Below, one piece after another: positions 1 through 64,000 of a stretch of DNA of 64,000 bases. The notes below the pieces were generated by a model. The model ran no database searches. It was not told the origin of the DNA and worked only from the letters and a program-made list of their open reading frames with translations. Position 1 is the stretch's first letter, and every line of letters starts with the position of its first letter. The translations under genes and the position numbers were made by a program. Origin of the DNA: Deltaproteobacteria bacterium (lineage in GTDB: Bacteria; Desulfobacterota; Syntrophia; Syntrophales; UBA8958); the NCBI GenBank assembly GCA_029553375.1, contig JAKPCH010000096.1, forward strand, positions 47,382 to 111,381, read 5' to 3'.

Positions 1-638
1 ACCTGGTGGTTGACCAGACGCGTCACCTCCCTCAGGCGTTCCTTCACGTCGAGGGTCTCGAGGATGGTCTGTTTCTCCTCGACGCTGACGTTGATGATGG
101 AGGCGATGAGGTCGGCCAAGACGCCGGGGTCCGTGACGCTCTTGGCCATGGCGCCGAATTCCTGGGGCAGAAAGGGCGTCAGTTTGACCACCCGCTCGAA
201 GAGGGTCGTCAGGTTGACCATCAGGGCCTCGACCTCGATGTCCTTGATCTCTGTGTCTTCCAGGGGCTCGATGCGGGCGTGGAGGTAGGGCTGGGAGTCG
301 AGAAACTCGACGATCCGGAAACGGCCGATCCCCTGCACGAGGAGCTGGGCCTTTTTATCCGACACCTTGGCCATCTTGAGGATCACCGCCGTGGTCCCCA
401 CGGAATGGAAATCCTCGGCGCGATAATTCGTCTCCAAGGGCGACTTTTTGGCGAGGATGAGGCCGATGATGCGATCCTTGGCCATGGCCTCGTCGACGAG
501 GTTGATGGACTGTTCCCCGAACACCTCCATGGGGAGCATCATCTTGGGAAAGACGAGGATATTGAAAAGGGGCAGGATGGGGAGGATCTCGGGTATCTGG
601 ATGACCTTGAGTTCCTCCGGGGGTTTCTGATCGGGCAT
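1..638 (-). CDS. lon: ATP-dependent Lon protease, N-terminal part (gene continues beyond window start)
   Basis: Not in the ORF track because it runs off the edge. My reverse translation from ATG at 638 reads MPDQKPPEELKVIQIPEILPILPLFNILVFPKMMLPMEVFGEQSINLVDEAMAKDRIIGLILAKK..., the Lon N-terminal substrate-binding domain pattern. A GAGAGGAG RBS lies upstream. The + strand ORF 6..845 is its antisense shadow. Confidence 0.8.
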   Translation of the reverse strand, partial: MPDQKPPEELKVIQIPEILPILPLFNILVFPKMMLPMEVFGEQSINLVDEAMAKDRIIGLILAKKSPLETNYRAEDFHSVGTTAVILKMAKVSDKKAQLLVQGIGRFRIVEFLDSQPYLHARIEPLEDTEIKDIEVEALMVNLTTLFERVVKLTPFLPQEFGAMAKSVTDPGVLADLIASIINVSVEEKQTILETLDVKERLREVTRLVNHQ

Positions 639-691
639 GGTCTCCTCTCTTTATCTCGCTTTGGCCCTGCGGCTGCGGTTCTATTCCGCCG

Positions 692-1159
692 TTACTCCCG
701 GCTCACGGGTATCTTCTTCCTGACCTCACCGCCGGGCGGGAGCTTGGTCATTCGTACCTCGAGGAGGCCGTTGCGGTGCGTGGCCTCGACGCGGTCCGTG
801 TCCACCGCCGCCGGGAGGGAGAGGTGCCGCTCGAAATACCCGTAGGGTATCTCGGCAAGGCGGTAGCGCGTCGTCCCCGGGATCATCATTTGGTCGCGCT
901 TGCCGAAGATCTTGATGGTCCTGCGGCTCACCTCGAGGTGGATGTCCTCGCGCCTGACGCCGGCGAGATCGATGATGAGGAGTATCTCCTCCGGTGTCTC
1001 GTACATGTCCGCGTGGGGCCGCCAGGTGTTCTCCCCGATGGCGAAAAGGGAGGACCCGGCCATGGAGAGCATACCGTCCACGGCGTCGAAGACCTCTTGT
1101 TCGAGGGCGGCCCGTTCTTTATGGAACTTGATCTTGATGTAGCTCATGTCTCCCCCCAC
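692..1159 (-). CDS. small heat-shock protein, Hsp20/alpha-crystallin family
   Basis: 155-aa ORF with an alpha-crystallin-like core (ILLIIDLAGVRREDIHLEVSRRTIKIFGKR...GYFERHLSLPAAVDTDRVEATHRNGLLEVRM). Start is GTG 1159 or ATG 1147. It ends 53 nt upstream of lon on the same strand with no terminator between. Confidence 0.9.
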   Translation of the reverse strand: MGGDMSYIKIKFHKERAALEQEVFDAVDGMLSMAGSSLFAIGENTWRPHADMYETPEEILLIIDLAGVRREDIHLEVSRRTIKIFGKRDQMMIPGTTRYRLAEIPYGYFERHLSLPAAVDTDRVEATHRNGLLEVRMTKLPPGGEVRKKIPVSRE

Positions 1160-1174
1160 GGAAGATGATGGCCT

Positions 1175-1202
1175 ATCATAGTCGCCTTCTTTCCTTTGTC
1201 AA
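1175..1202 (-). promoter_or_regulatory. sigma70-type promoter for hsp20-lon (TTGACA-N16-TATGAT)
   Basis: On the minus strand, TTGACA (1202..1197), a 16-nt spacer, then TATGAT (1180..1175), about 15-30 nt upstream of the candidate starts. Confidence 0.55.
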
Positions 1203-1255
1203 TCGGAATGTGACATGGAGACCCGTATCGCGTCTATAGGCGCCTTTTTCGGCCC

Positions 1256-2095
1256 TCATAGGTAACTGTGGAGACTCGGGAGATAGTTCACGCCGAGATA
1301 GGTGAAGAGGACGGCGGCGAAACCCAGGACGGCCAGCCAGGCCAGGCGCCTGCCTTCCCAACCCCGGAGGCGGCGGAGGTGGAGGAGGAGGGCGAAGATG
1401 AGCCAGGTGATGAGGGACCAGGTCTCCTTCGGATCCCAGCTCCAGTAGGATCCCCAGGCGTAATGGGCCCAGACGGCCCCCGTCAGGATCCCCAGGCCGA
1501 GGAAGACCAGGCCCATGAACGCCGTCTGAAAGAGGAGTTCCTCGAGGGCCCGGGGGGCCGGGATCATGGCCGCCAAAGACTTTTTCAGGCCCCCGGATCC
1601 CTCTTGCCCCTTCATGAGGATCAAAAGCCCCAAGGCGAAGGAGGCGCTGAAGAAGGCGTATCCGAGAAAGCAGGTCAGGACGTGGATCGTGAGCCAGTCT
1701 GACTGCAGGGCCGGGATGAGAGGTTGGATACGCCCGTCCGCCGTCGGCGAGATGCCCGCGTAGGCCAGGACCAGAAAGGCGAGGGGGATGAGGAAGACGC
1801 CCAGACTCGAGGTCTTGGAACGTGTCTCGACGATGAGGTGGACAAAAACGATGCTCCAGGAGAAAAAGACGAGAGACTCGTAAAAGTTGGAGAGGGGCGG
1901 ATGGCCGAATCCCAGGGCGAAGGAGAGCCTCCAACGCAGGAGGAGGGAGGCGCTGTGGAGTAAGAAACCCCCCCGGGCGAGCCAGGCGGCCGCCGTCGCC
2001 CAGGGCCTCGTGCCGCGGAGCAGGGCCGCCAGGTAGAAAAAGAAGGCGCCCAGGTAGATGAAGGTCACGAGACCGGCGAGTTTCGTGTCGGTCAT
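1256..2095 (-). CDS. ccsA: cytochrome c biogenesis protein CcsA/ResC (System II heme handling)
   Basis: 279-aa polytopic protein with the Trp-rich WWD-type motif (WAHYAWGSYWSWDPKETWSLITW). Its start overlaps the resB-like gene by 4 nt. Confidence 0.85.
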   Translation of the reverse strand: MTDTKLAGLVTFIYLGAFFFYLAALLRGTRPWATAAAWLARGGFLLHSASLLLRWRLSFALGFGHPPLSNFYESLVFFSWSIVFVHLIVETRSKTSSLGVFLIPLAFLVLAYAGISPTADGRIQPLIPALQSDWLTIHVLTCFLGYAFFSASFALGLLILMKGQEGSGGLKKSLAAMIPAPRALEELLFQTAFMGLVFLGLGILTGAVWAHYAWGSYWSWDPKETWSLITWLIFALLLHLRRLRGWEGRRLAWLAVLGFAAVLFTYLGVNYLPSLHSYL

Positions 2096-3468
2096 TTCTC
2101 CCCCACGATTTCCCTAAGGCCGCTCACCAGGTCCCGCGCCTCTCTCTCCGCGCCGGTCGGGTCCCGTTCGGAACGGGCCGCGGCGGTGATCGAAGAACCC
2201 CCCTCGGCGGCCCGCACTTCTATCCCGATGGCGCGATCGGGGAAGAGATAGTTGACGATGAGACCCCCGAGGATCAGGACGGCCCCCAGGGCCGCCAGGG
2301 GGACGCCGGGATCGCGACCCACCTGAAGGACCGTGTAGTATCGCTCCCCGCCCCGGGCGAGGGAGAAGACCCAGGGCTTGTAAGAACGGGGATTGACGAT
2401 GGGCATCTGTTCCAAAAGACCGGGGTTGGCCGCCAGGATCCGGTCGATGTTTACGAAGACCCAGAGGGGCGTCTCCCCCCCCCGGTCCGCGACGGCCAAT
2501 TTCACCGCCGGACCCAGACCCATCAGGTCGTCCTCAATCCGCAGGACCTCCACCACGGCGCTCCCCTCCGCCAGGGGAAAACGGTCGCCGACGGCGATTT
2601 CCCTTGTTCCGCCCCCGCCTCCGTCCTTCGACCACCTCAGGAGGAGACGGCCGCCGGGGAGAAGGCCGAAGCCCGACTGGTAGAAACGGAACCCCCCGAA
2701 CTCTAGGGGGTGGTTGACGAGGAGGGAACCCCTTGCGGCCTCGCGGCCGTCGACGAGAAAGGAGAGGTCGGAACGGAAGAGCTTGGGGGCGCCGTTCGGG
2801 TAGTACTCGACGAGAAAGCGGTCACAGCGGACCAGAAAACCCAGGGGGCGTTCGTCTCCCGTGCCGGCGATGGTCATGGCCACCGCCGTTTCCCCCTCGG
2901 GGATGTGGACGTACCCCTTGACCCCCCAGACCCCCCCGACGAGGCCGCCGGTGAGGAGGATCAAGATGCCCAGGTGAACCACGGGGAGGCCGAACAGCGG
3001 CGAAACCCCCCGTCGGGCCAGGAAAAAAGCGCCCGAGGGGCTGGAGGCCTTTCGGAAGCGGCCGTAACGTTTCTTCAGGATCGATTCCACCGCCGTCTCC
3101 GCCGCCGCCGGATCACCCGGGAAGAAAAGGATAGTGCCGTCCTTAAAAGGGGCGGACCTTGCCGGATCGCCGTCGCGCCGCAGGCGTCTCCACTGGGCGG
3201 GGAGACGCTTGACGTAACAGGCCGTTAGGTTGAGCATCAAAAGCAGGATCAGGGCGACGAACCAGGGGGCCCGGTAGATATCGAAGAGACCGAGGGCTTG
3301 GCAGAGGGAGGGCAGGGGTGGGGAAAGGCGGGCGGCGATCGGGCGGGACTCTTCTCCCTGGGGGATCACCGTGCCCAGGAGGGCCGCGACGGTTATCATG
3401 ACCAACAGGACATGGGCCAGCCGGGGGGACGCCAAGAGCTGAAGGAAACCGCGCCCCCTCTTCTTCAT
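2092..3468 (-). CDS. ccsB: cytochrome c biogenesis protein ResB/CcsB
   Basis: 458 aa. N-terminal TM segments, a large middle soluble region and a C-terminal TM. ResB-like N-terminus (LASPRLAHVLLVMITVAALLGTVIPQG). Translationally coupled to ccsA. Confidence 0.8.
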   Translation of the reverse strand: MKKRGRGFLQLLASPRLAHVLLVMITVAALLGTVIPQGEESRPIAARLSPPLPSLCQALGLFDIYRAPWFVALILLLMLNLTACYVKRLPAQWRRLRRDGDPARSAPFKDGTILFFPGDPAAAETAVESILKKRYGRFRKASSPSGAFFLARRGVSPLFGLPVVHLGILILLTGGLVGGVWGVKGYVHIPEGETAVAMTIAGTGDERPLGFLVRCDRFLVEYYPNGAPKLFRSDLSFLVDGREAARGSLLVNHPLEFGGFRFYQSGFGLLPGGRLLLRWSKDGGGGGTREIAVGDRFPLAEGSAVVEVLRIEDDLMGLGPAVKLAVADRGGETPLWVFVNIDRILAANPGLLEQMPIVNPRSYKPWVFSLARGGERYYTVLQVGRDPGVPLAALGAVLILGGLIVNYLFPDRAIGIEVRAAEGGSSITAAARSERDPTGAEREARDLVSGLREIVGEK

Positions 3469-3680
3469 GACCCCCTGACGGCGGTTACGGCCTCGATTTC
3501 CCTGAAGTTAGGCACCCGCACCCCGTTCCCTCGACGTCGGCGTTCTCATGTCCCCGTAACACGAAAAGAAAACCTTGCCAAGAGCGGGTAAAGGTGCGCC
3601 GCATCATACCTAGTAATGTTTGACAAAAGATTGAGGGTATTTTAAGCTTCAGGATGACTTTGGAAGGATAAAGGGAGCGC

Positions 3681-4082
3681 ATGTCCAGGGACGGGGAAAA
3701 TCATCTCAAGGAAACGGTTTTGAGGCTCCGCCGGGAGTTGGAACGGGAGAGGCAGCGGCGCGACGAGGCGGTGGCCGAGGCGACGGCGTCGGCGAGGGAC
3801 GAGACGAGGCTGTTGAGGGAGCAGATACAGGCCATGAGGGAGGCCATGGAGAGGGAGGCGGAGGAGAAGGAAAGTCAAAAACGACAGGCCCTTTCCGAGG
3901 CCCATGGCGAGGTCTTGCAGCTGAGGGCCATGGTGGACGCCCTGCGGACGGAGATGGAGAGGGAGAGGGGCGAATACCTGCGCAGGATGGACGAACTCAA
4001 GAGGGAACAGGCCGCCGAGGTGAGGCAGCTGCGGGAACAGATTAGGGTGTTGAGGGAAAAGCTGGAGGCCCATGAAGGTTAA
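3681..4082 (+). CDS. hypothetical charged coiled-coil protein
   Basis: 133 aa, highly charged helical sequence (RRELERERQRRDEAVAEA...REQIRVLREKLEAHEG). AAGGGAG RBS. The 3' end overlaps the next gene's ATG (4072) by 11 nt. No recognisable domain. Confidence 0.5.
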   Translation: MSRDGENHLKETVLRLRRELERERQRRDEAVAEATASARDETRLLREQIQAMREAMEREAEEKESQKRQALSEAHGEVLQLRAMVDALRTEMERERGEYLRRMDELKREQAAEVRQLREQIRVLREKLEAHEG

Positions 4083-6378
4083 AACAGGTAAGGTGGTGGA
4101 GAAGACGGACAACGACGATCGCAACGCCGCGGCGACGGACAAGGAGGTCCGACTCCACCAGGCGGAACTTCTCCTCAACGTCTCGCGGACCATGGCGACC
4201 TTCGAACGCCTCGACGAGATGCTGGAGTTCCTCGTGTCGGCCACGACGCGGGAGATCGGTGCGGAGAGGGGGACCATCTTCCTCAACGACGCCGAAACGG
4301 GGGAGCTTTACTCCCGCGTCGCCATGGGGGACCTCAAGAGGGAGATCCGTATACCCAACGACAGCGGCATCGCCGGTTACGTGTTCAAAAACGGGGAAGG
4401 CCTGATCGTTCACGACGCCTATAGAGACGGTCGTTTCAACCGTTCCGTCGACGACTCCACGGGCTTCAGGACGAAGAGCATCCTCTGCGTGCCCGTCAAG
4501 ACCATGAGGGGGGAGATCATCGGCGTCGCCCAGATGCTGAACAAGGCGCGAGGTCGCTTCACCAAGAAGGATATGAACCTGCTGAGCGGCATGACCACCC
4601 AGGCGGCGATCACCCTCCAGGGGTTCGACATCGTCGAGCGCATGACCAGGGTCCGGAAGCGGGAGATGGAGTTTTTCGACATCGTCTCCGACGTCACCGC
4701 CGAGATCGACCTGGCCGTCCTCCTGAGGAAGGTGATGGCCGAGGCCACCAAGATGCTCAACGCCGAGCGCTCCACCCTCTTTCTCAACGACGAGCGGAAG
4801 GGGGAACTCTTCTCCAAGATCGGTGAGGGCCTGGGGGCCACGGTGATCCGTTTCCCCAATCATCTGGGGATCGCGGGGGCCGTCTTCCAGTCGGGGGAGA
4901 CGATCAACATCCCCTACGCTTACGCCGATCTCCGCTTCAACCCCGCCTTAGACCGACAGACGGGTTTCTTCACCCGTTCCATCCTCTGTGTCCCCGTCGT
5001 GAACAAGAACGGCAAGATCATCGGGGTGACCCAGGTCCTCAACAAGAAGGGGGGGCAGTTCACCAAGGAGGACGAGTCCCGCCTGAGGGCCTTCACGGCC
5101 CAGATATCCATCGCCCTGGAAAACGCCAAGTTCTTCGACGACGTCCAGAACATGAAGAACTACAGCGAGAGCATGCTGGAGAGCATGTCCAACGGCGTGA
5201 TCACCCTGGACGACGCGGGGAGGATCGTGACGTGCAACACGGCGGGGCTGAGGATAATGGCCATGGAGGCCGACCAGGTGATCGGCAAGCCGGCGGCGGA
5301 GTTCTTCTCCGGGGACAATGCCTGGCTCCTCGAAAGGATAAACCGTATCGAGGGGTCGGCCAAGACGGAGGTCGTCATGGACGTCGGTCTGAGGTTGGGC
5401 GGGACGGACATATTCGCCAACGTCACCGTCCTTCCCCTGAAGAACATCGACGGGCGTCACCTGGGGACGATGATCATCATCGACGACATCAGCGGCGAGA
5501 AGAGAATGAAATCGACCATGTCGCGCTACATGGACCCGGATCTGGCCGACCGGCTCCTGGCGGGGGGCGACGATATCTTGGGCGGCAGGAGCGCCGTGGC
5601 CACCATCCTCTTCTCGGACATCCGCGGTTTCACCACCCTCACGGAAGAGCTCGGCGCCCAGGGCACCGTGGCCCTCCTCAACGAGTATTTCACCATCATG
5701 GTCGAGTCTATCCAGAAGGAGGGGGGGATGCTCGACAAGTTCATCGGTGACGCCATCATGGCCGCCTTCGGCGTCCCCGTCCCCCACGACGACGACGAGG
5801 ACCGGGCGGTGAGGGCCGCCGTCGCCATGATCAAGGCCCTGAACCGTTGGAACGCGAAACGTCAGGCCGAGGGCAAGAAACCGGTGGGGATGGGTATCGG
5901 CCTGAACACGGACACGATCGTTTCGGGCAACATCGGCTCCCCGAAGCGCATGGATTACACCCTCATCGGCGACGGCGTAAACCTGGCGTCCCGCCTCGAG
6001 GGTCTATGCAAGCGGTACCACGCGAGCATCTTGATCAGCGAGTTCACCTACGGGCGCCTCAAGGGGACCTACCGGATCCGGGAGGTGGACAGGGTCGTCG
6101 TCAAGGGCAAGACGCAAACCGTGGGTGTTTACGAAGTCCTGGATCACTACGACGAGGAGGCCTTCCCCAACGTCATGGCCGCCGTCAACTACACCCACGA
6201 GGGTCTCAACCACTATCGCCGCGGCGAATGGGACCAGGCCATCGCGGCCTTCGGCGAGGTATTGCGACAGACGCCGGGGGACAAACTCTGTCGCATGTAC
6301 ATCGACCGGTGTCGCTACCTGAAGGAGCACCCCCCGGTTGATGGTTGGGACGGCGTCTGGGTGATGGATTCCAAATAG
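4072..6378 (+). CDS. GAF-GAF-PAS sensor class III adenylate cyclase with short helical C-terminal tail
   Basis: 768 aa. Two GAF-like repeats (RGTIFLNDAETGELYSRV... and RSTLFLNDERKGELFSKI...). A PAS-like segment (MLESMSNGVITLDDAGRIVTCN). Cyclase core ATILFSDIRGFTTLTE...LDKFIGDAIMAAFG...DYTLIGDGVNLASRLE. Confidence 0.9.
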   Translation: MKVKTGKVVEKTDNDDRNAAATDKEVRLHQAELLLNVSRTMATFERLDEMLEFLVSATTREIGAERGTIFLNDAETGELYSRVAMGDLKREIRIPNDSGIAGYVFKNGEGLIVHDAYRDGRFNRSVDDSTGFRTKSILCVPVKTMRGEIIGVAQMLNKARGRFTKKDMNLLSGMTTQAAITLQGFDIVERMTRVRKREMEFFDIVSDVTAEIDLAVLLRKVMAEATKMLNAERSTLFLNDERKGELFSKIGEGLGATVIRFPNHLGIAGAVFQSGETINIPYAYADLRFNPALDRQTGFFTRSILCVPVVNKNGKIIGVTQVLNKKGGQFTKEDESRLRAFTAQISIALENAKFFDDVQNMKNYSESMLESMSNGVITLDDAGRIVTCNTAGLRIMAMEADQVIGKPAAEFFSGDNAWLLERINRIEGSAKTEVVMDVGLRLGGTDIFANVTVLPLKNIDGRHLGTMIIIDDISGEKRMKSTMSRYMDPDLADRLLAGGDDILGGRSAVATILFSDIRGFTTLTEELGAQGTVALLNEYFTIMVESIQKEGGMLDKFIGDAIMAAFGVPVPHDDDEDRAVRAAVAMIKALNRWNAKRQAEGKKPVGMGIGLNTDTIVSGNIGSPKRMDYTLIGDGVNLASRLEGLCKRYHASILISEFTYGRLKGTYRIREVDRVVVKGKTQTVGVYEVLDHYDEEAFPNVMAAVNYTHEGLNHYRRGEWDQAIAAFGEVLRQTPGDKLCRMYIDRCRYLKEHPPVDGWDGVWVMDSK

Positions 6379-6433
6379 GCGCCGGGAAAGGAAAGGGCGG
6401 ACCGCTCCTGGGGCGGCCCGCCCGTCAAGTCTC

Positions 6434-6509
6434 TGGAGCCGATGGGCGGACTCGAACCGCCGGCCTAGTGATTACGAATCACTTGCTCTACCGGCTGAGC
6501 TACATCGGC
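6434..6509 (-). tRNA. tRNA-Thr (anticodon CGT), CCA encoded
   Basis: The reverse complement is GCCGATGTAGCTCAGCCGGTAGAGCAAGTGATTCGTAATCACTAGGCCGGCGGTTCGAGTCCGCCCATCGGCTCCA. It folds as a 76-nt cloverleaf: acceptor GCCGATG/CATCGGC, D stem GCTC/GAGC, anticodon stem AGTGA/TCACT with loop TTCGTAA, T stem GGCGG/CCGCC with loop TTCGAGT. Confidence 0.95.
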
Positions 6510-6523
6510 CTGGGCTGTTGATT

Positions 6524-6550
6524 ACTATATCAGGGGCGTTTTCTTGTCAA
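6524..6550 (-). promoter_or_regulatory. candidate promoter for tRNA-Thr (TTGACA-N15-TATAGT)
   Basis: On the minus strand, TTGACA (6550..6545) and TATAGT (6529..6524), about 15 nt upstream of the tRNA 5' end. The 15-nt spacer is short. Confidence 0.45.
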
Positions 6551-6597
6551 GATGAATCGCGCATACGAGGTATCCGCGCGGCATTTCAGGGTCGGCC

Positions 6598-6626
6598 TTG
6601 ACAAGCGGGGCCGCTTAACTTATGAA
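6598..6626 (+). promoter_or_regulatory. candidate sigma70 promoter for the CHASE2 cyclase array (TTGACA-N17-TATGAA)
   Basis: CCTTGACA at 6596..6603, a 17-nt spacer, TATGAA at 6621..6626. This places the TSS near 6633 and favours ATG 6662 (preceded by GGAGAAGGGGGG) over ATG 6641. Confidence 0.5.
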
Positions 6627-6661
6627 TTTGTCGTTTTGTCATGCCGGAGAAGGGGGGATCG

Positions 6662-8914
6662 ATGAAAGAGCGATTGAAAAAGATCGCGGCCTTGTCACCG
6701 TTGAAGATAACCCTGATCATCATTGGCTTGGCCGTGTTTCTCTTTTTTCTCGACCCCCCCTTCCTGCGTTTCATGGAGTTGAAGGCCCTGGATCTGCGGA
6801 TGGTCTTCCGGGGCCAGATGCCCACGACGGGGGCCGTGGTCATAGCCACGGTGGACGAGAAGAGCCTCAGCGAGATCGGGCGTTGGCCCTGGTCGCGCAA
6901 CGTCATCGCCCGCCTGGTGGATATCCTGAAGGAGGACGGGGCCAAATCCATCGCCTTCGATATCGTGTTCTCCGAACCGGACGACAACGCCAGCCTGAAG
7001 ACGATCAGGGAGTTGACGTCTGAGCTGAAACGGAAGGGGATCGGGGACCCGCGCCTCGAGAAGCTCCTGCAGGAAAAGAAAGCCCAGGCGGACACGGACA
7101 GCATCCTCGCCCAGGCCATCGCCAGGGCCCAGAACGTCACGGCGGGCTTCTTTTTCTATACGACCCCCAGGGAGGTCGCCCACTTCACCAAGGAGAAGAT
7201 CGAGGAGGGCCGGGAGTTGGTGGCCAATTCCCGCTATCCCATGGTGCAGGCCAGGGGTAAGGTGGACGAGGGCAACCTGATCCATGCCTACGCCGCCGTG
7301 CCCAACCTGAAGGTGATCTCCGAAGCCGCCGTGAATAGCGGTTATTTCAACGCCTTTCCCGACACGGACGGCGTGATCCGCTGGTCCCCTTTAGTGGTGA
7401 AGTTCGGGGACAGTTACCACTACTCCCTCGCCATGGGGGCCCTCCTCCAGTTCACCGACATGCCCATGTCGGGGGTCCGGCTCACTGACTTCGGGGTGGA
7501 ATCCGTCGTCGTCGGGGATGTCATGATACCCGTCGACGAGAGCGGCCGGATCCTCATCAACTACCTGGGCCCGGCCAAGACCTTCCCCCACTACTCCATC
7601 GCCGACATCCTGAAGGGTCGCCTCCCCCCGGGGACCTTCAGGGACCGCATCGTCATCGTCGGCGCCACGGCGACGGGTATCTACGACTTGCGGGTCACGC
7701 CCTTCAGCAACGTCTACCCGGGGATCGAGATCCACGCCAACGTCATCGACAACATCCTCAGCGGCAACTTTCTCGAACATTCCGGTTGGACCACCTTCCT
7801 GGACGTCTGTTCCATCGTGGTCTTCGGCCTCGTCATGGGGCTGGCCGTCCCCCGCCTGAGGGCGCTTTACGGCGTCTTGGCCAGCCTGCTCGTCATCGGC
7901 GTCTTCGTGACGGCCAACGCCCTGGTCTTCGCCCACTACCGGGTCTGGATGAACGTGGTTTACCCCGTCCTGACCATGATGACCGTCTACCTCATGATCA
8001 CCGTCTATCGTTACGTCACGGAAGAGAGGGAGAAGAAGAAGATCCGCGGGGCCTTCCAGTACTACCTCACCCCGGCGGTCATCAACGAGGTCCTCCAGGA
8101 CCCGTCGAAGCTGAAGCTCGGCGGGGACAAGAAAGACCTCTCCGTCATGTTTTCCGATATCCGGGGGTTCACCACCATCTCGGAGAAGCTGACACCGGAG
8201 CAGCTGGTCAGCCTCCTCAACGAGTACCTCACGGCCATGACGGAGAAGGTGTTCAAGTACGACGGCCTCCTGGACAAGTATATCGGCGACGCCATCATGG
8301 CCGTCTTCGGCGCCCCCATCGACCAGCCGGACCACGCCTTGCGGGCCTGCCGGACGGCCCTCGACATGATGGAGGAGCTCAGGCGTCTCCAGGTGAAATG
8401 GGAGCAGGAGGGGTGGCCCAGGATCGACATCGGCGTCGGGATCAACAGCGGCGACATGGTGGTGGGCAACATGGGATCCGACATGCGCTTCGATTACACC
8501 GTCATGGGCGACAACGTCAACCTCAGCTCCCGCCTGGAGGGGATCAACAAGGAGTACGGCACCCATATCGTCATCAGCGAGTACACCTACGAGAGGGTGA
8601 AGGATTTCATGTACTGCCGCGAGCTGGACTCGGTGAGGGTCAAGGGGAAGAAGCTGCCCGTGAAGATCTACGAACTCATCTGCGAGAAGGAAAAGGCCCA
8701 CGAACACGAACCGTACGTGAAGCTCTTCGAGGAGGCCCTCTCCCTCTACAGGCAATGTCGGTGGGACGAGGCGATCGCCATGTTCCGGAGGGTCATGGAG
8801 ACCCGTCCCGGCGGCGACCCCACCTCGGAGATCTATATCCAGAGGTGCCTCGACCTCAAGAACGATCCGCCGCCCCAACCGTGGGACGGTGTCTATACCA
8901 TGACGAGGAAATAG
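6662..8914 (+). CDS. CHASE2 sensor, multi-TM class III adenylate cyclase with short helical C-terminal tail
   Basis: The ORF-track frame starts at 6641; the likely start is 6662. CHASE2-like N-terminal periplasmic region (LKALDLRMVFRGQ...VIATVDEKSLSEIGRWPWSRNVIARLVDIL...SIAFDIVFSEPD). A TM block follows, then the cyclase core LSVMFSDIRGFTTISE...LDKYIGDAIMAVFG...DYTVMGDNVNLSSRLE. Confidence 0.9.
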   Translation: MKERLKKIAALSPLKITLIIIGLAVFLFFLDPPFLRFMELKALDLRMVFRGQMPTTGAVVIATVDEKSLSEIGRWPWSRNVIARLVDILKEDGAKSIAFDIVFSEPDDNASLKTIRELTSELKRKGIGDPRLEKLLQEKKAQADTDSILAQAIARAQNVTAGFFFYTTPREVAHFTKEKIEEGRELVANSRYPMVQARGKVDEGNLIHAYAAVPNLKVISEAAVNSGYFNAFPDTDGVIRWSPLVVKFGDSYHYSLAMGALLQFTDMPMSGVRLTDFGVESVVVGDVMIPVDESGRILINYLGPAKTFPHYSIADILKGRLPPGTFRDRIVIVGATATGIYDLRVTPFSNVYPGIEIHANVIDNILSGNFLEHSGWTTFLDVCSIVVFGLVMGLAVPRLRALYGVLASLLVIGVFVTANALVFAHYRVWMNVVYPVLTMMTVYLMITVYRYVTEEREKKKIRGAFQYYLTPAVINEVLQDPSKLKLGGDKKDLSVMFSDIRGFTTISEKLTPEQLVSLLNEYLTAMTEKVFKYDGLLDKYIGDAIMAVFGAPIDQPDHALRACRTALDMMEELRRLQVKWEQEGWPRIDIGVGINSGDMVVGNMGSDMRFDYTVMGDNVNLSSRLEGINKEYGTHIVISEYTYERVKDFMYCRELDSVRVKGKKLPVKIYELICEKEKAHEHEPYVKLFEEALSLYRQCRWDEAIAMFRRVMETRPGGDPTSEIYIQRCLDLKNDPPPQPWDGVYTMTRK

Positions 8915-10876
8915 GTGCCGTCGGTGGGAGAAGGACACAACTACCGCAGCTGGGTCGAGGTGGACCTGGACAGTTTCTCGAAGAACTGGGAGGAACTGAA
9001 GCGCCTCGTGGCGCCCGGCGTCAAGATCATGCAGGTGGTCAAGGCCGACGCCTACGGGCACGGGTCCCTTGAGATCGCCCAGAAGGCCGTACAGAACGGG
9101 GCTTGCTGTCTCGGCGTGGCCAACGCCGACGAGGGGGTCCAACTCCGGGTGGGGGGCATTCAGGAGCCCATCGTCATCTTGAGCCCTTCCCCCGGGGGGG
9201 AGATCGGCGAGATCATCAAGTACAACCTGACCCCTTCCGTTTCGGACCTCGCCTTCGCCGGGGAACTACAGGCGGCGTGCCGCAAGGCGGCCATCCGCCT
9301 GCCGATCCACGTCGAGGTGGACACGGGCATGGGGAGAGGCGGTATCCTCTACTACGAGGCCATGAACAGTATCCGGGAGGTGGCCGCCATGCCCAACCTG
9401 GTCCTCCAGGGGGTGTTCACCCACCTCTCCTCCAGCGAGATCCGCGTCGATTACAACGACATCCAGTGGAAGCTCTTCCGTGACCTCCTCGACGGCCTCG
9501 AGGCGGCGGGGATCAGGGTGCCCATGAGGCACATGTCCAACAGCGGCGCCATCCTCAACTACCCCGCCTTCAACCTCGACATGGTCCGGCCCGGTCTCAT
9601 GACCTACGGCATCTACCCCTCCCTCGAGACGAGGGAGCGGGCCGCTCTTTCCCCCGTCATGTCCTTCAAGACCCGCGTCGTCCTCCTGAAGGACTTTCCC
9701 CGGGGGTACAGCATCGGTTACAACCGAACCTACATCACCGAGCGGCCGACGCGCATCGCCACCATCCCCATCGGTTACGGCGACGGCTACGGCGTCATCC
9801 TGTCCAATTCCGGCGAGGTCCTCATCAGGGGTCGGCGGGCCCCCGTCGTGGGGAGGGTTTCCATGGACATGTGCACCGTCGATGTCTCCCGGATCCCCGA
9901 GTGTGCCCTGGGCGACGAGGTGGTCCTCATGGGCGCCCAGGGCGGCGAGGAGATAACGGCCAACGACGTGGCGGACCGGGTCAAGACCATCACCTACGAG
10001 ATCCTCTGCGCCCTGGGGAAGAGGGCGCCGCGGGTCTTCATCCAGAAGGGGAGGGCCGACGCCGTCCTGCCGCGGCTCCGGCGCATCTACATCCCCGACG
10101 AGGAGAAATCCATCGCCAGGATCGATAACATCATCCGCCGGTGTCTCCAGGCCCGGACCAGGAGCGAGGAGCTGGGCGACGCCATCTACTACGAGATGTT
10201 CGAGACCCTCTTCGGCAGGGAGGGCCGTCAACTGGAGCTGCGTGAGGACTTTCGCTATCACATTGAAGTGGAGGCCGTCGCGCCGCAGGAGGGGAGAAGG
10301 GGCTGGCACGACAAGGACAACCTGGGGGTGACGACCCGCGTCGAGTACCGCAAGATCCTCCGCCACAGCCGCTTCATCATCGCCTGCGCCCTGGACAACG
10401 AGCAGCTGGACGCCCTCTTCGACGAACCCCGATGCGAGTATCGCTGGCTCATGAACAGGGGCGAGGACCCCGTGATGGAGCGGGACTTCCGGGTGGCGAG
10501 GGTCGCCGTGGACGGCCTGGAGGTCCCCGTCCTCGAGGCCCTCTGCACCGGAAGGGGTTACGAGATCACCTGCGGCAACGGTGAGTTGGAGGGAAAACTC
10601 AATAAGCCGGTCAATTTCTCCATCGAGATCGTCACGAGGAAATCACGGCGCAATAACATCTTCTCCGTCTATCTCGTCTACCCGACCCGGGGGCTCGAGA
10701 TCACCTTCGACTACGGGAAGGCGGGATTGAAAAACGTGCGGGAGGTCAGCTTTTTTGCCGGCAAGCACCCCAAACCCGAGATCGAACGGGTGAAGGGCAA
10801 GGGCATTACCCTGAAGATCCCCGCCGAGAACTGGATCTTCCCCACGAGCGGTGTGACCTTTATCTGGGATAATTAG
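8915..10876 (+). CDS. alr: alanine racemase fused to a ~280-aa C-terminal domain of unknown function
   Basis: One uninterrupted 653-aa ORF. The first ~372 aa are Alr (PLP-Lys motif VVKADAYGHG, IPIGYGDGYG, GRVSMDMCTVDV, ends ...YEILCALGKRAPRVFIQ). Residues ~375-653 match nothing I recognise. GTG start directly abuts the cyclase stop (8912..8914), with a GAGGA RBS. Confidence 0.85.
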   Translation: MPSVGEGHNYRSWVEVDLDSFSKNWEELKRLVAPGVKIMQVVKADAYGHGSLEIAQKAVQNGACCLGVANADEGVQLRVGGIQEPIVILSPSPGGEIGEIIKYNLTPSVSDLAFAGELQAACRKAAIRLPIHVEVDTGMGRGGILYYEAMNSIREVAAMPNLVLQGVFTHLSSSEIRVDYNDIQWKLFRDLLDGLEAAGIRVPMRHMSNSGAILNYPAFNLDMVRPGLMTYGIYPSLETRERAALSPVMSFKTRVVLLKDFPRGYSIGYNRTYITERPTRIATIPIGYGDGYGVILSNSGEVLIRGRRAPVVGRVSMDMCTVDVSRIPECALGDEVVLMGAQGGEEITANDVADRVKTITYEILCALGKRAPRVFIQKGRADAVLPRLRRIYIPDEEKSIARIDNIIRRCLQARTRSEELGDAIYYEMFETLFGREGRQLELREDFRYHIEVEAVAPQEGRRGWHDKDNLGVTTRVEYRKILRHSRFIIACALDNEQLDALFDEPRCEYRWLMNRGEDPVMERDFRVARVAVDGLEVPVLEALCTGRGYEITCGNGELEGKLNKPVNFSIEIVTRKSRRNNIFSVYLVYPTRGLEITFDYGKAGLKNVREVSFFAGKHPKPEIERVKGKGITLKIPAENWIFPTSGVTFIWDN

Positions 10877-10888
10877 GAAGGTTTGTTC

Positions 10889-11947
10889 ATGGCGCGTCTG
10901 AGAGTCGGGATCATCCTGGGCGGTATGTCATCGGAGCGGGAGGTGTCCCTGAACAGCGGCAGGAATGTTTACGACAACCTCGATCGGGAGGCCTACGAGG
11001 CCGTCCCCGTCTTCATGGACCTGAAGGGGAACCTGTGGATCATACCCTGGCAGCTCATCTCCCAGAACACGACTACGGATATCTCCGAACGATTGGCGGG
11101 TGAGGCCCGCCCCATCGGGTACGAGGACCTGAAGGAGGAGATCGATTTCGCCTTCATCTCCCTCCACGGGAAGTACGGGGACGACGGGTGCATCCAGGGG
11201 TTGCTGGAACTCCTGGGGATCCCCTACACGGGCCCGGGTGTCCTGGCCTCGGCCCTCGGTATGGACAAGCACATCCAGCAGAGCATCCTGAAGGCCGAGG
11301 GCCTCGACGTCCCCCGGAGTCACGTTGTCACCATCGAGGATTGGCGGAGGGACTCCCGGGCGGTGAAAAATAATCTGTTGACCCTCTTCCCCCCGCCCTT
11401 TTTCGTCAAGCCCACCCGGGAGGGTTCGAGCGTCGGGGTCCGGGCCGTCCGTGAAGAGGGGGATATAGAGACGGCCCTCGAAGAGGCCTTCCGGTGGGAT
11501 CTCAAGGCCCTGGTGGAGGAGTACCTCGACGGCATAGAGTTCTCTTGCATCGTCCTCGAGGACGAGGGGGAGGTACGGTATCTCGACGTGACGGAGATCC
11601 ACCCCCAGAGCGATTTCTACACCTATGACGACAAATACATGCCCGGTCGCTGCCGCAAGTTCACGCCCCCGAAAAACATCCCGCCCGAGATGACGTCAAA
11701 GATCGGGGAGATGGCCGTAAGGGCCTTCAAGGCCTTGGGTTTCAGGTCTTACGGGCGGATAGACGGTTTCGTCCTGAAGGACGGGCGCATCCTCATCACC
11801 GATCCCAACTCGTCGTCGGGCATGGCCCCTTCTTCCTTCTTCTTTGAACAGGCGGCCAGCGCCGGCATGCTGCCGTCCATGATCATCTCGAGGCTTATAG
11901 AAAACGCCCTGGCGATCCATCGGGGTAAAAAAGGCCCCCTGTGCTGA
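10889..11947 (+). CDS. ddl: D-alanine--D-alanine ligase (ATP-grasp), paralog 1
   Basis: [19 protein letters not shown]..., [64 protein letters not shown]. ATG 10889 follows an AGGAAGG RBS; the track frame begins at TTG 10883. Confidence 0.85.
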   Translation: [352 protein letters not shown]

Positions 11948-11989
11948 GGGGCAGGGGATAAAATCCGGTCTGAAAGGAGAGACGGAATC

Positions 11990-12778
11990 ATGAAGACAAA
12001 ACGGTCGGTAAAGTGGCTCCATGGATGTTTGACGGCGCTTTTTGTTCTTTTCGCCGCCGCGGGAACGGCGGGGGCCTTCGAGTTGGGTGTCCGGGCCTAC
12101 GCCTGGTTCCCCGACCTCAAGACCTCGGAGATCCAGACGATCCAGAACGCCGCCGAGGGGACGAAGATCGACGCCAAGGACGTCTTGGGTGTCGGCAACA
12201 AGGCCCTCTTCATCGGTGAGATCTACGGCGGCCTGGGGAAGCACCACGGCAGTTTCACCTATACCCCCGTCGGCTACTCGGACGACAAGATCATCCCGAC
12301 GGACATTACCTTCAACGGCGTCACCTTCACCCGTAACAGTTCCGTGAAGACGGAGATCGGCTACGCCATGCTCGATTTCAAGTACCAGTACGACATCGTC
12401 AACATGGAGAACATCCTCGCCGGTTTCTCTTTCGGTCCCATGGCCCAGGTCAAGTTCTCCACGGGGGAGACGAAGTTGAACGCGGCGGGGGGCACGGAGC
12501 AGAAAAAATCCTTCTCCTCCATCCTGCCCATGGTGGGCGTGGGGGCCCACGTCGGCCTCATCGCCAACCTCTTGGAGGCCCGGGCCCAGGTGACGGGCGG
12601 CGGTTACGGCGGCGGCAACTACGCCGTGGAGGCCCTCGCCGATATCTCCGTCACCCCCTTCCCCTTCGTGGATATCAACGCCGGGTACAAGGCGGTCAAG
12701 CTGAAGATGGACGTCAATGACTACGTGATGGATCAGTTCCTCACCGGTCCTTACGTGGCCTTGACGGTCGGCTTCTGA
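11990..12778 (+). CDS. putative outer-membrane beta-barrel protein with signal peptide
   Basis: 262 aa. N-terminal signal peptide (LTALFVLFAAAGTAGA/FE), alternating beta-strand-like sequence, Gly-rich loops, and a C-terminal aromatic residue (…ALTVGF), as is typical of OMPs. Family not recognised. Confidence 0.55.
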   Translation: MKTKRSVKWLHGCLTALFVLFAAAGTAGAFELGVRAYAWFPDLKTSEIQTIQNAAEGTKIDAKDVLGVGNKALFIGEIYGGLGKHHGSFTYTPVGYSDDKIIPTDITFNGVTFTRNSSVKTEIGYAMLDFKYQYDIVNMENILAGFSFGPMAQVKFSTGETKLNAAGGTEQKKSFSSILPMVGVGAHVGLIANLLEARAQVTGGGYGGGNYAVEALADISVTPFPFVDINAGYKAVKLKMDVNDYVMDQFLTGPYVALTVGF

Positions 12779-12789
12779 GAGGGGCGGCC

Positions 12790-13854
12790 GTGGGAGAAAC
12801 GAAGGAAAGGATAAGGGTCGGTGTCATCATGGGGGGCATGTCCTCGGAGAAGGAGGTCTCCCTCGAGAGCGGCAGAAATATCTTCAGCAAGATGGACCGC
12901 CGGCGTTACGATCCCCTTCCCATCTTCATGGACAGCCGGGCGCGCCTGTGGGAGATACCCCTCAAGCTCCTCATGAGGAATTCCACGAAAGACATAGAAG
13001 AGGACCTGGAGAACGAGGCCGTCCGCCTGCCCTACGAGTCCCTGAGGGAGAGGGTGGAGGTGGTCTATCTCGGTCTCCACGGCAAATACGGCGAGGACGG
13101 CTGCGTCCAGGGCCTCCTGGAGCTCCTCGGGGTCCCCTATACCGGCTCGGGGGTCTTGGCCTCGGCCATCGGCATGGACAAGTACACGACCCGCCGTATC
13201 CTGACGATCAACGGGATCGACGTCCCGAGGACGGTGGCGGTGAGGGAGAAGGAGTGGGCCGGCGGGGGAAGGGAGGAGATCCTGGAGAGGATCGCGGCGG
13301 AGATCTCGTATCCCTGCGTGGTGAAACCCATCAGGGAGGGATGCAGCACCGCCGTGAAGAAGGTGGTGTCCCCGGCGGGTCTGCCCGCGGCCCTCGAGGG
13401 GGCCTTCGTCTGGGACGAGATGGCCCTCGTGGAGGAGTTCATAGAGGGCGTCGAGGTGACCTGCGGTATCCTGGGAGACGATCCCCCCGTCCCCCTCGTG
13501 CCCTCCGAGACGATCCCCACGCAGGACATCCTGTCCCTGGAGGACAAGTTCCTCTACGGCCAGGGGGAAAACAAGACACCGGCGCGGGTGCCGCCGGAGG
13601 TCCTCAAGAGGATCCAGGAGACGGCCCTGGCCACTTTTTCGGCCCTCGACCTGAAGGGCTACGCCCGGATCGACATGTTCGTCCGGGCCGACGGCCGGGT
13701 GGCCGTTCTGGAACCCAACACCCTGCCGGGCATGACGCCTTCGACGGTCCTGTTTCACCAGGCCGCCGCCTTAGGCATCACCCAGACGGAGTTGATCACC
13801 CGGGTGATCGAGGCGGCGATGAAGGCCCACAGGGAAAAGAAGGGGCCCCTGTGA
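12790..13854 (+). CDS. ddl: D-alanine--D-alanine ligase family protein, paralog 2 (atypical active-site triad)
   Basis: Same architecture and length (354 aa) as paralog 1 ([57 protein letters not shown]). It reads [11 protein letters not shown] (Cys codon 13342..13344) and LEDKFLYG (Phe codon 13549..13551) where paralog 1 and E. coli DdlB have Ser and Tyr. Confidence 0.8.
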   Translation: [354 protein letters not shown]

Positions 13855-13858
13855 GTCT

Positions 13859-14638
13859 ATGAACTTCGTCCTGGGCGCCGTCGATTACGTAGGGAGGGCC
13901 GTCCTCCACTCCGTGGAGGAGGCGGGGAGGATCTTTCAGCTCTTCCTTTCCGTCCTGGCCTGGCTCGTCCGCCCTCCTTTGAGGCTCCGTCCCATCTTCA
14001 AGCAGATGGAGTTCGTCGGCGTCCGCTCGATCTTCGTCGTGGTCCTGACGGGGACCTTCACGGGCATGGTCCTGGCCCTCCAGACCTACCACGGCTTCAG
14101 GATGTTCAGCGCCGAGAGCATGGTGGGGGCCACCGTCGCCCTGAGTATGACCAGGGAGCTGGGGCCCGTCCTGACGGCCCTCATGGTGACGGCGAGGGCG
14201 GGATCGGCCATGGCCGCCGAACTGGGCACGATGAGGGTCACGGAACAGATCGACGCCCTTTACGTCATGGCGGCCAATCCGGTGAAATACCTCATCGTCC
14301 CCCGGATGGTCGCCTCGGTGGTCATGCTCCCCTTCTTGACCATCGTCTCCGATTTCGTCGGCGTGGTGGGGGGCTATTTCGTGGGCGTCCACCTCTTGAG
14401 GATCAACTCCGGTATCTTCATGAAGAACATCACCAAGATCGTGGAGTTGGACGATATCTTCAACGGCCTCATCAAGGCCGCCTTCTTCGGCCTCATCCTC
14501 TCCTTGATCGGCTGTTACAAGGGCTTCAACACCACGGGGGGCGCCGAGGGCGTGGGCAGGGCGACGACGGAGGCCGTCGTCCTGGCGTCCGTCATGATCC
14601 TCATCAGCGACTATTTCCTGACGGCCTTGATGTTTTAA
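13859..14638 (+). CDS. mlaE: MlaE-type ABC transporter permease (phospholipid/outer-membrane lipid asymmetry system)
   Basis: 259 aa, MlaE/Ttg2B pattern (GVRSIFVVVLTGTFTGMVLALQ...TRELGPVLTALMVTARAGSAMAAELGTMRVTEQIDAL). Confidence 0.9.
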   Translation: MNFVLGAVDYVGRAVLHSVEEAGRIFQLFLSVLAWLVRPPLRLRPIFKQMEFVGVRSIFVVVLTGTFTGMVLALQTYHGFRMFSAESMVGATVALSMTRELGPVLTALMVTARAGSAMAAELGTMRVTEQIDALYVMAANPVKYLIVPRMVASVVMLPFLTIVSDFVGVVGGYFVGVHLLRINSGIFMKNITKIVELDDIFNGLIKAAFFGLILSLIGCYKGFNTTGGAEGVGRATTEAVVLASVMILISDYFLTALMF

Positions 14639-14646
14639 CGGCGGCG

Positions 14647-15393
14647 ATGATACAGATTATAGACATACATAAATCCTTCGGGCGGCAAAAGGTCCTCGAC
14701 GGCGTCGACCTCGACATCGAGGCCGGCAAGACGACGGTCATCATCGGCAGGAGCGGCGGCGGCAAGAGCGTCTTGTTGAAGCACATCATAGGCCTCCTGA
14801 AGCCGGACAGGGGCCAGATCCTCGTGGAAGGGGTGGACATAACGAAACTAAACGACCGGGACCTGAACGAGATCCGCAAGAAGTTCGGGATGCTCTTCCA
14901 GGAGGCGGCCCTGTTCGACTCCATGACGGTGGGTGATAACGTGGCCTTCCCCCTGCGGGAGCACGCCCGGATGTCCGAGGCGGAGATAAGGGAAATCGTG
15001 GCCGACCGGCTGCGGGCCGTGGGTCTGTCGGGAGTGGAGGCGAAGATGCCTTCCGAGCTGAGCGGGGGCATGCGCAAACGTGTCGGTCTCGCCCGGGCCA
15101 TCGCCATGAGACCCCGGATCGTCCTCTTCGACGAGCCGACGACGGGTCTCGACCCGGTGATGACGGAGGCCATCAATCAGTTGATCATCGACACCCAGAG
15201 GAATTACGACCTCACCTGCGTCGTCATCAGTCACGACATCCAGTCCATATTCCGGATAGGTCACAGGATCGCCATGCTCTACGAGGGCAAGATCGTGGCT
15301 TCGGGGACGCCCGACGAGATCAGGGCGTCTCAGAATCCGGTGGTAAGGCAGTTTCTTTCCGGTAGCATCGAGGGGCCCATAAAGATTATCTGA
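14647..15393 (+). CDS. mlaF: MlaF-type ABC transporter ATP-binding protein
   Basis: Walker A GRSGGGKS, ABC signature LSGGMRKRVGLARA, Walker B IVLFDEPTTGLD. Confidence 0.9.
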   Translation: MIQIIDIHKSFGRQKVLDGVDLDIEAGKTTVIIGRSGGGKSVLLKHIIGLLKPDRGQILVEGVDITKLNDRDLNEIRKKFGMLFQEAALFDSMTVGDNVAFPLREHARMSEAEIREIVADRLRAVGLSGVEAKMPSELSGGMRKRVGLARAIAMRPRIVLFDEPTTGLDPVMTEAINQLIIDTQRNYDLTCVVISHDIQSIFRIGHRIAMLYEGKIVASGTPDEIRASQNPVVRQFLSGSIEGPIKII

Positions 15394-15417
15394 ACGGGGC
15401 CCGGCGGGGGTATCGAT

Positions 15418-16899
15418 ATGTTTTCCATAAGTTCGGAGGCCAAGGTCGGGTTGTTCGTCCTCATCGGCATGATCATCCTGGCCTATATGTCCTTTCAGGT
15501 GGGTCAAAGGGGTTTCACCTTCAAGAAGGGATACCTCGTCGAGGTTCAATTCGACAACGCCTCGGGCCTGGCCCCCGACGCCTCCGTTCAGATCGCGGGC
15601 GTCGAGGTGGGCCGTGTGGAAGCCATCAGGCTCAAGGACGGCAAGGCCCTGGTCACCCTCCGCCTGCCGCGGGAGATCAAGCTGGAGAAGGACGTGACGG
15701 CGGCCATCAAGACCCACGGCATCCTGGGGGACAAGTACGTCGAGATCATCCCGGGGACGGCCGGCAAGGAGGCCTTGCAGCCCGGCGAGAGGATCGAGAG
15801 GGTCGAGCGCCAGGCGGATGTCGACCGGCTTCTCAACCAATTGGCCGCCATCGCCGAGGACGTCAAGGCCGTCACGGGTTCCCTGAGCAAGGTGATGGGG
15901 GGTAAAGAGGGTGTCGACACCCTGGGCGCCATCCTCGAGAACACCCGCCAGCTGACGAGGAATCTCAACATGGTGGTGAAGAGCAACGAGGCCAACCTAC
16001 GGGCCATGCTCGAGAACACCCGGGAGCTCACGGGCAATCTCAACCGCATCGTCGTCCAGAACGACGAGAAGGTGGGCCAGGTGATAGACAACCTCAAGAC
16101 GGCCTCCAAGGAGATGGAGAAGACCTTCGCCGCCCTCAGCGAGATCACGGCGACCGTCAAAGGCGGGGAGGGGACCCTGGGACAGCTGATCAAGGATCGG
16201 CAGATGGCCGAGCGGCTCAGCAAGACCATGGCCTCCCTCCAGGAGGTTTCGGACAAGATCAATTCGGGGCGGGGGACCATCGGCAAGCTGGTGAACGACG
16301 AGGAGACGGTCAACAACCTCAACCAGAGCCTCTCCGGCCTCAACCGTTACATAAACAAGACGGAACAGTTCCGGACCTACATCGGCTATCGGGGGGAATA
16401 CCTCCTCGACAAGAGCGACGCCAAGAGCTACGTGGATCTTCGCATCCAGTCGCGCCAGGATTACTTCTACCTCCTGGGCCTGGCCGTGGACCCCCGGGGG
16501 AGGAGGACGGAGCGCGAGTCGACGACCAACAACGTCACGACCCGCACGGAGGAATGGGACAAGCAAGGCCTCCTTTTCAACGCCCAGCTGGGTAAACGTT
16601 TCAAGGATTTCGTCGTGAGGGGGGGTATCATGGAGTCTTCGGGAGGCGTGGGCGTTGATTTCCTGACCTTCAAGGATCGGTTGAAACTGACCTTCGAGGC
16701 CTTCGACTTCTCTCGGGATCGCAAGACCCACCTCAAGACGGGAGGGGAACTGAGGATCTTCAAGAACATCTATCTCAACGCCGGTTGGGACGACTTCATC
16801 AGCGACCAGGGGAACAGCTCCCCCTACGTGGGCATCTCCATCCGCTTCGAGGACGAGGATCTGAAGTACCTCATGGGCTCCGTCCCCGTTCCCAAGTAG
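15418..16899 (+). CDS. mlaD: MCE-domain protein (MlaD family), long form with helical repeats and a beta-rich C-terminal domain
   Basis: N-terminal TM (VGLFVLIGMIILAYM) and MCE domain (VEVQFDNASGLAPDASVQIAGVEVGRVEAIRL). Repeated ENTRxLTxNLN helical segments follow, then a ~170-aa Tyr/Gly/Asp-rich tail. Confidence 0.8.
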   Translation: MFSISSEAKVGLFVLIGMIILAYMSFQVGQRGFTFKKGYLVEVQFDNASGLAPDASVQIAGVEVGRVEAIRLKDGKALVTLRLPREIKLEKDVTAAIKTHGILGDKYVEIIPGTAGKEALQPGERIERVERQADVDRLLNQLAAIAEDVKAVTGSLSKVMGGKEGVDTLGAILENTRQLTRNLNMVVKSNEANLRAMLENTRELTGNLNRIVVQNDEKVGQVIDNLKTASKEMEKTFAALSEITATVKGGEGTLGQLIKDRQMAERLSKTMASLQEVSDKINSGRGTIGKLVNDEETVNNLNQSLSGLNRYINKTEQFRTYIGYRGEYLLDKSDAKSYVDLRIQSRQDYFYLLGLAVDPRGRRTERESTTNNVTTRTEEWDKQGLLFNAQLGKRFKDFVVRGGIMESSGGVGVDFLTFKDRLKLTFEAFDFSRDRKTHLKTGGELRIFKNIYLNAGWDDFISDQGNSSPYVGISIRFEDEDLKYLMGSVPVPK

Positions 16900-16912
16900 C
16901 CCCTGTCCCCCC

Positions 16913-16940
16913 TTGACAGGCAAAGGCCGGTGTATATATT
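16913..16940 (+). promoter_or_regulatory. candidate sigma70 promoter (TTGACA-N16-TATATT)
   Basis: CCTTGACA at 16911..16918 and TATATT at 16935..16940, about 27 nt upstream of ATG 16967, which has a GGAGGAGG RBS. Confidence 0.5.
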
Positions 16941-16966
16941 TGACCCGCCGGAGGAGGTGGATCCGG

Positions 16967-17476
16967 ATGGGTCGTTTTTTCAACGCCAGGGAGACGGAGC
17001 TGGCCACGCGGGCGTTCCGCCGGGCCGAGGCGGTGGCGGGGAGGCATTTCCGCATTCCCCCCGCCGGGATGGCCGCCTTCCGCTACGACGTTCGCACCCT
17101 GGCCTTTCTGAACGAAAACGAGGTGCGGGAGGGGGCCTTCGCCCATCTCTGCAAATATGAGTACATAAACGGACATTTCTATCGTGTCTGTCTCCAGGAC
17201 CACCGGATCCTCGATGCCGTCGAGCGGGCCCATTCCTTCATCAAGCTCGAACCCCTCCTGACGTATATCGCCGCCCATGAGTTGGTCCACGTGATCAGGT
17301 TCGACACGGGGGAGGCCGACTTCGACGGCACGGAGGAGGAACGGGTCAGGGAGGAGGAGCGGGTGCACCGCATCACCGGCGAGATGTTGCAGCTTTGCAT
17401 GTCCCCGGATCTCAAACTGGTCCTCGATTGTTTCAGCGATCGTTACCATATCGGAGATCTCGGGATTAAAAGATAA
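16967..17476 (+). CDS. hypothetical protein with HExxH motif
   Basis: The ORF-track frame starts at 16913, inside the promoter. ATG 16967 follows GGAGGAGG. ~169 aa. Contains AAHELVHVIRFD (HExxH). Family not recognised. Confidence 0.45.
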   Translation: MGRFFNARETELATRAFRRAEAVAGRHFRIPPAGMAAFRYDVRTLAFLNENEVREGAFAHLCKYEYINGHFYRVCLQDHRILDAVERAHSFIKLEPLLTYIAAHELVHVIRFDTGEADFDGTEEERVREEERVHRITGEMLQLCMSPDLKLVLDCFSDRYHIGDLGIKR

Positions 17477-17494
17477 CAGAGGGAGGTTTGTCGG

Positions 17495-17749
17495 ATGCCC
17501 ATTTACGAGTATCGGTGCAGGAAATGCGGTAAGGAGTTCGAGGTTTTTCAAAAGATCACGGAGCCGGCGGTCAGCGAGTGCGGTTTCTGTCGGGGCCCCG
17601 TGGACAAGCTGATGTCTCTGTCCTCGTTCCATCTCAAGGGGAGCGGCTGGTACGTGACGGACTACGGCGGAAAGAAGGCCCCTTACTCGGAGGGCAAAAA
17701 GGAAGAAGGAGGAGGCGCGAAGCAGGAGGGCGGAGCCTCAAAGGAATGA
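17495..17749 (+). CDS. FmdB-family zinc-ribbon protein
   Basis: MPIYEYRCRKCGKEFEVFQKI...CGFCRG: the typical FmdB N-terminal CxxC...CxxC ribbon, followed by a Gly/Lys/Glu-rich tail. Confidence 0.8.
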   Translation: MPIYEYRCRKCGKEFEVFQKITEPAVSECGFCRGPVDKLMSLSSFHLKGSGWYVTDYGGKKAPYSEGKKEEGGGAKQEGGASKE

Positions 17750-17763
17750 CGGGGCCATAGTGC

Positions 17764-18813
17764 CTACTTGTTCCTGCTGTTGGTCCCTTTGCGTCTCCTC
17801 AGGCGCTGGACGAGAAATTGCTCCACCTGTTCCTGCGGGAAGTCCTCGCTGAGGATTTCCCGCAGGTTTTCGAGGGGTATCTCCACCCTGGCGGCGCTGC
17901 GGTGACCGCCGGCGTTCCCGTACTTGCCGAAGGATCTCTTGGCGATGGATCCGCAATCGTGGCGGTAGCCGTCGCCCCTGAGGATGATCACCATCCTGTC
18001 TTTGATGATACCGGCGATAATCACGTAGTAGATGTTGACGACGCGCAGGTAGAAGTCCGCCACCTGAACGCATACGTCGGGGCTCTCGACCCGCCCGAGG
18101 AAGCTTATGATCCTCTCCCGGTAGCGGCGCCGGTGAAAATAGGCGTGTTCGAAATAGCGCAGGTAGCGTTCCGGGATCTGGTTGAGCTCGATGCGCCTGA
18201 TAAGGGGGCGGTTGGCCCGGGCGTAGCACAGGTAGTACGCCCCGATGTCCTCGAGGCTCGCGTCCCGCTCGAAATTGTTCGTGTCCGTCTTTATCCCGTA
18301 CAACAGGGCCGTGTAGAGGAGCCACGGTATGCGGACCTTCGCCGCCAGGAGGTACTCGACCATGATGGTGGAGAGGGCGCCGTAGTGCTGCCGGACGTCG
18401 CTCAACTCGGCGTGCCAGACCGTGGACACGGGGTGGTGGTCCAGGACGATCTGGGGCTGGGTCTCGCCCAGGGCGTTCCCGAAGAAGGTGGGCTGGGCGT
18501 CCACGATGGCGACGAGGCGGTAGTTCTGGATGTTGACCTTGTTCAGGAGTTGGATGTTGACCTTCATGGCCTTGATGAAATCGATGTTCTGCTGACGGAG
18601 GGTCGGTTCCGTGGCGGCGATGACGGTCTTTTCCAAACCCACGGTCTGGTTCAAGATCTCCTGGAGGGCCATGGCCGAGGCGACGGCGTCCGGGTCGGGG
18701 CTCCCGTACATGAGGACGGCCAGGGAGTCGTTCGGTCTGGCCATGGATTTCAACTTGAAGAGGTTGAAGAGGGTCTCTTCCTTGTGGGTAAGGAGGGATT
18801 CGATGCGCTTCAT
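17764..18813 (-). CDS. DHH/DHHA1-family phosphoesterase (NrnA-like)
   Basis: Start taken at MKRIESLL (ATG 18813); the longer track ORF to 18990 overlaps selD. Motifs: LMYGSPDPDAVASAMAL, VDAQP, VLDHHP, and a GGH motif (GNAGGHRSAA) in the C-terminal DHHA1-like part. ATGA overlap with the selD stop. Confidence 0.8.
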   Translation of the reverse strand: MKRIESLLTHKEETLFNLFKLKSMARPNDSLAVLMYGSPDPDAVASAMALQEILNQTVGLEKTVIAATEPTLRQQNIDFIKAMKVNIQLLNKVNIQNYRLVAIVDAQPTFFGNALGETQPQIVLDHHPVSTVWHAELSDVRQHYGALSTIMVEYLLAAKVRIPWLLYTALLYGIKTDTNNFERDASLEDIGAYYLCYARANRPLIRRIELNQIPERYLRYFEHAYFHRRRYRERIISFLGRVESPDVCVQVADFYLRVVNIYYVIIAGIIKDRMVIILRGDGYRHDCGSIAKRSFGKYGNAGGHRSAARVEIPLENLREILSEDFPQEQVEQFLVQRLRRRKGTNSRNK

Positions 18814-19859
18814 CCGATGACCACCTTTCCTTTGGCACCCCCCAGGACACGGCCCACCCGCGCGGCCGCGGCCAGGCCTAAGCGGTGCATCTCCCCGAGC
18901 ATCCCGTCCGCGTGCTCCTGTGACACGGAGATGAGGAGACCGCCGGAGGTTTGGGGATCGAAGAGGATATCGAGGACCGCCTCGGGACAATCGACTGAGA
19001 CGTCGACCCTGTCGATCCTAAACCGCTTGTTTCTGTAAAGACCGCCCGGGGCGAAACCCCCCTCCAGGAGATCGAGAACGCCGGCGAAAAGGGGCACGTC
19101 GCGGAAAGAGATGAAGATGCCCTCTTCCTCGCCCTCGATCATCTCGCAGGCATGGCCGATGAGGCCGAAGCCCGTGACGTCGGTGCAGGCGTGGACGCCC
19201 GGTGTCTTGACCATGATGTCGGCGGCCGCGCGGTTCAGTGAGGCCATGGAGGCGACGATCTCCGCCAGGATCAGCGGGGGGGCCTCGCCGGCCTTGGCGG
19301 CCGTGCTCACCACGCCCGTTCCGATGGGTTTCGTCAGGATCAGCACGTCCCCCGGCCGCGCACCCCTGTTCATGACGACCCGTTCGGGATGGACGACGCC
19401 GGTGACGGAGAGGCCGTATTTCGGTTCCTTGTCCTCGACGCTGTGTCCCCCCACCAACAGGACCTCGGCCTCCCTCATCTTGTCCAGGCCGCCCCGGAGG
19501 ATGTCGCGCAGGACGGCGGCCCCCAGGGTCTGGATGGGGAAACAGACGATGTTCATGGCCGTCAACGGCACTCCGCCCATGGCGTAGACGTCGCTGAGGG
19601 CGTTGGCCACGGCGATCCTGCCGAAATCGTAGGGGTCGTCGACGATGGGGGTAAAGAAATCCACTGTCTGGATGATCGCCAGATCTTCCCTGAGCTTGTA
19701 GACGCCCGCGTCCTCGCTGTGTTCCATTCCGACGATGAGATTGGGATGGACGGCGAAAGGCAGGTCCTTCAAGATCTCCCGCAGGTCCTCCGGACCTATC
19801 TTGCAGGCTCAACCGGCCCCGTGGACGAGTTCGGTGAGGCGGATCCCCTCTTCGGGCAT
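18810..19859 (-). CDS. selD: selenide, water dikinase SelD, selenocysteine-containing form (in-frame UGA at 19811..19809)
   Basis: The track ORF (18810..19772) lacks the N-terminus. Reading upstream in frame gives ATG(19859) MPEEGIRLTELVHGAG-TGA-ACKIGPEDLREILKDLPF..., which matches E. coli SelD [25 protein letters not shown] with UGA at the Cys17 position. An in-frame TAG at 19868..19866 makes ATG 19859 the first possible start. Confidence 0.9.
19770..19803 (-). promoter_or_regulatory. candidate bacterial SECIS hairpin downstream of the selD UGA
   Basis: Five nt after the UGA, the minus strand reads CAAGAU-AGGUCC-GGA-GGACCU-GCGGGAG-AUCUUG. The outer 6-bp stem is CAAGAU/AUCUUG, the inner 6-bp stem is AGGUCC/GGACCU, the apical loop is G-rich, and there is a 3'-side bulge. 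Confidence 0.55.
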
Positions 19860-19991
19860 TCCTCTCTATCCTCGCTTTGTTGGTGGACGGCAGGTTAAAC
19901 CAACGCCCGCGGCAAAGTCAAGGCCGTCGTCCTTGACAAGAGCCTCACCCGGCGTTAGCGTGGGGGCAGCGAAGGAGGAAAGTGGAAGCAA

Positions 19992-21386
19992 ATGATCCGT
20001 TATTACAGTACCAACCGGGACCTGAAAGACGTCGGGGGCCTGAAGCCCTTCACCGGTTTGGCGACCTTCCGCGAGGCCCTGCTCATGGGCCAGGCGCCCG
20101 ACGAGGGTCTCTTCATGCCCGACAGGATCCCGACCCTGGAAATGAAGGATATTCGCTCCCTCCGGTCCAGACCTTACGCCGAGGCGGCCCTGCTGGTGGG
20201 GAGGGCGTTCTTGGCTCAGGAACTCCCCGACGAGACCCTCCGCAGGGTCGTGGAGGACGCCTACGACTTTCCCGTCCCCCTGGAGAGGGTGAGGGACGAC
20301 TGGTACGTCATGCGTCTGGATCAGGGGCCCACGGCGTCTTTCAAGGATTTCGCGGCACGGATGATGGCCCGCCTGATGAGCGTTTTCCTGAAACCCGGCG
20401 AGAGGCTCCACGTCCTGGTCGCCACGAGCGGCGACACGGGGAGCGCCGTGGGCGAGGCCTATCGGGCCGTCCCCGGCATCGACGTGACCATCCTGTATCC
20501 CCGGGACGAGGTGAGCGAACGTCAAAAGAGACAGCTGGACGCCATCGGGTTGAACGTCAGGTCCATTTCCGTCGTCGGCAAGTTCGACGACTGCCAGAAC
20601 CTGGTGAAGGCCGCCTTCGCCGACCCGTCCCTGGGGGGGCTCAACCTGACCTCGGCCAATTCCATCAATTTCGGGCGGATCCTGCCGCAGATCGTCTATT
20701 ACGTCTATGCCTACGCCCAACTGGCGCGGGAGGGGGAGGAGATATGCTTCTCCGTGCCGTCGGGGAACTTCGGCGACGCCCTCGGCTGCGAGTACGCCCG
20801 GAGGATGGGGTTGCCGGTGAGGAGGCTCGTCATGCCGACCAACGAGAACGACGAGTTCCCCCGTTACCTCGAGACGGGGATCTACGAAAAGATCTCCCCC
20901 TCGCGCCCCTGCCTCTCCAACGCCATGAACGTGGGACACCCCAGCAACCTGGCGAGGTTTTTCGATCTCTACGGGGGGACGGTGGACCGCAACGGGGTGG
21001 TTCACCGCTATCCCGACCGGGAGGAGATGAAGAGGCGCATCTTCTCCGTGAGCGTCTCCGACGAGGAGACGAAAGAGACCATCGTCCGGGTGTACAGGGA
21101 TCACGGCACCCTCCTCGAACCCCACGGCGCCGTGGGCTGGCGGGGTCTGGAGATCTTCCGGGAGCGGACGGGGGACGAGTCCCTGTCCGTCTGTCTGGAG
21201 ACGGCCCATCCTGCAAAATTCCCCAATGAAATCAAGGAGTTATTGGGATTCGACCCCGATCTGCCCCCCAGCATGGCGGACATAGACACGCGGGAGGGGA
21301 GCTGTATCGAGTTGCCGGCCGATTACGAAGCCTTCAGGGCCTTCCTCCTCGCTAACCCCCGTGTCGCCAGTCCCCCGAGGGGATGA
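19992..21386 (+). CDS. thrC: threonine synthase
   Basis: 464 aa. N-terminus MIRYYSTNRD...EALLMGQAPDEGLFMP and PLP-Lys motif GPTASFKDFAARMM. The 3' end overlaps the convergent GGCT gene by 35 nt. Confidence 0.9.
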   Translation: MIRYYSTNRDLKDVGGLKPFTGLATFREALLMGQAPDEGLFMPDRIPTLEMKDIRSLRSRPYAEAALLVGRAFLAQELPDETLRRVVEDAYDFPVPLERVRDDWYVMRLDQGPTASFKDFAARMMARLMSVFLKPGERLHVLVATSGDTGSAVGEAYRAVPGIDVTILYPRDEVSERQKRQLDAIGLNVRSISVVGKFDDCQNLVKAAFADPSLGGLNLTSANSINFGRILPQIVYYVYAYAQLAREGEEICFSVPSGNFGDALGCEYARRMGLPVRRLVMPTNENDEFPRYLETGIYEKISPSRPCLSNAMNVGHPSNLARFFDLYGGTVDRNGVVHRYPDREEMKRRIFSVSVSDEETKETIVRVYRDHGTLLEPHGAVGWRGLEIFRERTGDESLSVCLETAHPAKFPNEIKELLGFDPDLPPSMADIDTREGSCIELPADYEAFRAFLLANPRVASPPRG

Positions 21387-22239
21387 TCTTCAGGGGGGCC
21401 GTGTAACCCCGGTAGAGGTAGGTCCAGGCCGTGACCGTCCGGTGGTCTTCCGTCGCCACTTTTATGACGGCGCGCCGGAAGGCCGAGCGCTCGGGTTGAA
21501 GGGGGAGATACCCCTCCTCCGGGTCGAGGTCCGCGAAGGCCCGGCCGGGATCGATCAGGGTGTACAGTTCGCCGTGGACCCATTGCATCCCGCCCTCCAC
21601 GATGACCAGGCAGGGGTAGCCGCGGCCGCTGTCGTAGAGGATGCCCTGGGTTTTGGCCTTGCCCCTGCCGAAGCCGTTGGTCCAGTTTCGCAGCAGGCCG
21701 TGTCGGGGTTCCCCCTCCATGAGGGTGCCGTAGACGAAGAGCTGGTCGATGGTCCAGGGGGGTGTACCTCCCGCCGCGACGGCGTGGTGCATCCGCCTGT
21801 CGAGGCCGTGGCGGCGGAGTCCCTCCTCGATGAGATCCATGTCGTCCCTAAGGGCGGTCCCGTCGGGGACATCCCTCAGTTCGCCCCGCCACCGGTACGT
21901 CCGGGCCCGGTGAAAACGGCCGTCGGGGCTGAGAACGGTCACCTCCTCGTCTCGGCGCCGCCCGGGGACGCCCTGCCGCTGGTCGAGGACGGCCCATCCC
22001 CCCTCCCTCACACGGTAAACAACCCCCGGTAACGCCTGGCCCAGGCAGAAGTCGATGTCGAAGACGCCCCCGCCCCCGGCCGTCCCGTAGGTCAGCCATC
22101 GCAGGCGCCGGTCGGCCAGGTAGGCGTTCATCGCCTTCCCCGCCAGGGGGTAGGCCAGGCCCTTTCGTTCGCACCATCCCGCCAGGTCGTTCTCGTTCAG
22201 GTCCCGCCCGTAGGCAAAATATAATCCCGTTTTCGGCAT
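21352..22239 (-). CDS. protein with two gamma-glutamylcyclotransferase (GGCT/AIG2-like) domains
   Basis: Start at ATG 22239 (GGGAAGG RBS). Domain 1 begins LYFAYGRDLNENDL; domain 2 begins LFVYGTLMEGEPRHGLL...GELYTL. Confidence 0.7.
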   Translation of the reverse strand: MPKTGLYFAYGRDLNENDLAGWCERKGLAYPLAGKAMNAYLADRRLRWLTYGTAGGGGVFDIDFCLGQALPGVVYRVREGGWAVLDQRQGVPGRRRDEEVTVLSPDGRFHRARTYRWRGELRDVPDGTALRDDMDLIEEGLRRHGLDRRMHHAVAAGGTPPWTIDQLFVYGTLMEGEPRHGLLRNWTNGFGRGKAKTQGILYDSGRGYPCLVIVEGGMQWVHGELYTLIDPGRAFADLDPEEGYLPLQPERSAFRRAVIKVATEDHRTVTAWTYLYRGYTAPLKIIPSGDWRHGG

Positions 22240-22259
22240 GATTTTGACCTTCCCTTCTC

Positions 22260-23897
22260 TTATTGGGTCATGACGAATCGTTGCTCCTCCCTCGGCACGT
22301 ACCACTTGATAAAATTATGGCTGATACCCTGCGGGGCCGGCTCCACGCCCCGGAAACGGGCGTGGATGATGGGAAGGGCGTCAGGGACGTAGAGGAAGAG
22401 ATAGGGCTGCTCCTCGGCGAGGATCTCCTGCACGCGATGGTAACAGCGCCGGCGCTCGTTTTGGTCGAAGGTGGCCCTGGCCCTCTCCAGGAGGGCGTCC
22501 ACCTCGGCGTTGCGAAAAGAGATGAAATTCAGTTCCTCGGGTCCCGTCTTGCTCGAATGCCACACATCGAAAATATCCGGATCCTGGGGTATGGACCACC
22601 CGAGGATCGTGGCGTCGAACCTCCGCTTGTTTATGAAGTCGTTGACGAAGGCCGCCCACTCGACGATGCGGATCTTGACCTTGATGCCCACCTCCGCCAG
22701 GCGTCTTTGAATGATCTCGGCGCACCTGGCCCTAACCTCGTTGCCCTGGTTGGTGATGATCTCGAAGGCGAAGGGTTGTCCGTCCTTGTCGAGGATGCCG
22801 TCCCCGTTCGTGTCCCGCCACCCGGCCTCCGCCAGGAGCCGCCTGGCTTGGGCGGGGTCGTAGGGGTACCTGCGGACGTCGGGATTGTAGGCCCACGTCC
22901 CCGGTTTATAGGGACCGGTGGCCTCTTTCCCGAGGCCCATCAAGACGCCCTCGAGGATCTCGTTCTTGTCGACGGCGTAGGCGATGGCCTGGCGGACCCG
23001 CCGGTCCGCGAAGAGGGGTTTCGTGAGGTTGTAGCCGAGATAGACGTAAGAGAAGGATAGATAACGGTATTTTCTGAAATTCTTCCGGAAGAGGTTGTTT
23101 TCCGTCTGACGACGGTACTGGAGGGGGGTCAGGCCCATCTGGTCTATCCCCCCCGCCCGGAGTTCGAGAAACATGGTGGCCGCATCGGGTATGATCCTCA
23201 TTACGTAACCGCTGATGTAGGGGGGACCCTCGAAATAGTCGGGATTGGCCGCAAGGACGATCTTCTGGCCCGTAACCCACTCCCGGAAACGATAGGGGCC
23301 CGTGCCGACGGGATGACGGGCGAGGGGCGAGGTGGTGATGTCCCTGCCCTCCAGGAGGTGACGGGGCAGGATGGCGCTGGTCCAGCTGGAGAGGGCGGGG
23401 GCGAAGGGGGCCCCGTAGGTCACGCGGAAGGTATGGTCGTCCACTACCTCCGCCTTCTTGATCTTGAGAAAATCCCCGGAATAGGGGGTGGGTGTCTTGG
23501 GGTCGACGGTGACCCGGTAGGTGTACAGGCAGTCATGGGCCGAAAAGGGCCGGCCGTCGTGCCAGCGGACATTCTTTCTCAGGTGGAAGGTGATCGTGAG
23601 GCCGTCTTTGGATATGTTCCATTTCTCCGCCAGGTCACCCACCAGCTGGAGATTCTTGTCGTATTTAACGAGGCCGTTGTACACGAGAGAGGCGATGAGG
23701 TGAGAGGTGCTGTCGGAGGCGAGGAGGGGGATGAGGTTGCTGGCGTCGCCGATGGAGCCCTCGACGATGATGTCCCCGTAGGCCGGGACGTCCGCCGAGG
23801 AAGGTCTCCCTTCCTTCTCGACGGTTCGGGAGCAGGAGAGCGCCCCCAGGGCCCATAGGGAGACCAGGAACAAACAAAGAATCCTCATCCCTTTCAT
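22260..23897 (-). CDS. ABC transporter substrate-binding protein, family 5 (peptide/nickel/glutathione type)
   Basis: Signal/lipoprotein-like N-terminus (MKGMRILCLFLVSLWALGALSC). Family-5 SBP pattern (LVKYDKNLQLVGDLAEKWNISKDGLTITFHLRKNVRWHDG). No cognate permease or ATPase genes are adjacent. Confidence 0.85.
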   Translation of the reverse strand: MKGMRILCLFLVSLWALGALSCSRTVEKEGRPSSADVPAYGDIIVEGSIGDASNLIPLLASDSTSHLIASLVYNGLVKYDKNLQLVGDLAEKWNISKDGLTITFHLRKNVRWHDGRPFSAHDCLYTYRVTVDPKTPTPYSGDFLKIKKAEVVDDHTFRVTYGAPFAPALSSWTSAILPRHLLEGRDITTSPLARHPVGTGPYRFREWVTGQKIVLAANPDYFEGPPYISGYVMRIIPDAATMFLELRAGGIDQMGLTPLQYRRQTENNLFRKNFRKYRYLSFSYVYLGYNLTKPLFADRRVRQAIAYAVDKNEILEGVLMGLGKEATGPYKPGTWAYNPDVRRYPYDPAQARRLLAEAGWRDTNGDGILDKDGQPFAFEIITNQGNEVRARCAEIIQRRLAEVGIKVKIRIVEWAAFVNDFINKRRFDATILGWSIPQDPDIFDVWHSSKTGPEELNFISFRNAEVDALLERARATFDQNERRRCYHRVQEILAEEQPYLFLYVPDALPIIHARFRGVEPAPQGISHNFIKWYVPREEQRFVMTQ

Positions 23898-24090
23898 CGG
23901 TTTGTCCGCGCCGCCTGCGTGTGCCATAACCCGTATCCGCCGCGGAATTCATCAGGAATCGGACCCGAAGTCAAGGTCATTTTGGGACGGGAAAGCAAGA
24001 GGCAAAACCCCCGCCCGCCGTCGCCGGGCCCGGGGGCAATGCGAACGGCCGACGAAACGACGAACCGTCGCGGGGGCACTGAAGTTTCTG

Positions 24091-24119
24091 TTGACAAAAG
24101 GGCGGAATCGTTCTATGAA
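24091..24119 (+). promoter_or_regulatory. candidate sigma70 promoter of the cimA leader (TTGACA-N17-TATGAA)
   Basis: TTGACA at 24091..24096 and TATGAA at 24114..24119. The predicted TSS lies just before the leader-peptide RBS GAGGAG (24125..24130). Confidence 0.55.
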
Positions 24120-24138
24120 CCCACGAGGAGAAAAGCTC

Positions 24139-24198
24139 ATGACCCGAAACACCGGCATCATTATCGGGAGGGGGATAATTATCAGGCCCGTCACATAG
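24139..24198 (+). CDS. isoleucine-rich leader peptide (MTRNTGIIIGRGIIIRPVT)
   Basis: 19 codons after a GAGGAG RBS. Six are Ile, in two runs of three (ATC ATT ATC ... ATA ATT ATC), including AT-rich codons in a GC-rich genome. The stop TAG sits in the loop of hairpin 1:2. Confidence 0.6.
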   Translation: MTRNTGIIIGRGIIIRPVT

Positions 24199-24242
24199 GG
24201 GCCTGGGGTGGGGAAATATCGTTTTTGCAAGTAAAACCGGAT

Positions 24243-24277
24243 CCGCTGTCAGGCCTTCCTGGCAGCGGATTTTTTTT
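24243..24277 (+). terminator. intrinsic terminator (attenuator) immediately upstream of cimA
   Basis: CCGCTGTCAGG (24243..24253), loop CCTT, CCTGGCAGCGG (24258..24268): an 11-bp stem with one G-U pair. It is followed by A and T8 (24270..24277). The cimA RBS GGAGGA follows at 24278..24283. Confidence 0.75.
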
Positions 24278-24287
24278 GGAGGATGAG

Positions 24288-25874
24288 ATGAGCCGTGAGA
24301 TCCTGATCTACGACACGACCCTCAGGGACGGCGCCCAGGGGGAACTGATCAATTTCACCGCCGAGGACAAGATAAGGATCGCCCGCCGTCTGGACGAGAT
24401 GGGGTTCCACTACATAGAGGGGGGCTGGCCCGGCTCGAACCCCAAGGACGTCAGATTCTTCGAAATGGCCAGAAAGATCGATTTCAAGAGGGCGAAGCTG
24501 GCGGCCTTCGGGAGCACCCGCCGGGCCGACGAGACGGTGGAGGGGAGTCATAACATCAAGGCCCTCCTCGATGCCGAAACGCCCGTGGTGACCGTCTTCG
24601 GTAAGACCTGGGATCTCCACGTGACGGAGATCCTCCAGGTATCCCTCGAGGAAAACCTGGCCATGGTAGGGGAAACCGTGTCCTACCTCAAAAGCAAGGG
24701 CAGGGAGGTGATCTACGACGCCGAGCACTTCTTCGACGGCTACAAGGCCGATCCCTCCTACGCCGGGAAAACGCTCCGGGAGGCCCTGGCGGCGGGGGCG
24801 GACATGATCGTCCTGTGCGACACGAACGGCGGGACCCTGCCCCACGAGGTCCAGGGTATCGTCGCGGAGGTGAAGAGGTTCATCCCCGCGGAGAAATTGG
24901 GCATTCACGCCCATAACGACGGGGGCCTGGGGGTCGCCAACACCCTTTGCGCCGTCATGGAAGGCGTGCGCATGGTCCAGGGGACGGTCAACGGTTACGG
25001 TGAGCGCTGCGGGAATGCCGACCTCGTTCCCGTCATCGCCAACCTCCAGCTGAAGATGGGGATCAATTGTCTTTCCCCCGAGGCCCTGACCCATCTCACC
25101 AATCTCTCCAATTACGTCGCTGACGTGGCCAATATGCCCCCCATCAATTCCCGGCCCTTCGTGGGGAGGAGCGCCTTCACCCACAAGGGGGGGGTGCACG
25201 TCAGCGCCGTGTTGAAAAACTCCCGGGCCTACGAGCACATAGACCCGAACCTGGTGGGGAACAAGCAGCGGGTGGTCGTTTCGGACCTGGCCGGCAAGAG
25301 CAATATCGAGTACAAGGCCCAGGAATTGGGTATCCCCCTGGGCGACGACAATGGGATCAGCCGCCGGATCGTCTCGGAGATCAAGAGGATGGAGGACGAG
25401 GGATATACCTTCGACGCCGCCGAGGGTTCCCTGGAGCTGTTGATCCGCAAGGGGGCCGGTGTCTTCAGGGACCCCTTCGTTCTGGAATGCTTCCAGGTCA
25501 TCTCCTCCAAGACGGCCCATCACCCCTCCCAGGCCCAGGCCATTATCAAGGTCTCCGTGGCGGGGGAGGAGGAGGTCACGGCGGCGGAGGGCAACGGCCC
25601 CATCAACGCCCTCGACAACGCCCTCAGGAAGGCCTTGCTGAAATTCTATCCGAAGATCAAGGAGATGCACCTGACGGACTTCAAGGTAAGAATCGTGGAG
25701 GGGAGCGAGGGGACGGCGGCTAAGGTCCAGGTGGCCATAGAATCCCGGGACGGTGATTGCTCGTGGAACACCATCGGCGTCTCGGAAAACGTCATCGAGG
25801 CCAGCTGGCTGGCCCTGGTGGACAGCATCAATTACAAGCTGGACAAAGACCAGCGGACGGCGGAACAAGGTTGA
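24288..25874 (+). CDS. cimA: (R)-citramalate synthase (IPMS/homocitrate synthase family, CimA type)
   Basis: Start at MSREILIYDTTLRDGAQGE (ATG 24288); the track ORF from 23919 reads through the leader and terminator. 528 aa. HYIEGGWPGSNPKD, YDAEHFFDGYKADPSYA, HAHNDGGLGVANT, and a C-terminal LeuA-dimer-like regulatory domain (AAEGNGPINALDNALRKAL). From memory it closely resembles the Geobacter-type CimA. Confidence 0.85.
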   Translation: MSREILIYDTTLRDGAQGELINFTAEDKIRIARRLDEMGFHYIEGGWPGSNPKDVRFFEMARKIDFKRAKLAAFGSTRRADETVEGSHNIKALLDAETPVVTVFGKTWDLHVTEILQVSLEENLAMVGETVSYLKSKGREVIYDAEHFFDGYKADPSYAGKTLREALAAGADMIVLCDTNGGTLPHEVQGIVAEVKRFIPAEKLGIHAHNDGGLGVANTLCAVMEGVRMVQGTVNGYGERCGNADLVPVIANLQLKMGINCLSPEALTHLTNLSNYVADVANMPPINSRPFVGRSAFTHKGGVHVSAVLKNSRAYEHIDPNLVGNKQRVVVSDLAGKSNIEYKAQELGIPLGDDNGISRRIVSEIKRMEDEGYTFDAAEGSLELLIRKGAGVFRDPFVLECFQVISSKTAHHPSQAQAIIKVSVAGEEEVTAAEGNGPINALDNALRKALLKFYPKIKEMHLTDFKVRIVEGSEGTAAKVQVAIESRDGDCSWNTIGVSENVIEASWLALVDSINYKLDKDQRTAEQG

Positions 25875-25916
25875 CGCCTGTTGCCAAAGGGGGCGTTTTC
25901 TGATACTGAGCCGGAG

Positions 25917-26525
25917 ATGCTGATCTCCATCAACAGTCAGAACCCCCAGGCGCGCCTCGTGAGGAAGGTCGTGGAATGCCTCCGTGACGGCGGCGTCATC
26001 ATCTACCCGACGGACACCGTCTACGGCCTGGGATGCGACCTCTTCAACAAGAAGGGCATCGAACGGATCTACGAGATCAAGAGGCGCAGCAAGAAACAGC
26101 CCCTGAGTTTCGTCTGCGCCGACCTCAAGGACATCAGCCGCTACGCCCAGGTGACGGATTTCGCGTACAAGACCATGCGCCGTTTCCTCCCCGGGCCCTA
26201 TACCTTCATCCTCCAGGCCTCGCGACTGGTACCGAAGATCATCCTCCCCAAGAGGGCGACCACGGGGATACGCGTCCCCGATCATCCCACCTGCCTGGCC
26301 ATCGTCGGCGAACTGGGGCAGCCGATCATCAGCACCAGTGTCAAGAACCGGGAGGGGGAGCTGATGAACGACCCGGCCCTCATCAAGGAACAGTTCGGAC
26401 ACTGTGTGGACATAATCATCGACGGCGGTATCATCCCCGCGGCCCCTTCCAGCGTCATCAGTCTCGTGGACGATCGCGTGGAGGTCATCAGGGTGGGCAA
26501 GGGGGACGTAAGCGCCTTTTCATGA
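25917..26525 (+). CDS. tsaC: L-threonylcarbamoyladenylate synthase (YrdC/TsaC type)
   Basis: VIIYPTDTVYGLGCDLFNKKGIERIYEIKRRSKKQPLSFV... ~202 aa with no Sua5 C-terminal domain. ATG 25917 is preferred over TTG 25881. Confidence 0.85.
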   Translation: MLISINSQNPQARLVRKVVECLRDGGVIIYPTDTVYGLGCDLFNKKGIERIYEIKRRSKKQPLSFVCADLKDISRYAQVTDFAYKTMRRFLPGPYTFILQASRLVPKIILPKRATTGIRVPDHPTCLAIVGELGQPIISTSVKNREGELMNDPALIKEQFGHCVDIIIDGGIIPAAPSSVISLVDDRVEVIRVGKGDVSAFS

Positions 26526-26541
26526 ACGAACAGGACAAGAC

Positions 26542-28410
26542 ATGAACAAAGTGATGCTGATCAACGCCGTTCACCCCGAGCAGAAACGGATGGCCATCGT
26601 GGAGAACGGCAAGCTCGTCGAGTACAACATCAGGATGGCCATGCGGGACCCCATCACGGGCAACATCTACAAAGGGGTCGTGATGAAGGTCGAAAGGGGC
26701 CTCCAGGCCGCCTTCGTCAATTACGGGGGCAAGAAGGACGGTTTCTTGCCCCTGAGGGACGTGAGCCCGGAATACTACGCCGAAGGCCACGACGAGGGCG
26801 GGTCCTCGCCGGGGGAGAAAAGAACGCGACCTTCCCTGAAGGTGGGCCAGGAGGTGGTGGTCCAGGTACTGAGGGAGGTGAGCGAGAGGAAGGGGGCCCT
26901 CCTGACGACCTACATCTCCCTGCCGGGGCGTTACCTGGTGCTGATGCCCAACAAGAGCGGTTGCGGCATCTCCCGCAAGATCGAAGACGAGGAGGACCGC
27001 CGCCGTCTGAAGGAAATCATGGGCCAGATCCGCGTGGAAGAGGGGATGGGTTTTATCATTCGGACGGCGGGCCTCAACCGGACGAAGCAGGAGTTGAACC
27101 GGGACTACCAACACCTCTTTCGCCTGTGGAAGGAGATCAAGAAAGAGATCCAGACCGTTCCGGCCCCGGCCCTGGTGTACCAGGAGAGCGATTTCGGCGT
27201 CTGCTCCCTGAGGGATTATTTCACGACGGATATCGAGGAGGTCTGGGTCGACGACCTCGAGACCTTCCGGAAGATGCGGGCCTACTGCAAGACCGTCAGC
27301 CCGAGAAATCTCAAGATCATCAAGCATTACAAGGAAAAAACGCCCCTTTTCGACAGGTACAACCTCGAGGACCAAATCAGGGTCATCTATCAGGAGAGGG
27401 TGGACCTGAAATCGGGCGGCTACCTGATCATCAACCCCACGGAGGCCATGATCACCATCGACGTCAACTCGGGGCGGGCCTCGAACAAGAGAAACGTGGA
27501 GGAGACGGCCTTTCGGACCAATCTCGAGGCGGCGGAAGAGATCGCGCGCCAGCTGAGGCTCCGGGACCTCGGCGGGTTGATCGTCATCGATTTCATCGAC
27601 ATGGTGGACCGGCAGCACCAGCTCGAGGTGGAGAAGACCTTCAAGAAGGCCATGAGCGTCGACCGGGCCCGGGTTCAGATGTCGAGGATCTCGAAGTTCG
27701 GGATCCTCGAGCTGTCGAGGCAGAAGAAGCAGTCCACGATCCAGGAGATCAGCTACACGACGTGCCCCTACTGCAAGGGGGCGGGGTTGCGGCCGTCGCT
27801 GGAATACACGGCCCTGAGCGCCTTCAGGAAGATCGAGTCCCAGGCGGTGAAGGGCGACTACTCCCACCTGAAGGTCACCTTGCCCTACGAGGTGGCGGAC
27901 TACCTGCTGAATCAGAAAAGGCAGGAGCTGGGTCGCCTCGAGTATGACTACGAGATGACCATCCATATCACCGGCGCGGCCGACATGCCCTGGGACGAGA
28001 CGCGTATCGAGAGCCGGAAACGGGAGGTGATCCGGGATTCGGCCCCGGAAGGGGAGAAAGAGGGCGAGCAGATCCCCGCCCCGAAGGGTCAGGTTGATAA
28101 GGGCCCCGGGGCCCTCGAGGCGCCGAGGCACGTCCAGGAAGCCAAACCGGCTCCGGGGGAGGAGACGGACGCCCCGCCCCCCGAGGCGGCCAAGAAGAAG
28201 GGCCGGCGCCGCTCCCGCCACCGCCGCAAAAAGACGGCCGCAGTGGAGCCCTCGGCGCAGGAGCAGGAGAACCCGCCGCCGGAAACGGCGAAGGGGGAGG
28301 GGCCGGCGCCGACACCCCCCGAGACCGCGACCGAGAAGCCCCGTCGCGGCCGCTCGAGGAGATCGGGGGCGAGGAAAAAAGCTGAGGTCAGGGCGGGGGA
28401 AGAGGTATAG
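26542..28410 (+). CDS. rng: ribonuclease E/G family protein with basic Pro/Ala/Glu-rich C-terminal tail
   Basis: S1 domain (NIYKGVVMKVERGLQAAFVNYGGKKDGFLPL), catalytic core (ITIDVNSG...LRDLGGLIVIDFIDM) and the Zn-link CPYCKGAG. The last ~130 aa are low complexity. Confidence 0.85.
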   Translation: MNKVMLINAVHPEQKRMAIVENGKLVEYNIRMAMRDPITGNIYKGVVMKVERGLQAAFVNYGGKKDGFLPLRDVSPEYYAEGHDEGGSSPGEKRTRPSLKVGQEVVVQVLREVSERKGALLTTYISLPGRYLVLMPNKSGCGISRKIEDEEDRRRLKEIMGQIRVEEGMGFIIRTAGLNRTKQELNRDYQHLFRLWKEIKKEIQTVPAPALVYQESDFGVCSLRDYFTTDIEEVWVDDLETFRKMRAYCKTVSPRNLKIIKHYKEKTPLFDRYNLEDQIRVIYQERVDLKSGGYLIINPTEAMITIDVNSGRASNKRNVEETAFRTNLEAAEEIARQLRLRDLGGLIVIDFIDMVDRQHQLEVEKTFKKAMSVDRARVQMSRISKFGILELSRQKKQSTIQEISYTTCPYCKGAGLRPSLEYTALSAFRKIESQAVKGDYSHLKVTLPYEVADYLLNQKRQELGRLEYDYEMTIHITGAADMPWDETRIESRKREVIRDSAPEGEKEGEQIPAPKGQVDKGPGALEAPRHVQEAKPAPGEETDAPPPEAAKKKGRRRSRHRRKKTAAVEPSAQEQENPPPETAKGEGPAPTPPETATEKPRRGRSRRSGARKKAEVRAGEEV

Positions 28411-28411
28411 A

Positions 28412-29227
28412 CTATTTCCCCAGGGCCTTGGAACGGAGGGTGGCCGCCTCGACGGCGGCCATCAAGGCGCCCCTGACGCCCCTCTCCTCGAGGAGGCGGA
28501 GCCCCGCGATGGTCGTCCCCCCGGGTGACGTCACCATGTCCTTGAGTTGACCCGGGTGTCGGTCCCCCTTAAGCACCAGCTTCGCCGCCCCCAGCATGGT
28601 TTGGGCGGCGAGGATGATGGCCGTGTCCTTCGGGATGCCCATCTGCACCCCCCCATCGGCCAGGGCCTCCATGACGAGAAAACCGTAGGCGGGCCCGCTG
28701 CCGCTCAACCCCGTGACGGCGTCCATGAGGTCTTCCTTGACGATCACCGATCTGCCGACGGCGTTGAAGATGTCCGCGGCCAGGGTCATGTCCTGAGCCG
28801 TGACCCCCTCGCCGGCGGCCAGGGCCGCCATGCCCTCGCCGATGAGGGCCGGTGTGTTGGGCATGGTCCGGATCACGCGGACCCCTTTTTTGAGACGGTC
28901 GGTGATGAAGCGGATGGGGATACCGGCGGCGATGGAGATGACCAGGTGGGATTCCCCGATCTCCGGGCCGATCTCCTCCAGGACCTCCGCCATGTTCTGG
29001 GGTTTGACGGCGAGGATGATGATCTGAGCATCCCTGACGGCCTTCCTGTTGTCCTCCGTGGTGACGAGGGCCCCGTAGAGATCCCCCAACTCCTTCAGGC
29101 GACGGGCATCCACATCGGTCACGGTGATCTCCCCGGCCTCCTTGATGCCCCGGGATATCATGCCGCCGACGAGGGCGCCGCCCATCTTCCCGCCCCCGAT
29201 GACACAGATCCTCTTTCCTGCCAGCAT
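28412..29227 (-). CDS. proC: pyrroline-5-carboxylate reductase
   Basis: ICVIGGGKMGGALVGG Rossmann motif, and ...SPGGTTIAGLRLLEERGVRGALMAAVEAAT at the C-terminus. Confidence 0.9.
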   Translation of the reverse strand: MLAGKRICVIGGGKMGGALVGGMISRGIKEAGEITVTDVDARRLKELGDLYGALVTTEDNRKAVRDAQIIILAVKPQNMAEVLEEIGPEIGESHLVISIAAGIPIRFITDRLKKGVRVIRTMPNTPALIGEGMAALAAGEGVTAQDMTLAADIFNAVGRSVIVKEDLMDAVTGLSGSGPAYGFLVMEALADGGVQMGIPKDTAIILAAQTMLGAAKLVLKGDRHPGQLKDMVTSPGGTTIAGLRLLEERGVRGALMAAVEAATLRSKALGK

Positions 29228-29371
29228 CTACCTTCCCTCCCGTTTTATTTCGATCCCCCCCTTGATTCCTCATTTGGGGATGCCTGTCAACGGGAAATTG
29301 CCTTGCCGGCCTTGGGGCGTCGCCTAAGAACCGAAAGCAGGGATGACAAAGGGGTAATTTGCTGATCGCAG

Positions 29372-29392
29372 CGCCCCGCCGGGGGCGTTTTT
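29372..29392 (+). terminator. orphan terminator-like hairpin (CGCCCC-GCCG-GGGGCG + T5)
   Basis: 6-bp GC stem, 4-nt loop and a T5 run on the + strand. No + strand gene lies upstream. Function unknown. Confidence 0.3.
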
Positions 29393-29393
29393 C

Positions 29394-29511
29394 GAAAACG
29401 GGCCTTTTTGGCCCATTTCTCCTTCCCGGCGGAAAAAAACGGGCCATTTTGGCCCATTTTTTTTCGGTCCCCGAAAAACGGGGCGAAAACGGCCGTTTGG
29501 GGGGCAAATTT
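29394..29511. repeat. three degenerate ~25-bp direct repeats, each with a GGGCC-N4/5-GGCCC mini-palindrome flanked by A/T runs
   Basis: Copy 1 is GAAAACGGGCCTTTTTGGCCCATTTCT (29394..29420). Copy 2 is AAAAACGGGCCATTTTGGCCCATTTTTTTT (29435..29464). Copy 3 is the degenerate GAAAACGGCCGTTTGGGGGGCAAATTT (29485..29511). CCCCGAAAAACGGGG lies between copies 2 and 3. Confidence 0.6.
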
Positions 29512-29576
29512 CGGCCTTTTTTGTGAGGTTATTATCTATGCTGTATTAGATCAAAACCGGGCGACCGCGGGGGTAT

Positions 29577-29605
29577 GTCGGCGCGCCGACGTAGGTAGAC
29601 TACCT
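29577..29605. other. two adjacent perfect palindromes (GTCGGCGCGCCGAC and AGGTAGaCTACCT)
   Basis: A 14-bp palindrome at 29577..29590 and a 6-1-6 palindrome at 29593..29605. They lie next to an unusually AT-rich stretch (29527..29556, GGTTATTATCTATGCTGTATTAGATCAAAA). Confidence 0.5.
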
Positions 29606-29701
29606 GAAATCATTGAGAAATCGGCGATCGACAAAAAATTTTCCCCCTCGAATTTTCCCTCCCCGCCCCCCAAAAGGGGAAAAACGTCTCCCCCAATACC
29701 C

Positions 29702-30484
29702 TCAGGCAAGACTCCTATCGGCAGGATTGAGAAAGACCTCGGCGGCCTCCCTCAGGGCCTCGACGGCCCCCCGGGCCTCCTGGAGCTCCTCCTCGCTCCA
29801 GGCGGAGGTGTCCGTCCCCGTCAGGCGCGCCCGCGCCTGGTCCATGGCGGCGACGAAGCGCCCCGCCGGTGTCGCCGGGGAGGCCGCCTTCTTCCCCGCC
29901 TGGGCCTTGGCGAGTTTCTCGCGGTAGGCCCGGTAGGCCGTCATCATGGAACGCTCCTGCCGGCGGCGGGCGATGTCGATGAGGACCCTCTTGGGGACCT
30001 GACGGTCCGACCGGCACTCGTCGCGGATCGCGGCGGGGAGGCGGTTGATGAGGAGGGTCTCGGAGACGGTGTTCCGGGCCTTGCCGATGACGGCGCTGAG
30101 CTCCTCGTCGGTGTAGTTGTGGGCCGTCTTGAGGCGCATCAGGGCCTCCGCCTCTTCCACGGCCGTCAGGTCCTCACGCATGAGGTTCTCCACGAGGGCC
30201 TTCTCCTCGTGACCCCCCTCGACGTAGAGGGCCGGTATCTGGATGAGGCCCGCCCGACGCGCCGCCTCCAGGCGCCGCTCACCGGCGACGACGTAGAGGT
30301 TGTTGTCGTCCCCCCAGCGGAAGAGGATGGGCTGGAGGACGCCGTGGGTCTTGATCGATTCCACCAGCTCCTCGAGGCCCTCGGGGTCGATGTGCTTCCG
30401 GGGCTGGTCCGGGTCCGTCTTGAGGAGCTGGAGGGGCAGCTGATACAGGGTCCACCGGTCGAATCCGCCTATGTTGGGTGTCAT
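29702..30484 (-). CDS. ParB/Spo0J-family N-terminal-domain protein (orphan, no ParA nearby)
   Basis: 260 aa. LLKTDPDQPRKHIDPEGLEELVESIKTHGVLQPILF and VVAGERRLEAARRAGL (ParB box/GERR motif), plus an HTH-like segment (YTDEELSAVIGKARNTVSETL). The C-terminal third is unlike the canonical ParB dimerisation domain. Confidence 0.75.
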   Translation of the reverse strand: MTPNIGGFDRWTLYQLPLQLLKTDPDQPRKHIDPEGLEELVESIKTHGVLQPILFRWGDDNNLYVVAGERRLEAARRAGLIQIPALYVEGGHEEKALVENLMREDLTAVEEAEALMRLKTAHNYTDEELSAVIGKARNTVSETLLINRLPAAIRDECRSDRQVPKRVLIDIARRRQERSMMTAYRAYREKLAKAQAGKKAASPATPAGRFVAAMDQARARLTGTDTSAWSEEELQEARGAVEALREAAEVFLNPADRSLA

Positions 30485-30536
30485 CTCGTCATTTACCTCC
30501 TTTCCCTCGGTGTTGAGGGTTGATGATCAAATTACT

Positions 30537-30560
30537 CAGGATATATTAACAATAATCCTG
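30537..30560. promoter_or_regulatory. inverted repeat CAGGAT-N12-ATCCTG in the ParB-like/yfhO divergent region
   Basis: 6-bp arms around an AT-rich 12-nt spacer (ATATTAACAATA), 53 nt upstream of the ParB-like start. Candidate operator or promoter element. Confidence 0.3.
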
Positions 30561-30688
30561 GGATTTTCAAGGGGTAAAGTGGCGGGTCCTCGTGTCCAAA
30601 GATCCTTAGCCAAAGGCGGCGTTCTGTGATACGGAGGGTCTTGAGAACGGGCGGGACGGCCCGCCTGCGGGGCGGGGAAAGGGGGATC

Positions 30689-33127
30689 ATGGAGGGGGAA
30701 CAGATACGTCAACCTGGCCGGTCCGGGATCCCGGCGCCGTCGGCGGCCGCGGCGGCCGTCGTCCTGGCGGCCCTGACCCTCCTCATGTTCGGCGACGTCC
30801 TCGTCTCGAAGACGGAGGTCCTCTCCGCCCCCGAGACGGACCTCTTCCAGCAGTTCCTCCCCTGGCGGGCCTTCGCCGTCAGCGAGATCAAGAAGGGCCA
30901 CCTCCCCCTCTGGAACCCCCACCTCTTCTCCGGGGCGCCCTTCCTGGCGGGTTTCCAGTCCGCCCTCCTCTACCCCCTCAACCTCCCCTATCTCCTTCTG
31001 CCCCTCAACACGGCCGTCAACGTCGGCATCGCCCTCCACGTCTTTCTCCTGGGCCTCTTCACCTTCCTGTGGGTCCGCCGCAGGGGCCTCCACCCCCTGG
31101 CGGCCCTCACGGCGGGGATCGTGGTCATGTTCTCGGGACCCCACTTCCTCCACATCTACGCGGGCCACCTCCCCAATCTCTGCGCCATGGCCTGGGTCCC
31201 CCTCATCCTCCTGTCCCTGGACGGCCTGGTGAAAAAACGGACCCCAAGGACCGCCCTGCCGGGGGCCTTCGCCTTCGCCATGCTCGTCCTCGCGGGACAC
31301 CCCCAGTACGCCTATTACACCGCCCTCTTCTGCGCCCTCTACCTCGCCGTCTCCTTCCCCTTCGCCATGGACCGGCGGGCGGACGAAGGGGCTGCGGCCC
31401 GACGGAAAAGGGCCCTGGCGGCCTTCGCCGCCGTCTCCCTGGCCGCGGCCGGGGTCTTCGCCTTCGGCCTCCTCCTGGCGGCCGCCCAGGTCCTCCCCGG
31501 TCTCGCCGCGGCCCGCGAGGCCGTCCGGGCGGGGGGCGTCCCCTTCTCCTTCGCCGCCATGTTCTCCCTCCCCCCCGAGAACCTCCTGACCCTGGTCTCC
31601 CCGTACCTCTTCGGGGACATGATCCACACCCCCTACTGGGGCCGGGGCTACCTCTGGGAGATGGAGCTCTTTGTGGGCCTGACGGCCCTCTACCTCGCCG
31701 CCAGGGGCGTCGTCACCGGCGGGGGGCCGGCGAAGGCCCTGGGACTGGCGGCCCTCCTCTGCCTCCTCCTCGCCCTGGGGAAACACACCCCCCTCTTCGG
31801 GGCCCTCTACCACTACCTCCCCGGCTTCGACCGCTTCCGGGGCACGGCGAAGTTCATCTTCTACTTCGCCCTCCTCACCGGCGCCCTCGCCGCCTACGGC
31901 CTGGACGGCCTCATCGGGCGCGCGAAGGCCGCCGCCGGGGGAGAAGCGACGTCGCACCCCGGCCGCGGCGGGGCCGTCGGGGGGATCGTCATCCTCGCCC
32001 TCGCCCTCGCCGCCGCCCTGGCCGCCTCGTGGCTGCACCTCGCCGCCGCGGGGACCTTCTCCCTCTCCCCCTGGGACGGCCTCCTGCGGTCGGTCGCCCT
32101 CTCCGGGGAGTCCTACCTGCCGCAGAAACTCTTCCTCCGGGAGGACTTCGCCCGTTTCACGGCCAAGAACGCCGCCTTGGGGATGACGGTCTGCCTCGTC
32201 ACCCTCGTCCTCCTCGCCGCCGCCCTGCGCCTCCCCCGGCGCAGGCCCGCCGTGACGGTTTGGCTCCTGGTGATCCTGGCCGCCGGGGAGGTCTTCCTCT
32301 TCTCCCTCTGGACGAGGGTCTCCTTCGACCCCGCGGCGAGGGAGGTCCCCGCCTTGACGAAATTCCTGAAGGGCATCGACGGGGAGGCGCGGATCCTCAA
32401 CCTCTGGCACCCCAACGGCGCCCTGGCCGCCGGTGCCTACGACATCTGGGGCCACGACCCCCTCGTCCCCAGGCGCTACGCCGAGCTCATCGCCCTCACC
32501 CAGGGCCTGGACCCGAAGGAGGCCTCCCAGTATGTCCGTTTCGAGCGCTACCACCCCCTCTTGGGGATGCTGAGGCTGCGCTACGTCATCATCCCCACGC
32601 CGACGGGGCTCACGGTCCGGCAGTTCCCCCCGGGCCTGGGGCGCCTGACGGTCCTCTACGACTGGCGGGTCGAGGCGACCGACGAGGGGGCCCTGAAGGC
32701 CCTGGCGGACCGGGCCTTCGACCCGGCGCGCCTGGCGATCCTCCCCAAGGCTCCCCCCTTCGAGAGGCGCCCCTGCCCCGGCGGCGGTGAGGCCCGTATT
32801 TTGTCCTCCGAGACCGGTCGCCTCACCCTCGAGGCCCGCCTCGCCTGCCCGGGGCTCCTCCTCGTCACGGACAACTACGACGGGGGCTGGCAGGCCCGGC
32901 CCCTGGGGGCGAGGGACGAGAGGACCTACGAGATCCTGAGGGCCAACCACACCCTCATGGCCGTCCCCCTGCCGGCGGGTGAACACCGCCTCGAACTGGC
33001 CTACCGCCCCCGGGAATTCACCCTCGGCCTCTACCTCTCGGCGGCGGCGTGGGCGGTGTTCGGGGTGATGATACTGGTCTCGATCTTGAAAACGCCAAGG
33101 AGGGAAAGGTCGGACACCGAGGGTTGA
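30689..33127 (+). CDS. YfhO-family polytopic membrane protein (GT-C-type glycosyltransferase candidate)
   Basis: YfhO-like N-terminal pattern (DLFQQFLPWRAFAVSEIKKGHLPLWNPHLFSGAPFLAGFQSALLYPLN). Many TM segments and a C-terminal soluble region. ATG 30689 is preferred over GTG 30626. Very GC-rich (~70%). Confidence 0.7.
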   Translation: MEGEQIRQPGRSGIPAPSAAAAAVVLAALTLLMFGDVLVSKTEVLSAPETDLFQQFLPWRAFAVSEIKKGHLPLWNPHLFSGAPFLAGFQSALLYPLNLPYLLLPLNTAVNVGIALHVFLLGLFTFLWVRRRGLHPLAALTAGIVVMFSGPHFLHIYAGHLPNLCAMAWVPLILLSLDGLVKKRTPRTALPGAFAFAMLVLAGHPQYAYYTALFCALYLAVSFPFAMDRRADEGAAARRKRALAAFAAVSLAAAGVFAFGLLLAAAQVLPGLAAAREAVRAGGVPFSFAAMFSLPPENLLTLVSPYLFGDMIHTPYWGRGYLWEMELFVGLTALYLAARGVVTGGGPAKALGLAALLCLLLALGKHTPLFGALYHYLPGFDRFRGTAKFIFYFALLTGALAAYGLDGLIGRAKAAAGGEATSHPGRGGAVGGIVILALALAAALAASWLHLAAAGTFSLSPWDGLLRSVALSGESYLPQKLFLREDFARFTAKNAALGMTVCLVTLVLLAAALRLPRRRPAVTVWLLVILAAGEVFLFSLWTRVSFDPAAREVPALTKFLKGIDGEARILNLWHPNGALAAGAYDIWGHDPLVPRRYAELIALTQGLDPKEASQYVRFERYHPLLGMLRLRYVIIPTPTGLTVRQFPPGLGRLTVLYDWRVEATDEGALKALADRAFDPARLAILPKAPPFERRPCPGGGEARILSSETGRLTLEARLACPGLLLVTDNYDGGWQARPLGARDERTYEILRANHTLMAVPLPAGEHRLELAYRPREFTLGLYLSAAAWAVFGVMILVSILKTPRRERSDTEG

Positions 33128-33163
33128 TGCCCCCCTTTTTCTGTCCGGCTGTTCGTCCTCACC

Positions 33164-34612
33164 TCACCGCATAAACCATTCGGGCGTCGCCCGGGCGAGG
33201 AAAAAGGGCAAATCACCGTAAACGAAGAAAAATCCCAAGGCGGCGGCCAGGGCCAGCTGCCAGGGGCGGGCCAGGGGTTTCAGGAGGTAATAGCAGAAAA
33301 CCCCGTACAGGGGCACGATGACCCGAAAGACGTAGCGGCCCTGGATCCCCGACACGGCCGAAAGGTGCTGAAGGTAGTCGTTGTAATTACCGTAAAGCAC
33401 GATGAGCATGTAGAGAATGATCATCAAAATACCATCGGTCAGGTATCCCCTGGCATCGTCGCGGCGCCAATAACGCACGGTCATCAACAATCCCGCGAAG
33501 AAGGCCAAATGATAATATCCCATCTCCTGGGGGGCTTTGTACAGGCTTTCGTGCCCCAAGATCCCCAAGGTGGCATTCATCATCACAAAAAACCACACCT
33601 CGGTGTAAGATATTGGATCCAAGACAGCGGCTCTTTTTTTGTCTCGGTCCTTCACGAGACTAAGGTAGTATAATGTTCTCATAAGATTTGTTTCTCTTTT
33701 TATGTACTTCCTTGCCTTTTCCACGGCCTGTTCGTAACTGATTTTACCGAGGTTGAAATCGGAAAGAATGGCCCCTTCTGCATAATTGGGGGACTTCATG
33801 AAATTCTCTTCGCCACCCATAACCGCCTTCGCATCGGCGCCCATGCCGCCGAATTTCCACAAGTTGCCACCGTAGAGGGAGACGTTCAGACCCACAAGGA
33901 GCAAAAAAACCGCCAGGAGGGCAAAAACACCGTAATCTCTACGGGGCAACTCCACTTTGAAGCGCTCTTTTCGATAGCGGTTGAGAAAAATAATGAGCAT
34001 GAGAAGGACTATTATCCCCGATGTGTACTTCGTCAGCCACCCCGCCGCCAGGGCGATCCCGAACAGGATCAAAGGACGGGGTCGTTTTTCCTCGAAGAAC
34101 TTGTGCATGTAATAGAGTGACATGAGGGCCGTGAGGTTGGATAAATTGTCGTAGCTCACCGCCGCCCCGATAAAGGTGAACATGGGGGTGTTGGTCAAGA
34201 GGAGCAAAACCAGGACATGGAGCAAACGGTTTTCCGAGATCAAGCGCAGCCAGAGGTGGGCGTACAGGACGAAAAGCATCGTCAGGAGGCAGTTGACGAC
34301 GCGGAGGAAAACCAGATCGTCAAGGCCTGAGATGTTGAATTTGAGGAAAAACCCCATGAGGTAATAATAAAGATAGGGGTAATGACTGATGAGACCGTAC
34401 TCATAGGTCGCCGGAGAATCCTGGGGCAGAAGCCAGGTCTGGGCGAAGGCCTTGGCCTTCCCGAAATGATCTATTTCATCGGGAGGGATATGAGGTGAGA
34501 TATTAACGGCGTAAAAAAGGAGGCGCAGAAAGAAGTAAACGTAGATGACGTAACAGAGGGTCTTATAGACTATCTCGCCGGGTATCCGATAATTCAAGAG
34601 CCGTGTATTCAT
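33164..34612 (-). CDS. polytopic membrane protein, ArnT/PMT-like GT-C glycosyltransferase candidate
   Basis: 482 aa, AAGGAGG RBS, ~11+ hydrophobic segments. An acidic motif lies in the first loop (HIPPDEIDHFGKA). Tyr/Phe/Leu-rich. Low GC (samples 28-57%). Family assignment is by architecture only. Confidence 0.5.
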   Translation of the reverse strand: MNTRLLNYRIPGEIVYKTLCYVIYVYFFLRLLFYAVNISPHIPPDEIDHFGKAKAFAQTWLLPQDSPATYEYGLISHYPYLYYYLMGFFLKFNISGLDDLVFLRVVNCLLTMLFVLYAHLWLRLISENRLLHVLVLLLLTNTPMFTFIGAAVSYDNLSNLTALMSLYYMHKFFEEKRPRPLILFGIALAAGWLTKYTSGIIVLLMLIIFLNRYRKERFKVELPRRDYGVFALLAVFLLLVGLNVSLYGGNLWKFGGMGADAKAVMGGEENFMKSPNYAEGAILSDFNLGKISYEQAVEKARKYIKRETNLMRTLYYLSLVKDRDKKRAAVLDPISYTEVWFFVMMNATLGILGHESLYKAPQEMGYYHLAFFAGLLMTVRYWRRDDARGYLTDGILMIILYMLIVLYGNYNDYLQHLSAVSGIQGRYVFRVIVPLYGVFCYYLLKPLARPWQLALAAALGFFFVYGDLPFFLARATPEWFMR

Positions 34613-34651
34613 ACCGACCTCCTTAGCCGTTCCTGTCGCCCCGAACGAGGC

Positions 34652-36253
34652 TCATTTTCTTTTTCCGTAATTTTCCCCTTTACGTTTGAAGATATAGATC
34701 TCCTCCCAGGCGTGGGGATTATAGACCATGGGCTTGAAGGCATGGGAAAACAACTCGGGACGATAGAGATCCTGCCAGTAATAAGGCAAAACAGTCACGA
34801 GTTCGAAATCCCCCACTCCCACCCCTTCCACCGCCCAGGCCTTTTGCACCTCCTTGACTGAAGGCCCGAAAATTATCATGAAATCCGGGGCGCTGACCCG
34901 CTTGAAATGGATGGGTGGGAGGGTCGGATATTTATCCCTGCTCCCCTTCGGCAACTGCCAGGCATAAACGGCATGGGGGGCGTGATACATCAGCGGGTAA
35001 ATCTTGAAATCCGGAACGACGAGGATGCTCTGTCCCCGTCGTACGTTCTCATTTATCCAACTTATGGTCGGTTTGTAAGGATCCTCCACGGGTTGGAAAA
35101 GTTCCATCACGTAAGAGACCGGTGTGGACCTGATCCCGGCATACCACGGCCCCCCGGCGTAGAAGACATTTGTCCAGAACAACCCTATGGAGAAAAGACC
35201 AACGAGCCACGTCTTTTTAGAAAAAATATGGTTGAGGGAGAAAACGACCAGAAAGATTCCCAAGGGGATAAGGGGCGGGAGGTACCTGATGTCGGCCAAG
35301 GTCCGCAGGGAAACGGAGAGCTGCGGCGACGTGAGGGAAATGGCCACAAGGTAGAGAATAAATGCCACAGCACCCCTGAGGAGAGCAACGTCTCGTTTGA
35401 GGACATAGGCAACGGGCACGAGCAGTAAAAACAAGAACGGCACGAACTCGCACTCGCTCATGTCGTGGATGTTGAGCCATAAGAGGGTCAGTTTATCCAA
35501 CAGCCCGGACGATTTGAGGGCGGCGGCGCTTCCCGTGGCCAAGGGATTCCATACGGACAAAACCGCCAGGGACACGGCGACCTGGGAAAGGACAAGGAAA
35601 ACTATCTGCGGGTTCCTGAAGGAATGAGTTTTTCTTCCCCACAGGAAATAGTCGGCCCCAAGGCAGATCGCGAGGGCAAAGTAATTGAGATAATTCGCCG
35701 CGAAGAGGATCGCCAGGCTCAGGGACAGGAGGACGACCCTCCCCCAGTCCCGGGGGGCGGCATAATACAGATAGGCGGAGGCGACGGAGAAAAAGAGGAC
35801 GGGGCTGTAATAACGGCATTGCCTGGAGAAGAGGAACAGGGACACGTTCCCCAAGACGGCCACCGCCGCCATGAACCAGACAATGGGCGGGGCGTCCTCC
35901 CGCCACAGCCAGAGGAACAAGAGGGCGACGGTCATCCAGCCCAGGAGGGCGAAGGGCAGGCGCAGCGCCCAGGCCTCGCCGCCCAGGACGGCCATGGCGG
36001 CGGCGGCGATAAAGGAGGCCAAAGGCGGGGTCGAGCGGTCGTGACCGTCTCTTATGAGGATCCCGCCGCGATAGGCGACGATGTTATGGTCGATATAGAC
36101 CGACGTGTCCCCCGATTCGAGGATGCCCTTCGCCGCCAGGGCGACGAGGGCCTCGTCGTCCCAGAGGGGGTGATAGCCGAGACGATAGGTGAGAAGGAAC
36201 AGGGAAGCCGTAAAAACAACAAGGAGAATCGACATCTTGGCTTTTATTCCCAT
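34652..36253 (-). CDS. polytopic membrane protein with C-terminal soluble domain, ArnT/PMT-like GT-C glycosyltransferase candidate
   Basis: 533 aa. The first loop carries HPLWDDEALVALAAKG (acidic DDE motif after TM1). Multiple TMs. A ~150-aa C-terminal non-membrane region. Confidence 0.5.
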   Translation of the reverse strand: MGIKAKMSILLVVFTASLFLLTYRLGYHPLWDDEALVALAAKGILESGDTSVYIDHNIVAYRGGILIRDGHDRSTPPLASFIAAAAMAVLGGEAWALRLPFALLGWMTVALLFLWLWREDAPPIVWFMAAVAVLGNVSLFLFSRQCRYYSPVLFFSVASAYLYYAAPRDWGRVVLLSLSLAILFAANYLNYFALAICLGADYFLWGRKTHSFRNPQIVFLVLSQVAVSLAVLSVWNPLATGSAAALKSSGLLDKLTLLWLNIHDMSECEFVPFLFLLLVPVAYVLKRDVALLRGAVAFILYLVAISLTSPQLSVSLRTLADIRYLPPLIPLGIFLVVFSLNHIFSKKTWLVGLFSIGLFWTNVFYAGGPWYAGIRSTPVSYVMELFQPVEDPYKPTISWINENVRRGQSILVVPDFKIYPLMYHAPHAVYAWQLPKGSRDKYPTLPPIHFKRVSAPDFMIIFGPSVKEVQKAWAVEGVGVGDFELVTVLPYYWQDLYRPELFSHAFKPMVYNPHAWEEIYIFKRKGENYGKRK

Positions 36254-36361
36254 CGTCGCGACCCTGCTTCCATATCCCAGGTGGTAAATCCACCTCGTCC
36301 GTTCGGTTGGAATGCTTATCTATGGGCGGCCGTCAGTCTCCGCGCAACATCCTCCGGCAGA

Positions 36362-38137
36362 CTACCGAAGGGATTGCCAACCGCCCCTTCTACCGGGGGA
36401 CCCGCCGCCGTGGGCGGCCTTGACTCCGGTTATCTCAGCGGTTTGATTACCTTCGGCGATCGACAGGTGCCGTAACGCCCCCTCCTTGTCGCCCATCTGC
36501 GACATCAGATAGGCCATGTTCCTATGGATGATCTTATTCCCCCGATCGAGGGACAAACCGGCAAGAAAGTGTTCACGGGCACAGTCATACCGCTTCAGGA
36601 GCAGGCAGGCCGCCCCGAGATTGTTGTGCCAGCTTACCCTCTCCTTATTGATCATAGGCCGGTCCTTGGCCGATTCGAGGATATTGAGCGCCTCGCTTCC
36701 CCGGCCTGTTTCGATCAGGAGGGCACCGTAGTTGATATAAAGGCGGGACCACACTATCGGACAGGCGAGGGCTTGGGAGAAATACGCCTCCGCCTCCCCG
36801 TATTTTTTTCCCTTCAGGAGGATCTCGGCGTAATCCCCGACATAAAGACAGTTCCTGAAATGCTCGGCCTCCTGTTTCAGGAAGGTCTTCTGGTCCTTCC
36901 AGAGATAGGCGTTGAGGGTATAGGACAGAAAGGCGAAGAAAAGGGCGATCAAGGATATTATCGACCGCTTGACGACCAGTCTTTTGTCTTCCCCCGTGAA
37001 CTCCAGGAGGGCAGCCAAGGCGAGGGCTAAGTAAGAAAGGGGAAAATAGAGCCAGCGCATGGCGATGAGAGAAACGGAATTCTTGCTGACAAGGTTGAGT
37101 ACCGGCACCAGACCGACAAGAAACGAGACGACGCCGAAAAGAAGGAGGCGTTTTTTTCTCTTGACGAAGAGAAGAAGAGACAAAATTATCAAAAACAAAA
37201 AGGGAAAAAGCACTTCCGGTGCCGAGACGGAGGCGGGGTAGCGCACGTAGAAGCTGTGCAGCTCGTAAGGAAAGAAAACGATCTTGAAATTGTAGAGGAT
37301 GAGATAGGGAACGAAAAGCAGGCGTTTGAAAAGATCAGGGGGGATTTGCCAATATGACCCAACAACCGTTTGTCTGAGGGCGACATAGATCAAAACGATG
37401 ACGGCAAACGGCAGGTAGCTGATGATTTCCCGTCGCGCCGCCGCCTTCTCATGGCCGAGGAAGCGGTGATAGAGAAAAAGCAAAGGGACCTGCACGAGGG
37501 CGAACTCCTTGGAGAACAAAGAAAGGGCAAAGGAAAGGAGGCTGACGGCGAGGGCCAAGGGAAGCCTCTTTTTCCACCAAACCACATAGGAAAAAAAAGA
37601 CACAAGGGAGAAGAAGGTAACAAGGAGGTTGTTCCGGGAGACGATAATGGCAACGGCCTCGGTCTGTGCCGGATGAACGGCAAAAAGGAGGACGGCCCAG
37701 AAGGCGCCCTCCTTGAAACCGAAACACCTCCTCAACCCCTCGTAGAGGACCAGACAGGTCAAGAGGTGAAGCAAAACGTTGGTGGCGCGGAATCCCGCGG
37801 CCTGCATCCCCCACAGGCGGTAATCCAGGTGATAAGTAATGTTCAGAAGAGGGCGGTAATAACCCGTGTGAAAGGTCGTTTTATCCTCAGGATCGACGAT
37901 GCCGTCTTCCTGGGATAGATAAGAGCCTATCCTCTGTGTCTCGGTTATATATCGGTTCTCTTTTATCAACACCTCATCGTCCGAGACGAAATCACCACCG
38001 AAGAGGGGAAAGTTGATCAGCCCGACGACGACGGTCAAAACGGCATAGACGGCGAGGCGACGGGACATTATTTCATTGAGACAACGGCCCCAATGCGGCT
38101 TTCCGAGGGACATGGAAGATAACCTTGCGAAACTCAA
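36362..38137 (-). CDS. TMTC-like membrane protein: GT-C (PMT_2/DUF1736-like) N-terminal domain + C-terminal TPR repeats, paralog 2
   Basis: GGDFVSDDEVLI after TM1, and FAVHPAQTEAVAIIVSRNNLL (the HPxxxExV signature I associate with TMTC/DUF1736). TPR-like C-terminus (YGEAEAYFSQALA..., YDCAREHFLAGLSLD...). Start uncertain (TTG 38137, ATG 38113 or ATG 38068). Confidence 0.65.
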   Translation of the reverse strand: MSFARLSSMSLGKPHWGRCLNEIMSRRLAVYAVLTVVVGLINFPLFGGDFVSDDEVLIKENRYITETQRIGSYLSQEDGIVDPEDKTTFHTGYYRPLLNITYHLDYRLWGMQAAGFRATNVLLHLLTCLVLYEGLRRCFGFKEGAFWAVLLFAVHPAQTEAVAIIVSRNNLLVTFFSLVSFFSYVVWWKKRLPLALAVSLLSFALSLFSKEFALVQVPLLFLYHRFLGHEKAAARREIISYLPFAVIVLIYVALRQTVVGSYWQIPPDLFKRLLFVPYLILYNFKIVFFPYELHSFYVRYPASVSAPEVLFPFLFLIILSLLLFVKRKKRLLLFGVVSFLVGLVPVLNLVSKNSVSLIAMRWLYFPLSYLALALAALLEFTGEDKRLVVKRSIISLIALFFAFLSYTLNAYLWKDQKTFLKQEAEHFRNCLYVGDYAEILLKGKKYGEAEAYFSQALACPIVWSRLYINYGALLIETGRGSEALNILESAKDRPMINKERVSWHNNLGAACLLLKRYDCAREHFLAGLSLDRGNKIIHRNMAYLMSQMGDKEGALRHLSIAEGNQTAEITGVKAAHGGGSPGRRGGWQSLR

Positions 38138-38150
38138 AGGTCTTAATACC

Positions 38151-40013
38151 CTATCGCGCCTCTTCTTTTAGGCGGGCCCTTTCGATCAGGTGACGCATTT
38201 CCTCGTCGGCCGCCCCGTTTGCCAAGGCCCGCCGCCCCTCCTCCAAAACGGTCCTTGTGTCACCCATCTCGAAAGCGAGGGCCATAAGTGTTTTTCGGGC
38301 CTTGAGATGTTTTTCGTCCAGATTCAAGGCCGCGCGCAGGTGCCGCAAGGCGTCGTCAAGACGTCCCAGCTCCAGGAGGGTCAAGGCCAGCCCGTAATGA
38401 TTCTCGGGGTTTTTTTCATTGGCGGCGATCGCCTTGTGATAGAAAGGCAGAGACTCTCCCGGTCTTCCCGTCCTCCGCAAGCAGTCACCGATCATCCTCC
38501 TGTTTCCGTCGTCTGCGAACCCCATCTCCTCCGCCTTCAGCAGGTAAGGCAAGGCCCTTGTGCACTCCCCTCTTTGGTAAAGAACGTTTCCGGTGCTGTA
38601 ATAGAGGACGTTATAGCCCGGTTTCGCCAAGATGGCCCTCGTCAGATAAGAAACGCCTTCCTCGAATCTGCCCGTGTTGGCCAAGTAGAGGCCGAAATTG
38701 TGAAGGGCGACGTAATTGTCGGGGTCGACCTTCAAGGCCTGGCGAAAGAGGGACTCGCTGTTTCTCCATGTGGCGGTCTGCAACCAGGAGGCGTGCATCA
38801 AGGCGGCGGCGCCGAAGGCCGCCGCCGTCAGGATGAACCACCGCAGCAGACGCCCTTTGGCGGCAAGGGCCGACAACCCCCACACCACCGCCACGAAGAT
38901 GCCGACCAGGGGCACGTAAGTATAGCGGTCGGCCAGGGCATGGGGCCCCACCTGGACGATGCCGCAGACCGGCAAGAGGGTGATGAGATACCAAAACCAC
39001 CCGGTCACCAGAAAGGGCGCGACACCCCTCAGGGACCAGACGCCGCCGGACACGGCCGCCAGGGAAATGAGGGCTCCCGCCGTGTACAACAAAGGGGTAG
39101 AGCCGGGATGGAGATAGAGAAAGGCCAGATCCGTCGGCCAAAAAGTAAGAAAGAGGTATTTCACGTAAGACACGGCGGCGTTGGAGAAGCGATCCCAAAA
39201 GGTCAGTTCTTTCAAGAGGCTCAAGGCGCCGACCTTCTCTTCCGTGTGGAGAACGACGATCGACGCGATCAGGGACAAGATCAAAAACGGTGTCTTTTCG
39301 AGCGCCAGCCCCGCCCATACCCTCGTTTTTCCCGCGATTCTATCGGGGATCAACCCCTCGGGGATCAGCAAAGGAACCGTCGCCTTGTGCCTTTCCAGGG
39401 GCCAGAAATCGAGGAGCAACATGATCAGGGGAAGGGTCACGATCATGGGTTTGCTCATCAGGCCGAGGATGAAGAACATCAAGACGACGAGATATCTTTT
39501 CGGGCGGGGATCACGGGCGTAGGGGACATAGGCCCAAAGGGCGGAGAAACCGAAGAGGGCGGAGAGGAGTTCCTTGCGTTGCGCCACCCAGGCCACGGGT
39601 TCGACATGGAGGGGGTGGACGGCGAACAGAAAGGCCGCGGCGGCACTCCGAAATTCACGCCCCGTCGCCGCCCTGAGGAAGAAGAAGAGCAAAAGGGTGT
39701 TGAGGAGATGGATCTGGACGTTGGTCCAATGAAAGCCGCCGGGGTTGTTTCGATACAGCTGACGGTCCATCATCAGGGATAACCAGGTCATGGGATGCCA
39801 GAAACCGTTTTCCGTCGCCGTCAGGGCCCAGGCGACGCCGTCCCAGGTCAAGCCGGCCATGACCTGGGGTTTCTCCACCACGTAGGTGGCGTCGTCGTAA
39901 TACACGAACTTGAAGTCCTGAACCTGCCAGAAAACGGCGAGGACGGCCGTCGTCAAGACCACGAGGGGAATTATTCTCCGTGCCTTTATGTTCACGCCTC
40001 CATCCCTCAACAA
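38151..40013 (-). CDS. TMTC-like membrane protein: GT-C N-terminal domain + C-terminal TPR repeats, paralog 1
   Basis: FKFVYYDDATYV after TM1, and FAVHPLHVEPVAWVAQRKELL. At least 5 TPR-like repeats (FRQALKVDPDNYVALHNFGLYLANTGRFEEGVSYLTRAI...). Start uncertain (TTG 40013/40010 or GTG 39995). Confidence 0.65.
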   Translation of the reverse strand: MLRDGGVNIKARRIIPLVVLTTAVLAVFWQVQDFKFVYYDDATYVVEKPQVMAGLTWDGVAWALTATENGFWHPMTWLSLMMDRQLYRNNPGGFHWTNVQIHLLNTLLLFFFLRAATGREFRSAAAAFLFAVHPLHVEPVAWVAQRKELLSALFGFSALWAYVPYARDPRPKRYLVVLMFFILGLMSKPMIVTLPLIMLLLDFWPLERHKATVPLLIPEGLIPDRIAGKTRVWAGLALEKTPFLILSLIASIVVLHTEEKVGALSLLKELTFWDRFSNAAVSYVKYLFLTFWPTDLAFLYLHPGSTPLLYTAGALISLAAVSGGVWSLRGVAPFLVTGWFWYLITLLPVCGIVQVGPHALADRYTYVPLVGIFVAVVWGLSALAAKGRLLRWFILTAAAFGAAALMHASWLQTATWRNSESLFRQALKVDPDNYVALHNFGLYLANTGRFEEGVSYLTRAILAKPGYNVLYYSTGNVLYQRGECTRALPYLLKAEEMGFADDGNRRMIGDCLRRTGRPGESLPFYHKAIAANEKNPENHYGLALTLLELGRLDDALRHLRAALNLDEKHLKARKTLMALAFEMGDTRTVLEEGRRALANGAADEEMRHLIERARLKEEAR

Positions 40014-40022
40014 CGACCATGC

Positions 40023-40051
40023 AAAAAAAAGGGGCGAGCAGGCCCCGCCCC
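40023..40051 (-). terminator. intrinsic terminator after the pilin gene
   Basis: The minus strand reads GGGGCG-GGGCCTGCT-CGCCCC followed by T8, 22 nt after the pilin stop and immediately before the first TMTC-like gene. Confidence 0.7.
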
Positions 40052-40073
40052 TTTCGCTGAGGATGTGCCTACA

Positions 40074-40442
40074 TTACGGTGAGATATTGCCCGTCGAATC
40101 CACGGTGAAGGTCCTCCCGCCGTTGGCGTGGCTCGCCGTGATGCTGAGGGCCGATTGGGTACCGTCTACGATAGTTGTGGTCACGTTGTTGGTAGATTTG
40201 AAACCATAGCTGGACAGTGTGCCCATAGTTGCCGTTGCCGTGGGACTATCGGAGAAGAGCGCCTGGGCCGCCGTGTAGGCGTTCTTCACGTCCGCCCTGG
40301 CCGCCGCCTCGTAGCCCCTGGTCCGGTGCGCCGGGAACTGCGGGATGGCGATGGCCGCCAGGATGCAGATGATGGCGATGACGATCATGAGCTCGATGAG
40401 GGTGAAACCCTTCTGGCCTCTCTTTTTCCTGAATACCTTCAT
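40074..40442 (-). CDS. pilA: type IV pilin (type IVa-like major pilin), Ser/Thr-rich, no C-terminal disulfide
   Basis: MKVFRKKRGQKG/FTLIELMIVIAIICILAAIAIPQF: a class III signal with Gly-1, Phe+1 and Glu+5. AGGAGG RBS 8 nt upstream. 23 of the last 62 residues are Ser or Thr. The only Cys lies in the N-terminal helix. Confidence 0.9.
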   Translation of the reverse strand: MKVFRKKRGQKGFTLIELMIVIAIICILAAIAIPQFPAHRTRGYEAAARADVKNAYTAAQALFSDSPTATATMGTLSSYGFKSTNNVTTTIVDGTQSALSITASHANGGRTFTVDSTGNISP

Positions 40443-40561
40443 CTATTTACCTCCTTCTTCAGTTTGTTCGTCCATGTTTACGGTCAATAAACCAACCCTG
40501 ACCGCCCTCTTATCTCTCCCGTCCATCCCCCCTTTCGTGTGTTTTTGTCTGTCTTGGTAAG

Positions 40562-40577
40562 TGCAACCATCGTGCCA
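40562..40577 (-). promoter_or_regulatory. sigma54 (-24/-12) promoter for the pilin gene
   Basis: The minus strand reads TGGCAC-GATGG-TTGCA, a perfect match to TGGCAC-N5-TTGCW. This predicts a ~105-nt 5' UTR before ATG 40442. Confidence 0.75.
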
Positions 40578-40679
40578 GAAAGCGGCTCCTTGCCCCGTTC
40601 CGGACTTTTCGTAAGTAGACGTGAAGGCTATTGATTTGCCGGCGGCGGCGGGGGGATGCCTTTGACGCCTCCCGTTGAT

Positions 40680-40715
40680 CCGTGAAAATCACGGTTTTGT
40701 CCGTAAAAATCACGG
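40680..40715. promoter_or_regulatory. tandem palindromes, candidate enhancer-binding-protein (PilR-like) sites
   Basis: CCGTGAAAATCACGG (40680..40694, perfect 6-3-6 palindrome) and CCGTAAAAATCACGG (40701..40715). Their centres are 21 bp apart, about 110-130 bp upstream of the sigma54 -24 element. Confidence 0.45.
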
Positions 40716-40823
40716 AACGGCTCCCTTTTTGGGCTATCCGTCGTCCTTGACACGACGGAAGGGGAATAGTAAGTTTCCATCGGTAATTACATTCACCCGG
40801 CAGACCGCCGCGGGAGGCGCGAG

Positions 40824-41198
40824 GTGTTCGAGGTCACGATCAAGCGGTCCTTTGCCGCGGCCCACGTCCTCAAGGAGATCGGTGGGCGCTGCGAGGAGCT
40901 CCACGGCCACAACTTCACCGTGGAGGTGACGGTGGGGGGCGAGACCCTCGACGACCGGGATCTCCTCATCGATTTCCGCGATCTCAAGGGGTGGACGGAC
41001 GAGGTCCTCGGGGGCCTCGACCATAAGTACCTCAACGATCTGGCCTGTTTCGAGGGTGTGAACCCCTCGTCGGAGCGGGTGGCGAAATACATCTACGACC
41101 GCTTGGCGCCCCGGGCGAGCGGGGCGGGGCTGCTCCTCCGGCGGGTCACCGTCTGGGAGTCGGACAACGCCCGGGTCTCCTACGGCCCCAAGTCATGA
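40824..41198 (+). CDS. queD: 6-carboxy-5,6,7,8-tetrahydropterin synthase
   Basis: GTG start. FAAAHVLKEIGGRCEELHGHNFTVEV...LDHKYLND... is the PTPS/QueD pattern. 4-nt overlap with folE2. Confidence 0.9.
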   Translation: MFEVTIKRSFAAAHVLKEIGGRCEELHGHNFTVEVTVGGETLDDRDLLIDFRDLKGWTDEVLGGLDHKYLNDLACFEGVNPSSERVAKYIYDRLAPRASGAGLLLRRVTVWESDNARVSYGPKS

Positions 41199-41968
41199 TC
41201 GATATCCAGAGCCAGAAGGACCATCGCCGGATCGCCATCACCAAGGTGGGCGTCAAGGGCATCAAGTACCCCATCACCGTCCTGGACAAGGCCAACGGCA
41301 CCCAGCCCGTGAACGCCACCATCAGCATGTACGTCAATCTCCCCCACCACTTCAAGGGGACCCACATGAGCCGCTTCGTCGAGGTCCTCAACCTGCACCG
41401 GGGGGAGATCAACATCAGGACCTTCCATAAGATCCTCGAGACGATCCGCGGGAAGCTCAAGGCCCAGTCGGCCCACATGGAGATCCTCTTCCCCTACTTC
41501 ATCGAGAAGAAGGCCCCCGTCTCGGGGGCGAGGAGCCTCATGGAGTACCGGTGCCTCTTCTGCGGGACCAACGACGGGCACCGGACGGACTTCCAGGTGG
41601 GGGTCACCGTGCCCGTCACCACCGTCTGCCCGTGCTCCAAGGAGATCAGCGCCGCCGGCGCCCACAACCAGCGGGGCCTGGTGACGGTGAAGGTGAGGTT
41701 CAAGAAGTTCTTCTGGATCGAGGACATCATCCGCCTCGTGGAGGAGTCGGCCAGCGGGGAGGTCTATTCCCTCCTCAAGCGCCCCGACGAGAAATTCGTG
41801 ACGGAGAGGGGATACGAGAACCCCATGTTCGTGGAGGACGTGGTGCGCAACGTGGCCCTGCGCCTCAACGCCCTGGACAATTTCCCCTGGTACAGCATCG
41901 AGGCGGAGAACTTCGAGAGCATCCACAACCACAGCGCCTACGCCTATCTGGAAAAGGAGAAGGGGTGA
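41195..41968 (+). CDS. folE2: GTP cyclohydrolase IB (FolE2/MptA family)
   Basis: [29 protein letters not shown]...[18 protein letters not shown]...CPCSKEIS is the FolE2 pattern. Confidence 0.85.
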
Positions 41969-44055
41969 TGGAAAACTTCTTCAACCTCTACAGCCACGGC
42001 TTCGTCCGGGTGGCCGTCTGCGTCCCCCGCCTGAGGGTGGCCGACGCCCCCTTCAACGCCGAGGAGACGGTGACCCTGGCCCGGCGGGCCGCGGAGGCCC
42101 ACGCGGTCCTGGCCGTGTTCCCCGAGCTGGGGTTGACGGCGTACTCCAACGAGGACCTCTTCCACCAGGAGGCCCTCCTCGCGGCGGCGAAAGAGGCCCT
42201 GGCTTATGTCGTCGCCGCCTCGGAGGGGATGAGGACGACCCTAATCGTGGGCGTCCCCCTGCGGGTGGACCACCGCCTCTTCAACTGCGCCTGCGTCGTC
42301 TCCCGGGGCAGGATCCTGGGGGTGGCCGTCAAGTCCTACCTCCCCAACTACCGGGAGTTCTACGAGCGGCGCCAGTTCTGCCCCGCCGAGGAGGTCTCTT
42401 CGGCGACCGTGGACCTCTGCGGCCAGAGGGGGATACCCTTCGGGGGCGACTTGATCTTCGCGGCCGAAAACATCCCCCACTTCGCCTTCTTCGTCGAGAT
42501 CTGCGAAGACCTCTGGGTCCCCGTCCCGCCTTCGAGTTTCGCCGCCATGGCGGGGGCGACGGTGATCGCCAACCTCTCCGCCTCCAACGTCACCATCGCC
42601 AAGTCGGAGTACCGCCAGGGCCTGGCGGCCAACCAGTCGGCCCGGTGCATCGCCGCCTATCTCTACGCGGCGGCGGGCACGGGGGAATCGACGACGGACC
42701 TGGCCTGGGACGGCCACGCCATGATCCACGAAAACGGCAACCTCCTGGCCGAGTCGGAGCGCTTCGCCCGGGAATCCCAGATGATCCTCTCCGACATCGA
42801 CCTCGACCGCCTCGTCCAGGACCGGATGCGCCTGACGACCTTCAGCCAGAACGCCCGTCACCACCGGGACAAGTGGACCGCCTTCCGGCGCGTCACCTTC
42901 GAGGCCCCCCTCCCCGCTCCCCCCCGGGGGCAGGCCCTCCTTCCCCGGCGGGAAATCCCCCGCTTCCCCTACATCCCCTCCGACCCGAGGAAGCGGGACC
43001 AGCGGTGCTACGAGGCCTACAACATCCAGGTCCACGGCCTGGCCAAGAGGATCGAGGCCTCGGGGGTTTCCAACGTCGTCATCGGCGTCTCCGGGGGCCT
43101 GGACTCGACCCACGCCCTGATCGTGGCGGCCCGGACCATGGACCTCCTCGGGAGACCCCGCTCCCACATCAAGGCCTACACCATGCCCGGCTTCGCCACG
43201 ACGGACAAGACCTACACCAATTCCCTGAGGCTCATGAAGGCCCTGGGGGTGGAGGCCAACCGCCTCGACATCCGCCCGAGCTGCCGCCGCATGCTTAAGG
43301 ACCTGGGGCACCCCTACACGCGGGGCGAACAGGTCTTCGACATCACCTTCGAGAACGTCCAGGCGGGGGAGCGGACCTCCCATCTCTTCCGCCTCGCCAA
43401 CATGCGCGACGCCCTCGTCGTCGGCACGGGGGACCTCAGCGAGCTGGCCCTGGGGTGGTGCACCTACGGCGTCGGGGACCACATGTCCCACTACAACGTC
43501 AACGCCAGCGTCCCCAAGACCCTCATCAGGCACCTGATCCGGTGGGTGGCGGACCGGGAGATCTTCTCGCGCCGCGTCTCCGCCGTCCTGAGGGATATCC
43601 TGGAGACGGAGATCAGCCCGGAGCTCATCCCGGGGACCCGGGGCGATCAGCCGGCCCAGAGGACAGAGGCGGTCATCGGCCCCTACGAGCTCCAGGACTT
43701 CAACAATTTCTACATCACCCGCTACGGTTATCTCCCCCGGAAGGTGGCCTTCCTGGCCTGGTGCGCCTGGCACGACCGCAACGTCGGGGAGTGGCCGGAC
43801 GTCCCGGAGGAAAAGCGCAACGAGTACACTTTGGCCGAGATCAAGCACTGGTTGAAGGTGTATCTGCGGCGGTTCTTCCAGACGAGCCAGTTCAAGCGGT
43901 CCTGCATCCCCAACGGGCCGAAGGTGGGTTCCGGGGGCTCCCTCTCTCCCCGGGGGGACTGGCGGGCCCCCAGCGACTCCGAGGCGGTCGTGTGGCTCGC
44001 CGACGCCGAGGGGATCCCCGAAGAAGAGTACGGGAAAGGAGGTGATGGGGAATGA
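41968..44055 (+). CDS. nadE: glutamine-dependent NAD+ synthetase (long two-domain form)
   Basis: Start at [17 protein letters not shown] (ATG 41968 overlaps the folE2 TGA by 1 nt); the track ORF from 41551 overlaps folE2. CN-hydrolase domain ([17 protein letters not shown]) plus the NAD synthetase PP-loop ([11 protein letters not shown]). Confidence 0.9.
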
Positions 44056-44279
44056 TACCGACCAGGACGCCGAGGAGGGCCAAGACCGTTCAGTACCGGG
44101 ACTTCGACGCCACGGAGCTCTTCTGCCCCCGCTGCCGCCGGGCGGTCCCGGTGAGAAAGCGCCTCCTCCTCATCCTCCCCGAGGGCGAGAAATACGACTA
44201 CACCTGCGCCTTCTGCGGCACCTCCGTGGGCGACAAACTCGTCCGCCCCTCCCCCCCGGGGTCAGGTCTTGAATTTTAG
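44052..44279 (+). CDS. small zinc-ribbon-like hypothetical protein
   Basis: 75 aa. CPRC...CAFC pairs. ATGA overlap with the nadE stop suggests translational coupling. No family recognised. Confidence 0.45.
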
Positions 44280-44297
44280 CGTTTTTGGGTGACGCGG

Positions 44298-44384
44298 AAA
44301 TTCGGGGACACCTTACCCGTTTTTGGCAAAAAATTCATCAACACTTTCGGAAGGTTACGAATTAAGTATTGTGTCCCCGAATTT
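44298..44384. repeat. 14-bp perfect inverted repeat (AAATTCGGGGACAC / GTGTCCCCGAATTT) enclosing a 59-nt AT-rich loop
   Basis: Arms at 44298..44311 and 44371..44384. The element lies between the zinc-ribbon ORF stop and the terminator hairpin. Confidence 0.6.
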
Positions 44385-44388
44385 AAAT

Positions 44389-44420
44389 GGCCGGGGCGGG
44401 TGCCCCGGCCTTGGTGTTTT
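44389..44420. terminator. intrinsic (probably bidirectional) terminator between convergent genes
   Basis: GGCCGGGGC-GGGT-GCCCCGGCC (9-bp perfect stem), followed by TTGGTGTTTT on the + strand and preceded by AATTTAAAT (T/A-rich on the minus strand). Confidence 0.7.
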
Positions 44421-44435
44421 GTCGAACGGCCTTTC

Positions 44436-45218
44436 TCAGCGGCCGATGACGTAGCGGTAGGGGTCGATCTGGTCCCTGAGGATCGCCAGCTCCTCCGCCG
44501 TGGGCGGGGGGTTCTCGACGATCTTGGGGGCCTTGAGGAGCTCGAAGCCGCAGTTGTCCTGGACGTCCTTCTCGGAGTAACCGGGGTTGATGGCGATGAT
44601 GCGCATCCTCTTGCTCTCCGGCTCGAAATCCATGACGGCCATGTTGGTGATGATCTTGTAGGGACCCGCTCCCAGGGGCAGACCGCTCTTGGCGCGGGAA
44701 TCGCCGCCCTCGAGCCAGCCGGGGGTGGTGATGTAGCTGACCCTCTCCACGAACCGCTTGGGATCCTGGGGGGTCATGACCATCATGCGCCAGCAGAAGG
44801 AGGCGAAGTCGTTGGCGCCGCCGCTCCCGGGGAAACGGACCTTCGGTTTCTGGTGGTCCGGCCCGATGCGGGTGGAGTTCAGGTTACCGTACATGTCGAT
44901 CTGGGCGCCGCCGAGGAAGGTGTAGTCCAGCATGCCGCGGCAGGCCGTCTCCATGATCTCGCACATGCCGCTGGCCATGATGGCCTTCCAGGTGGTCCGG
45001 GAATCGCCGACGGAGATGGGCATCTCCGGAATCAGGGGGGCCGCGCCGCCCGCCTCGAAAAGGATCACCAGATTCGGCGAATGGGCCTTCTGCGCCAACA
45101 TCGCCGCCGCACAGGGCGCGCCTGTGCCCACACCGACCGAGGCGCCGTCCTCGAGCTCCCTCGCGGCGGTGCAGATCATCAGTTCCATCGTATTGTAGTC
45201 AGCCATACGCTCAGTCAT
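44436..45218 (-). CDS. CoA-transferase subunit B (glutaconate CoA-transferase GctB / 3-oxoacid CoA-transferase B family)
   Basis: Start at MTERMADYNTMELMICTAAREL (ATG 45218, AGGAGG RBS); the longer track ORF overlaps subunit A. Family-I CoA-transferase beta pattern (NLVILFEAGG..., GGAQIDMYGNLNST, PGSGGANDFAS). Confidence 0.8.
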   Translation of the reverse strand: MTERMADYNTMELMICTAARELEDGASVGVGTGAPCAAAMLAQKAHSPNLVILFEAGGAAPLIPEMPISVGDSRTTWKAIMASGMCEIMETACRGMLDYTFLGGAQIDMYGNLNSTRIGPDHQKPKVRFPGSGGANDFASFCWRMMVMTPQDPKRFVERVSYITTPGWLEGGDSRAKSGLPLGAGPYKIITNMAVMDFEPESKRMRIIAINPGYSEKDVQDNCGFELLKAPKIVENPPPTAEELAILRDQIDPYRYVIGR

Positions 45219-45226
45219 CCTCCTTT

Positions 45227-46219
45227 CTAATCTCTCGCCTTGGTGAACATGAATTCCTTCTCCCGCAGCTTCAGGAGCTTGTGCATACCACCGTTCTTCT
45301 CGATGTACTCGAAGTGGTCCTTGCAGGAGTAGATGTTCTTGTCGAGGAACCGCTTGAACTCGTCGGGATCCTGCTCGACCTTGAGCCACTCCCTGAGGTG
45401 ATCCTCATCGGAGAAGTACTCGCCGTACATGTTGCCGGGGTAGCTGCCGTAGGGCACCTCGCAGACGGCGTCGACGCACCAGTAGGGGATGACGGTGTAG
45501 CTGGGATCCCTGCGGATCTCGTCGTTCTGGATAAGGCGTTCGCAAGTGATGATGAGACGCTTGGCCGCGCGGGCCACATCGAGGTCCGACACGGTGATGC
45601 CGCGGATGCGGCAGTTGCCGTAGATGTCCGCCTCGTGGACGTGGATGGCCGCCACATCGGGCCAGATGGCGGGCATGGCCGCGTACTTGGTCCCCGTGAA
45701 GGGGCACTGGATGATCTTGGCTCCGCTGTACTTGAAGGTGTCCGTCCCCATGACGTTACGGGCGGGGTAGAAGGACACGCCGGCGGCGGCCGCCTTGAAC
45801 CGCACCGACAGGGAGTAGTTGGTCCACTCCGAGACCTTCACCTTCCCGCTCTCCATGTAGCGGCGGGCGTTGGGCGAGAGGCCGCGGGCCTCGAGGCCGA
45901 CGATGTAGGCGACGTCGAGCTTGTCGAATACCTCACCGGCGCAGAGGATCTGAAAATCGTGGGTGGATGTGTGACCGGCGAACCCCATATTCTTCCGGCC
46001 CTGGCGCACGATCTCGTGACAGACGGCCGTCGGGATCCTGTTGGCCCCGAAACCGCCGATGCAGAGGTAATCGCCGTCATGGACGAATTTCTCGACCGCC
46101 TCCTTGACGGACATCACCTTGGGTGTCAGTGCGCGGCTCTTTTTCCTGAAAAACTCGCGTGCCTTGTCGGCATCCGGATCTGTAAAGATCGCGCCAATTC
46201 CCTGATCTAGGACTTCCAC
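45227..46219 (-). CDS. CoA-transferase subunit A (glutaconate CoA-transferase GctA family)
   Basis: 330 aa, GTG start with a GAGGAGG RBS. VKEAVEKFVHDGDYLCIGGFGANRIPTAVCHEIVRQG is a family-I CoA-transferase alpha pattern. Confidence 0.8.
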   Translation of the reverse strand: MEVLDQGIGAIFTDPDADKAREFFRKKSRALTPKVMSVKEAVEKFVHDGDYLCIGGFGANRIPTAVCHEIVRQGRKNMGFAGHTSTHDFQILCAGEVFDKLDVAYIVGLEARGLSPNARRYMESGKVKVSEWTNYSLSVRFKAAAAGVSFYPARNVMGTDTFKYSGAKIIQCPFTGTKYAAMPAIWPDVAAIHVHEADIYGNCRIRGITVSDLDVARAAKRLIITCERLIQNDEIRRDPSYTVIPYWCVDAVCEVPYGSYPGNMYGEYFSDEDHLREWLKVEQDPDEFKRFLDKNIYSCKDHFEYIEKNGGMHKLLKLREKEFMFTKARD

Positions 46220-46348
46220 TGAAATCTACCTCCTCTCTTGGTATTGGAACCCCTCAAAGCCATCTCGCCACGGCCCCAAGCCGTGTTCGCGAATCCGGAG
46301 ACGGATGCGGTTCAAGGAGTCTGGAAACATTGGCCGAACGTGGCGGGC

Positions 46349-46377
46349 TCTATACCATAGGACCCTTCGGCGGTCAA
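46349..46377 (-). promoter_or_regulatory. candidate sigma70 promoter for the CoA-transferase genes (TTGACC-N17-TATAGA)
   Basis: On the minus strand, CCTTGACC then a 17-nt spacer then TATAGA. This implies a ~120-nt 5' UTR. Confidence 0.4.
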
Positions 46378-46426
46378 GGGATTCCACCGCCTTCTTCCAC
46401 GATCGTATATCACTGATTTCCTTGGG

Positions 46427-46882
46427 CTATTTCTTTTCGAAGGCCTTTTTCAGTTTCTCGCCCAGGGACGACAGGCCCGTCGCCCCACCTCCCCCGGCCT
46501 CTCCGGCATGGACGAGGACCTCTTCCCGCGCCGCCCCCCCCGCGAGGTAGTCCGCCAGGAGGCCCCGGCTGTGGACGTCCTCGTGGCAATAGACACAGAG
46601 GTTCTCCCAATTGCTGCCGTCGGGGGGGTTGTTATGATGGTTGCCGTCCTTGTGGTGGACCGTCAATAAATGACGGTTCCCCTCGTCGAAGGAACGGCCG
46701 CAACGGGCGCAGACCAGGCCGTGAATGGCCAGGGACCTCTCCCGGTAATCTTCCCTCCCCCCTTTCTCCTCGGTCTTGAGGGCCCGTACCACCTCCTCGA
46801 CGGGACGCGTCTCCCGGGGGCGGTCCCGGCGGACCTGGGCGCGGACCCGGCGTCCCTGCTTGGTGAAGGTCATCTTCCCCAA
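46427..46882 (-). CDS. HNH endonuclease-family protein (YajD-like)
   Basis: CARCGRSF...LTVHHKDGNHHNNPPDGSNWENLCVYCHEDVH is an HNH/Zn motif of the YajD type. Confidence 0.75.
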   Translation of the reverse strand: MGKMTFTKQGRRVRAQVRRDRPRETRPVEEVVRALKTEEKGGREDYRERSLAIHGLVCARCGRSFDEGNRHLLTVHHKDGNHHNNPPDGSNWENLCVYCHEDVHSRGLLADYLAGGAAREEVLVHAGEAGGGGATGLSSLGEKLKKAFEKK

Positions 46883-46903
46883 GATCCCGCCTCCCCTTTC
46901 ACA

Positions 46904-47305
46904 TCAATGGCCGATTTCACGCCGCCCCGAGGTGTAGACCCTCAAAAAGACCCGCACCCCCTTGGCGACGGCCGAGGCGGTACGGAGAAGGTTCACCGCC
47001 GGATGGTGAAGACCGACGCGGACGATCCCCTCCAGCTCCGCCAGGAGGGCGGCGATGGCCTGGATCCGTCCCAGGGCGAAGGCGATGTTCTCTACTTGAT
47101 CGTTTACGGTGGCGGTGGTCTTCTTGACGTTGAGGGCCGCCTCCTCGAGATTGGCGATGATGCCGGGCAGGTTTCTCTGGAGGACGGCCTGCATCTCCGT
47201 CAGTCCCCTGGCGAGACGCTGGATCTGGATGAACATGGGCACGGTGAAGACGGCGATGAGGAGCACCGCGCCGCTCAGAAACACGAGGCTGAGCTCGAGA
47301 TACAT
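46904..47305 (-). CDS. DUF948-like membrane-anchored stress protein
   Basis: 133 aa, an N-terminal TM then helical sequence (IQIQRLARGLTEMQAVLQRNLPGIIANLEEAALNVKKTTATVND). It follows the YtxH-like gene by 8 nt, a common pairing. Confidence 0.55.
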   Translation of the reverse strand: MYLELSLVFLSGAVLLIAVFTVPMFIQIQRLARGLTEMQAVLQRNLPGIIANLEEAALNVKKTTATVNDQVENIAFALGRIQAIAALLAELEGIVRVGLHHPAVNLLRTASAVAKGVRVFLRVYTSGRREIGH

Positions 47306-47313
47306 AACCCGGC

Positions 47314-47688
47314 CTACGCCGACTTCTCTTCCTTATAGGCCTCGACACCGGCGTCGATGGCCTTCTTGAGCCTGGATTTGCTGTCCTCCAGGGTCTCCTT
47401 GCCTTTCTCCACCATCTCCCCCGCCTTGGTCTCCAGCTCGCCTACCTTCTCCTTAGCCGCCGCCTCGATCTTCTTGAGACGGGCCACGGCGGCCTCATAG
47501 GTCCTGCGGCTGCGTTCCAGGGCTTCCTCGTACTCCTCCTTGGCCTTCGCCATCATCTCCTCGGCCTTCCTGCCCAGTTCCTCCCTGGTCTCCTTGCCGC
47601 TCTTCGGGGCGTAGAGGATGCCCAGGACGGCCCCCACCAGGGCGCCGATGGCCAGACCCTTCAGAAAATCACCCGTTCTGTCCGACAT
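47314..47688 (-). CDS. YtxH-like general stress protein
   Basis: MSDRTGDFLKGLAIGALVGAVLGILYAPKSGKETREEL... is the YtxH pattern. ATG 47688 lies 5 nt after AGGAGG; the track start GTG 47694 overlaps the RBS. Confidence 0.75.
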   Translation of the reverse strand: MSDRTGDFLKGLAIGALVGAVLGILYAPKSGKETREELGRKAEEMMAKAKEEYEEALERSRRTYEAAVARLKKIEAAAKEKVGELETKAGEMVEKGKETLEDSKSRLKKAIDAGVEAYKEEKSA

Positions 47689-47743
47689 GATCACACCTCC
47701 TTCGCTGCAATATGGAAATCATCGCAAATTGGATAATGAATGA

Positions 47744-47771
47744 ATGTTATGGAATCCTGAATCTTTGTCAA
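47744..47771 (-). promoter_or_regulatory. candidate sigma70 promoter for ytxH-like operon (TTGACA-N16-TAACAT)
   Basis: The minus strand reads CCTTGACA (to 47766), a 16-nt spacer, then TAACAT (47749..47744). Confidence 0.5.
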
Positions 47772-47774
47772 GGC

Positions 47775-47814
47775 AAAAAAAAACCGGCCCATCGCTGGAT
47801 GACGAAAGGCCGGT
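47775..47814 (-). terminator. intrinsic terminator after the small lipoprotein gene
   Basis: The minus strand reads AACCGGCC, an 18-nt loop, GGCCGGTT, then T9. Confidence 0.6.
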
Positions 47815-47838
47815 TCTGGGTGGTAAATCTCGGCTCTT

Positions 47839-48078
47839 TTACTTGGCCGCGGGAGCAGCGGGGGCCGCAGGAGCCGCCGGAGCGCCAGGAGCAGCGGGGG
47901 CGCCGGGGGCCGGAGCGCCGGGAGCGGGAGCCGCAGGAGCCGCCGGAGCGGGAGCGGGAGCCGCCGCCTTGGCCGGCTCGGCCGGTTTCTGCTCTTCAGC
48001 CTTCTTGCAGCCGACAACCGCAAACGAAAAGGTTACGACCAAAAGAAGCGAAAGCATGATCGCGAAGGCCTTCTTCAT
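47839..48078 (-). CDS. small lipoprotein with Ala/Pro-rich repetitive tail
   Basis: MKKAFAIMLSLLLVVTFSFAVVGC: signal peptide plus lipobox. The tail is KKAEEQKPAEPAKAAAPAPAPAAPAAPAPGAPAPGAPAAPGAPAAPAAPAAPAAK. The underlying DNA has imperfect tandem repeats; GCCGCAGGAGCCGCCGGAGCG occurs twice. Confidence 0.6.
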   Translation of the reverse strand: MKKAFAIMLSLLLVVTFSFAVVGCKKAEEQKPAEPAKAAAPAPAPAAPAAPAPGAPAPGAPAAPGAPAAPAAPAAPAAK

Positions 48079-48165
48079 CAACTTGTCACCTCCTTTCCAT
48101 GATTCTCGTCGCCTTACCTAACATCCAATCATCAAGGCGTCCGAAACATACGCCTTTTTTTCGTC

Positions 48166-48194
48166 TTGTCAAGATGATTTTTGCAGTATATAAG
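48166..48194 (+). promoter_or_regulatory. candidate sigma70 promoter (TTGTCA-N17-TATAAG)
   Basis: About 90 nt upstream of the hydantoinase-like gene. A hairpin plus T-run (AGGCGT-N9-ACGCCT-T6, 48135..48161) precedes it. Confidence 0.5.
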
Positions 48195-48286
48195 GCCGTC
48201 TCGTGAAGGGCTCGTCAAAAGCCGTCACGCCCCCTCCCGCCGTCGTGGGAGAGGAATAACCATCCGCCCGGGAATGGGAGGCCTCG

Positions 48287-49948
48287 ATGATCCTCGGTAT
48301 TGACGTTGGCGGGACCCATACGGACGCCGTCGTAATCAGCGACCACCAAATCCAAAGCAAGGCGAAGGTCTTAACCGACGCCGGCAACATCATGGGTTCC
48401 CTCATCGAGGCCACCGAGGCCGTCATGAGGGACATCGACCCCGCGGCCCTCAGGAGGGTGGTGCTGAGCACCACCATCTCCACCAACGCCATCGTCCAGG
48501 GCAAGACCGAAGCGGTGGGCATCATCGCCGCCGCCGGTCCCGGCCTCCCGCCGGCCCTGATCTCGCCCCGGGCGGAGACACGTTTCGTTTCGGGATACAT
48601 CAACCACCGGGGCCTCGAGGCGGCCCCCATCGACGAGGGCGAAATCAGGCGCTGCGCCCGGGAGTTCAAGGAAGGGGGCATCGCCTACGCCGGCGTCGTC
48701 GGCAAGTTCTCCACGAGAAACCCGTCCCACGAGCTCAAGATCCGCGACCTCATCACCGACGGCTTCAGGCACATCTCCCTCGGACACCGCCTGTCTGGGC
48801 ATCTCAACTTCCCCCGCCGCCTGGCCACGACCTATCTCAACAGCGCCATCTGGGGCCTCTACGAAAACTTCGTCCGGGCCGTCACGGCCTTCGTGGAACG
48901 CCAGGGGATCAAAGTACCCATCTACATCCTCAAGGCCGACGGCGGAACGATCGAGATCGGCCGTTCCGTCGATTACCCCGTCCAGACCATCCTCTCGGGC
49001 CCGGCGGCGAGCATCATGGGCATCCTGAGCATGACCGGGGGCCGAGACGACGCCGTCGCCCTCGACATCGGAGGCACCACCACGGACATCGCCCTCTTCG
49101 CCGACGGCGTCCCCCTTCTCGAGGCCCTCGGCGTGACCATCGAGGGGCACAAGACCCTGATCCGGGGCCTGCGGACGCGATCCATCGGCGTGGGCGGCGA
49201 CAGCGCGGTCCGCCTTGACGGGGGACGCCTCGAGGTCGGTCCCCGGCGGGAGGGGCCGGCGGCGGCCCTGGGCGGCCCCTGCCCCACCCCCACGGACGCC
49301 ATGATCGTCCTGGGCCTGACGGACATCGGCGATCGCCAGAAGGCCCGTCATTCCCTGGAACCCCTCGCCGCGGCCCTCGGCTGCGCGGTAGAAGAGGCCG
49401 CCCGGGCCGTCTTTGGGGAAACGGTGAGGAGGATCGCCGAGGCCGTGAGGTCTTTCACGGAAGAGATCAACAACCGCCCCGTCTACACCATCCACGAGAT
49501 GCTGGAGGGGAAGAAGATCGAACCCCGGATCGTCTACGTCGTCGGCGGCCCGGCCCAAGGCCTCGCCCCCGCCCTGGGCAAGGCCCTCGAGTGCCCCTAC
49601 CACATCCCGGAAAACGCCGAGGTGGCCAACGCCGTCGGCGCCGCCCTGGCCAGGACCACCGCCGAGGTCACCATCCTGGCCGACACGGAACGGCGGTTCC
49701 TCACGGTGGGTGAAATGGGCCTGCAGATGGAGATCCCCGGCCGGTTCAGCAAAGAGGACGCCATCAGGATCGGCAGGGAAAGGCTCAAAGAGACGGCCTT
49801 GGCCATGGGTGCCTCCGAGGACGAGCTGGAGATGGAGACGGTGGAGGAACAGGAATTCAACATGGTCAGGGATTTCTACACCGCCGGGAAGAACATCCGC
49901 GTGAAGGTACAGATCAAGCCGGGGCTGATCTCACCGCTGGGAGGTTGA
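48287..49948 (+). CDS. hydantoinase/oxoprolinase-family (ASKHA-fold) protein
   Basis: 553 aa. MILGIDVGGTHTDAVVI N-terminal phosphate-binding motif, a second ALDIGGTTTDIALF motif and VVGGPAQ, i.e. the Hydantoinase_A pattern. Confidence 0.75.
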   Translation: MILGIDVGGTHTDAVVISDHQIQSKAKVLTDAGNIMGSLIEATEAVMRDIDPAALRRVVLSTTISTNAIVQGKTEAVGIIAAAGPGLPPALISPRAETRFVSGYINHRGLEAAPIDEGEIRRCAREFKEGGIAYAGVVGKFSTRNPSHELKIRDLITDGFRHISLGHRLSGHLNFPRRLATTYLNSAIWGLYENFVRAVTAFVERQGIKVPIYILKADGGTIEIGRSVDYPVQTILSGPAASIMGILSMTGGRDDAVALDIGGTTTDIALFADGVPLLEALGVTIEGHKTLIRGLRTRSIGVGGDSAVRLDGGRLEVGPRREGPAAALGGPCPTPTDAMIVLGLTDIGDRQKARHSLEPLAAALGCAVEEAARAVFGETVRRIAEAVRSFTEEINNRPVYTIHEMLEGKKIEPRIVYVVGGPAQGLAPALGKALECPYHIPENAEVANAVGAALARTTAEVTILADTERRFLTVGEMGLQMEIPGRFSKEDAIRIGRERLKETALAMGASEDELEMETVEEQEFNMVRDFYTAGKNIRVKVQIKPGLISPLGG

Positions 49949-49955
49949 GGGACCG

Positions 49956-51263
49956 ATGAAGAAAAGGAAAAAAACGGGACTGATCTTCTTTCCGGCCTTC
50001 GACTGGGCCATCTCCCCCACCCACCCCGAGCGGGAGGAGCGGCTCCTGTACACCCAGGATCAGGTCTTCGAAGAGGGTCTGATGGATTTCGACAACATCG
50101 TGGAATACAAACCCGGCCTGGCGACCGTCGAGGACATCAACCGGGTGCACGTATGCGTCCCCGACGCCCGGCGGGTGATTACGGAGTCCCATCTGATCTC
50201 GGCGGGCGGCGCCATCACGGCGGCCAAAAAGGTCCTCGAGGGAGAGGTGGACAACGCCTTCGCCCTCGTCCGGCCCCCGGGGCATCACGCCATGCGGATC
50301 GTCCACGGGGCGCGGGGCTTCTGCAATATCAACATCGAGGCCATCATGATCGAGTACATCCGTCGCCACTACGGCATCAAGAGGATCGCCATCGTGGACA
50401 CGGACTGTCACCACGGCGACGGCACCCAGGACATCTACTGGCATGACCCCAACACCCTCTTCATCTCCATGCACCAGGACGGCCGCACCCTCTACCCCGG
50501 TTCCGGCTTCGTGGATGAGTTCGGCGGGCCCAACGCCGTGGGCATGACGGTTAACATCCCCCTGCCGCCCAGGACCTCCGACGAGGGCTTCCTCTACGCC
50601 CTGGAGAACGTCGTGTTGCCCATCCTGGAAGAGTTTAAACCCGAATTGGTCATCAACTCCGCCGGCCAGGACAACCACTACTCGGACCCCATCACCAACA
50701 TGCGCTTCAGCGCCCAGGGTTACGCCGTCCTCAACGACCGCCTCTCCCCCCACATCGCCGTCCTCGAGGGTGGGTATTCCATCGAGAAGGCCCTTCCCTA
50801 CGTCAACGTGGGTATCATCCTCGCCATGGCCGGCCTGGACTACAGCGCCGTGAGGGAACCGGATTACAACCCCGCGGCCCTGCAACAGTCCGAGGCCATC
50901 ACGACCCACATCCACCGTACCGTGGACGAGATCATGAGGCGCTGGTACCACCGCAGGGAGATCGCCGAGGCCTTCCGGGGCAAGGCGAGGTACCTCAAGA
51001 GACGCCGCCACATCTATTACGACACGGACGGGATCTCGGAGGAACAGGAGGAGACGGTCCGGGTCTGCGACGACTGCGGCGGCCTGATCCTCATCGATTC
51101 CCGGGCCGACACGGGTCGGCGGATCTTCGCCGTCATCGTCCCCGGCATGGCCTGCGAGAGGTGCCGGAAGGAGGGCGAGGTGTTCTTCGAGGAGATCGGC
51201 AAGGGCAAGTATCACCAGGTCTTTTTCCAGGACCGGGACCGTGACGTCTATCTCGTGAAATGA
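49956..51263 (+). CDS. histone-deacetylase-family amidohydrolase with C-terminal CxxC...CxxC extension
   Basis: RPPGHHAM...GFCNIN...IVDTDCHHGDGTQDIYW...EGGYS is the HDAC/AcuC/APAH core. The tail has VCDDCGG...ACERCRKEG. Confidence 0.85.
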   Translation: MKKRKKTGLIFFPAFDWAISPTHPEREERLLYTQDQVFEEGLMDFDNIVEYKPGLATVEDINRVHVCVPDARRVITESHLISAGGAITAAKKVLEGEVDNAFALVRPPGHHAMRIVHGARGFCNINIEAIMIEYIRRHYGIKRIAIVDTDCHHGDGTQDIYWHDPNTLFISMHQDGRTLYPGSGFVDEFGGPNAVGMTVNIPLPPRTSDEGFLYALENVVLPILEEFKPELVINSAGQDNHYSDPITNMRFSAQGYAVLNDRLSPHIAVLEGGYSIEKALPYVNVGIILAMAGLDYSAVREPDYNPAALQQSEAITTHIHRTVDEIMRRWYHRREIAEAFRGKARYLKRRRHIYYDTDGISEEQEETVRVCDDCGGLILIDSRADTGRRIFAVIVPGMACERCRKEGEVFFEEIGKGKYHQVFFQDRDRDVYLVK

Positions 51264-51330
51264 CAAGGATCTAAAGGCGGACCGACGACCGGTGACGCCA
51301 GGGAAAACTCAAAAAGGAGAAGGAACGGCT

Positions 51331-51723
51331 ATGAGCGACGACATCGTCAAACGGACACAGGAAACGGCGAAGACCCTTTTCGGCAAGGGCATCAAGATGG
51401 ACCCCCCCTACCTGATGTGGCGGGAGTTCGACAAAAACCTGGCGAACGAATTCTCCAAGTTCATCACGGGCAATCTCTATTCCCGCACCGTCCTCACCCT
51501 CCCGGAGAGGCAGTACGCGGCCTGCGCCATGCTCGCCGCCCTGAGGGCCACGGGGGAACTCAAGCTCCACGTCAACGCCGCCCTCAACGTGGGCTGCGAC
51601 CCGAGGAAACTGGCGGAGATCTTCTTCCAGGTGGCCACCTACGCCGGGATGCCGGCGGTGAACGAGGCCTTGGAGGTCTACCGGGAGGTCCTCAAGGAAA
51701 GGGGCGAGTGGCCTATAAAGTAA
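51331..51723 (+). CDS. carboxymuconolactone decarboxylase (CMD/AhpD-like) family protein
   Basis: ATG 51331 follows AAGGAGAAGG. LPERQYAACAMLAALRATGELKLHVNAALNVGCDPRKLAEIFFQVATYAGMPA is the CMD pattern. Confidence 0.8.
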   Translation: MSDDIVKRTQETAKTLFGKGIKMDPPYLMWREFDKNLANEFSKFITGNLYSRTVLTLPERQYAACAMLAALRATGELKLHVNAALNVGCDPRKLAEIFFQVATYAGMPAVNEALEVYREVLKERGEWPIK

Positions 51724-51747
51724 GCCGAAAAACGTCTAAAACCACCC

Positions 51748-51790
51748 AAAAAAAAAGCGGACCGGAAATGAATCCGGTTCCGCTTTTTTC
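51748..51790. terminator. bidirectional intrinsic terminator between convergent genes
   Basis: A9, then GCGGACCGGA-AATGAA-TCCGGTTCCGC (10 bp with one bulge), then T6. Confidence 0.75.
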
Positions 51791-51810
51791 TTCCCTCGGG
51801 GGAAAAACGA

Positions 51811-52026
51811 TCACTCGATGACGAGAAGGACCTGGTTGGTATCCACCTTATCCTTCTCTTCCACCTTGATCTCCACTACCTTGCCGCTGGTGGGGGCGAC
51901 GATGGGGTTTTCCATCTTCATCGCCTCGAGGATGATCAACTCCTCGTCCGCCTTCACCTCATCGCCGACCTGAACGATGATCTCCGCGATGGTTCCCGGC
52001 ATGGGGGCCACAACCTCTACTGCCAT
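51811..52026 (-). CDS. biotin carboxyl-carrier (biotinyl/lipoyl-domain) protein, 71 aa
   Basis: MPGTIAEIIVQVGDEVKADEELIILEAMKMENPIVAP carries the EAMKM biotinylation motif. It is a stand-alone domain with no linker. Confidence 0.85.
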   Translation of the reverse strand: MAVEVVAPMPGTIAEIIVQVGDEVKADEELIILEAMKMENPIVAPTSGKVVEIKVEEKDKVDTNQVLLVIE

Positions 52027-52142
52027 CTCCTAAACCTCCTTCACGTTTATCTTAGCACTTACGCGGTCATAGGCCGCTTTTGGATCAATGACACAATGAT
52101 GGGGGGAGCAGGTGCTCCCCCCTCAAGGTCTTCGTCAAAACC

Positions 52143-53336
52143 CTATTTCTTCGCCCAGATGGGATCGTTGGGACCCCAATTCTCGGGGAGTACCGCCTCT
52201 GCCGTCCAATCGGGCGGGACACGCTGGCCGGGCTGCTCGCCGAGCTTCTCGATGAGCTTCTTCAGGCCCGGGCGGGCGAACTTCATATGGCCCTCCTTCT
52301 GGGTCCGGCCGTTGATGACGGCCTCGGAACGGAGCCGCTGACCGATGGTCTTCTCCATCCTGCGGCCGAGCCACAGGACGCGGTCCACGTTATAACCGTG
52401 TTCGATGCCCAGCTCGTCGATCTGCACCAGGAGATCCTCCATGCAGATCAGGCCCACGTAGCGGGGGTCTTCGTAGTAGTACTCGCCGGTGCCGCGGACG
52501 GGGCAGTCGTCGAGGAAGTTGGCCGGCTGACCGCCCAGGCCGCCCAGGGTCGCCTCGAACCTCGTGAAGCCCGCCATGAGGGCCGCCAGGATCGAGGAAG
52601 AAGCGATGCGCTTCGTCTCGTGGAGGTGGAGGAGATGGCCCTCGGGGTTGGGCATGGCGTCGAGGATCATGGAGCAGTAACGGTAAACGTCCGCCGCGTT
52701 GGCCGAACCGTCGTGGTCGGCGTGCTCGATGTCATGGGCGCCGATCTGGAACCAGCGCTTGGTGAACTCGACGGCGTCCTCCAGCTTCGTCGCGCCGCTG
52801 ATGGGGCTGCCCCAAATGGTGCTGACGGTGCCGCACATCTTGATGCCCACGTCGCGGGCCTTCTTGATGCAGCGCTCCGCCTCGCGCCAGTATTGCGTCA
52901 GGGTCGTCCCGGAGTTGGCGAAGTGATGCTCCGGGTCCGTGGAGACCATCATGAGGATCCGGTCGGGACCGATACCCTTCTTCTTCAGCTCGATGGCCCG
53001 GTCAACGGCGGGCTCCCTGATGGTCACGGCCGTCATGACGATATCGTCGTACTTGATGCCCGCCCGCTCGCAGCGCTTCTTGAAGGCGTCGCTCCGCAGG
53101 GCGGTCAGGACCTGCTCCGCGTCCCGGAACTGGGGGATCCCCTCGGGGCTGCCGAGGTTGGTGACCTCGATCTCCCGCGCCCCGGCCAGGATCATCTCCT
53201 GGGCGTAGAAGATCTTCGCGTTGGTGGAGATGAACTTCTCACAGTGCTGGAACCCGTCCCGGATGGTTATGTCCCCGATGGTGACCTTTTTAGGCATCCT
53301 GGGGAAGATTTTCCAAAGATCGTACTCTGTCGCCAT
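52143..53336 (-). CDS. HMGL-like DRE-TIM metallolyase family protein (HMG-CoA-lyase-like, atypical)
   Basis: VTIGDITIRDGFQHCEK..., HLHETKRIASSSILAALMAG and TLGGLGGQPANF. The canonical GLGGCPY signature has Gln in place of Cys. There is an insertion after that signature and a ~90-aa C-terminal extension. 397 aa. Confidence 0.7.
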   Translation of the reverse strand: MATEYDLWKIFPRMPKKVTIGDITIRDGFQHCEKFISTNAKIFYAQEMILAGAREIEVTNLGSPEGIPQFRDAEQVLTALRSDAFKKRCERAGIKYDDIVMTAVTIREPAVDRAIELKKKGIGPDRILMMVSTDPEHHFANSGTTLTQYWREAERCIKKARDVGIKMCGTVSTIWGSPISGATKLEDAVEFTKRWFQIGAHDIEHADHDGSANAADVYRYCSMILDAMPNPEGHLLHLHETKRIASSSILAALMAGFTRFEATLGGLGGQPANFLDDCPVRGTGEYYYEDPRYVGLICMEDLLVQIDELGIEHGYNVDRVLWLGRRMEKTIGQRLRSEAVINGRTQKEGHMKFARPGLKKLIEKLGEQPGQRVPPDWTAEAVLPENWGPNDPIWAKK

Positions 53337-53429
53337 ACAATTGTCCTCCTTCTTCTTATTTAGAGTTCATTCTTAAGGTCACCCTCCCCTGGCGGCAGAA
53401 AGGGGAGGGTGACCGGTGGAAAAAAATCA

Positions 53430-54230
53430 TCACTCACCCTTGAAGACGGGCTTCCGTTTCTCCGCGAAGGCCGCCAAGGCCTCGAGACGGTCCTTGGTGG
53501 GGATCGTCACCTCGTAGGCCTTGGACTCCAGGGGCAGGGCCACGCCGAGGCTCGCCTCGGTACCGTAGTTGAGGGCGAACTTGGCCTGGGCGACGCCGAT
53601 GGGGCCGTTCTTGGCGATCTCCCTCGCCAGTTCCAGGGCGGCGTCCATGAGCTTGTCGGGCTCGACGACCTTGCTTACCAGACCGATCTCCAGGGCCGTC
53701 TGGGCGTTGATACGCCGGGCCGTATAGATCAGCTCCTTCGCCTTGGCGACGCCGATGATCCTGGGGAGACGCTGGGTCCCGCCGGCACCGGGGATGATGG
53801 CGAGGGAGGTCTCCGTCAGTCCCATCAGGACGTTGGAGGAGGCGATACGGATATCGCAGGCCAGGGCCAGCTCCGTGCCGCCGCCGAAGGCGAAACCGTT
53901 GATGGCGGCGATAACCGGCACCCGCACCTGCTCCACGGCGGTGAAGGTGTTGCGGATGGTGAAGATGAAACGCCGCACCTGGTCCTGGGTCAGGGTCCGC
54001 CTCTCCTTCAGGTCGGCGCCCGTGGAGAAGGACCACTTCTTGGGATCGTCACCCGCCTTGGCGCCCGTGATGATGATGCAGCGCAGGCTCATATCGAAAT
54101 TGGCCTCCGTGATGGCGTTGTTCAGCGCCGCCAGGAGGTCGAAGTTGAAGCAGTTCATGGCATCGGGGCGATTCAGGGTCAGAATCAGTATCCCCTCTTC
54201 CGTCCTTTCCTGAAGCAGAATGTCCGACAT
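53430..54230 (-). CDS. enoyl-CoA hydratase/isomerase (crotonase) family, methylglutaconyl-CoA-hydratase-like
   Basis: ILTLNRPDAMNCF, FSTGADLKER, VIAAINGFAFGGGTELALACDIRIAS and GLTETSLAIIPGAGGTQRLPR. Confidence 0.9.
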   Translation of the reverse strand: MSDILLQERTEEGILILTLNRPDAMNCFNFDLLAALNNAITEANFDMSLRCIIITGAKAGDDPKKWSFSTGADLKERRTLTQDQVRRFIFTIRNTFTAVEQVRVPVIAAINGFAFGGGTELALACDIRIASSNVLMGLTETSLAIIPGAGGTQRLPRIIGVAKAKELIYTARRINAQTALEIGLVSKVVEPDKLMDAALELAREIAKNGPIGVAQAKFALNYGTEASLGVALPLESKAYEVTIPTKDRLEALAAFAEKRKPVFKGE

Positions 54231-54253
54231 ATCCTTCCTCCTTGGTTGCTTTC

Positions 54254-55933
54254 TTAGACCTTCAGATCACCCCAATCGGAGTGCTGGATGGGTACCCTGA
54301 GGGAGATCTCGAGGGCCCGGGCGATCTTGTCGCGGGCCTCGCTGAAGGCGACGACGCCGTCGTGGAACAGCAGGGACCCCGTGTAGAAGGGATGACCCTC
54401 GGCGTCGTAGCGGTCGCGCATCATCTGGCGGAACTTGGCCATCTCTTCCTCGTCCACCGTGCCGCCCTTGTCGATGATGTTCTTCCGCCGGACGGTCTCC
54501 ACGATGAAGCCCGCCGTCTCACCGGACATGACGGTCGTGCGGCCGCGCATGTTGGTGAAGGCGAAACGGGGCTTGAAGGCCCTACCGCACATGCCGTAGT
54601 TGGCCGCGCCGTGGTCGGGGCCGATGACGTAGGTGATCTTGGGGGTCATGAGGCAGCTGCAGGCCCGGACCATGTCGGACCCGTACTTGCCGATGCCGCC
54701 CCACTCTTCCGCCTTGCCCACCATGTAGCCCGGCGAACCCTGGAGGAACAGGACGGGGAGATGGGAGTTGCCGCAGCGGATCATCCACTCCGTCGCCTTG
54801 CGGGCCGCGTCGATGTAGATGACGCCGCTGGCGTTGGAGGCCACGACCCCCACGGGGATACCCTTCATCCACATCTTGCCGCAGATGATGGCGTCGCCGC
54901 GGCCGGGGCTGTAGGTGGGTTTGTACTCATGGAAGTAACTGTCGTCGGCCAGGCACTTGATCGTGTCTTTGATGTTGATGTACTGGTAGGTGTCAACGGG
55001 GGTGCACCTCATCATCTCCTTGTAGTCGTAGCGCGGCTCCCTCGTCTCCCTCCGGTCGATGTAGAGGCTCTGGGAGGGCTCGAACTCCATGATGTCCCTG
55101 AGCTTCTGGATACCCTCGTCCTGGGTCCTCACGAAGTGGTCGCAACCGCCGGAGTGCTGGGTGTGGACGTAGGCGCCGCCCAGGTCCTCCATGGAGACGG
55201 TCTCGCCGATGGCGGACTTGACCATGGGGGGACCGGCCAGGAAGGCGTAGGACATCTTCTCGATCATGATCGATTCCGTGGCGAGATAGACGATGTAGGC
55301 GCCGCCCGCCGTGTTCCCGCCCGTGGAGAGGGTGTACTGCTTGATCCCCATGGCGGACATGCGGCACATGTTGTAGAACATGCTGCCGAAATGGCCGTCG
55401 TCGGCGAAACAACCAACCTGGAGGGGGAGGTTGATCCCGCCCGAGTCGGCGATGTAGATGCAGGGGAGGCGGCAGGCCTCGGCGATGGCCTGGGCCCTCA
55501 TGTGCTTCTTGAGGGTGATGGGGAAATAGGTCCCCGCGGCATAGCGGTTCTCGTTGGCGAAGATCATGCAGTCCTTGCCGTGGATCACGCCGACGCCCGT
55601 GATGAGGCCGCCGCCGGGGATATGGCCGCGCTTCTCCTGCTCGTAAACCTCGCCGCCGTAAAGACGTTTTTTGCCGATATCGTAACCGGCATCCAGACCG
55701 AGCTCGAAGAACTCCGTGCCCGGATCGATGAGCTGAGAGATGAGCTGGCGCATGGGTTTCTTACCCTGCTTCGCCAGGCGCGCCACCTGCTCATCACCGC
55801 CTATGTTGTAGGCCTCCTCACGATGTTTGAAGAGAATCTCGTCCTGCGCGAGCCAGTGCTGGAGGTTTTTCTCCCTTTCCCTCTCCAGTCTTTCCGCCCT
55901 TGTCAACCTTGGTTTCTTCTCTTCGTCTGCCAT
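54254..55933 (-). CDS. acyl-CoA carboxyltransferase subunit (MCCase beta / GcdA / PCC beta family)
   Basis: 559 aa. VGVIHGKDCMIFANE, GGAYVHTQHSGG and other carboxyl_trans N and C subdomain patterns. The substrate cannot be assigned by eye. Confidence 0.9.
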   Translation of the reverse strand: MADEEKKPRLTRAERLEREREKNLQHWLAQDEILFKHREEAYNIGGDEQVARLAKQGKKPMRQLISQLIDPGTEFFELGLDAGYDIGKKRLYGGEVYEQEKRGHIPGGGLITGVGVIHGKDCMIFANENRYAAGTYFPITLKKHMRAQAIAEACRLPCIYIADSGGINLPLQVGCFADDGHFGSMFYNMCRMSAMGIKQYTLSTGGNTAGGAYIVYLATESIMIEKMSYAFLAGPPMVKSAIGETVSMEDLGGAYVHTQHSGGCDHFVRTQDEGIQKLRDIMEFEPSQSLYIDRRETREPRYDYKEMMRCTPVDTYQYINIKDTIKCLADDSYFHEYKPTYSPGRGDAIICGKMWMKGIPVGVVASNASGVIYIDAARKATEWMIRCGNSHLPVLFLQGSPGYMVGKAEEWGGIGKYGSDMVRACSCLMTPKITYVIGPDHGAANYGMCGRAFKPRFAFTNMRGRTTVMSGETAGFIVETVRRKNIIDKGGTVDEEEMAKFRQMMRDRYDAEGHPFYTGSLLFHDGVVAFSEARDKIARALEISLRVPIQHSDWGDLKV

Positions 55934-56254
55934 ACCTACCTCCTCCTTGTGATCTTTATGGGTAAAAACCCGATCCCGAAGAATCCATACACCCCTTGCC
56001 TAAACCCAACGGTCCCGAAAAGAACCTCGGTGGGAAAACAAAAAGATGCTTTCGTTTGGACCCGGTCGAAATCTCCGTATAGTCTATGGGGTGGAAACAT
56101 CGCTTGGCCTGCGAAACCAGGGTTACCTATATGAAAGCCACGGTGGTGTCAAGTCTTTTATTGGCCGGGACATCGCCTGTTGTGGGCGAAAAGGAAATAT
56201 GATACGAAGACCGGCCTTGTGTTGTCCATACTTTCCGCCCCGGCGGTGATGACG

Positions 56255-56440
56255 ATGAAGTACTTTCTCTGTGTCATGGGGATGGTGTTGATCGTGGAGG
56301 GCCTCCCCTATTTCGCCTTCCCCGAAAAGATCAAGGCCTACCTCGCCAAGATATCCGAGATCCCCGACGGGACCCTGAGGCTCATCGGGCTGGTTTCCAT
56401 GATCGCCGGCCTCGTCCTCCTCTATTTCGGCAGGACCTGA
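56255..56440 (+). CDS. DUF2065-like small membrane protein
   Basis: MKYFLCVMGMVLIVEGLPYFAFPEKIKAYLAKISEIPDGTLRLIGLVSMIAGLVLLYFG. Its stop overlaps the queA ATG. Confidence 0.6.
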   Translation: MKYFLCVMGMVLIVEGLPYFAFPEKIKAYLAKISEIPDGTLRLIGLVSMIAGLVLLYFGRT

Positions 56441-57486
56441 TGACGAGGGTCTCCGACTTCGATTATCACCTGCCCCCGGGGCTCATCGCCCAGGCGCCCC
56501 TCCCTCAGAGGGACGCCTCGCGGATGATGGTCGTCCACCGCCCGTCGGGGGAAATGGAAGACCGATGCTTCCGGGACTTCCCCTCTTTCTTGGACCGGGG
56601 AGACGTCGTCGTCGTCAACGACTCCCGCGTGATCCCCGCCCGTCTGGAGGCCAGGAGGGAGACGGGCGCCAGGATCGAGGTCCTCCTCCTGAGGCGGCCG
56701 GACGGCGAGGGCATAACGGATGAAGGGGAGGTGTGGGAATGCCTCCTCAAGCCGGCGCGGCGCCTTAGGGAGGGGGAGAGGCTGACCTTCGGGGCCGGCG
56801 CCGAGGGCAGGATCCTGGAGCGCTTGTCGGACAAAAAGTGGCGCCTGGGTATCGCCACGGACAGGCCCTTGGCGACCTTCCTGGAGGAACGAGGACTCCC
56901 CCCCCTGCCGCCTTATATAAAGAGGAAGGGGGCGTCGGGAAAGGAAGAGGACCTGGTACGGTACCAGACCGTCTATGCCCGGCGGCCCGGTTCCGTGGCG
57001 GCGCCGACGGCGGGCCTCCACTTCTCGCCGGCGGTCCTCCAGGAAATAGCCGCCCGGAACGTTCCCGTCGTCTCCGTCACCCTCCACGTGGGCTACGGGA
57101 CCTTCTCGCCCATCGAGGTCGAAGAGATCGAAGACCATGTCATGGACGCCGAACCCTTCGAGATGCCGACGGCCGCGGCCGAAAGGATCAACGCGGCCCG
57201 AAGGGTCGTCGCCGTGGGCACGACCTCTTGCCGCGTCCTGGAGACGGCGGCGGACGAAAGGGGACATATAGAGGCCCGCTCGGGGGTCACGAGTCTCTAC
57301 ATCTTTCCCGGTTACCGTTTCAAGCGGGTCGGGGCCCTCCTGACGAACTTCCACCTCCCCCGCTCCTCCCTCTATCTCCTCGTCTGCGCCTTCGCCGGCA
57401 AGGAACTCATGGAGAAGGCCTACCGCCGGGCCGTCGAGAAGCGCTACCGTTTCTACAGTTACGGCGACTGCATGTTGATCCTCTGA
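56440..57486 (+). CDS. queA: S-adenosylmethionine:tRNA ribosyltransferase-isomerase
   Basis: VSDFDYHLPPGLIAQAPLPQRDASRMMVV...GTTSCRVLE...LLTNFHLPRSSL. Confidence 0.95.
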   Translation: MTRVSDFDYHLPPGLIAQAPLPQRDASRMMVVHRPSGEMEDRCFRDFPSFLDRGDVVVVNDSRVIPARLEARRETGARIEVLLLRRPDGEGITDEGEVWECLLKPARRLREGERLTFGAGAEGRILERLSDKKWRLGIATDRPLATFLEERGLPPLPPYIKRKGASGKEEDLVRYQTVYARRPGSVAAPTAGLHFSPAVLQEIAARNVPVVSVTLHVGYGTFSPIEVEEIEDHVMDAEPFEMPTAAAERINAARRVVAVGTTSCRVLETAADERGHIEARSGVTSLYIFPGYRFKRVGALLTNFHLPRSSLYLLVCAFAGKELMEKAYRRAVEKRYRFYSYGDCMLIL

Positions 57487-57493
57487 TAAAGCC

Positions 57494-58624
57494 ATGGCCC
57501 TGTCTTTCACCGTCATCAAGACCGATGCCTCCACGGGGGCCCGCCTGGGCAGGATGGCGACGGCCCGGGGCGAAGTGGCCACCCCCGTCTTCATGCCCGT
57601 GGGGACCCAAGGGACGGTGAAGGCCCTGACCCCCGCCGTCCTCGGGGAACTCGGCGTCCGGGTGATCCTGGCCAACACCTACCACCTCTATCTGCGACCC
57701 GGTCATCGCCTGATCGAAAAGGCGGGGGGTCTCCACGACTTCATGAACTGGCCGGGCCCGATCCTTACCGACAGCGGCGGCTATCAGGTCTTCAGCCTCG
57801 GCGGTCTGAGCAAGGTCACGGAGGAGGGATGGACCTTCCGATCCCACATCGACGGGTCCCGCCATCTCCTCACGCCCGAGGGGGCCGTGGAGATCCAGGA
57901 GGCCCTGGATTCGGACATCATGATGTGTCTCGACGAGTGCACCCCCTACCCCGCCACGTTCGAAGAGGCGCGCCGCTCGATGGCGCGGACGCTTCGGTGG
58001 GCCCGCAGGAGCCTCGAGGCGAGGAGGGATCGAGAAAAGGCCCTGTTCGGCATCGTCCAGGGCGGCGTTCACCCTTCCCTCAGAAGGGAGTCCCTGGAGG
58101 GCCTCGTCGAGACGGGTTTCGACGGTTATGCCCTGGGGGGCCTGAGCGTCGGCGAACCCAAGGAAGAGATGCGGGGCATCGTGGCCGAAACGGCCCCCCT
58201 CATGCCCCCCGAGCGGCCCCGCTACCTCATGGGGGTGGGCACGCCGGAAGACATCGTCGAGGCCGTGGCCTGCGGCATCGACATGTTCGACTGCGTCCTG
58301 CCCACCCGTGGCGCCCGAAACGGATTGTTGTTTACAAACGGGGGAAAGCTTGTTATAAAGCACGCCCGATTTCGGGAGGACCTCGGTCCCGTAGATGCTC
58401 TATGTGATTGTTACACCTGCAGAAATTTCTCGAGAGCCTATCTGCGGCACCTCTTCATGTCCAGGGAGATCCTGGCCATGATCCTCAACACCATACACAA
58501 CATCAGGTATTACATGAACCTGATGGAGCGGATCAGGGCGGCCATAGAAACGGGCCGCTTCGGGGTCTTTAAGGACTCTTTTTTGAAAAGGGAGCAAGAA
58601 ACGGGAGGGACGAACCTTGATTGA
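57494..58624 (+). CDS. tgt: tRNA-guanine transglycosylase (queuine tRNA-ribosyltransferase)
   Basis: GARLGRMATARGEVATPVFMPVGTQGTVK...LTDSGGYQVFSL...CDCYTCRNFSRAYLRHL. Confidence 0.95.
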   Translation: MALSFTVIKTDASTGARLGRMATARGEVATPVFMPVGTQGTVKALTPAVLGELGVRVILANTYHLYLRPGHRLIEKAGGLHDFMNWPGPILTDSGGYQVFSLGGLSKVTEEGWTFRSHIDGSRHLLTPEGAVEIQEALDSDIMMCLDECTPYPATFEEARRSMARTLRWARRSLEARRDREKALFGIVQGGVHPSLRRESLEGLVETGFDGYALGGLSVGEPKEEMRGIVAETAPLMPPERPRYLMGVGTPEDIVEAVACGIDMFDCVLPTRGARNGLLFTNGGKLVIKHARFREDLGPVDALCDCYTCRNFSRAYLRHLFMSREILAMILNTIHNIRYYMNLMERIRAAIETGRFGVFKDSFLKREQETGGTNLD

Positions 58625-58937
58625 CATCGCCTATGCCATGGGAAAGGCCCCGGGGAACGGGGGCAGTCCGGATTTCAGCTTCATGATCGTGATGGCCATC
58701 CTGTTCGCCATCTTCTATTTCCTCCTCATCAGGCCCCAGCAGAAGAAACAGAAGGAACTCAAAGAGATGCTGGACAATCTCGCCCACGGGGACATCGTCA
58801 TCACCACGGGGGGCATCCACGGGAAAGTGACGGCCCTCACGGACACGGTAGTGACCCTCGAGATCGCCGACAAGGTCCGCATCAAGGTGTCCCGCAACTT
58901 CATCGGCGGCGTCCTCCAGAAGGCGGGCAAGGAGTAG
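58617..58937 (+). CDS. yajC: preprotein translocase subunit YajC
   Basis: ILFAIFYFLLIRPQQKKQKELKEMLDNLAHGDIVITTGGIHGKV. TTG 58617 follows GGGAGGG; ATG 58638 is the alternative start. Confidence 0.85.
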   Translation: MIDIAYAMGKAPGNGGSPDFSFMIVMAILFAIFYFLLIRPQQKKQKELKEMLDNLAHGDIVITTGGIHGKVTALTDTVVTLEIADKVRIKVSRNFIGGVLQKAGKE

Positions 58938-58940
58938 GAC

Positions 58941-60545
58941 ATGATCAAGAGCATCCGGATCAGGGCGGCCCTGGCCTTGGTGGTCATCCTCGTCGCCCTC
59001 TTTTACCTGACCCCCTCCCTGGCCCCCCAACTCCCCGATTTCTGGAAAAAGAACCTCCCCATGGACAAGATCCACCTCGGCCTCGACCTCCAGGGGGGCA
59101 CCCATCTGGTCCTCGAGGTGGACACGGACAAGGCCATCGCCGCCATTCTTCACCGTGCGGCGGAGAATCTCAAAGAAACCCTCATGGAGAAGAAGGTCCG
59201 CTTCCTCCTCCTGGAGGGGAAGGCCGACGCCGCCACCGTGGCCTTCGAGCTCCCCGACGCGGCCTCGCGGGGGGCCTTCGAGAAGGTCCTCAAGGACGAC
59301 TACCCCGACCTGGAAATCGGCTCCTCGACCGTCCGAGACGGCCGGGAAACGTTAACGATCCGCATCCGGGAGAAAAGGGCGGAGGAGCTAAAGAAACACG
59401 CCGTGGAGCAGAGTCTGGAGACGATCCGGAACCGCGTCGACCAGTTCGGGGTGACGGAACCGGAGATCATCCCCCAGGGTAAAGACCGGATCATCGTCCA
59501 ACTGCCGGGGATAAAGGACACGGAGCGGGCCAAGAAGCTCATCGGCAAAACGGCCCTCTTGGAGTTCAAGCTCCTGGACGAGGAGCACAGCGTCGAGGAA
59601 GCCCTCAAGGGCAATATCCCCGAGGGGAGCGTCTTACTGTACGGGACCCATGTGGACAGGGAGACGGGGAGACGCACCCAGATCCCCTACCTGGTGAAGA
59701 GCAAGACCCTCCTGACGGGGGCTTCCCTCGAGTCGGCCAAGGTCTCCATCGGCGACCGTTTCGGGGAACCGCACGTCGCCCTCAAGTTCAACGCCCAGGG
59801 GGCGCAGGACTTCGAGAGGATCACGGGCGAGAACGTCAAGAAACGTCTGGCCATCGTCCTGGACGGGGTGGTCCATTCGGCCCCGGTGATCCAGGAGCGG
59901 ATCTCCGGGGGGAACGCCCAAATAACGGGCTCCTTTACCATGGATGAGGCCCGGGACCTGGCCATCGTCCTGAGGGCCGGCGCCCTGCCCGCCCCCGTCA
60001 CCATCCTCGAGGAGAGGACCGTGGGGCCCTCCCTGGGTCAGGACTCCATCGACCAGGGTCTGTGGTCCACCATCATCGGCGGCCTCCTCGTGGCCGTCTT
60101 CATGGTCGTCTATTACCGTCTCTCGGGCCTGGTGGCCGATTTCGCCCTGATCTTGAACATCGTCATCATCTTCGGGGCTCTGGCGGCCTTCAGGGCCACC
60201 CTCACCCTCCCGGGTATCGCCGGCATCGTCCTCGTCATCGGCATGGCCGTCGACGCCAACGTCCTCATCTTCGAACGGGTGAGGGAGGAGCTGCGGGCCG
60301 GCAAGACGCCCCGGGCGGCCATCGAGGCGGGGTACGGCAAGGTCTTCCTGACCATTCTGGACTCCAACGTCACGACCCTCATCGCCGCCCTCTTCCTCTT
60401 CGGTTTCGGGACGGGCCCCATCAAGGGCTTCGCCGTCACTTTGACCATCGGTATCCTGGCGAGCATGTTCACGGCCATCTTCGTGACCCGCATCATCTTC
60501 GACTACTTCGTCTGGAACCGCAGAATCCAGACGGTGAGCGTATAA
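58941..60545 (+). CDS. secD: protein translocase subunit SecD
   Basis: 534 aa. LGLDLQGGTHLVLEV, and the C-terminal 6-TM domain with AGIAGIVLVIGMAVDANVLIFERVREE. Confidence 0.95.
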   Translation: MIKSIRIRAALALVVILVALFYLTPSLAPQLPDFWKKNLPMDKIHLGLDLQGGTHLVLEVDTDKAIAAILHRAAENLKETLMEKKVRFLLLEGKADAATVAFELPDAASRGAFEKVLKDDYPDLEIGSSTVRDGRETLTIRIREKRAEELKKHAVEQSLETIRNRVDQFGVTEPEIIPQGKDRIIVQLPGIKDTERAKKLIGKTALLEFKLLDEEHSVEEALKGNIPEGSVLLYGTHVDRETGRRTQIPYLVKSKTLLTGASLESAKVSIGDRFGEPHVALKFNAQGAQDFERITGENVKKRLAIVLDGVVHSAPVIQERISGGNAQITGSFTMDEARDLAIVLRAGALPAPVTILEERTVGPSLGQDSIDQGLWSTIIGGLLVAVFMVVYYRLSGLVADFALILNIVIIFGALAAFRATLTLPGIAGIVLVIGMAVDANVLIFERVREELRAGKTPRAAIEAGYGKVFLTILDSNVTTLIAALFLFGFGTGPIKGFAVTLTIGILASMFTAIFVTRIIFDYFVWNRRIQTVSV

Positions 60546-60556
60546 GGAGTCCGTCC

Positions 60557-61468
60557 ATGGAGTTCATCAAACCGGGAACAAACTTCGACTTCGTCGGCAA
60601 GATGAAGGTGGCCTTCGGTATCTCCATGGCCATGATCGTCATCAGCATCGCCTCCATCGTCTGGCACGGGGGGCTTAACTACGGTATCGATTTCGCGGGG
60701 GGCACCATCATCCAGGTGAAGTTCAGCACCCCATTCACCATCGACAAGATCAGAGAGGCCCTGCGGCCCTTGGGACTGCAGGGGGCCATCATCCAGGAAT
60801 ACGGCCAGGGTGAGATCCTTATCCGGATCGCCGCAGGGGCCTCAGAACCGACGGGGCTCTCGGATAGGGTGGCCCAGAGCCTCAAGGGGGCCCTGGGTGA
60901 AAAGTCCGTGGAGATGAGAAGGGTGGAGATGGTGGGACCCAAGGTGGGCCAGGACCTGACGAGAAAGGCCCTCCTGGCCATCTTCTTCTCCTGGGTGGGG
61001 ATGCTCCTTTACATCGCCTGGCGTTTCGAGTTCCGTTTCGGCCTGGGGGCGATCTTGGCCCTCGTCCACGACACGATCATCACCGTCGGCGCCTTCTCCA
61101 TCCTCAACAAGGAGTTCGATTTGACCATCGTGGCCGCCCTTTTGACCATCATCGGTTACTCCATCAACGACACCATCGTCGTCTTCGACCGGATCCGGGA
61201 GAACATGCGCAAGGATCCCAAGAAAGACCTGGCCGCCGTCATCAATGAGAGCGTCAACCAGACCTTGAGCCGGACCATATTGACCTCTTTGACGGTAATC
61301 CTGGTCGTAGTTGTGCTCTTCTTCTTCGGGGGAGCCGTGATCCACGATTTCGCCTTCGCCCTCCTGGTGGGGGTCACCGTCGGGACCTATTCCTCCATCT
61401 TCATCGCCAGCCCCCTGGTCCTCGTCTGGGAAAGATACCGACCCACGGGCCGAAAGAGGAAAAAGTAG
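60557..61468 (+). CDS. secF: protein translocase subunit SecF
   Basis: Start at MEFIKPGTNFDFVGK (ATG 60557, AAGGAG RBS). GIDFAGGTIIQVKF and GYSINDTIVVFDRIREN. The longer track frame from 60062 overlaps secD. Confidence 0.95.
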   Translation: MEFIKPGTNFDFVGKMKVAFGISMAMIVISIASIVWHGGLNYGIDFAGGTIIQVKFSTPFTIDKIREALRPLGLQGAIIQEYGQGEILIRIAAGASEPTGLSDRVAQSLKGALGEKSVEMRRVEMVGPKVGQDLTRKALLAIFFSWVGMLLYIAWRFEFRFGLGAILALVHDTIITVGAFSILNKEFDLTIVAALLTIIGYSINDTIVVFDRIRENMRKDPKKDLAAVINESVNQTLSRTILTSLTVILVVVVLFFFGGAVIHDFAFALLVGVTVGTYSSIFIASPLVLVWERYRPTGRKRKK

Positions 61469-61469
61469 C

Positions 61470-61982
61470 TTGTCTCCCTTAGAGATCGCCGGTCTGACGG
61501 CCTTTATCATTATCCTCCTCGTCGGCCTCCTCGCCGTCGCCCTCGGCCTCCCCGGCGCGGCGGTCATCTTCCTGGCCGGCCTCGGTTATGCCGCCGTCAC
61601 GCGTTTCGAGAACCTGGGATGGAAAACCCTCCTTATCCTTTTCCTCTTGGCCGTCGCCGCCGAGGGCATGGAATTTCTGGCGACGGTCGCCAAGGTCTTC
61701 CGGCCGTCCCTGTCCCGCAAGGGATTCTTGGCGGCCCTCGCCGGCTCAACGCTGGGGATCTACGCCCTGGCGCCCCTTCTCCTCGGGCCGGGGGTCCTGA
61801 TCGGCCTCTTCGGGGGCGCCTTGTCGGGCCTGTTCCTCGTCGAGGCCGCAAGGCAGGGGCGTCTGAAGGCCCCCTTCCGCGCGGGACCCGCCTCCCTGTT
61901 GGGGGGCATGGCCTTATCCATGGTACGGGGATCCCTCGCCATGATCATGATCTCCCTTACCCTGATCAACGTCTATTCGTAG
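61470..61982 (+). CDS. DUF456-like membrane protein
   Basis: 170 aa, 4-5 TM, Gly/Ala/Leu-rich, TTG start 2 nt after the secF stop. Family assigned by general resemblance only. Confidence 0.55.
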   Translation: MSPLEIAGLTAFIIILLVGLLAVALGLPGAAVIFLAGLGYAAVTRFENLGWKTLLILFLLAVAAEGMEFLATVAKVFRPSLSRKGFLAALAGSTLGIYALAPLLLGPGVLIGLFGGALSGLFLVEAARQGRLKAPFRAGPASLLGGMALSMVRGSLAMIMISLTLINVYS

Positions 61983-61989
61983 AGGCAAA

Positions 61990-62601
61990 ATGACCAAGAA
62001 GAAATCGAAGGTCCAGGAATATGCCGAGGCGATCATCATCGCCATCCTCATCGCCTTCTTCATCCGGACCTTCATCGTCCAGGCCTTCAAGATCCCTTCG
62101 GGATCCATGCAGCCCACCCTGCTCATCGGCGACCACATCCTGGTCAACAAGTTCATCTACGGCGTCAAGATCCCCTACTTCCGCAACACCATCATCCCCT
62201 TCAGGGATCCGCAGCGGGGAGACATCGTGGTCTTCATCTACCCGGAGGACCGCTCCAAGGATTTCATCAAGAGGGTGATCGCCGTGGCCGGGGACACGGT
62301 GGAGATCAGGGACAAGAAGATCTTCCTCAACGGCAAGCCGTACGAAGACAAATACGGGGTTCACGTGGAGAGCCTCCTCATCCCCTCCGCCGTCAGCCCC
62401 CGGGACAATTTCGGGCCCGTCAAGGTACCACCCGGCACCGTCTTCACCATGGGGGACAACCGGGACCACAGCTACGACAGCCGTTTCTGGGGGTTCGTGG
62501 ACCTGAAGGACGTCATGGGCAAGGCCTTCGTCATCTACTGGTCCTGGGACAGGGAAAACCACAGCGTTCGTTGGGGCAGGATCGGCACCCTCCTCCATTA
62601 G
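61990..62601 (+). CDS. lepB: signal peptidase I
   Basis: IPSGSMQPTLLIGDHILVNKF, GDIVVFIYP, FIKRVIAVAGD and GDNRDHSYDSRFWGFV. Confidence 0.95.
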   Translation: MTKKKSKVQEYAEAIIIAILIAFFIRTFIVQAFKIPSGSMQPTLLIGDHILVNKFIYGVKIPYFRNTIIPFRDPQRGDIVVFIYPEDRSKDFIKRVIAVAGDTVEIRDKKIFLNGKPYEDKYGVHVESLLIPSAVSPRDNFGPVKVPPGTVFTMGDNRDHSYDSRFWGFVDLKDVMGKAFVIYWSWDRENHSVRWGRIGTLLH

Positions 62602-62757
62602 GCAAAACACTCACGGGCCGCCCCCGCCGGGATCCTTTTCACCTTGACACCCAAGATGAATTCTATTAGTTAAAGCCCATTGCAGAGGGGTGACGACGCC
62701 CCGGTCACGAGGAGAGCGAAGAGACCATGACTGGGCAGTTTATGAAACGTCCCTTAG

Positions 62758-63354
<597 letters not shown>

Positions 63355-63360
63355 AAATCC

Positions 63361-64000
63361 ATGGGTCTGGCACGGAAGGACCTCCTGGGCATGAAGGACG
63401 TCTCGGCGGAGGAGATCACCCTCATCCTCGACACGGCCGAATCCTTCATCGAGGTATCCTCACGGGAGATCAAGAAAGTCCCCACCCTGCGGGGCAAGAC
63501 GATCATCAACCTCTTCTACGAGGCGAGCACCAGGACCAGGACCTCCTTCGAGATCGCCGGTAAACGCCTCAGTGCCGACACCATAAACATCTCGGCCGCC
63601 ACGAGCAGCGTCGTCAAGGGCGAGACCCTTATCGACACGGCCAGGAACCTCGAGGCGATGAACCCGGACATCATCGTCATCCGTCACAGCGTCTCCGGGA
63701 CCCCCCACCTCCTGGCCCGATTGGTGAGGCAGTCCATCATCAACGCCGGGGACGGGACCCACGAACATCCCACCCAGGCCCTCCTCGACATGATGACCAT
63801 CCGCTCCCGCCTGGGCACCCTGAAAGACGTCGAGGTGGCCATCGTGGGGGACATCGCCCACAGCCGCGTGGCGAGGTCCAACATCTACGGCCTCAGGAAG
63901 ATGGGGGCCAAGGTGACCGTGGCCGGTCCCGCGACCATGATGCCCAGGGACGTCGGCGCCTTCGGGGTCCGCGTGTGCGACACCCTCGAGGAGGCCGTCC
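63361..64000 (+). CDS. pyrB: aspartate carbamoyltransferase catalytic subunit (5' part; runs off window end)
   Basis: Not in the ORF track (open at the window end). My translation is [29 protein letters not shown]...[23 protein letters not shown]...[17 protein letters not shown]. Confidence 0.9.

Follow-up and report, generated by a model that had tools for sequence, protein, structure and literature searches.

Canonical alanine racemases of the Alr/DadX type (PDB 4Y2W and 1SFT; TIGR00492) stop at about 360-390 residues, and the closest described systems depart from this plan in different ways. VanT, the membrane-bound serine racemase of VanC/E/G/L/N-type glycopeptide-resistance clusters, joins an Alr-family racemase to an additional domain that is not a racemase, and its gene accompanies one for a D-Ala-D-X ligase; the additional domain is an N-terminal multi-pass membrane domain. 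In MurF-Alr (NF008897/PRK11930), Alr is naturally fused to a component of the D-Ala-D-Ala branch, a known Mur ligase that occupies the N-terminus. The existence of the latter fusion implies that the D-Ala-D-Ala pathway tolerates and selects such arrangements.

How does the present locus compare? The window, by which we mean the whole 64,000-nucleotide stretch of DNA analysed, encodes an Alr whose residues 1-374 are a full-length member of the canonical family with PLP and catalytic residues kept, whereas a further 279 residues form what is predicted to be a separately folded module. Like VanT, this is a racemase with an extra domain encoded beside a ligase; unlike VanT, the extra part is a C-terminal, soluble module of helices and beta strands with no transmembrane (TM) segment. 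Identification as a VanT-type serine racemase was rejected, as the VanT-G catalytic model NF033131 scores 340 bits (cutoff 460), NF033132 scores 212.8 bits (cutoff 900), and the N-terminal membrane domain is missing. No VanXY, VanR, or VanS gene adjoins the fused alr. The partner also differs from that of MurF-Alr in being unannotated, apparently non-catalytic, and C-terminal, and the bifunctional model NF008897 was likewise discarded at 323 bits against a cutoff of 804, with only its Alr part (profile positions 458-821) matched. As argued below, the module probably contributes a new component, regulatory or docking, to the D-Ala-D-Ala branch of cell-wall precursor synthesis.

The fused gene and its conservation

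The gene is a single uninterrupted ORF (8915..10876, forward strand) of 653 codons and a TAG stop (10874-10876), opening with GTG at 8915 behind a GAGGA Shine-Dalgarno sequence at 8903-8907. The racemase part (residues 1-374; 8915..10036) consists of a TIM-barrel N domain and a beta C domain, matched by PF01168 Ala_racemase_N (residues 16-235, E 4e-65, 220 bits, cutoff 24.1) and PF00842 Ala_racemase_C (residues 248-374, E 3e-48, 162.9 bits, cutoff 25); the 'alr' equivalog model TIGR00492 gives 358.7 bits (cutoff 168). Because the Pfam domains end at residue 374 and the best solved relative, PDB 4Y2W (E 2.8e-92), aligns only to residues 13-379, we count residues 375-653 (nucleotides 10037-10873) as extra. 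The original prediction of an Alr domain with a C-terminal extension of about 280 residues therefore holds, and the five peptide strings quoted in it were all found, at residues 361-377, 390-412, 486-542, 582-619, and 646-653. Third-position GC content is 0.87 in the tail and 0.91 in the Alr part, and is similar in neighbouring genes. These fused proteins bear 'alanine racemase' as their sole database label, which hides 40% of the polypeptide.

Judged by its residues, the Alr part is complete and catalytically intact, with all 12 canonical active-site positions occupied. K43, Y47, R141, H170, S210, R225, G227, Y269, Y288, M317, D318, and Y361 are invariant in 77/77 fused proteins. Matched by motif rather than by structural superposition, they correspond to K39, Y43, R136, H166, S204, R219, G221, Y265', Y284', M312', D313', and Y354 of the enzyme from G. 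stearothermophilus.

Could an error of sequencing or assembly near nucleotide 10030, such as a frameshift or the loss of a stop codon, have created the fusion, or could the tail be a decaying remnant? Many database relatives are fragments, and on some related contigs the gene is split in two. The splits fall elsewhere, however, at about Alr residues 162-290, and stem from N-gaps or single-base indels in individual assemblies: an N-gap (locus L002) and a one-base insertion (L001) lie in the Alr part, and L031, L040, and L053 have single breaks at other positions. These breaks are assembly errors that never hit the Alr-tail junction, which is continuous in every relative examined, and a selenocysteine or programmed frameshift was rejected along with an assembly artefact. 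At least 289 GTDB species genomes, of Syntrophales type, encode the tail. One frame joins Alr and tail in nearly all complete loci, and 65 of the 80 loci retrieved, each from a different species, hold an uninterrupted, full-length, collinear orthologue of 646-660 residues. Tail conservation equals that of the enzyme, with identities among the 65 orthologues of 57-65% for the tail, 81% for its helical hairpin, and 66-76% for the Alr domains, and third-position GC is alike in both. Since this identity is maintained across different species, the tail, on the evidence of these alignments, far exceeds a chance open frame in GC-rich DNA. The comparisons across independent species-level assemblies show a real fusion under purifying selection, and leave an artefact or remnant a negligible chance. 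More divergent Alr-module fusions are found in Cloacimonadota and Gemmatimonadota.

Architecture of the C-terminal module

The tail starts with a linker specific to the Alr fusions (residues 375-396, ...PRLRRIYIPDEEKSI...; 10037..10102, forward strand) with a mean identity of 71% in Syntrophales, in and beside which P386, L388, R389, R390, P394, and S399 are nearly invariant. It is followed by a helical hairpin (residues 397-433; 10103..10213, forward strand), modelled as helices 400-415 and 418-433. In Syntrophales no other segment of the protein is as conserved as this hairpin, which is found in every architecture of the module family. The remainder is a beta-rich domain (residues 443-653; 10241..10873, forward strand) of about 16 predicted strands, with pLDDT of 85-96 in most 10-residue blocks. 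It ends in the family signature W-x-F-P-x-S-G-V-x-F-x-W, and more than 87% of 126 diverse modules keep its W640, P643, G646, F649, and W651. A surface loop within the module (residues 455-468; 10277..10318, forward strand) varies in length, shows 15% identity among orthologues, and has low pLDDT at 462-464. The alpha-then-beta order proposed from the sequence is thus reproduced, and the absence of a TM segment extends to the entire 653-residue protein, in which the maximum 19-residue Kyte-Doolittle mean is 1.19.

Modelled alone, the tail reaches a pLDDT of 82 and a pTM of 0.80, with the two hairpin helices preceding a beta domain of about 190 residues, and these values predict that the module is a discrete folded unit. 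The full-length monomer model, whose alignment was poorer than the full-length set from the GTDB loci, has a pTM of 0.60 and no confident contact between module and Alr; the pLDDT of the linker is below 50 in both models. Docking of the linker onto Alr in cis is accordingly unsupported in the AlphaFold full-length model, at least for the monomer, and the linker may be a flexible tether, or it may make contacts that a monomer model would miss.

What kind of domain is this? Single-sequence and profile searches with the tail against Pfam (E <= 1), NCBIfam, PADLOC, and PDB sequences returned no match, in line with the original prediction that it belongs to no known family. Foldseek yielded M1 zinc aminopeptidases as the only significant matches, in PDB (E 1.6e-6, TM 0.35-0.39) and BFVD (E 2.3e-6), over about 245 aligned columns at an rmsd of 5-8 A. 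The matched part is most likely the non-catalytic N-terminal substrate-channel domain, a beta domain, of enzymes such as PepN, LTA4 hydrolase, ERAP, and the two-domain M1 protein of Deinococcus radiodurans (PDB 6A8Z). The resemblance is weak at these TM scores and is unaccompanied by sequence or profile similarity: hhalign of the module profile against residues 1-450 of E. coli PepN gave a probability of 0.2%, a PDB profile search with the module gave no M1 match, and a Pfam search of 76 diverse family members at E <= 10 gave no Peptidase_M1_N match. Sequence homology to the M1 N domain was rejected on these grounds. The module further differs from that domain in having an N-terminal helical hairpin. 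In contrast to M1 enzymes, the protein lacks a peptidase domain, the window encodes no partner with an M1-like HExxH-x15-EEGxAE motif, and no HExxH-x18-E catalytic domain was found in either.

Might the protein nonetheless be bifunctional, its tail being a second enzyme with D-amino acids or small peptides as substrates? Its structural matches are peptidases, fusions of Alr to pathway enzymes exist (MurF-Alr, PRK11930), and the polar residues K480, E508, Y509, R510, and S645 are invariant within the Alr-fused groups. However, the part of M1 that is matched is most likely non-catalytic, the tail lacks HExxH or any other metal or nucleophile motif, and members of the module family share no set of catalytic-type residues, their conservation being nearly all structural (W, F, P, G, and Y). 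The module is also found behind TM helices, TIR-like domains, and cyclase domains, as is typical of a regulatory module. Because no catalytic set is conserved and the module is joined to Alr, TM helices, cyclase, and TIR-like domains, the sequence comparisons favour the regulatory or binding half of the role originally proposed; its other half, a second activity, is decidedly improbable. The four groups linked to the cell wall all have R443, L498, Y509, R510, and S645 with essentially no variation, and the other groups differ at these positions, which makes R443, L498, Y509-R510, and S645 a candidate branch-specific binding motif.

Gene neighbourhoods and the module family

As originally described, the gene lies between a sensor cyclase and two Ddl paralogues. 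Upstream is a CHASE2-domain class III nucleotidyl cyclase (6641..8914, forward strand; PF05226 CHASE2 and PF00211), whose TAG stop (8912-8914) abuts the alr GTG, and the two genes belong to the same operon. Downstream, the D-Ala-D-Ala ligase gene ddlA (10883..11947, forward strand) matches NF002528 (282.6 bits, cutoff 262), TIGR01205 (270.6 bits, cutoff 245.65), and Pfam Dala_Dala_lig_N and _C; its likely start is ATG 10889, 12 nucleotides past the alr stop. Paralogue B (12790..13854, forward strand; NF002528, 288.7 bits) is 46% identical to ddlA and syntenic in many Syntrophales loci. A Ddl gene directly follows the fused alr in 54 of 73 loci; it is not adjacent in Smithella-type loci, nor does it adjoin the Cloacimonadota fusions.

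The abutting cyclase raises the idea that the module receives its second messenger, so that envelope signals would switch Alr through cAMP, cGMP, or another cNMP. A cyclase orthologue lies directly upstream of the fused alr in 47 of the 63 Syntrophales loci with adequate flank, and another branch of the family fuses the module to minimal PycC-like cyclase domains, although such a fusion would equally fit an input sensor. Against a receiver, neither the tail nor any of the 76 family members matched cNMP_binding, GAF, or another nucleotide-sensor profile in Pfam or NCBIfam, and the operons with Ddl, MurF-like, and M15 genes, as well as the Cloacimonadota fusions, have no cyclase nearby. We regard this idea as improbable.

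Profile searches with the module recovered 326 cluster representatives (E <= 1e-3), in which its N-terminal partner is Alr, two or three TM helices, a PycC-like cyclase, or a TIR-like domain. In two distinct sequence clusters, genes for versions with three TM helices lie downstream of one for a MurF-like ligase and have Ddl on one side and a DdpX/VanX-like M15 peptidase on the other. A distant version with two TM helices (about 24% identity) is flanked by a MurF-like ligase and Ddl within a dcw-type cluster. The context of the TM-anchored forms comes from only a handful of loci. A further point of likeness to the M1 N domain comes from distant branches, where the gene next to that of the module encodes a protein whose HExxH-x15-EEGxAE zinc motif is M1-like. 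The window contains no M15 peptidase, MurF-like ligase, alpha/beta-hydrolase, or gluzincin partner, and the same four gene types are missing from the +-8 kb flanks of 80 Syntrophales loci, bar one alpha/beta-hydrolase match in one locus. A metagenome scan with a narrow alignment gave 11 loci. Neither the tail nor a two-TM relative matched plasmid records. In PADLOC-DB v2, no defence component matched the tail or the gluzincin-like and C39-like partner proteins; matches were confined to the N-terminal parts of distant relatives, namely PycC cyclase (best E 4e-11) and TIR-like ThsB (best E 7e-4). A full-text literature search found no description of the extended Alr or of the module, an absence that is not in itself proof. 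The module family is, as far as these searches reach, new to annotation and corresponds to no described or curated domain. Whether the extension was a known, routinely Alr-fused domain had been raised at the outset: the fusion is routine in Syntrophales and occurs in some Cloacimonadota and Gemmatimonadota, but the domain is not a known one.

These neighbourhoods bear equally on two readings. In one, the module is purely a docking or scaffold domain that holds Alr together with Ddl and/or MurF in a D-Ala metabolon, with no sensing of small molecules, and paralogues with a TM anchor would keep those enzymes at the membrane, close to MraY. The TM-anchored forms are little beyond anchor and module, the positive-inside rule places their module in the cytoplasm, where Ddl and MurF act, and the nearly invariant yet unstructured linker would suit a partner-binding motif. 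However, the analysis yielded no partner, and the fusion is kept where Ddl is not adjacent. The invariant, branch-specific Tyr-Arg pair also points, if weakly, to a small-ligand site rather than an interface. We consider pure docking rather unlikely.

A proposed role in D-alanine supply

The reading that we prefer, with a probability of roughly 45%, draws on the same neighbourhoods. We infer that the protein is a working Alr with a non-catalytic accessory module that binds a ligand or enzyme of the D-Ala-D-Ala branch and regulates or localizes Alr. The module of this branch would be dedicated to the D-Ala-D-Ala arm of peptidoglycan precursor synthesis. One candidate target is a ligand of the pathway, namely an amino acid or peptide that is small and bears a carboxylate, for instance D-Ala-D-Ala or a UDP-MurNAc-peptide; the alternative is one of the pathway's enzymes, for instance Ddl or MurF. 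Via hairpin and linker, the module could then tune how active the Alr dimer is or where it sits, so that D-Ala supply would be matched to D-Ala-D-Ala demand. The operon in which this would happen begins with the gene for a CHASE2 sensor cyclase that faces the envelope.

Other branches carry effector-like partners (TM helices, TIR-like, and PycC-like cyclase domains), and the module may therefore originally have served a purpose unrelated to the cell wall. A bolder and doubtful proposal is that the tail founds a new family of cytoplasmic sensor domains, distantly related to the M1 N domain, that read the level of short peptides whose terminus is free. The peptide sensed in the cell-wall branch would be D-Ala-D-Ala or a muropeptide precursor, giving product feedback on Alr; with TM, TIR-like, and cyclase effectors and a gluzincin-like peptidase, the same domain would make up conflict or stress systems, so far undescribed, that a peptide triggers.

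Among antibiotic targets, Alr, Ddl, and MurF are classic examples, as D-cycloserine and glycopeptide resistance illustrate. The curated libraries searched hold no model for a dedicated regulatory or scaffolding domain of the D-Ala-D-Ala branch. The module described here adds a sizeable unannotated domain family to the catalogue, with the cluster representatives counted above, within which one branch seems to belong to effector-plus-peptidase cassettes not described before. The module is kept across a whole order of syntrophic bacteria and in other phyla adjoins genes for Ddl, MurF-like ligases, and D-Ala-D-Ala dipeptidases; this conservation and recurrence make it a testable candidate for a regulatory or scaffolding component of the D-Ala branch. 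If the sensor reading is true, the fused module would provide direct product-feedback control of D-Ala synthesis.

The fused gene and its continuity

The open reading frame at 8915–10876 (forward strand) runs unbroken for 653 codons from a GTG start and contains every peptide string quoted in the original prediction. By every test applied to its sequence, the portion spanning residues 1–374 is a member of the alanine racemase (Alr) family: Pfam places Ala_racemase_N at residues 16–235 and Ala_racemase_C at 248–374, the NCBIfam alanine racemase equivalog gives 358.7 bits where 168 is required, and the alignment with PDB 4Y2W (388 aa), the best-matching relative of solved structure, covers residues 13–379 and no further. 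Because the Pfam domains and this alignment end there, residues 375–653 (nucleotides 10037–10873) are additional to a complete Alr, as had been proposed. All 77 fused proteins, distant ones included, have the same residue at each of 12 canonical Alr active-site positions, so the racemase half should be active. Gain of additional domains by Alr-family racemases has precedents in D-Ala-D-X contexts. VanT and the bifunctional MurF-Alr enzyme are useful analogies, but the window protein differs from VanT in scoring below cutoff and having no membrane domain, and from MurF-Alr in having no Mur ligase part.

Could the fusion be an artefact? When the tail by itself (residues 375–653) was the query, a word-indexed search yielded 111 proteins in MAGs of Syntrophales, Smithellaceae and Syntrophobacteraceae type; the majority have Ala_racemase_C as well, the longest is at most 475 aa, and some long contigs hold merely pieces of the fused gene. 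These short relatives raised the suspicion of a recoding event or systematic error, but their DNA shows N-gaps and isolated indels instead: the break in locus L002 is a run of N, and that in L001 one inserted base (CAA-CGGG-CGC in place of the expected CAA-TGG-CGC). Scanning GTDB at one genome per species located 289 tail-encoding stretches, from which 80 loci, all Syntrophales-type, were fetched. In nearly all loci with complete context, Alr residues ~3–375 and the tail share a frame within a stop-to-stop ORF of 649–730 codons, the exceptions being contig ends, N-gaps or isolated indels at differing positions, and 65 loci encode end-to-end collinear proteins (646–660 aa, 61–71% identical to the window protein). 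Since the Alr–tail junction is uninterrupted in every case, the assembly error that the original prediction had entertained is excluded for any practical purpose. Separately, the fused gene is broken near Alr residue ~175–186 in four independent metagenome assemblies (one one-base insertion, L001:1880–1910; one N-gap, L002:2760–2790; and two gene calls starting 'MQW', proteins P0008 and P0108). Breaks in other loci fall elsewhere, and this region could be locally difficult for assemblers.

Mean identity of the 65 orthologues to the window protein is 66% for Alr_N, 76% for Alr_C, 71% for the linker (375–396), 81% for the helical hairpin (397–433) and 58% for the beta domain, with 15% in the loop at 455–468. 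Judged from these alignments, selection on the tail is comparable to that on the enzyme. GC3 is 0.87 in the tail versus 0.91 in the Alr part, and neighbouring genes are alike.

An unannotated domain family

The tail has no match in Pfam or NCBIfam at E ≤ 1, in the anti-phage defence library PADLOC at E ≤ 0.1 or among PDB sequences at E ≤ 10, and no hydrophobic segment of TM strength; both the absence of a recognised family and that of a TM segment had been anticipated. Full-text literature searches found no description of the extended Alr or of the module (hairpin plus beta domain). When 1.84 billion cluster representatives were searched exhaustively with a profile, 326 proteins had the module at E ≤ 1e-3. 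The domain family to which the tail belongs is unannotated, and no curated family accounts for it. Four architectures occur. Alr plus module (A; 615–671 aa, several divergent clusters) is named just 'alanine racemase' in source records from Syntrophales, Gemmatimonadota and Cloacimonadota MAGs. The majority (B; about 350–420 aa) place two or three N-terminal TM helices before the module, which the charge distribution around the helices would locate in the cytoplasm, consistent with the cytoplasmic Alr fusions. The third (C) joins the module to a minimal class III cyclase domain, which Pycsar PycC models match about as well as Pfam Guanylate_cyc, and the fourth (D) to a TIR-like domain recognised by a weak match (ThsB_TIR, 21.4 bits versus a cutoff of 21.2, plus an N-terminal 'FISY' motif).

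Conservation in 126 diverse modules is nearly confined to W, F, P, G or Y positions, among them the C-terminal signature W-x-F-P-x-S-G-V-x-F-x-W, and these modules share no Cys/His/Asp/Glu/Ser constellation. Such structural-type conservation, lacking a shared catalytic constellation and combined with varied N-terminal partners, argues for a module that senses or docks rather than catalyses. Of the options first offered for the extension, a regulatory or ligand-binding role is thus preferred, while a second enzyme becomes very improbable on the same grounds.

What does the fold resemble? The AlphaFold2 model of the tail (60-sequence alignment; mean pLDDT 82, pTM 0.80) has a poorly ordered linker, two helices and ~16 strands in one large beta domain, bearing out the expected alpha-then-beta order. 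Foldseek against the PDB gave 184 matches at E ≤ 0.001; each of the best 50 is an M1-family zinc aminopeptidase or an LTA4 hydrolase, with 6A8Z, a two-domain M1 enzyme of Deinococcus radiodurans, ranking first (E 1.6e-6). The part matched is most likely the M1 N-terminal domain, because the all-beta domain common to the listed targets is N-terminal. Among viral predicted structures, just two entries match significantly: an M1-like aminopeptidase from a giant virus (E 2.3e-6) and an uncharacterised giant-virus protein of 792 aa (E 3.6e-4). This model-based resemblance is specific but weak: TM-scores of the M1 matches are only 0.31–0.39, Peptidase_M1_N matches none of 76 diverse module members at E ≤ 10, a profile search of PDB sequences gave no M1 match, and hhalign of the module against E. 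coli PepN gave 0.2% probability. With these scores and failed sequence tests, the module is not assignable to Peptidase_M1_N. The full-length model contains two well-folded halves (pLDDT 85.6, pTM 0.60) and a conserved linker that stays below pLDDT 50; packing of the linker onto the Alr body in cis was considered and is unsupported by these values.

Genomic neighbourhoods

In the window, the stop codon of a CHASE2-cyclase (TAG, 8912–8914) abuts the alr GTG, which has GAGGA 7 nt upstream. The likely ATG of ddlA lies 12 nt past the alr stop, followed by an outer-membrane beta-barrel-like gene, a second D-Ala-D-Ala ligase (Ddl) paralogue (46% identical) and mlaEFD, so that alr does sit between a sensor cyclase and two Ddl paralogues, as originally read. 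Among Syntrophales loci with adequate flank, a cyclase is directly upstream of the fused alr in 47/63, Ddl directly downstream in 54/73, and both are present in 37/60.

Several neighbours merit description. The class III nucleotidyl cyclase genes are in tandem (4072–6378, GAF-GAF-PAS-cyclase, and 6641–8914, CHASE2-cyclase; both forward). The last ~295 residues of their products are 43% identical, and both have a similar ~80-residue post-cyclase extension ending ...PP(V/Q)(D/P)GWDGV(W/Y).M; the first is also syntenic in some Syntrophales loci. Just upstream of it, a 133-aa ORF (3681–4082, forward) has exceptionally many Arg/Glu repeats (…RELERERQRRDEAVAEA…EMERERGEYLRRMDELKREQAAEVRQLREQIR…), and its product looks like a coiled coil. 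The Ddl paralogues (10883–13854, forward) both score above Ddl subfamily cutoffs and flank a 262-aa gene with weak TIGR04219 outer-membrane beta-barrel likeness (43 bits versus a cutoff of 105), an arrangement found again in many Syntrophales loci. Directly after ddlB, the mlaE-mlaF-mlaD-like operon (13859–16899, forward) is syntenic in many relatives; its MlaD-like product is a long one, 493 aa, of which the MlaD domain takes up only residues 38–113.

Module versions without Alr likewise sit in D-Ala-D-Ala contexts. Two distinct clusters (P0129/P0267, P0129 being Leptolinea sp. in its NCBI record, and P0120) share an operon ordered alpha/beta-hydrolase, MurF-like ligase, Ddl, 3-TM module and Peptidase_M15, with gaps of 12–241 nt. 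By NCBIfam, its MurF-like protein (253 bits) falls just under the subfamily cutoff, Ddl lies above cutoff and the DdpX/VanX-like dipeptidase below. An operon of this content, with a TM-anchored module protein, is conserved in Chloroflexota-type and other MAGs (L088:3951-9978; L091:1290-7040; L095:3998-9239) and resembles a van-like precursor-remodelling cluster, but without VanH; the N-terminal ~130–180 residues of its MurF-like ligase have no match to MurF models. A distant 2-TM group (P0149; module about 24% identical) lies in a dcw-type cluster: rsmH, a small ORF, PBP, MurE-like ligase, M15, hydrolase, MurF-like ligase, 2-TM module, a 74-aa ORF and Ddl. The Cloacimonadota Alr fusion (L109:8001-12675) has no Ddl or cyclase beside it; a PhoH-like ATPase gene is upstream, TM1266-like and radical-SAM/BATS genes are downstream, and a Peptidase_M55 gene (PF04951) lies about 2 kb off on the other strand.

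More distant groups, namely the cyclase fusions and 2-TM groups 6 and 8, pair instead with a ~350–400-aa protein, without a significant Pfam family, in which an invariant HExxH is followed 15 residues later by EEGxAE; as a sequence motif this is a gluzincin-type zinc-peptidase signature, close to that of M1. A Peptidase_C39_2-like protein adjoins module genes in L093 and in TIR-group L097, and neither partner matches PADLOC. The two- or three-gene cassettes (L083:3053-5575; L093:1-3017; L098, L099, L100, L101, L103, L106), with 2 TM helices or a PycC-like cyclase on the module and the HExxH-x15-EEGxAE partner, also have no PADLOC match; undescribed, they look by architecture like a conflict or stress system. 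A B12/radical-SAM gene is upstream in L083.

A proposed role for the module

Why attach this module to a racemase? Genomic associations point to the D-Ala-D-Ala branch of cell-wall synthesis consistently, though not universally. In the groups linked to the cell wall, of which there are four (two with Alr fusions, plus the Ddl-operon and dcw groups), R443, L498, Y509, R510 and S645 are essentially invariant; the corresponding residues in the peptidase-paired groups are W443, Y/F498 and G645, with 509 variable. The branch-specific Tyr-Arg pair would be expected of a site for a carboxylate-bearing ligand, which we only infer. From context and conservation, we tentatively propose, at a probability of roughly 45%, that Alr is coupled to the D-Ala-D-Ala branch through the module. 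What the module binds could be a metabolite of the pathway, for instance D-Ala-D-Ala or a UDP-MurNAc-peptide, or alternatively one of the pathway's enzymes, and the signal would pass via the highly conserved hairpin and linker. That the module is a pure scaffold seems rather unlikely. Reception of a nucleotide from the upstream cyclase is improbable: the synteny is real and is echoed by the cyclase–module fusions, but the module is unlike any known nucleotide sensor and occurs in other cell-wall contexts without cyclases. The module may work like an M1 N domain, a beta domain shaping a binding channel for a peptide terminus, an analogy that the HExxH...E partner in distant branches suggests is more than coincidence. 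The fusion is real: a known enzyme here bears a module from a domain family that lacks annotation.

Follow-up and report, generated by a model that had tools for sequence, protein, structure and literature searches.

CimA, (R)-citramalate synthase, opens the threonine-independent route to isoleucine that is used by many anaerobes, and the locus described here raises the question of how expression of its gene is controlled in a member of the Syntrophales. The protein encoded in the window (the whole stretch of 64,000 nucleotides that was analysed) scores 768.8 bits against TIGR00977, for which the cut-off is 450, whereas all LeuA models stay below their own cut-offs (best 293 vs 517), and it is 100% identical to a Syntrophales MAG protein named citramalate synthase. 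The sequence-only reading that preceded this analysis had thus named the gene correctly. The start codon of cimA follows 10 nt after the U-run of a hairpin, and in most relatives this distance is 11–30 nt. Since such a gap is too small for a promoter, cimA can be expressed only by read-through of the upstream element (Table 1). As judged from its sequence, this element can very probably be classed among the classical ribosome-mediated (leader-peptide) transcription attenuators and would tie cimA expression to the supply of charged tRNA-Ile. An attenuator had already been proposed in the sequence-only reading, and that interpretation is supported, with a longer antiterminator and a 1:2 helix that is weak across the family as refinements.

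Table 1 Coordinates of the features of the cimA leader region in the window
Feature	Position	Strand	Remarks
-35 hexamer TTGACA	24091..24096	+	read directly from sequence
-10 hexamer TATGAA	24114..24119	+	imperfect (final T absent); read directly
Shine-Dalgarno GAGGAG of leader ORF	24125..24130	+	8 nt 5' of ATG at 24139
Leader ORF, MTRNTGIIIGRGIIIRPVT	24139..24198	+	19 codons plus TAG; read directly
Regulatory codon block 1, ATC ATT ATC	24157..24165	+	Ile7-9; read directly
Regulatory codon block 2, ATA ATT ATC	24175..24183	+	Ile13-15; last codon overlaps segment 1
Segment 1, UCAGGCCC	24182..24189	+	8-bp hairpin with 24199-24206
Segment 2, GGGCCUGGGGUGGG	24199..24212	+	alternative partners: segment 1 or 24242-24256
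Segment 3	24242..24256	+	terminator left arm plus three loop bases; pairs with 24199-24212
Intrinsic terminator	24239..24277	+	stem 24239-24253 / 24258-24272, loop CCUU, U8 24270-24277
cimA Shine-Dalgarno GGAGGA	24278..24283	+	4 nt 5' of ATG, directly 3' of U-run
cimA, (R)-citramalate synthase	24288..25874	+	528 aa; TIGR00977 768.8 bits

The promoter that had been proposed, TTGACA and TATGAA with a spacer of 17 nt (24091-24119), is indeed present, and TATGAA is absent from the list of a consensus promoter scan because that scan demands a T at position 6. From the position of these hexamers, transcription would start near 24126, which leaves only about 13 nt of 5' UTR. The ribosome binding site and the 19-codon ORF with six Ile codons, including ATA and ATT, were likewise described correctly (GAGGAG, followed by 24139-24198). 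Isoleucine takes up 6 of the 19 codons, as compared to 4.4% of the codons in the long ORFs of the window, and when all six frames of the window are considered, the leader ORF comes first of 781 small ORFs by Ile density. Half of its Ile codons are ATA or ATT; for four confirmed genes in the window this share is about 12%. The fold of the leader has a z-score of −2.7 relative to shuffles, and the TAG stop codon (24196-24198) lies immediately 5' of segment 2.

The three heptamers on which the earlier switch model was built, CAGGCCC (24183-24189), GGGCCTG (24199-24205) and CAGGCCT (24250-24256), are all found at these positions, but the helices to which they belong are longer than had been thought. 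For the 1:2 helix, the pairing exists and its length is 8 bp rather than 7 (24182-24189 / 24199-24206; −15.1 kcal/mol); it occurs within the minimum-free-energy fold, and its duplex score is matched by 32 of 300 shuffles. Pairing of segment 2 with segment 3 was also foreseen correctly, but not its extent. A 7-bp antiterminator alone yields −9.9 kcal/mol and overlaps just the top 4 bp of the terminator and its loop. Since this pairing is insufficient, it is replaced by an extended one of 14 bp with one bulge (24199-24212 with 24242-24256, G24248 bulged; −18.9 kcal/mol), which ties up 12 of the 15 nt of the terminator left arm and is equalled by 7 of 300 shuffles. The terminator and its T8 precede the cimA ribosome binding site as expected; the stem, given earlier as 11 bp, measures 13–15 bp, with 15 pairs, 8 of them G-C, and a stability of −25.1 kcal/mol.

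With these mutually exclusive helices, the element could work as follows. Soon after the start of transcription, about 13 nt before the leader ORF, a translating ribosome would meet the six Ile codons in their two blocks. If Ile-tRNA is ample, it would reach the TAG codon at 24196-24198 and cover segment 2 (24199 onward), and in an untranslated leader segment 2 would be taken up by segment 1; in both situations the 15-bp terminator with its U8 would form and transcription would stop 10 nt before cimA. If Ile-tRNA is scarce, the ribosome would stall at the second Ile block (24175-24183) and cover segment 1. Segment 2 would then be freed for pairing with the emerging left arm of the terminator (24242-24256), the terminator would be blocked, and RNA polymerase would continue into cimA. 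Masked folds indicate that a ribosome stalled at the first Ile block (24157-24165) falls short of segment 1.

Folding of the alternative structures, suggested earlier as a check, bears out this scheme in that the antiterminator is the nascent fold when segment 1 is masked, while the terminator wins at equilibrium. Equilibrium folds with ribosome masks returned the terminator every time, and truncated nascent-RNA folds were used in their place. With segment 1 masked and the nascent 3' end at 24257-24265, the minimum-free-energy fold is the antiterminator (−20.7 to −22.2 kcal/mol), and as soon as the right arm has been transcribed the terminator becomes the most stable fold. Because the terminator always wins at equilibrium, the attenuation model hinges on co-transcriptional kinetics.

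Comparison with related loci, another check that had been recommended, was positive for 27 other loci with respect to mini-ORFs as well as covarying stems. Thus, an Ile-rich mini-ORF and a homologous terminator are present just upstream of cimA in 28 distinct loci, the window included. In the 27 others, CimA is about 58–79% identical, and the labelled loci belong to Syntrophales, Smithella, Syntrophus, Desulfatiglandales or other Thermodesulfobacteriota MAGs. One locus from a BRC1 MAG (L043) was excluded, since its Ile-containing mini-ORF is not accompanied by a homologous terminator. Many Ile-rich ORFs that precede cimA in other phyla were also rejected; these are the C-terminus of aspartokinase (MISTSEIKIS...). 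In 23 of 25 loci of the family, a perfect TTGACA lies no more than 110 nt before the leader ORF and is followed, after a spacer of 16–18 nt (mostly 17), by a hexamer that nearly always begins with TA, which is consensus-level evidence for a promoter. The mini-ORFs diverge among loci, in such a way that the composition of the peptide is kept and its sequence is not. When ATH trinucleotides are counted by frame over 25 leaders, the leader frame contains 174 and the remaining frames 18 and 13, and Ile accounts for 24% of the residues in these leaders and for 33% in the short ones.

Both the 2:3 and the 3:4 helices covary. For the terminator, 98.3% of cells are paired and 7 of 14 pairs contain compensatory changes, a level of pairing and covariation that none of 500 shuffles reached. 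For the antiterminator the corresponding values are 90.1% and 5 of 13 pairs, and controls in which it was slid along pair at 18–46%. The 2:3 duplex exceeds the shuffle mean in all 25 loci (median z = −4.0), and in no locus do more than 20 of 300 shuffles match it. The placement of the stop codon is also conserved: in each of the 25 loci it lies inside or adjoins segment 2, which in the window is homologous to the family consensus GGCCUGAUAAUGG. In short-leader relatives the stop is mostly the UGA inside GGCCUGA, and in long leaders it occurs 1–2 codons 3' of segment 2. A covariance model (R1) built from 25 loci finds the window element at 24195-24276 with 61.2 bits as its sole match on the + strand, and detects three held-out loci with 47–57 bits (E about 1e-7 to 1e-9). 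Hairpins and short ORFs are frequent in sequence generally, and a chance co-occurrence of ORF, hairpin and T-run could be suspected at any single locus. Given the comparative data, with the same arrangement in 28 loci, covariation, a leader that is first of 781 for Ile density and held-out loci that match R1, this explanation is effectively refuted and has a negligible probability.

Across the family, support is weakest for the 1:2 helix. Its duplex has a median z of −1.5 vs shuffles, and five loci have no convincing 1:2 pairing. Column-wise analysis of covariation failed for this helix: MAFFT loses the register of segment 1, because segment 1 consists of different Ile blocks in different loci. 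The helix was judged by per-sequence folds instead of alignment columns, and in most relatives these show segment 2 folding back on Ile codons.

The leader might also act at another level than attenuation, through Rho-dependent polarity, translational coupling or reinitiation at the cimA Shine-Dalgarno sequence, or mRNA stability, with the hairpin as a constitutive partial terminator or stabiliser. The U-run abuts the Shine-Dalgarno sequence of cimA and every equilibrium fold favours the terminator, as such schemes would have it, and precedent exists in Streptomyces coelicolor, where mutation of the regulatory codons in the attenuator-like ilvB and leuA leaders was reportedly without effect, at odds with classical attenuation (summarised in PMC1262725). 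The conserved and covarying pairing of the stop-codon segment with the left arm of the terminator, however, has no role in any of these schemes, and the 89 nt that separate the stop of the leader from the start of cimA are too great a distance for coupling. We consider control at such another level unlikely.

A further argument for attenuation is that the regulatory codons of the leader follow the genes of the operon, with Ile, Ile and Leu, or Ile and Val. Leaders with a Leu run precede cimA-leuA operons in eight out of eight cases, and in these relatives one leader bears Ile and Leu runs together; the two leaders that combine Ile with Val runs are both found in front of cimA-ilvD. Leaders with Ile only are followed by cimA without leuA in 13 of the 14 loci for which downstream sequence is available, locus L036 being the exception. 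Few leader Leu codons in spite of a downstream leuA are found in L036 and also in L001 and L091. This match between codons and operons provides a clean comparative case of leader peptides that were re-tuned during evolution.

It could also be argued that the mini-ORF codes for a small hydrophobic peptide in its own right, complete with a terminator, and that its link to cimA is merely positional, since the long relatives, with 33–41 codons and many I, L and V residues, look like single-pass membrane peptides. Against this, the peptide is conserved in composition and not in sequence, and substitutions found at its conserved C-terminus (LIM, LVM, LMM) alter the amino acid and keep the A-U or G-U pairing. 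Moreover, transcription of cimA always has to pass the element, which within the 1.1 Mb of sequence searched occurs solely upstream of cimA. An independent peptide is therefore a very improbable explanation. No second copy turned up anywhere else in the window or in the loci when these were searched by regular expression and covariance model, and about 140 further loci have no R1 match in front of cimA.

The sequence of the terminator and of segment 2 is unusually conserved, even though the CimA proteins are only 58–79% identical, and such conservation is typical for RNA sites that bind a protein or ligand. Accordingly, a protein or small ligand that recognizes the CCGUUAUCAGG / CCUGAUAACGG hairpin or GGCCUGAUAAUGG might decide on antitermination, the ORF being incidental. 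A simpler cause for this conservation is found in segment 1, which consists of Ile codons (AUU AUC); complementarity carries this string into segments 2, 3 and 4. The Ile codons are far more abundant than pairing needs, with 85% of the ATH trinucleotides in one frame that is open from start to stop, and the shift of the codon repertoire to Leu with leuA and Val with ilvD is also difficult to reconcile with an incidental ORF. No riboswitch or T-box match in Rfam was obtained at E ≤ 10, and an RNA site for a protein or ligand is, in our opinion, quite unlikely.

With respect to known RNA families, a scan of 23000-25500 against Rfam 15 (E ≤ 10) gave only chance-level miRNA and snoRNA matches (E 1.2 to 10), none of them overlapping 24091-24287. 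The T-box covariance model has no match in 23000-25500 (E ≤ 10) or, at the gathering threshold, in the whole window, and none at E ≤ 1 in eight loci of the family; in relatives, Rfam models give weak matches to the terminator hairpin only. Thus, a T-box and the catalogued leader families can be rejected. Nineteen cimA loci that lack a leader, which include Paenibacillus, Desulfobacterales and a Desulfuromonadales MAG labelled geobacteraceae, gave nothing in an Rfam scan at the gathering threshold, so they offer no alternative sensor for comparison. A description of a cimA leader was not found in the openly accessible literature that was searched. In agreement with the sequence-only reading, leader attenuation of cimA thus appears not to have been described before in Rfam 15 or this literature.

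The sequence evidence gives good support to the view that the element represents an uncatalogued family within a well-known kind of regulation; because the mechanism is not new, specialists in attenuation will not be surprised. We also find it more likely than not that this is a modular attenuator family of Thermodesulfobacteriota, in which a constant terminator/antiterminator scaffold of repeats of the Ile-codon string (AUUAUCAGG / CCUGAUAAU) would be combined with a codon cassette that is re-tuned per operon. If so, the citramalate route would be the isoleucine pathway that is under transcriptional control in syntrophic Syntrophales, and probably also their main one. For this group and its relatives, control of cimA was undescribed in the sources searched, and the element offers a testable Ile-specific signal that marks cimA as the regulated committed step in the host organisms. 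In metagenomes from digesters and sediments, the covariance model and consensus could serve to annotate how cimA is regulated.

The same logic is known from the ilvGMEDA (ilvL) and ilvBN (ivbL) operons of Escherichia coli and Salmonella, where a promoter-proximal mini-ORF with branched-chain codons, exclusive 1:2, 2:3 and 3:4 helices and a terminator precede the first biosynthetic gene. Unlike these, the cimA leader would control the entry enzyme of the threonine-independent route, and its host belongs to the Syntrophales (phylum Thermodesulfobacteriota); it has no sequence similarity to ilvL or ivbL and no Rfam match. The leader in the window is monovalent, with Ile as its one regulatory amino acid, in contrast to the mixture of Ile, Leu and Val in ilvL. 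In enterobacteria, leuL in front of leuA likewise has a run of codons for the end product followed by a terminator, with four Leu codons as compared to six Ile codons in two blocks in the window. LeuA and CimA are paralogous committed-step enzymes of one superfamily, and Rfam presumably holds a leu-leader model.

In Geobacter, which was formerly grouped with the window organism in the Deltaproteobacteria, leuA is preceded by a Leu-specific T-box (PMC2700814). Both this T-box and, if our reading is correct, the cimA leader place a gene of the LeuA/CimA family under antitermination at the RNA level that senses tRNA charging. The T-box, however, binds uncharged tRNA directly, without a ribosome, and none was detectable at the window locus or at 19 other cimA loci; in Geobacter-type loci cimA follows an aspartokinase gene and has no leader. 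For ilvB of Actinobacteria, comparative genomics predicted candidate ILV leader peptides with terminators (PMC1262725). These resemble the cimA leader in being short ORFs with runs of branched-chain codons, and there the Ile, Val and Leu runs overlap the terminator hairpins. They have no clear antiterminator, whereas the cimA leaders possess a covarying antiterminator and codons that match the operon.

Control of the same step also occurs at the level of the enzyme. CimA of Leptospira interrogans is reportedly subject to allosteric feedback inhibition by isoleucine through its C-terminal LeuA_dimer regulatory domain, and the physiological logic would be the same, with isoleucine restricting the first committed step on the citramalate route. 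In contrast to such control of the enzyme, the window element would act on transcription as an additional layer, and the CimA protein encoded behind it keeps the C-terminal LeuA_dimer domain (PF08502).

Expression of cimA in the window is likely to be controlled by isoleucine-responsive, ribosome-mediated attenuation. This interpretation, proposed initially as an Ile leader-peptide attenuator in a sequence-only reading, is supported by covarying antiterminator (segments 2:3) and terminator (3:4) helices and by a match between leader codons and operon content. Every element of that reading was found, at the coordinates it gave, when window 23800-24500 was read directly (see table). The promoter TTGACA-N17-TATGAA is unlisted by the consensus scan because TATGAA lacks the final T that the scan requires. 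The terminator cannot belong to the upstream neighbour, since this gene lies on the minus strand. For the cimA ORF, all 2-isopropylmalate synthase models scored below their own cut-offs.

Table. Coordinates of features in the window and, where a locus handle (L) precedes them, in other cimA loci
Feature	Position	Strand	Remarks
-35 hexamer TTGACA	24091-24096	+	direct reading of window 23800-24500
-10 hexamer TATGAA	24114-24119	+	17-nt spacer after TTGACA
GAGGAG	24125-24130	+	8 nt 5' of ATG at 24139
Leader ORF	24139-24198	+	peptide MTRNTGIIIGRGIIIRPVT; codons ATG ACC CGA AAC ACC GGC ATC ATT ATC GGG AGG GGG ATA ATT ATC AGG CCC GTC ACA TAG
CAGGCCC (segment 1)	24183-24189	+	direct reading
GGGCCTG (segment 2)	24199-24205	+	direct reading
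CAGGCCT (segment 3)	24250-24256	+	direct reading
Terminator	24239-24272	+	consensus scan: 15 pairs (8 G-C), loop CCTT
T8 after hairpin	24270-24277	+	
GGAGGA	24278-24283	+	then ATG at 24288
Citramalate synthase ORF (cimA)	24288-25874	+	TIGR00977, 768.8 bits (cut-off 450)
Peptide ABC-transporter substrate-binding protein gene	22260-23927	-	upstream neighbour
Threonine synthase gene (thrC)	19992-21386	+	TIGR00260
tsaC-like gene	25917-26525		L-threonylcarbamoyladenylate synthase family, TIGR00057
Promoter-like site	26407-26434		inside 3' end of tsaC-like gene
RNase E/G gene	26542-28410		
tRNA gene	6437-6509	-	RF00005, 72.8 bits
Internal hairpin regions in long leader ORFs	L004:211-385, L005:2795-2980, L006:162-348, L087:2291-2477		
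Post-cimA hairpin	L003:2054-2113, L004:2034-2093, L005:4607-4666, L006:1979-2038, L007:4609-4668, L085:4189-4248, L087:4109-4168, L089:4185-4244, L091:4104-4163		
Opposite-strand covariance-model matches (examples)	L006:308-387, L086:236-312, L085:2442-2546	-	

The 1:2 hairpin comprises 8 bp (24182-24189 with 24199-24206; -15.1 kcal/mol), and the terminator has a stability of -25.1 kcal/mol; the 11-bp terminator stem first proposed was too short, as the consensus scan gave 15 pairs. The proposed 2:3 pairing does exist, but its 7-bp extent is insufficient: at -9.9 kcal/mol it touches only the terminator loop and the four uppermost pairs of the stem and would thus alone be a weak antiterminator. 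Past one bulged G (G24248) the pairing continues (24207-24212 with 24242-24247), so that 14 bp form in all (24199-24212 with 24242-24256; -18.9 kcal/mol) and 12 of the 15 nucleotides of the terminator left arm are tied up.

With segment 1 taken out to mimic ribosome stalling at Ile13-15, nascent transcripts with 3' ends at 24257, 24261 or 24265 folded into the antiterminator (-20.7 to -22.2 kcal/mol), and the terminator became the more stable structure once its right arm was complete. Equilibrium folds of the full leader gave the terminator under every ribosome mask, so that the choice between the two must be kinetic, as is common to all attenuators. The usual ribosome footprint reaches about 13-15 nt past the P site on the downstream side. 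On this geometry, segment 1 would be hidden and segment 2 free while Ile13-15 occupy the A site, and termination at TAG (24196-24198) would bring the ribosome over the core of segment 2; a ribosome halted at the first Ile block (24157-24165) would not extend as far as segment 1.

The leader ranks first in Ile density, with 6 Ile within 9 codons, among the 781 small ORFs of the 64-kb window (8-60 codons, distinct stops, six frames); the sole small ORF reaching 5 by the same measure sits inside the tsaC-like gene. Isoleucine accounts for 4.4% of the codons in the long ORFs of the window. ATC makes up 88% of the Ile codons in four confirmed window genes, whereas the six Ile codons of the leader are three ATC, two ATT and one ATA. 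A folding energy of -59.5 kcal/mol (z = -2.7 relative to dinucleotide shuffles) was obtained for the 166-nt leader, with the 1:2 hairpin and the terminator present in both the minimum-free-energy and centroid structures.

The window CimA is 100% identical to 'MAG TPA: citramalate synthase [Syntrophales bacterium]', which is present on many contigs; in four contigs with this protein, the 260 nt upstream of cimA match the leader region of the window without a difference. The comparison covered 169 distinct cimA loci (handles beginning with L), of which 80 came from GTDB representative genomes and 80 from metagenomes, and 9 surround the closest CimA homologues (68-79% identity). Ile-run mini-ORFs, which the attenuator proposal led one to look for, occur in every close relative within the 450 nt scanned upstream of each cimA. 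The peptides include MKYVTRIAIIIGAIIRPTYIRA (L161, CimA identity 79%), MHFTSLNAIIGIIIIGIIRPEDTGA, MNGRKLNTIVGIIIIIGIIRPENTGA and MINAAQATIIAIIIIDRDIRGLAVV (L165, L166 and L163, each 75%), MKSSIGIIIPIIIDIIGIRPGGVGG (L081, 69%), MNADATAMISIGIIIRPEDTGGLMMR (L167, a Syntrophus MAG) and MNTIIIRKIIISNIIISFSIGGLVAE (L168, Smithella), whereas a second group with longer leaders is exemplified by MNFIVNNIIVIICATGVLVSLLLSLLVVRPTIPDLIMT (L006, a Desulfatiglandales MAG). Other phyla usually have cimA directly after an aspartokinase gene, without a leader. In the long leader ORFs, a conserved hairpin, GCAACAGGGAUACUUGUAUCCUUGUUGC, separates the Ile run from the Leu run; it encodes ...ATGILVSLLL... and may serve as a pause hairpin or as an additional part of the switch.

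A homologous terminator (consensus AAUCCGUUAUCAGG-loop-CCUGAUAACGGAUU, then 5-10 U) is present in 28 of 28 positive loci, in most of them ending 11-30 nt before the cimA start. A regular expression for the hairpin matched 24 of the 28, once each and always upstream of cimA, with no match elsewhere in 1.1 Mb; L090, L167, L168 and L169 differ slightly from it. Covariance model R1, built from 25 loci, scored 61.2 bits at 24195-24276, its sole plus-strand match in the window, recovered the held-out L167-L169 at 46.9-56.8 bits, and had no match upstream of cimA in the other ~140 loci. Segment 2 (consensus GGCCUGAUAAUGG) overlaps or adjoins the leader stop codon in all 25 loci analysed and pairs with the terminator left arm and loop in each (-13 to -29 kcal/mol). 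This 2:3 pairing exceeds the dinucleotide-shuffle mean in 25 of 25 loci (median z = -4.0), with at most 20 of 300 shuffles reaching the real value in any locus. The terminator and antiterminator stems expected in related loci are indeed conserved and covarying: in the MAFFT alignment A1, 98.3% of terminator cells are paired (compensatory changes in 7 of 14 pairs; slid controls 22-48%) and 90.1% of antiterminator cells (5 of 13 pairs; 18-46%), and for neither helix did any of 500 shuffles reach the covariation score. In 23 of 25 loci the 110 nt preceding the leader include a perfect TTGACA with a second hexamer 16-18 nt (mostly 17) further on; this second hexamer nearly always begins with TA.

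Most short-leader relatives end the ORF at a UGA within segment 2 (GGCCUGA). In the window this UGA has been lost (CCUGG), and the TAG stop lies just 5' of segment 2 (24196-24212 compared with A1 columns 18-41). Segment 2 of the window is G-rich, GGGGUGGGG versus GAUAAUGG in relatives, with matching terminator-arm changes (GCUGUCAGG / CCUGGCAGC). The family hairpin, with an A-run before and a U-run after it, has the form of a terminator on the other strand too, where the model scores 25-50 bits, and it may act bidirectionally in loci with a convergent upstream gene. The window has CCGG before the stem and no A-run.

In per-sequence folds, segment 2 (GAUAAUGG or GAUGAUGG) folds back onto the Ile codons, e.g. 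CCAUUAUC, CAUCAUC or AUUAUCAGGCC, so that the regulatory codons themselves form segment 1. Through complementarity, segment 2 must then resemble CCUGAUAAU, segment 3 UUAUCAGG and segment 4 CCUGAUAA, and the conserved peptide ends (IIRP; GLIMT, GLVMA, GLMMT) are by-products of RNA complementarity; I, V and M swaps at these ends alter the amino acid and preserve A-U or G-U pairs. Such codon-derived complementarity makes it less likely that protein binding is the cause of the conservation. The 1:2 duplex itself scores modestly above shuffles (median z = -1.5; window value reached by 32 of 300), and five loci are without convincing 1:2 pairing. Compared with the initial proposal, the antiterminator is thus larger and the terminator longer, and the 1:2 helix is the least secure element of the model.

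In 25 leaders, picked for Ile runs with the terminator motif as independent anchor, ATH trinucleotides number 174 in the leader frame versus 18 and 13 in the other frames, and Ile makes up 24% of residues (33% in short leaders). Every locus with the terminator motif has an Ile-run ORF. Antitermination independent of translation, other effects after initiation, and a leader ORF that is an independent small-peptide gene jointly share the minor probability left beside Ile-responsive attenuation. The frame bias and, more strongly, the link between leader codons and operon point to translation as the sensing step: the leader codon repertoire tracks the gene after cimA. Leaders with a Leu run (at least 5 Leu in 7 codons) are followed by leuA, for 2-isopropylmalate synthase, in all eight loci with downstream sequence (L003-L007, L085, L087, L089), and the two with Ile and Val runs (L009, L090) by ilvD. 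Ile-only leaders (the window and 13 relatives) lack leuA in 13 of 14 cases, with a tsaC-like gene where annotated; the exception is L036. L001 and L091 are exceptions as well, with some scattered Leu codons in the leader and leuA after cimA. With all loci below 5 Leu in 7 codons pooled, a Fisher test (8,0 / 3,15) gave p ~1e-4, which is only indicative as the loci are phylogenetically non-independent.

In the nine loci given in the table, all with leuA after cimA, a conserved GC-rich hairpin (~GCCGCAGAUUCC...GGAAUCUGCGGCGGGUCCUU) occupies the 3' end of cimA or the sequence immediately beyond it, with 14 predicted pairs, 7 of them with compensatory changes, and no U-run. It is absent from the window, had no Rfam match in L004 or L006 (E <= 1), and might act in processing or stability or as a further regulatory site for leuA.

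Leader-peptide attenuation of ilv, leu, his and trp genes is well established, and the cimA leader would use the same type of mechanism. Rfam 15 has no matching family in the cimA leader region (E <= 10) or in eight relatives (E <= 1), and no T-box was found in the leader region, the whole window or the cimA loci scanned with Rfam. The element belongs to a family, uncatalogued yet mechanistically ordinary, that precedes cimA in Syntrophales and in other Thermodesulfobacteriota related to them. Freely readable full-text literature contained nothing relevant on cimA or citramalate synthase attenuation or leader peptides; broad attenuator surveys may already record this leader under a 'leuA' annotation. 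In Geobacter, a Leu T-box controls the paralogue leuA, with no element given for cimA (PMC2700814), and a regulon reconstruction for delta-proteobacteria from 2004 makes no mention of ILV attenuators (PMC545781). As a caution, attenuator-like leaders of Streptomyces coelicolor ilvB and leuA behaved non-classically in mutational tests, according to the summarising passage in PMC1262725.

The gene order cimA, tsaC-like gene, RNase E/G gene is kept in the closest relatives (cimA is followed by the tsaC-like gene in the window and L161-L169), and different genes lie upstream of the leader. The plus strand between cimA and 27000 has no terminator-like site; the promoter-like site falls within this stretch. 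The tRNA gene is the only Rfam gathering-level match in the whole window. Threonine synthase is encoded two genes upstream of the leader, likewise in L164 and L166; the alternative, IlvA-dependent isoleucine route starts from threonine.
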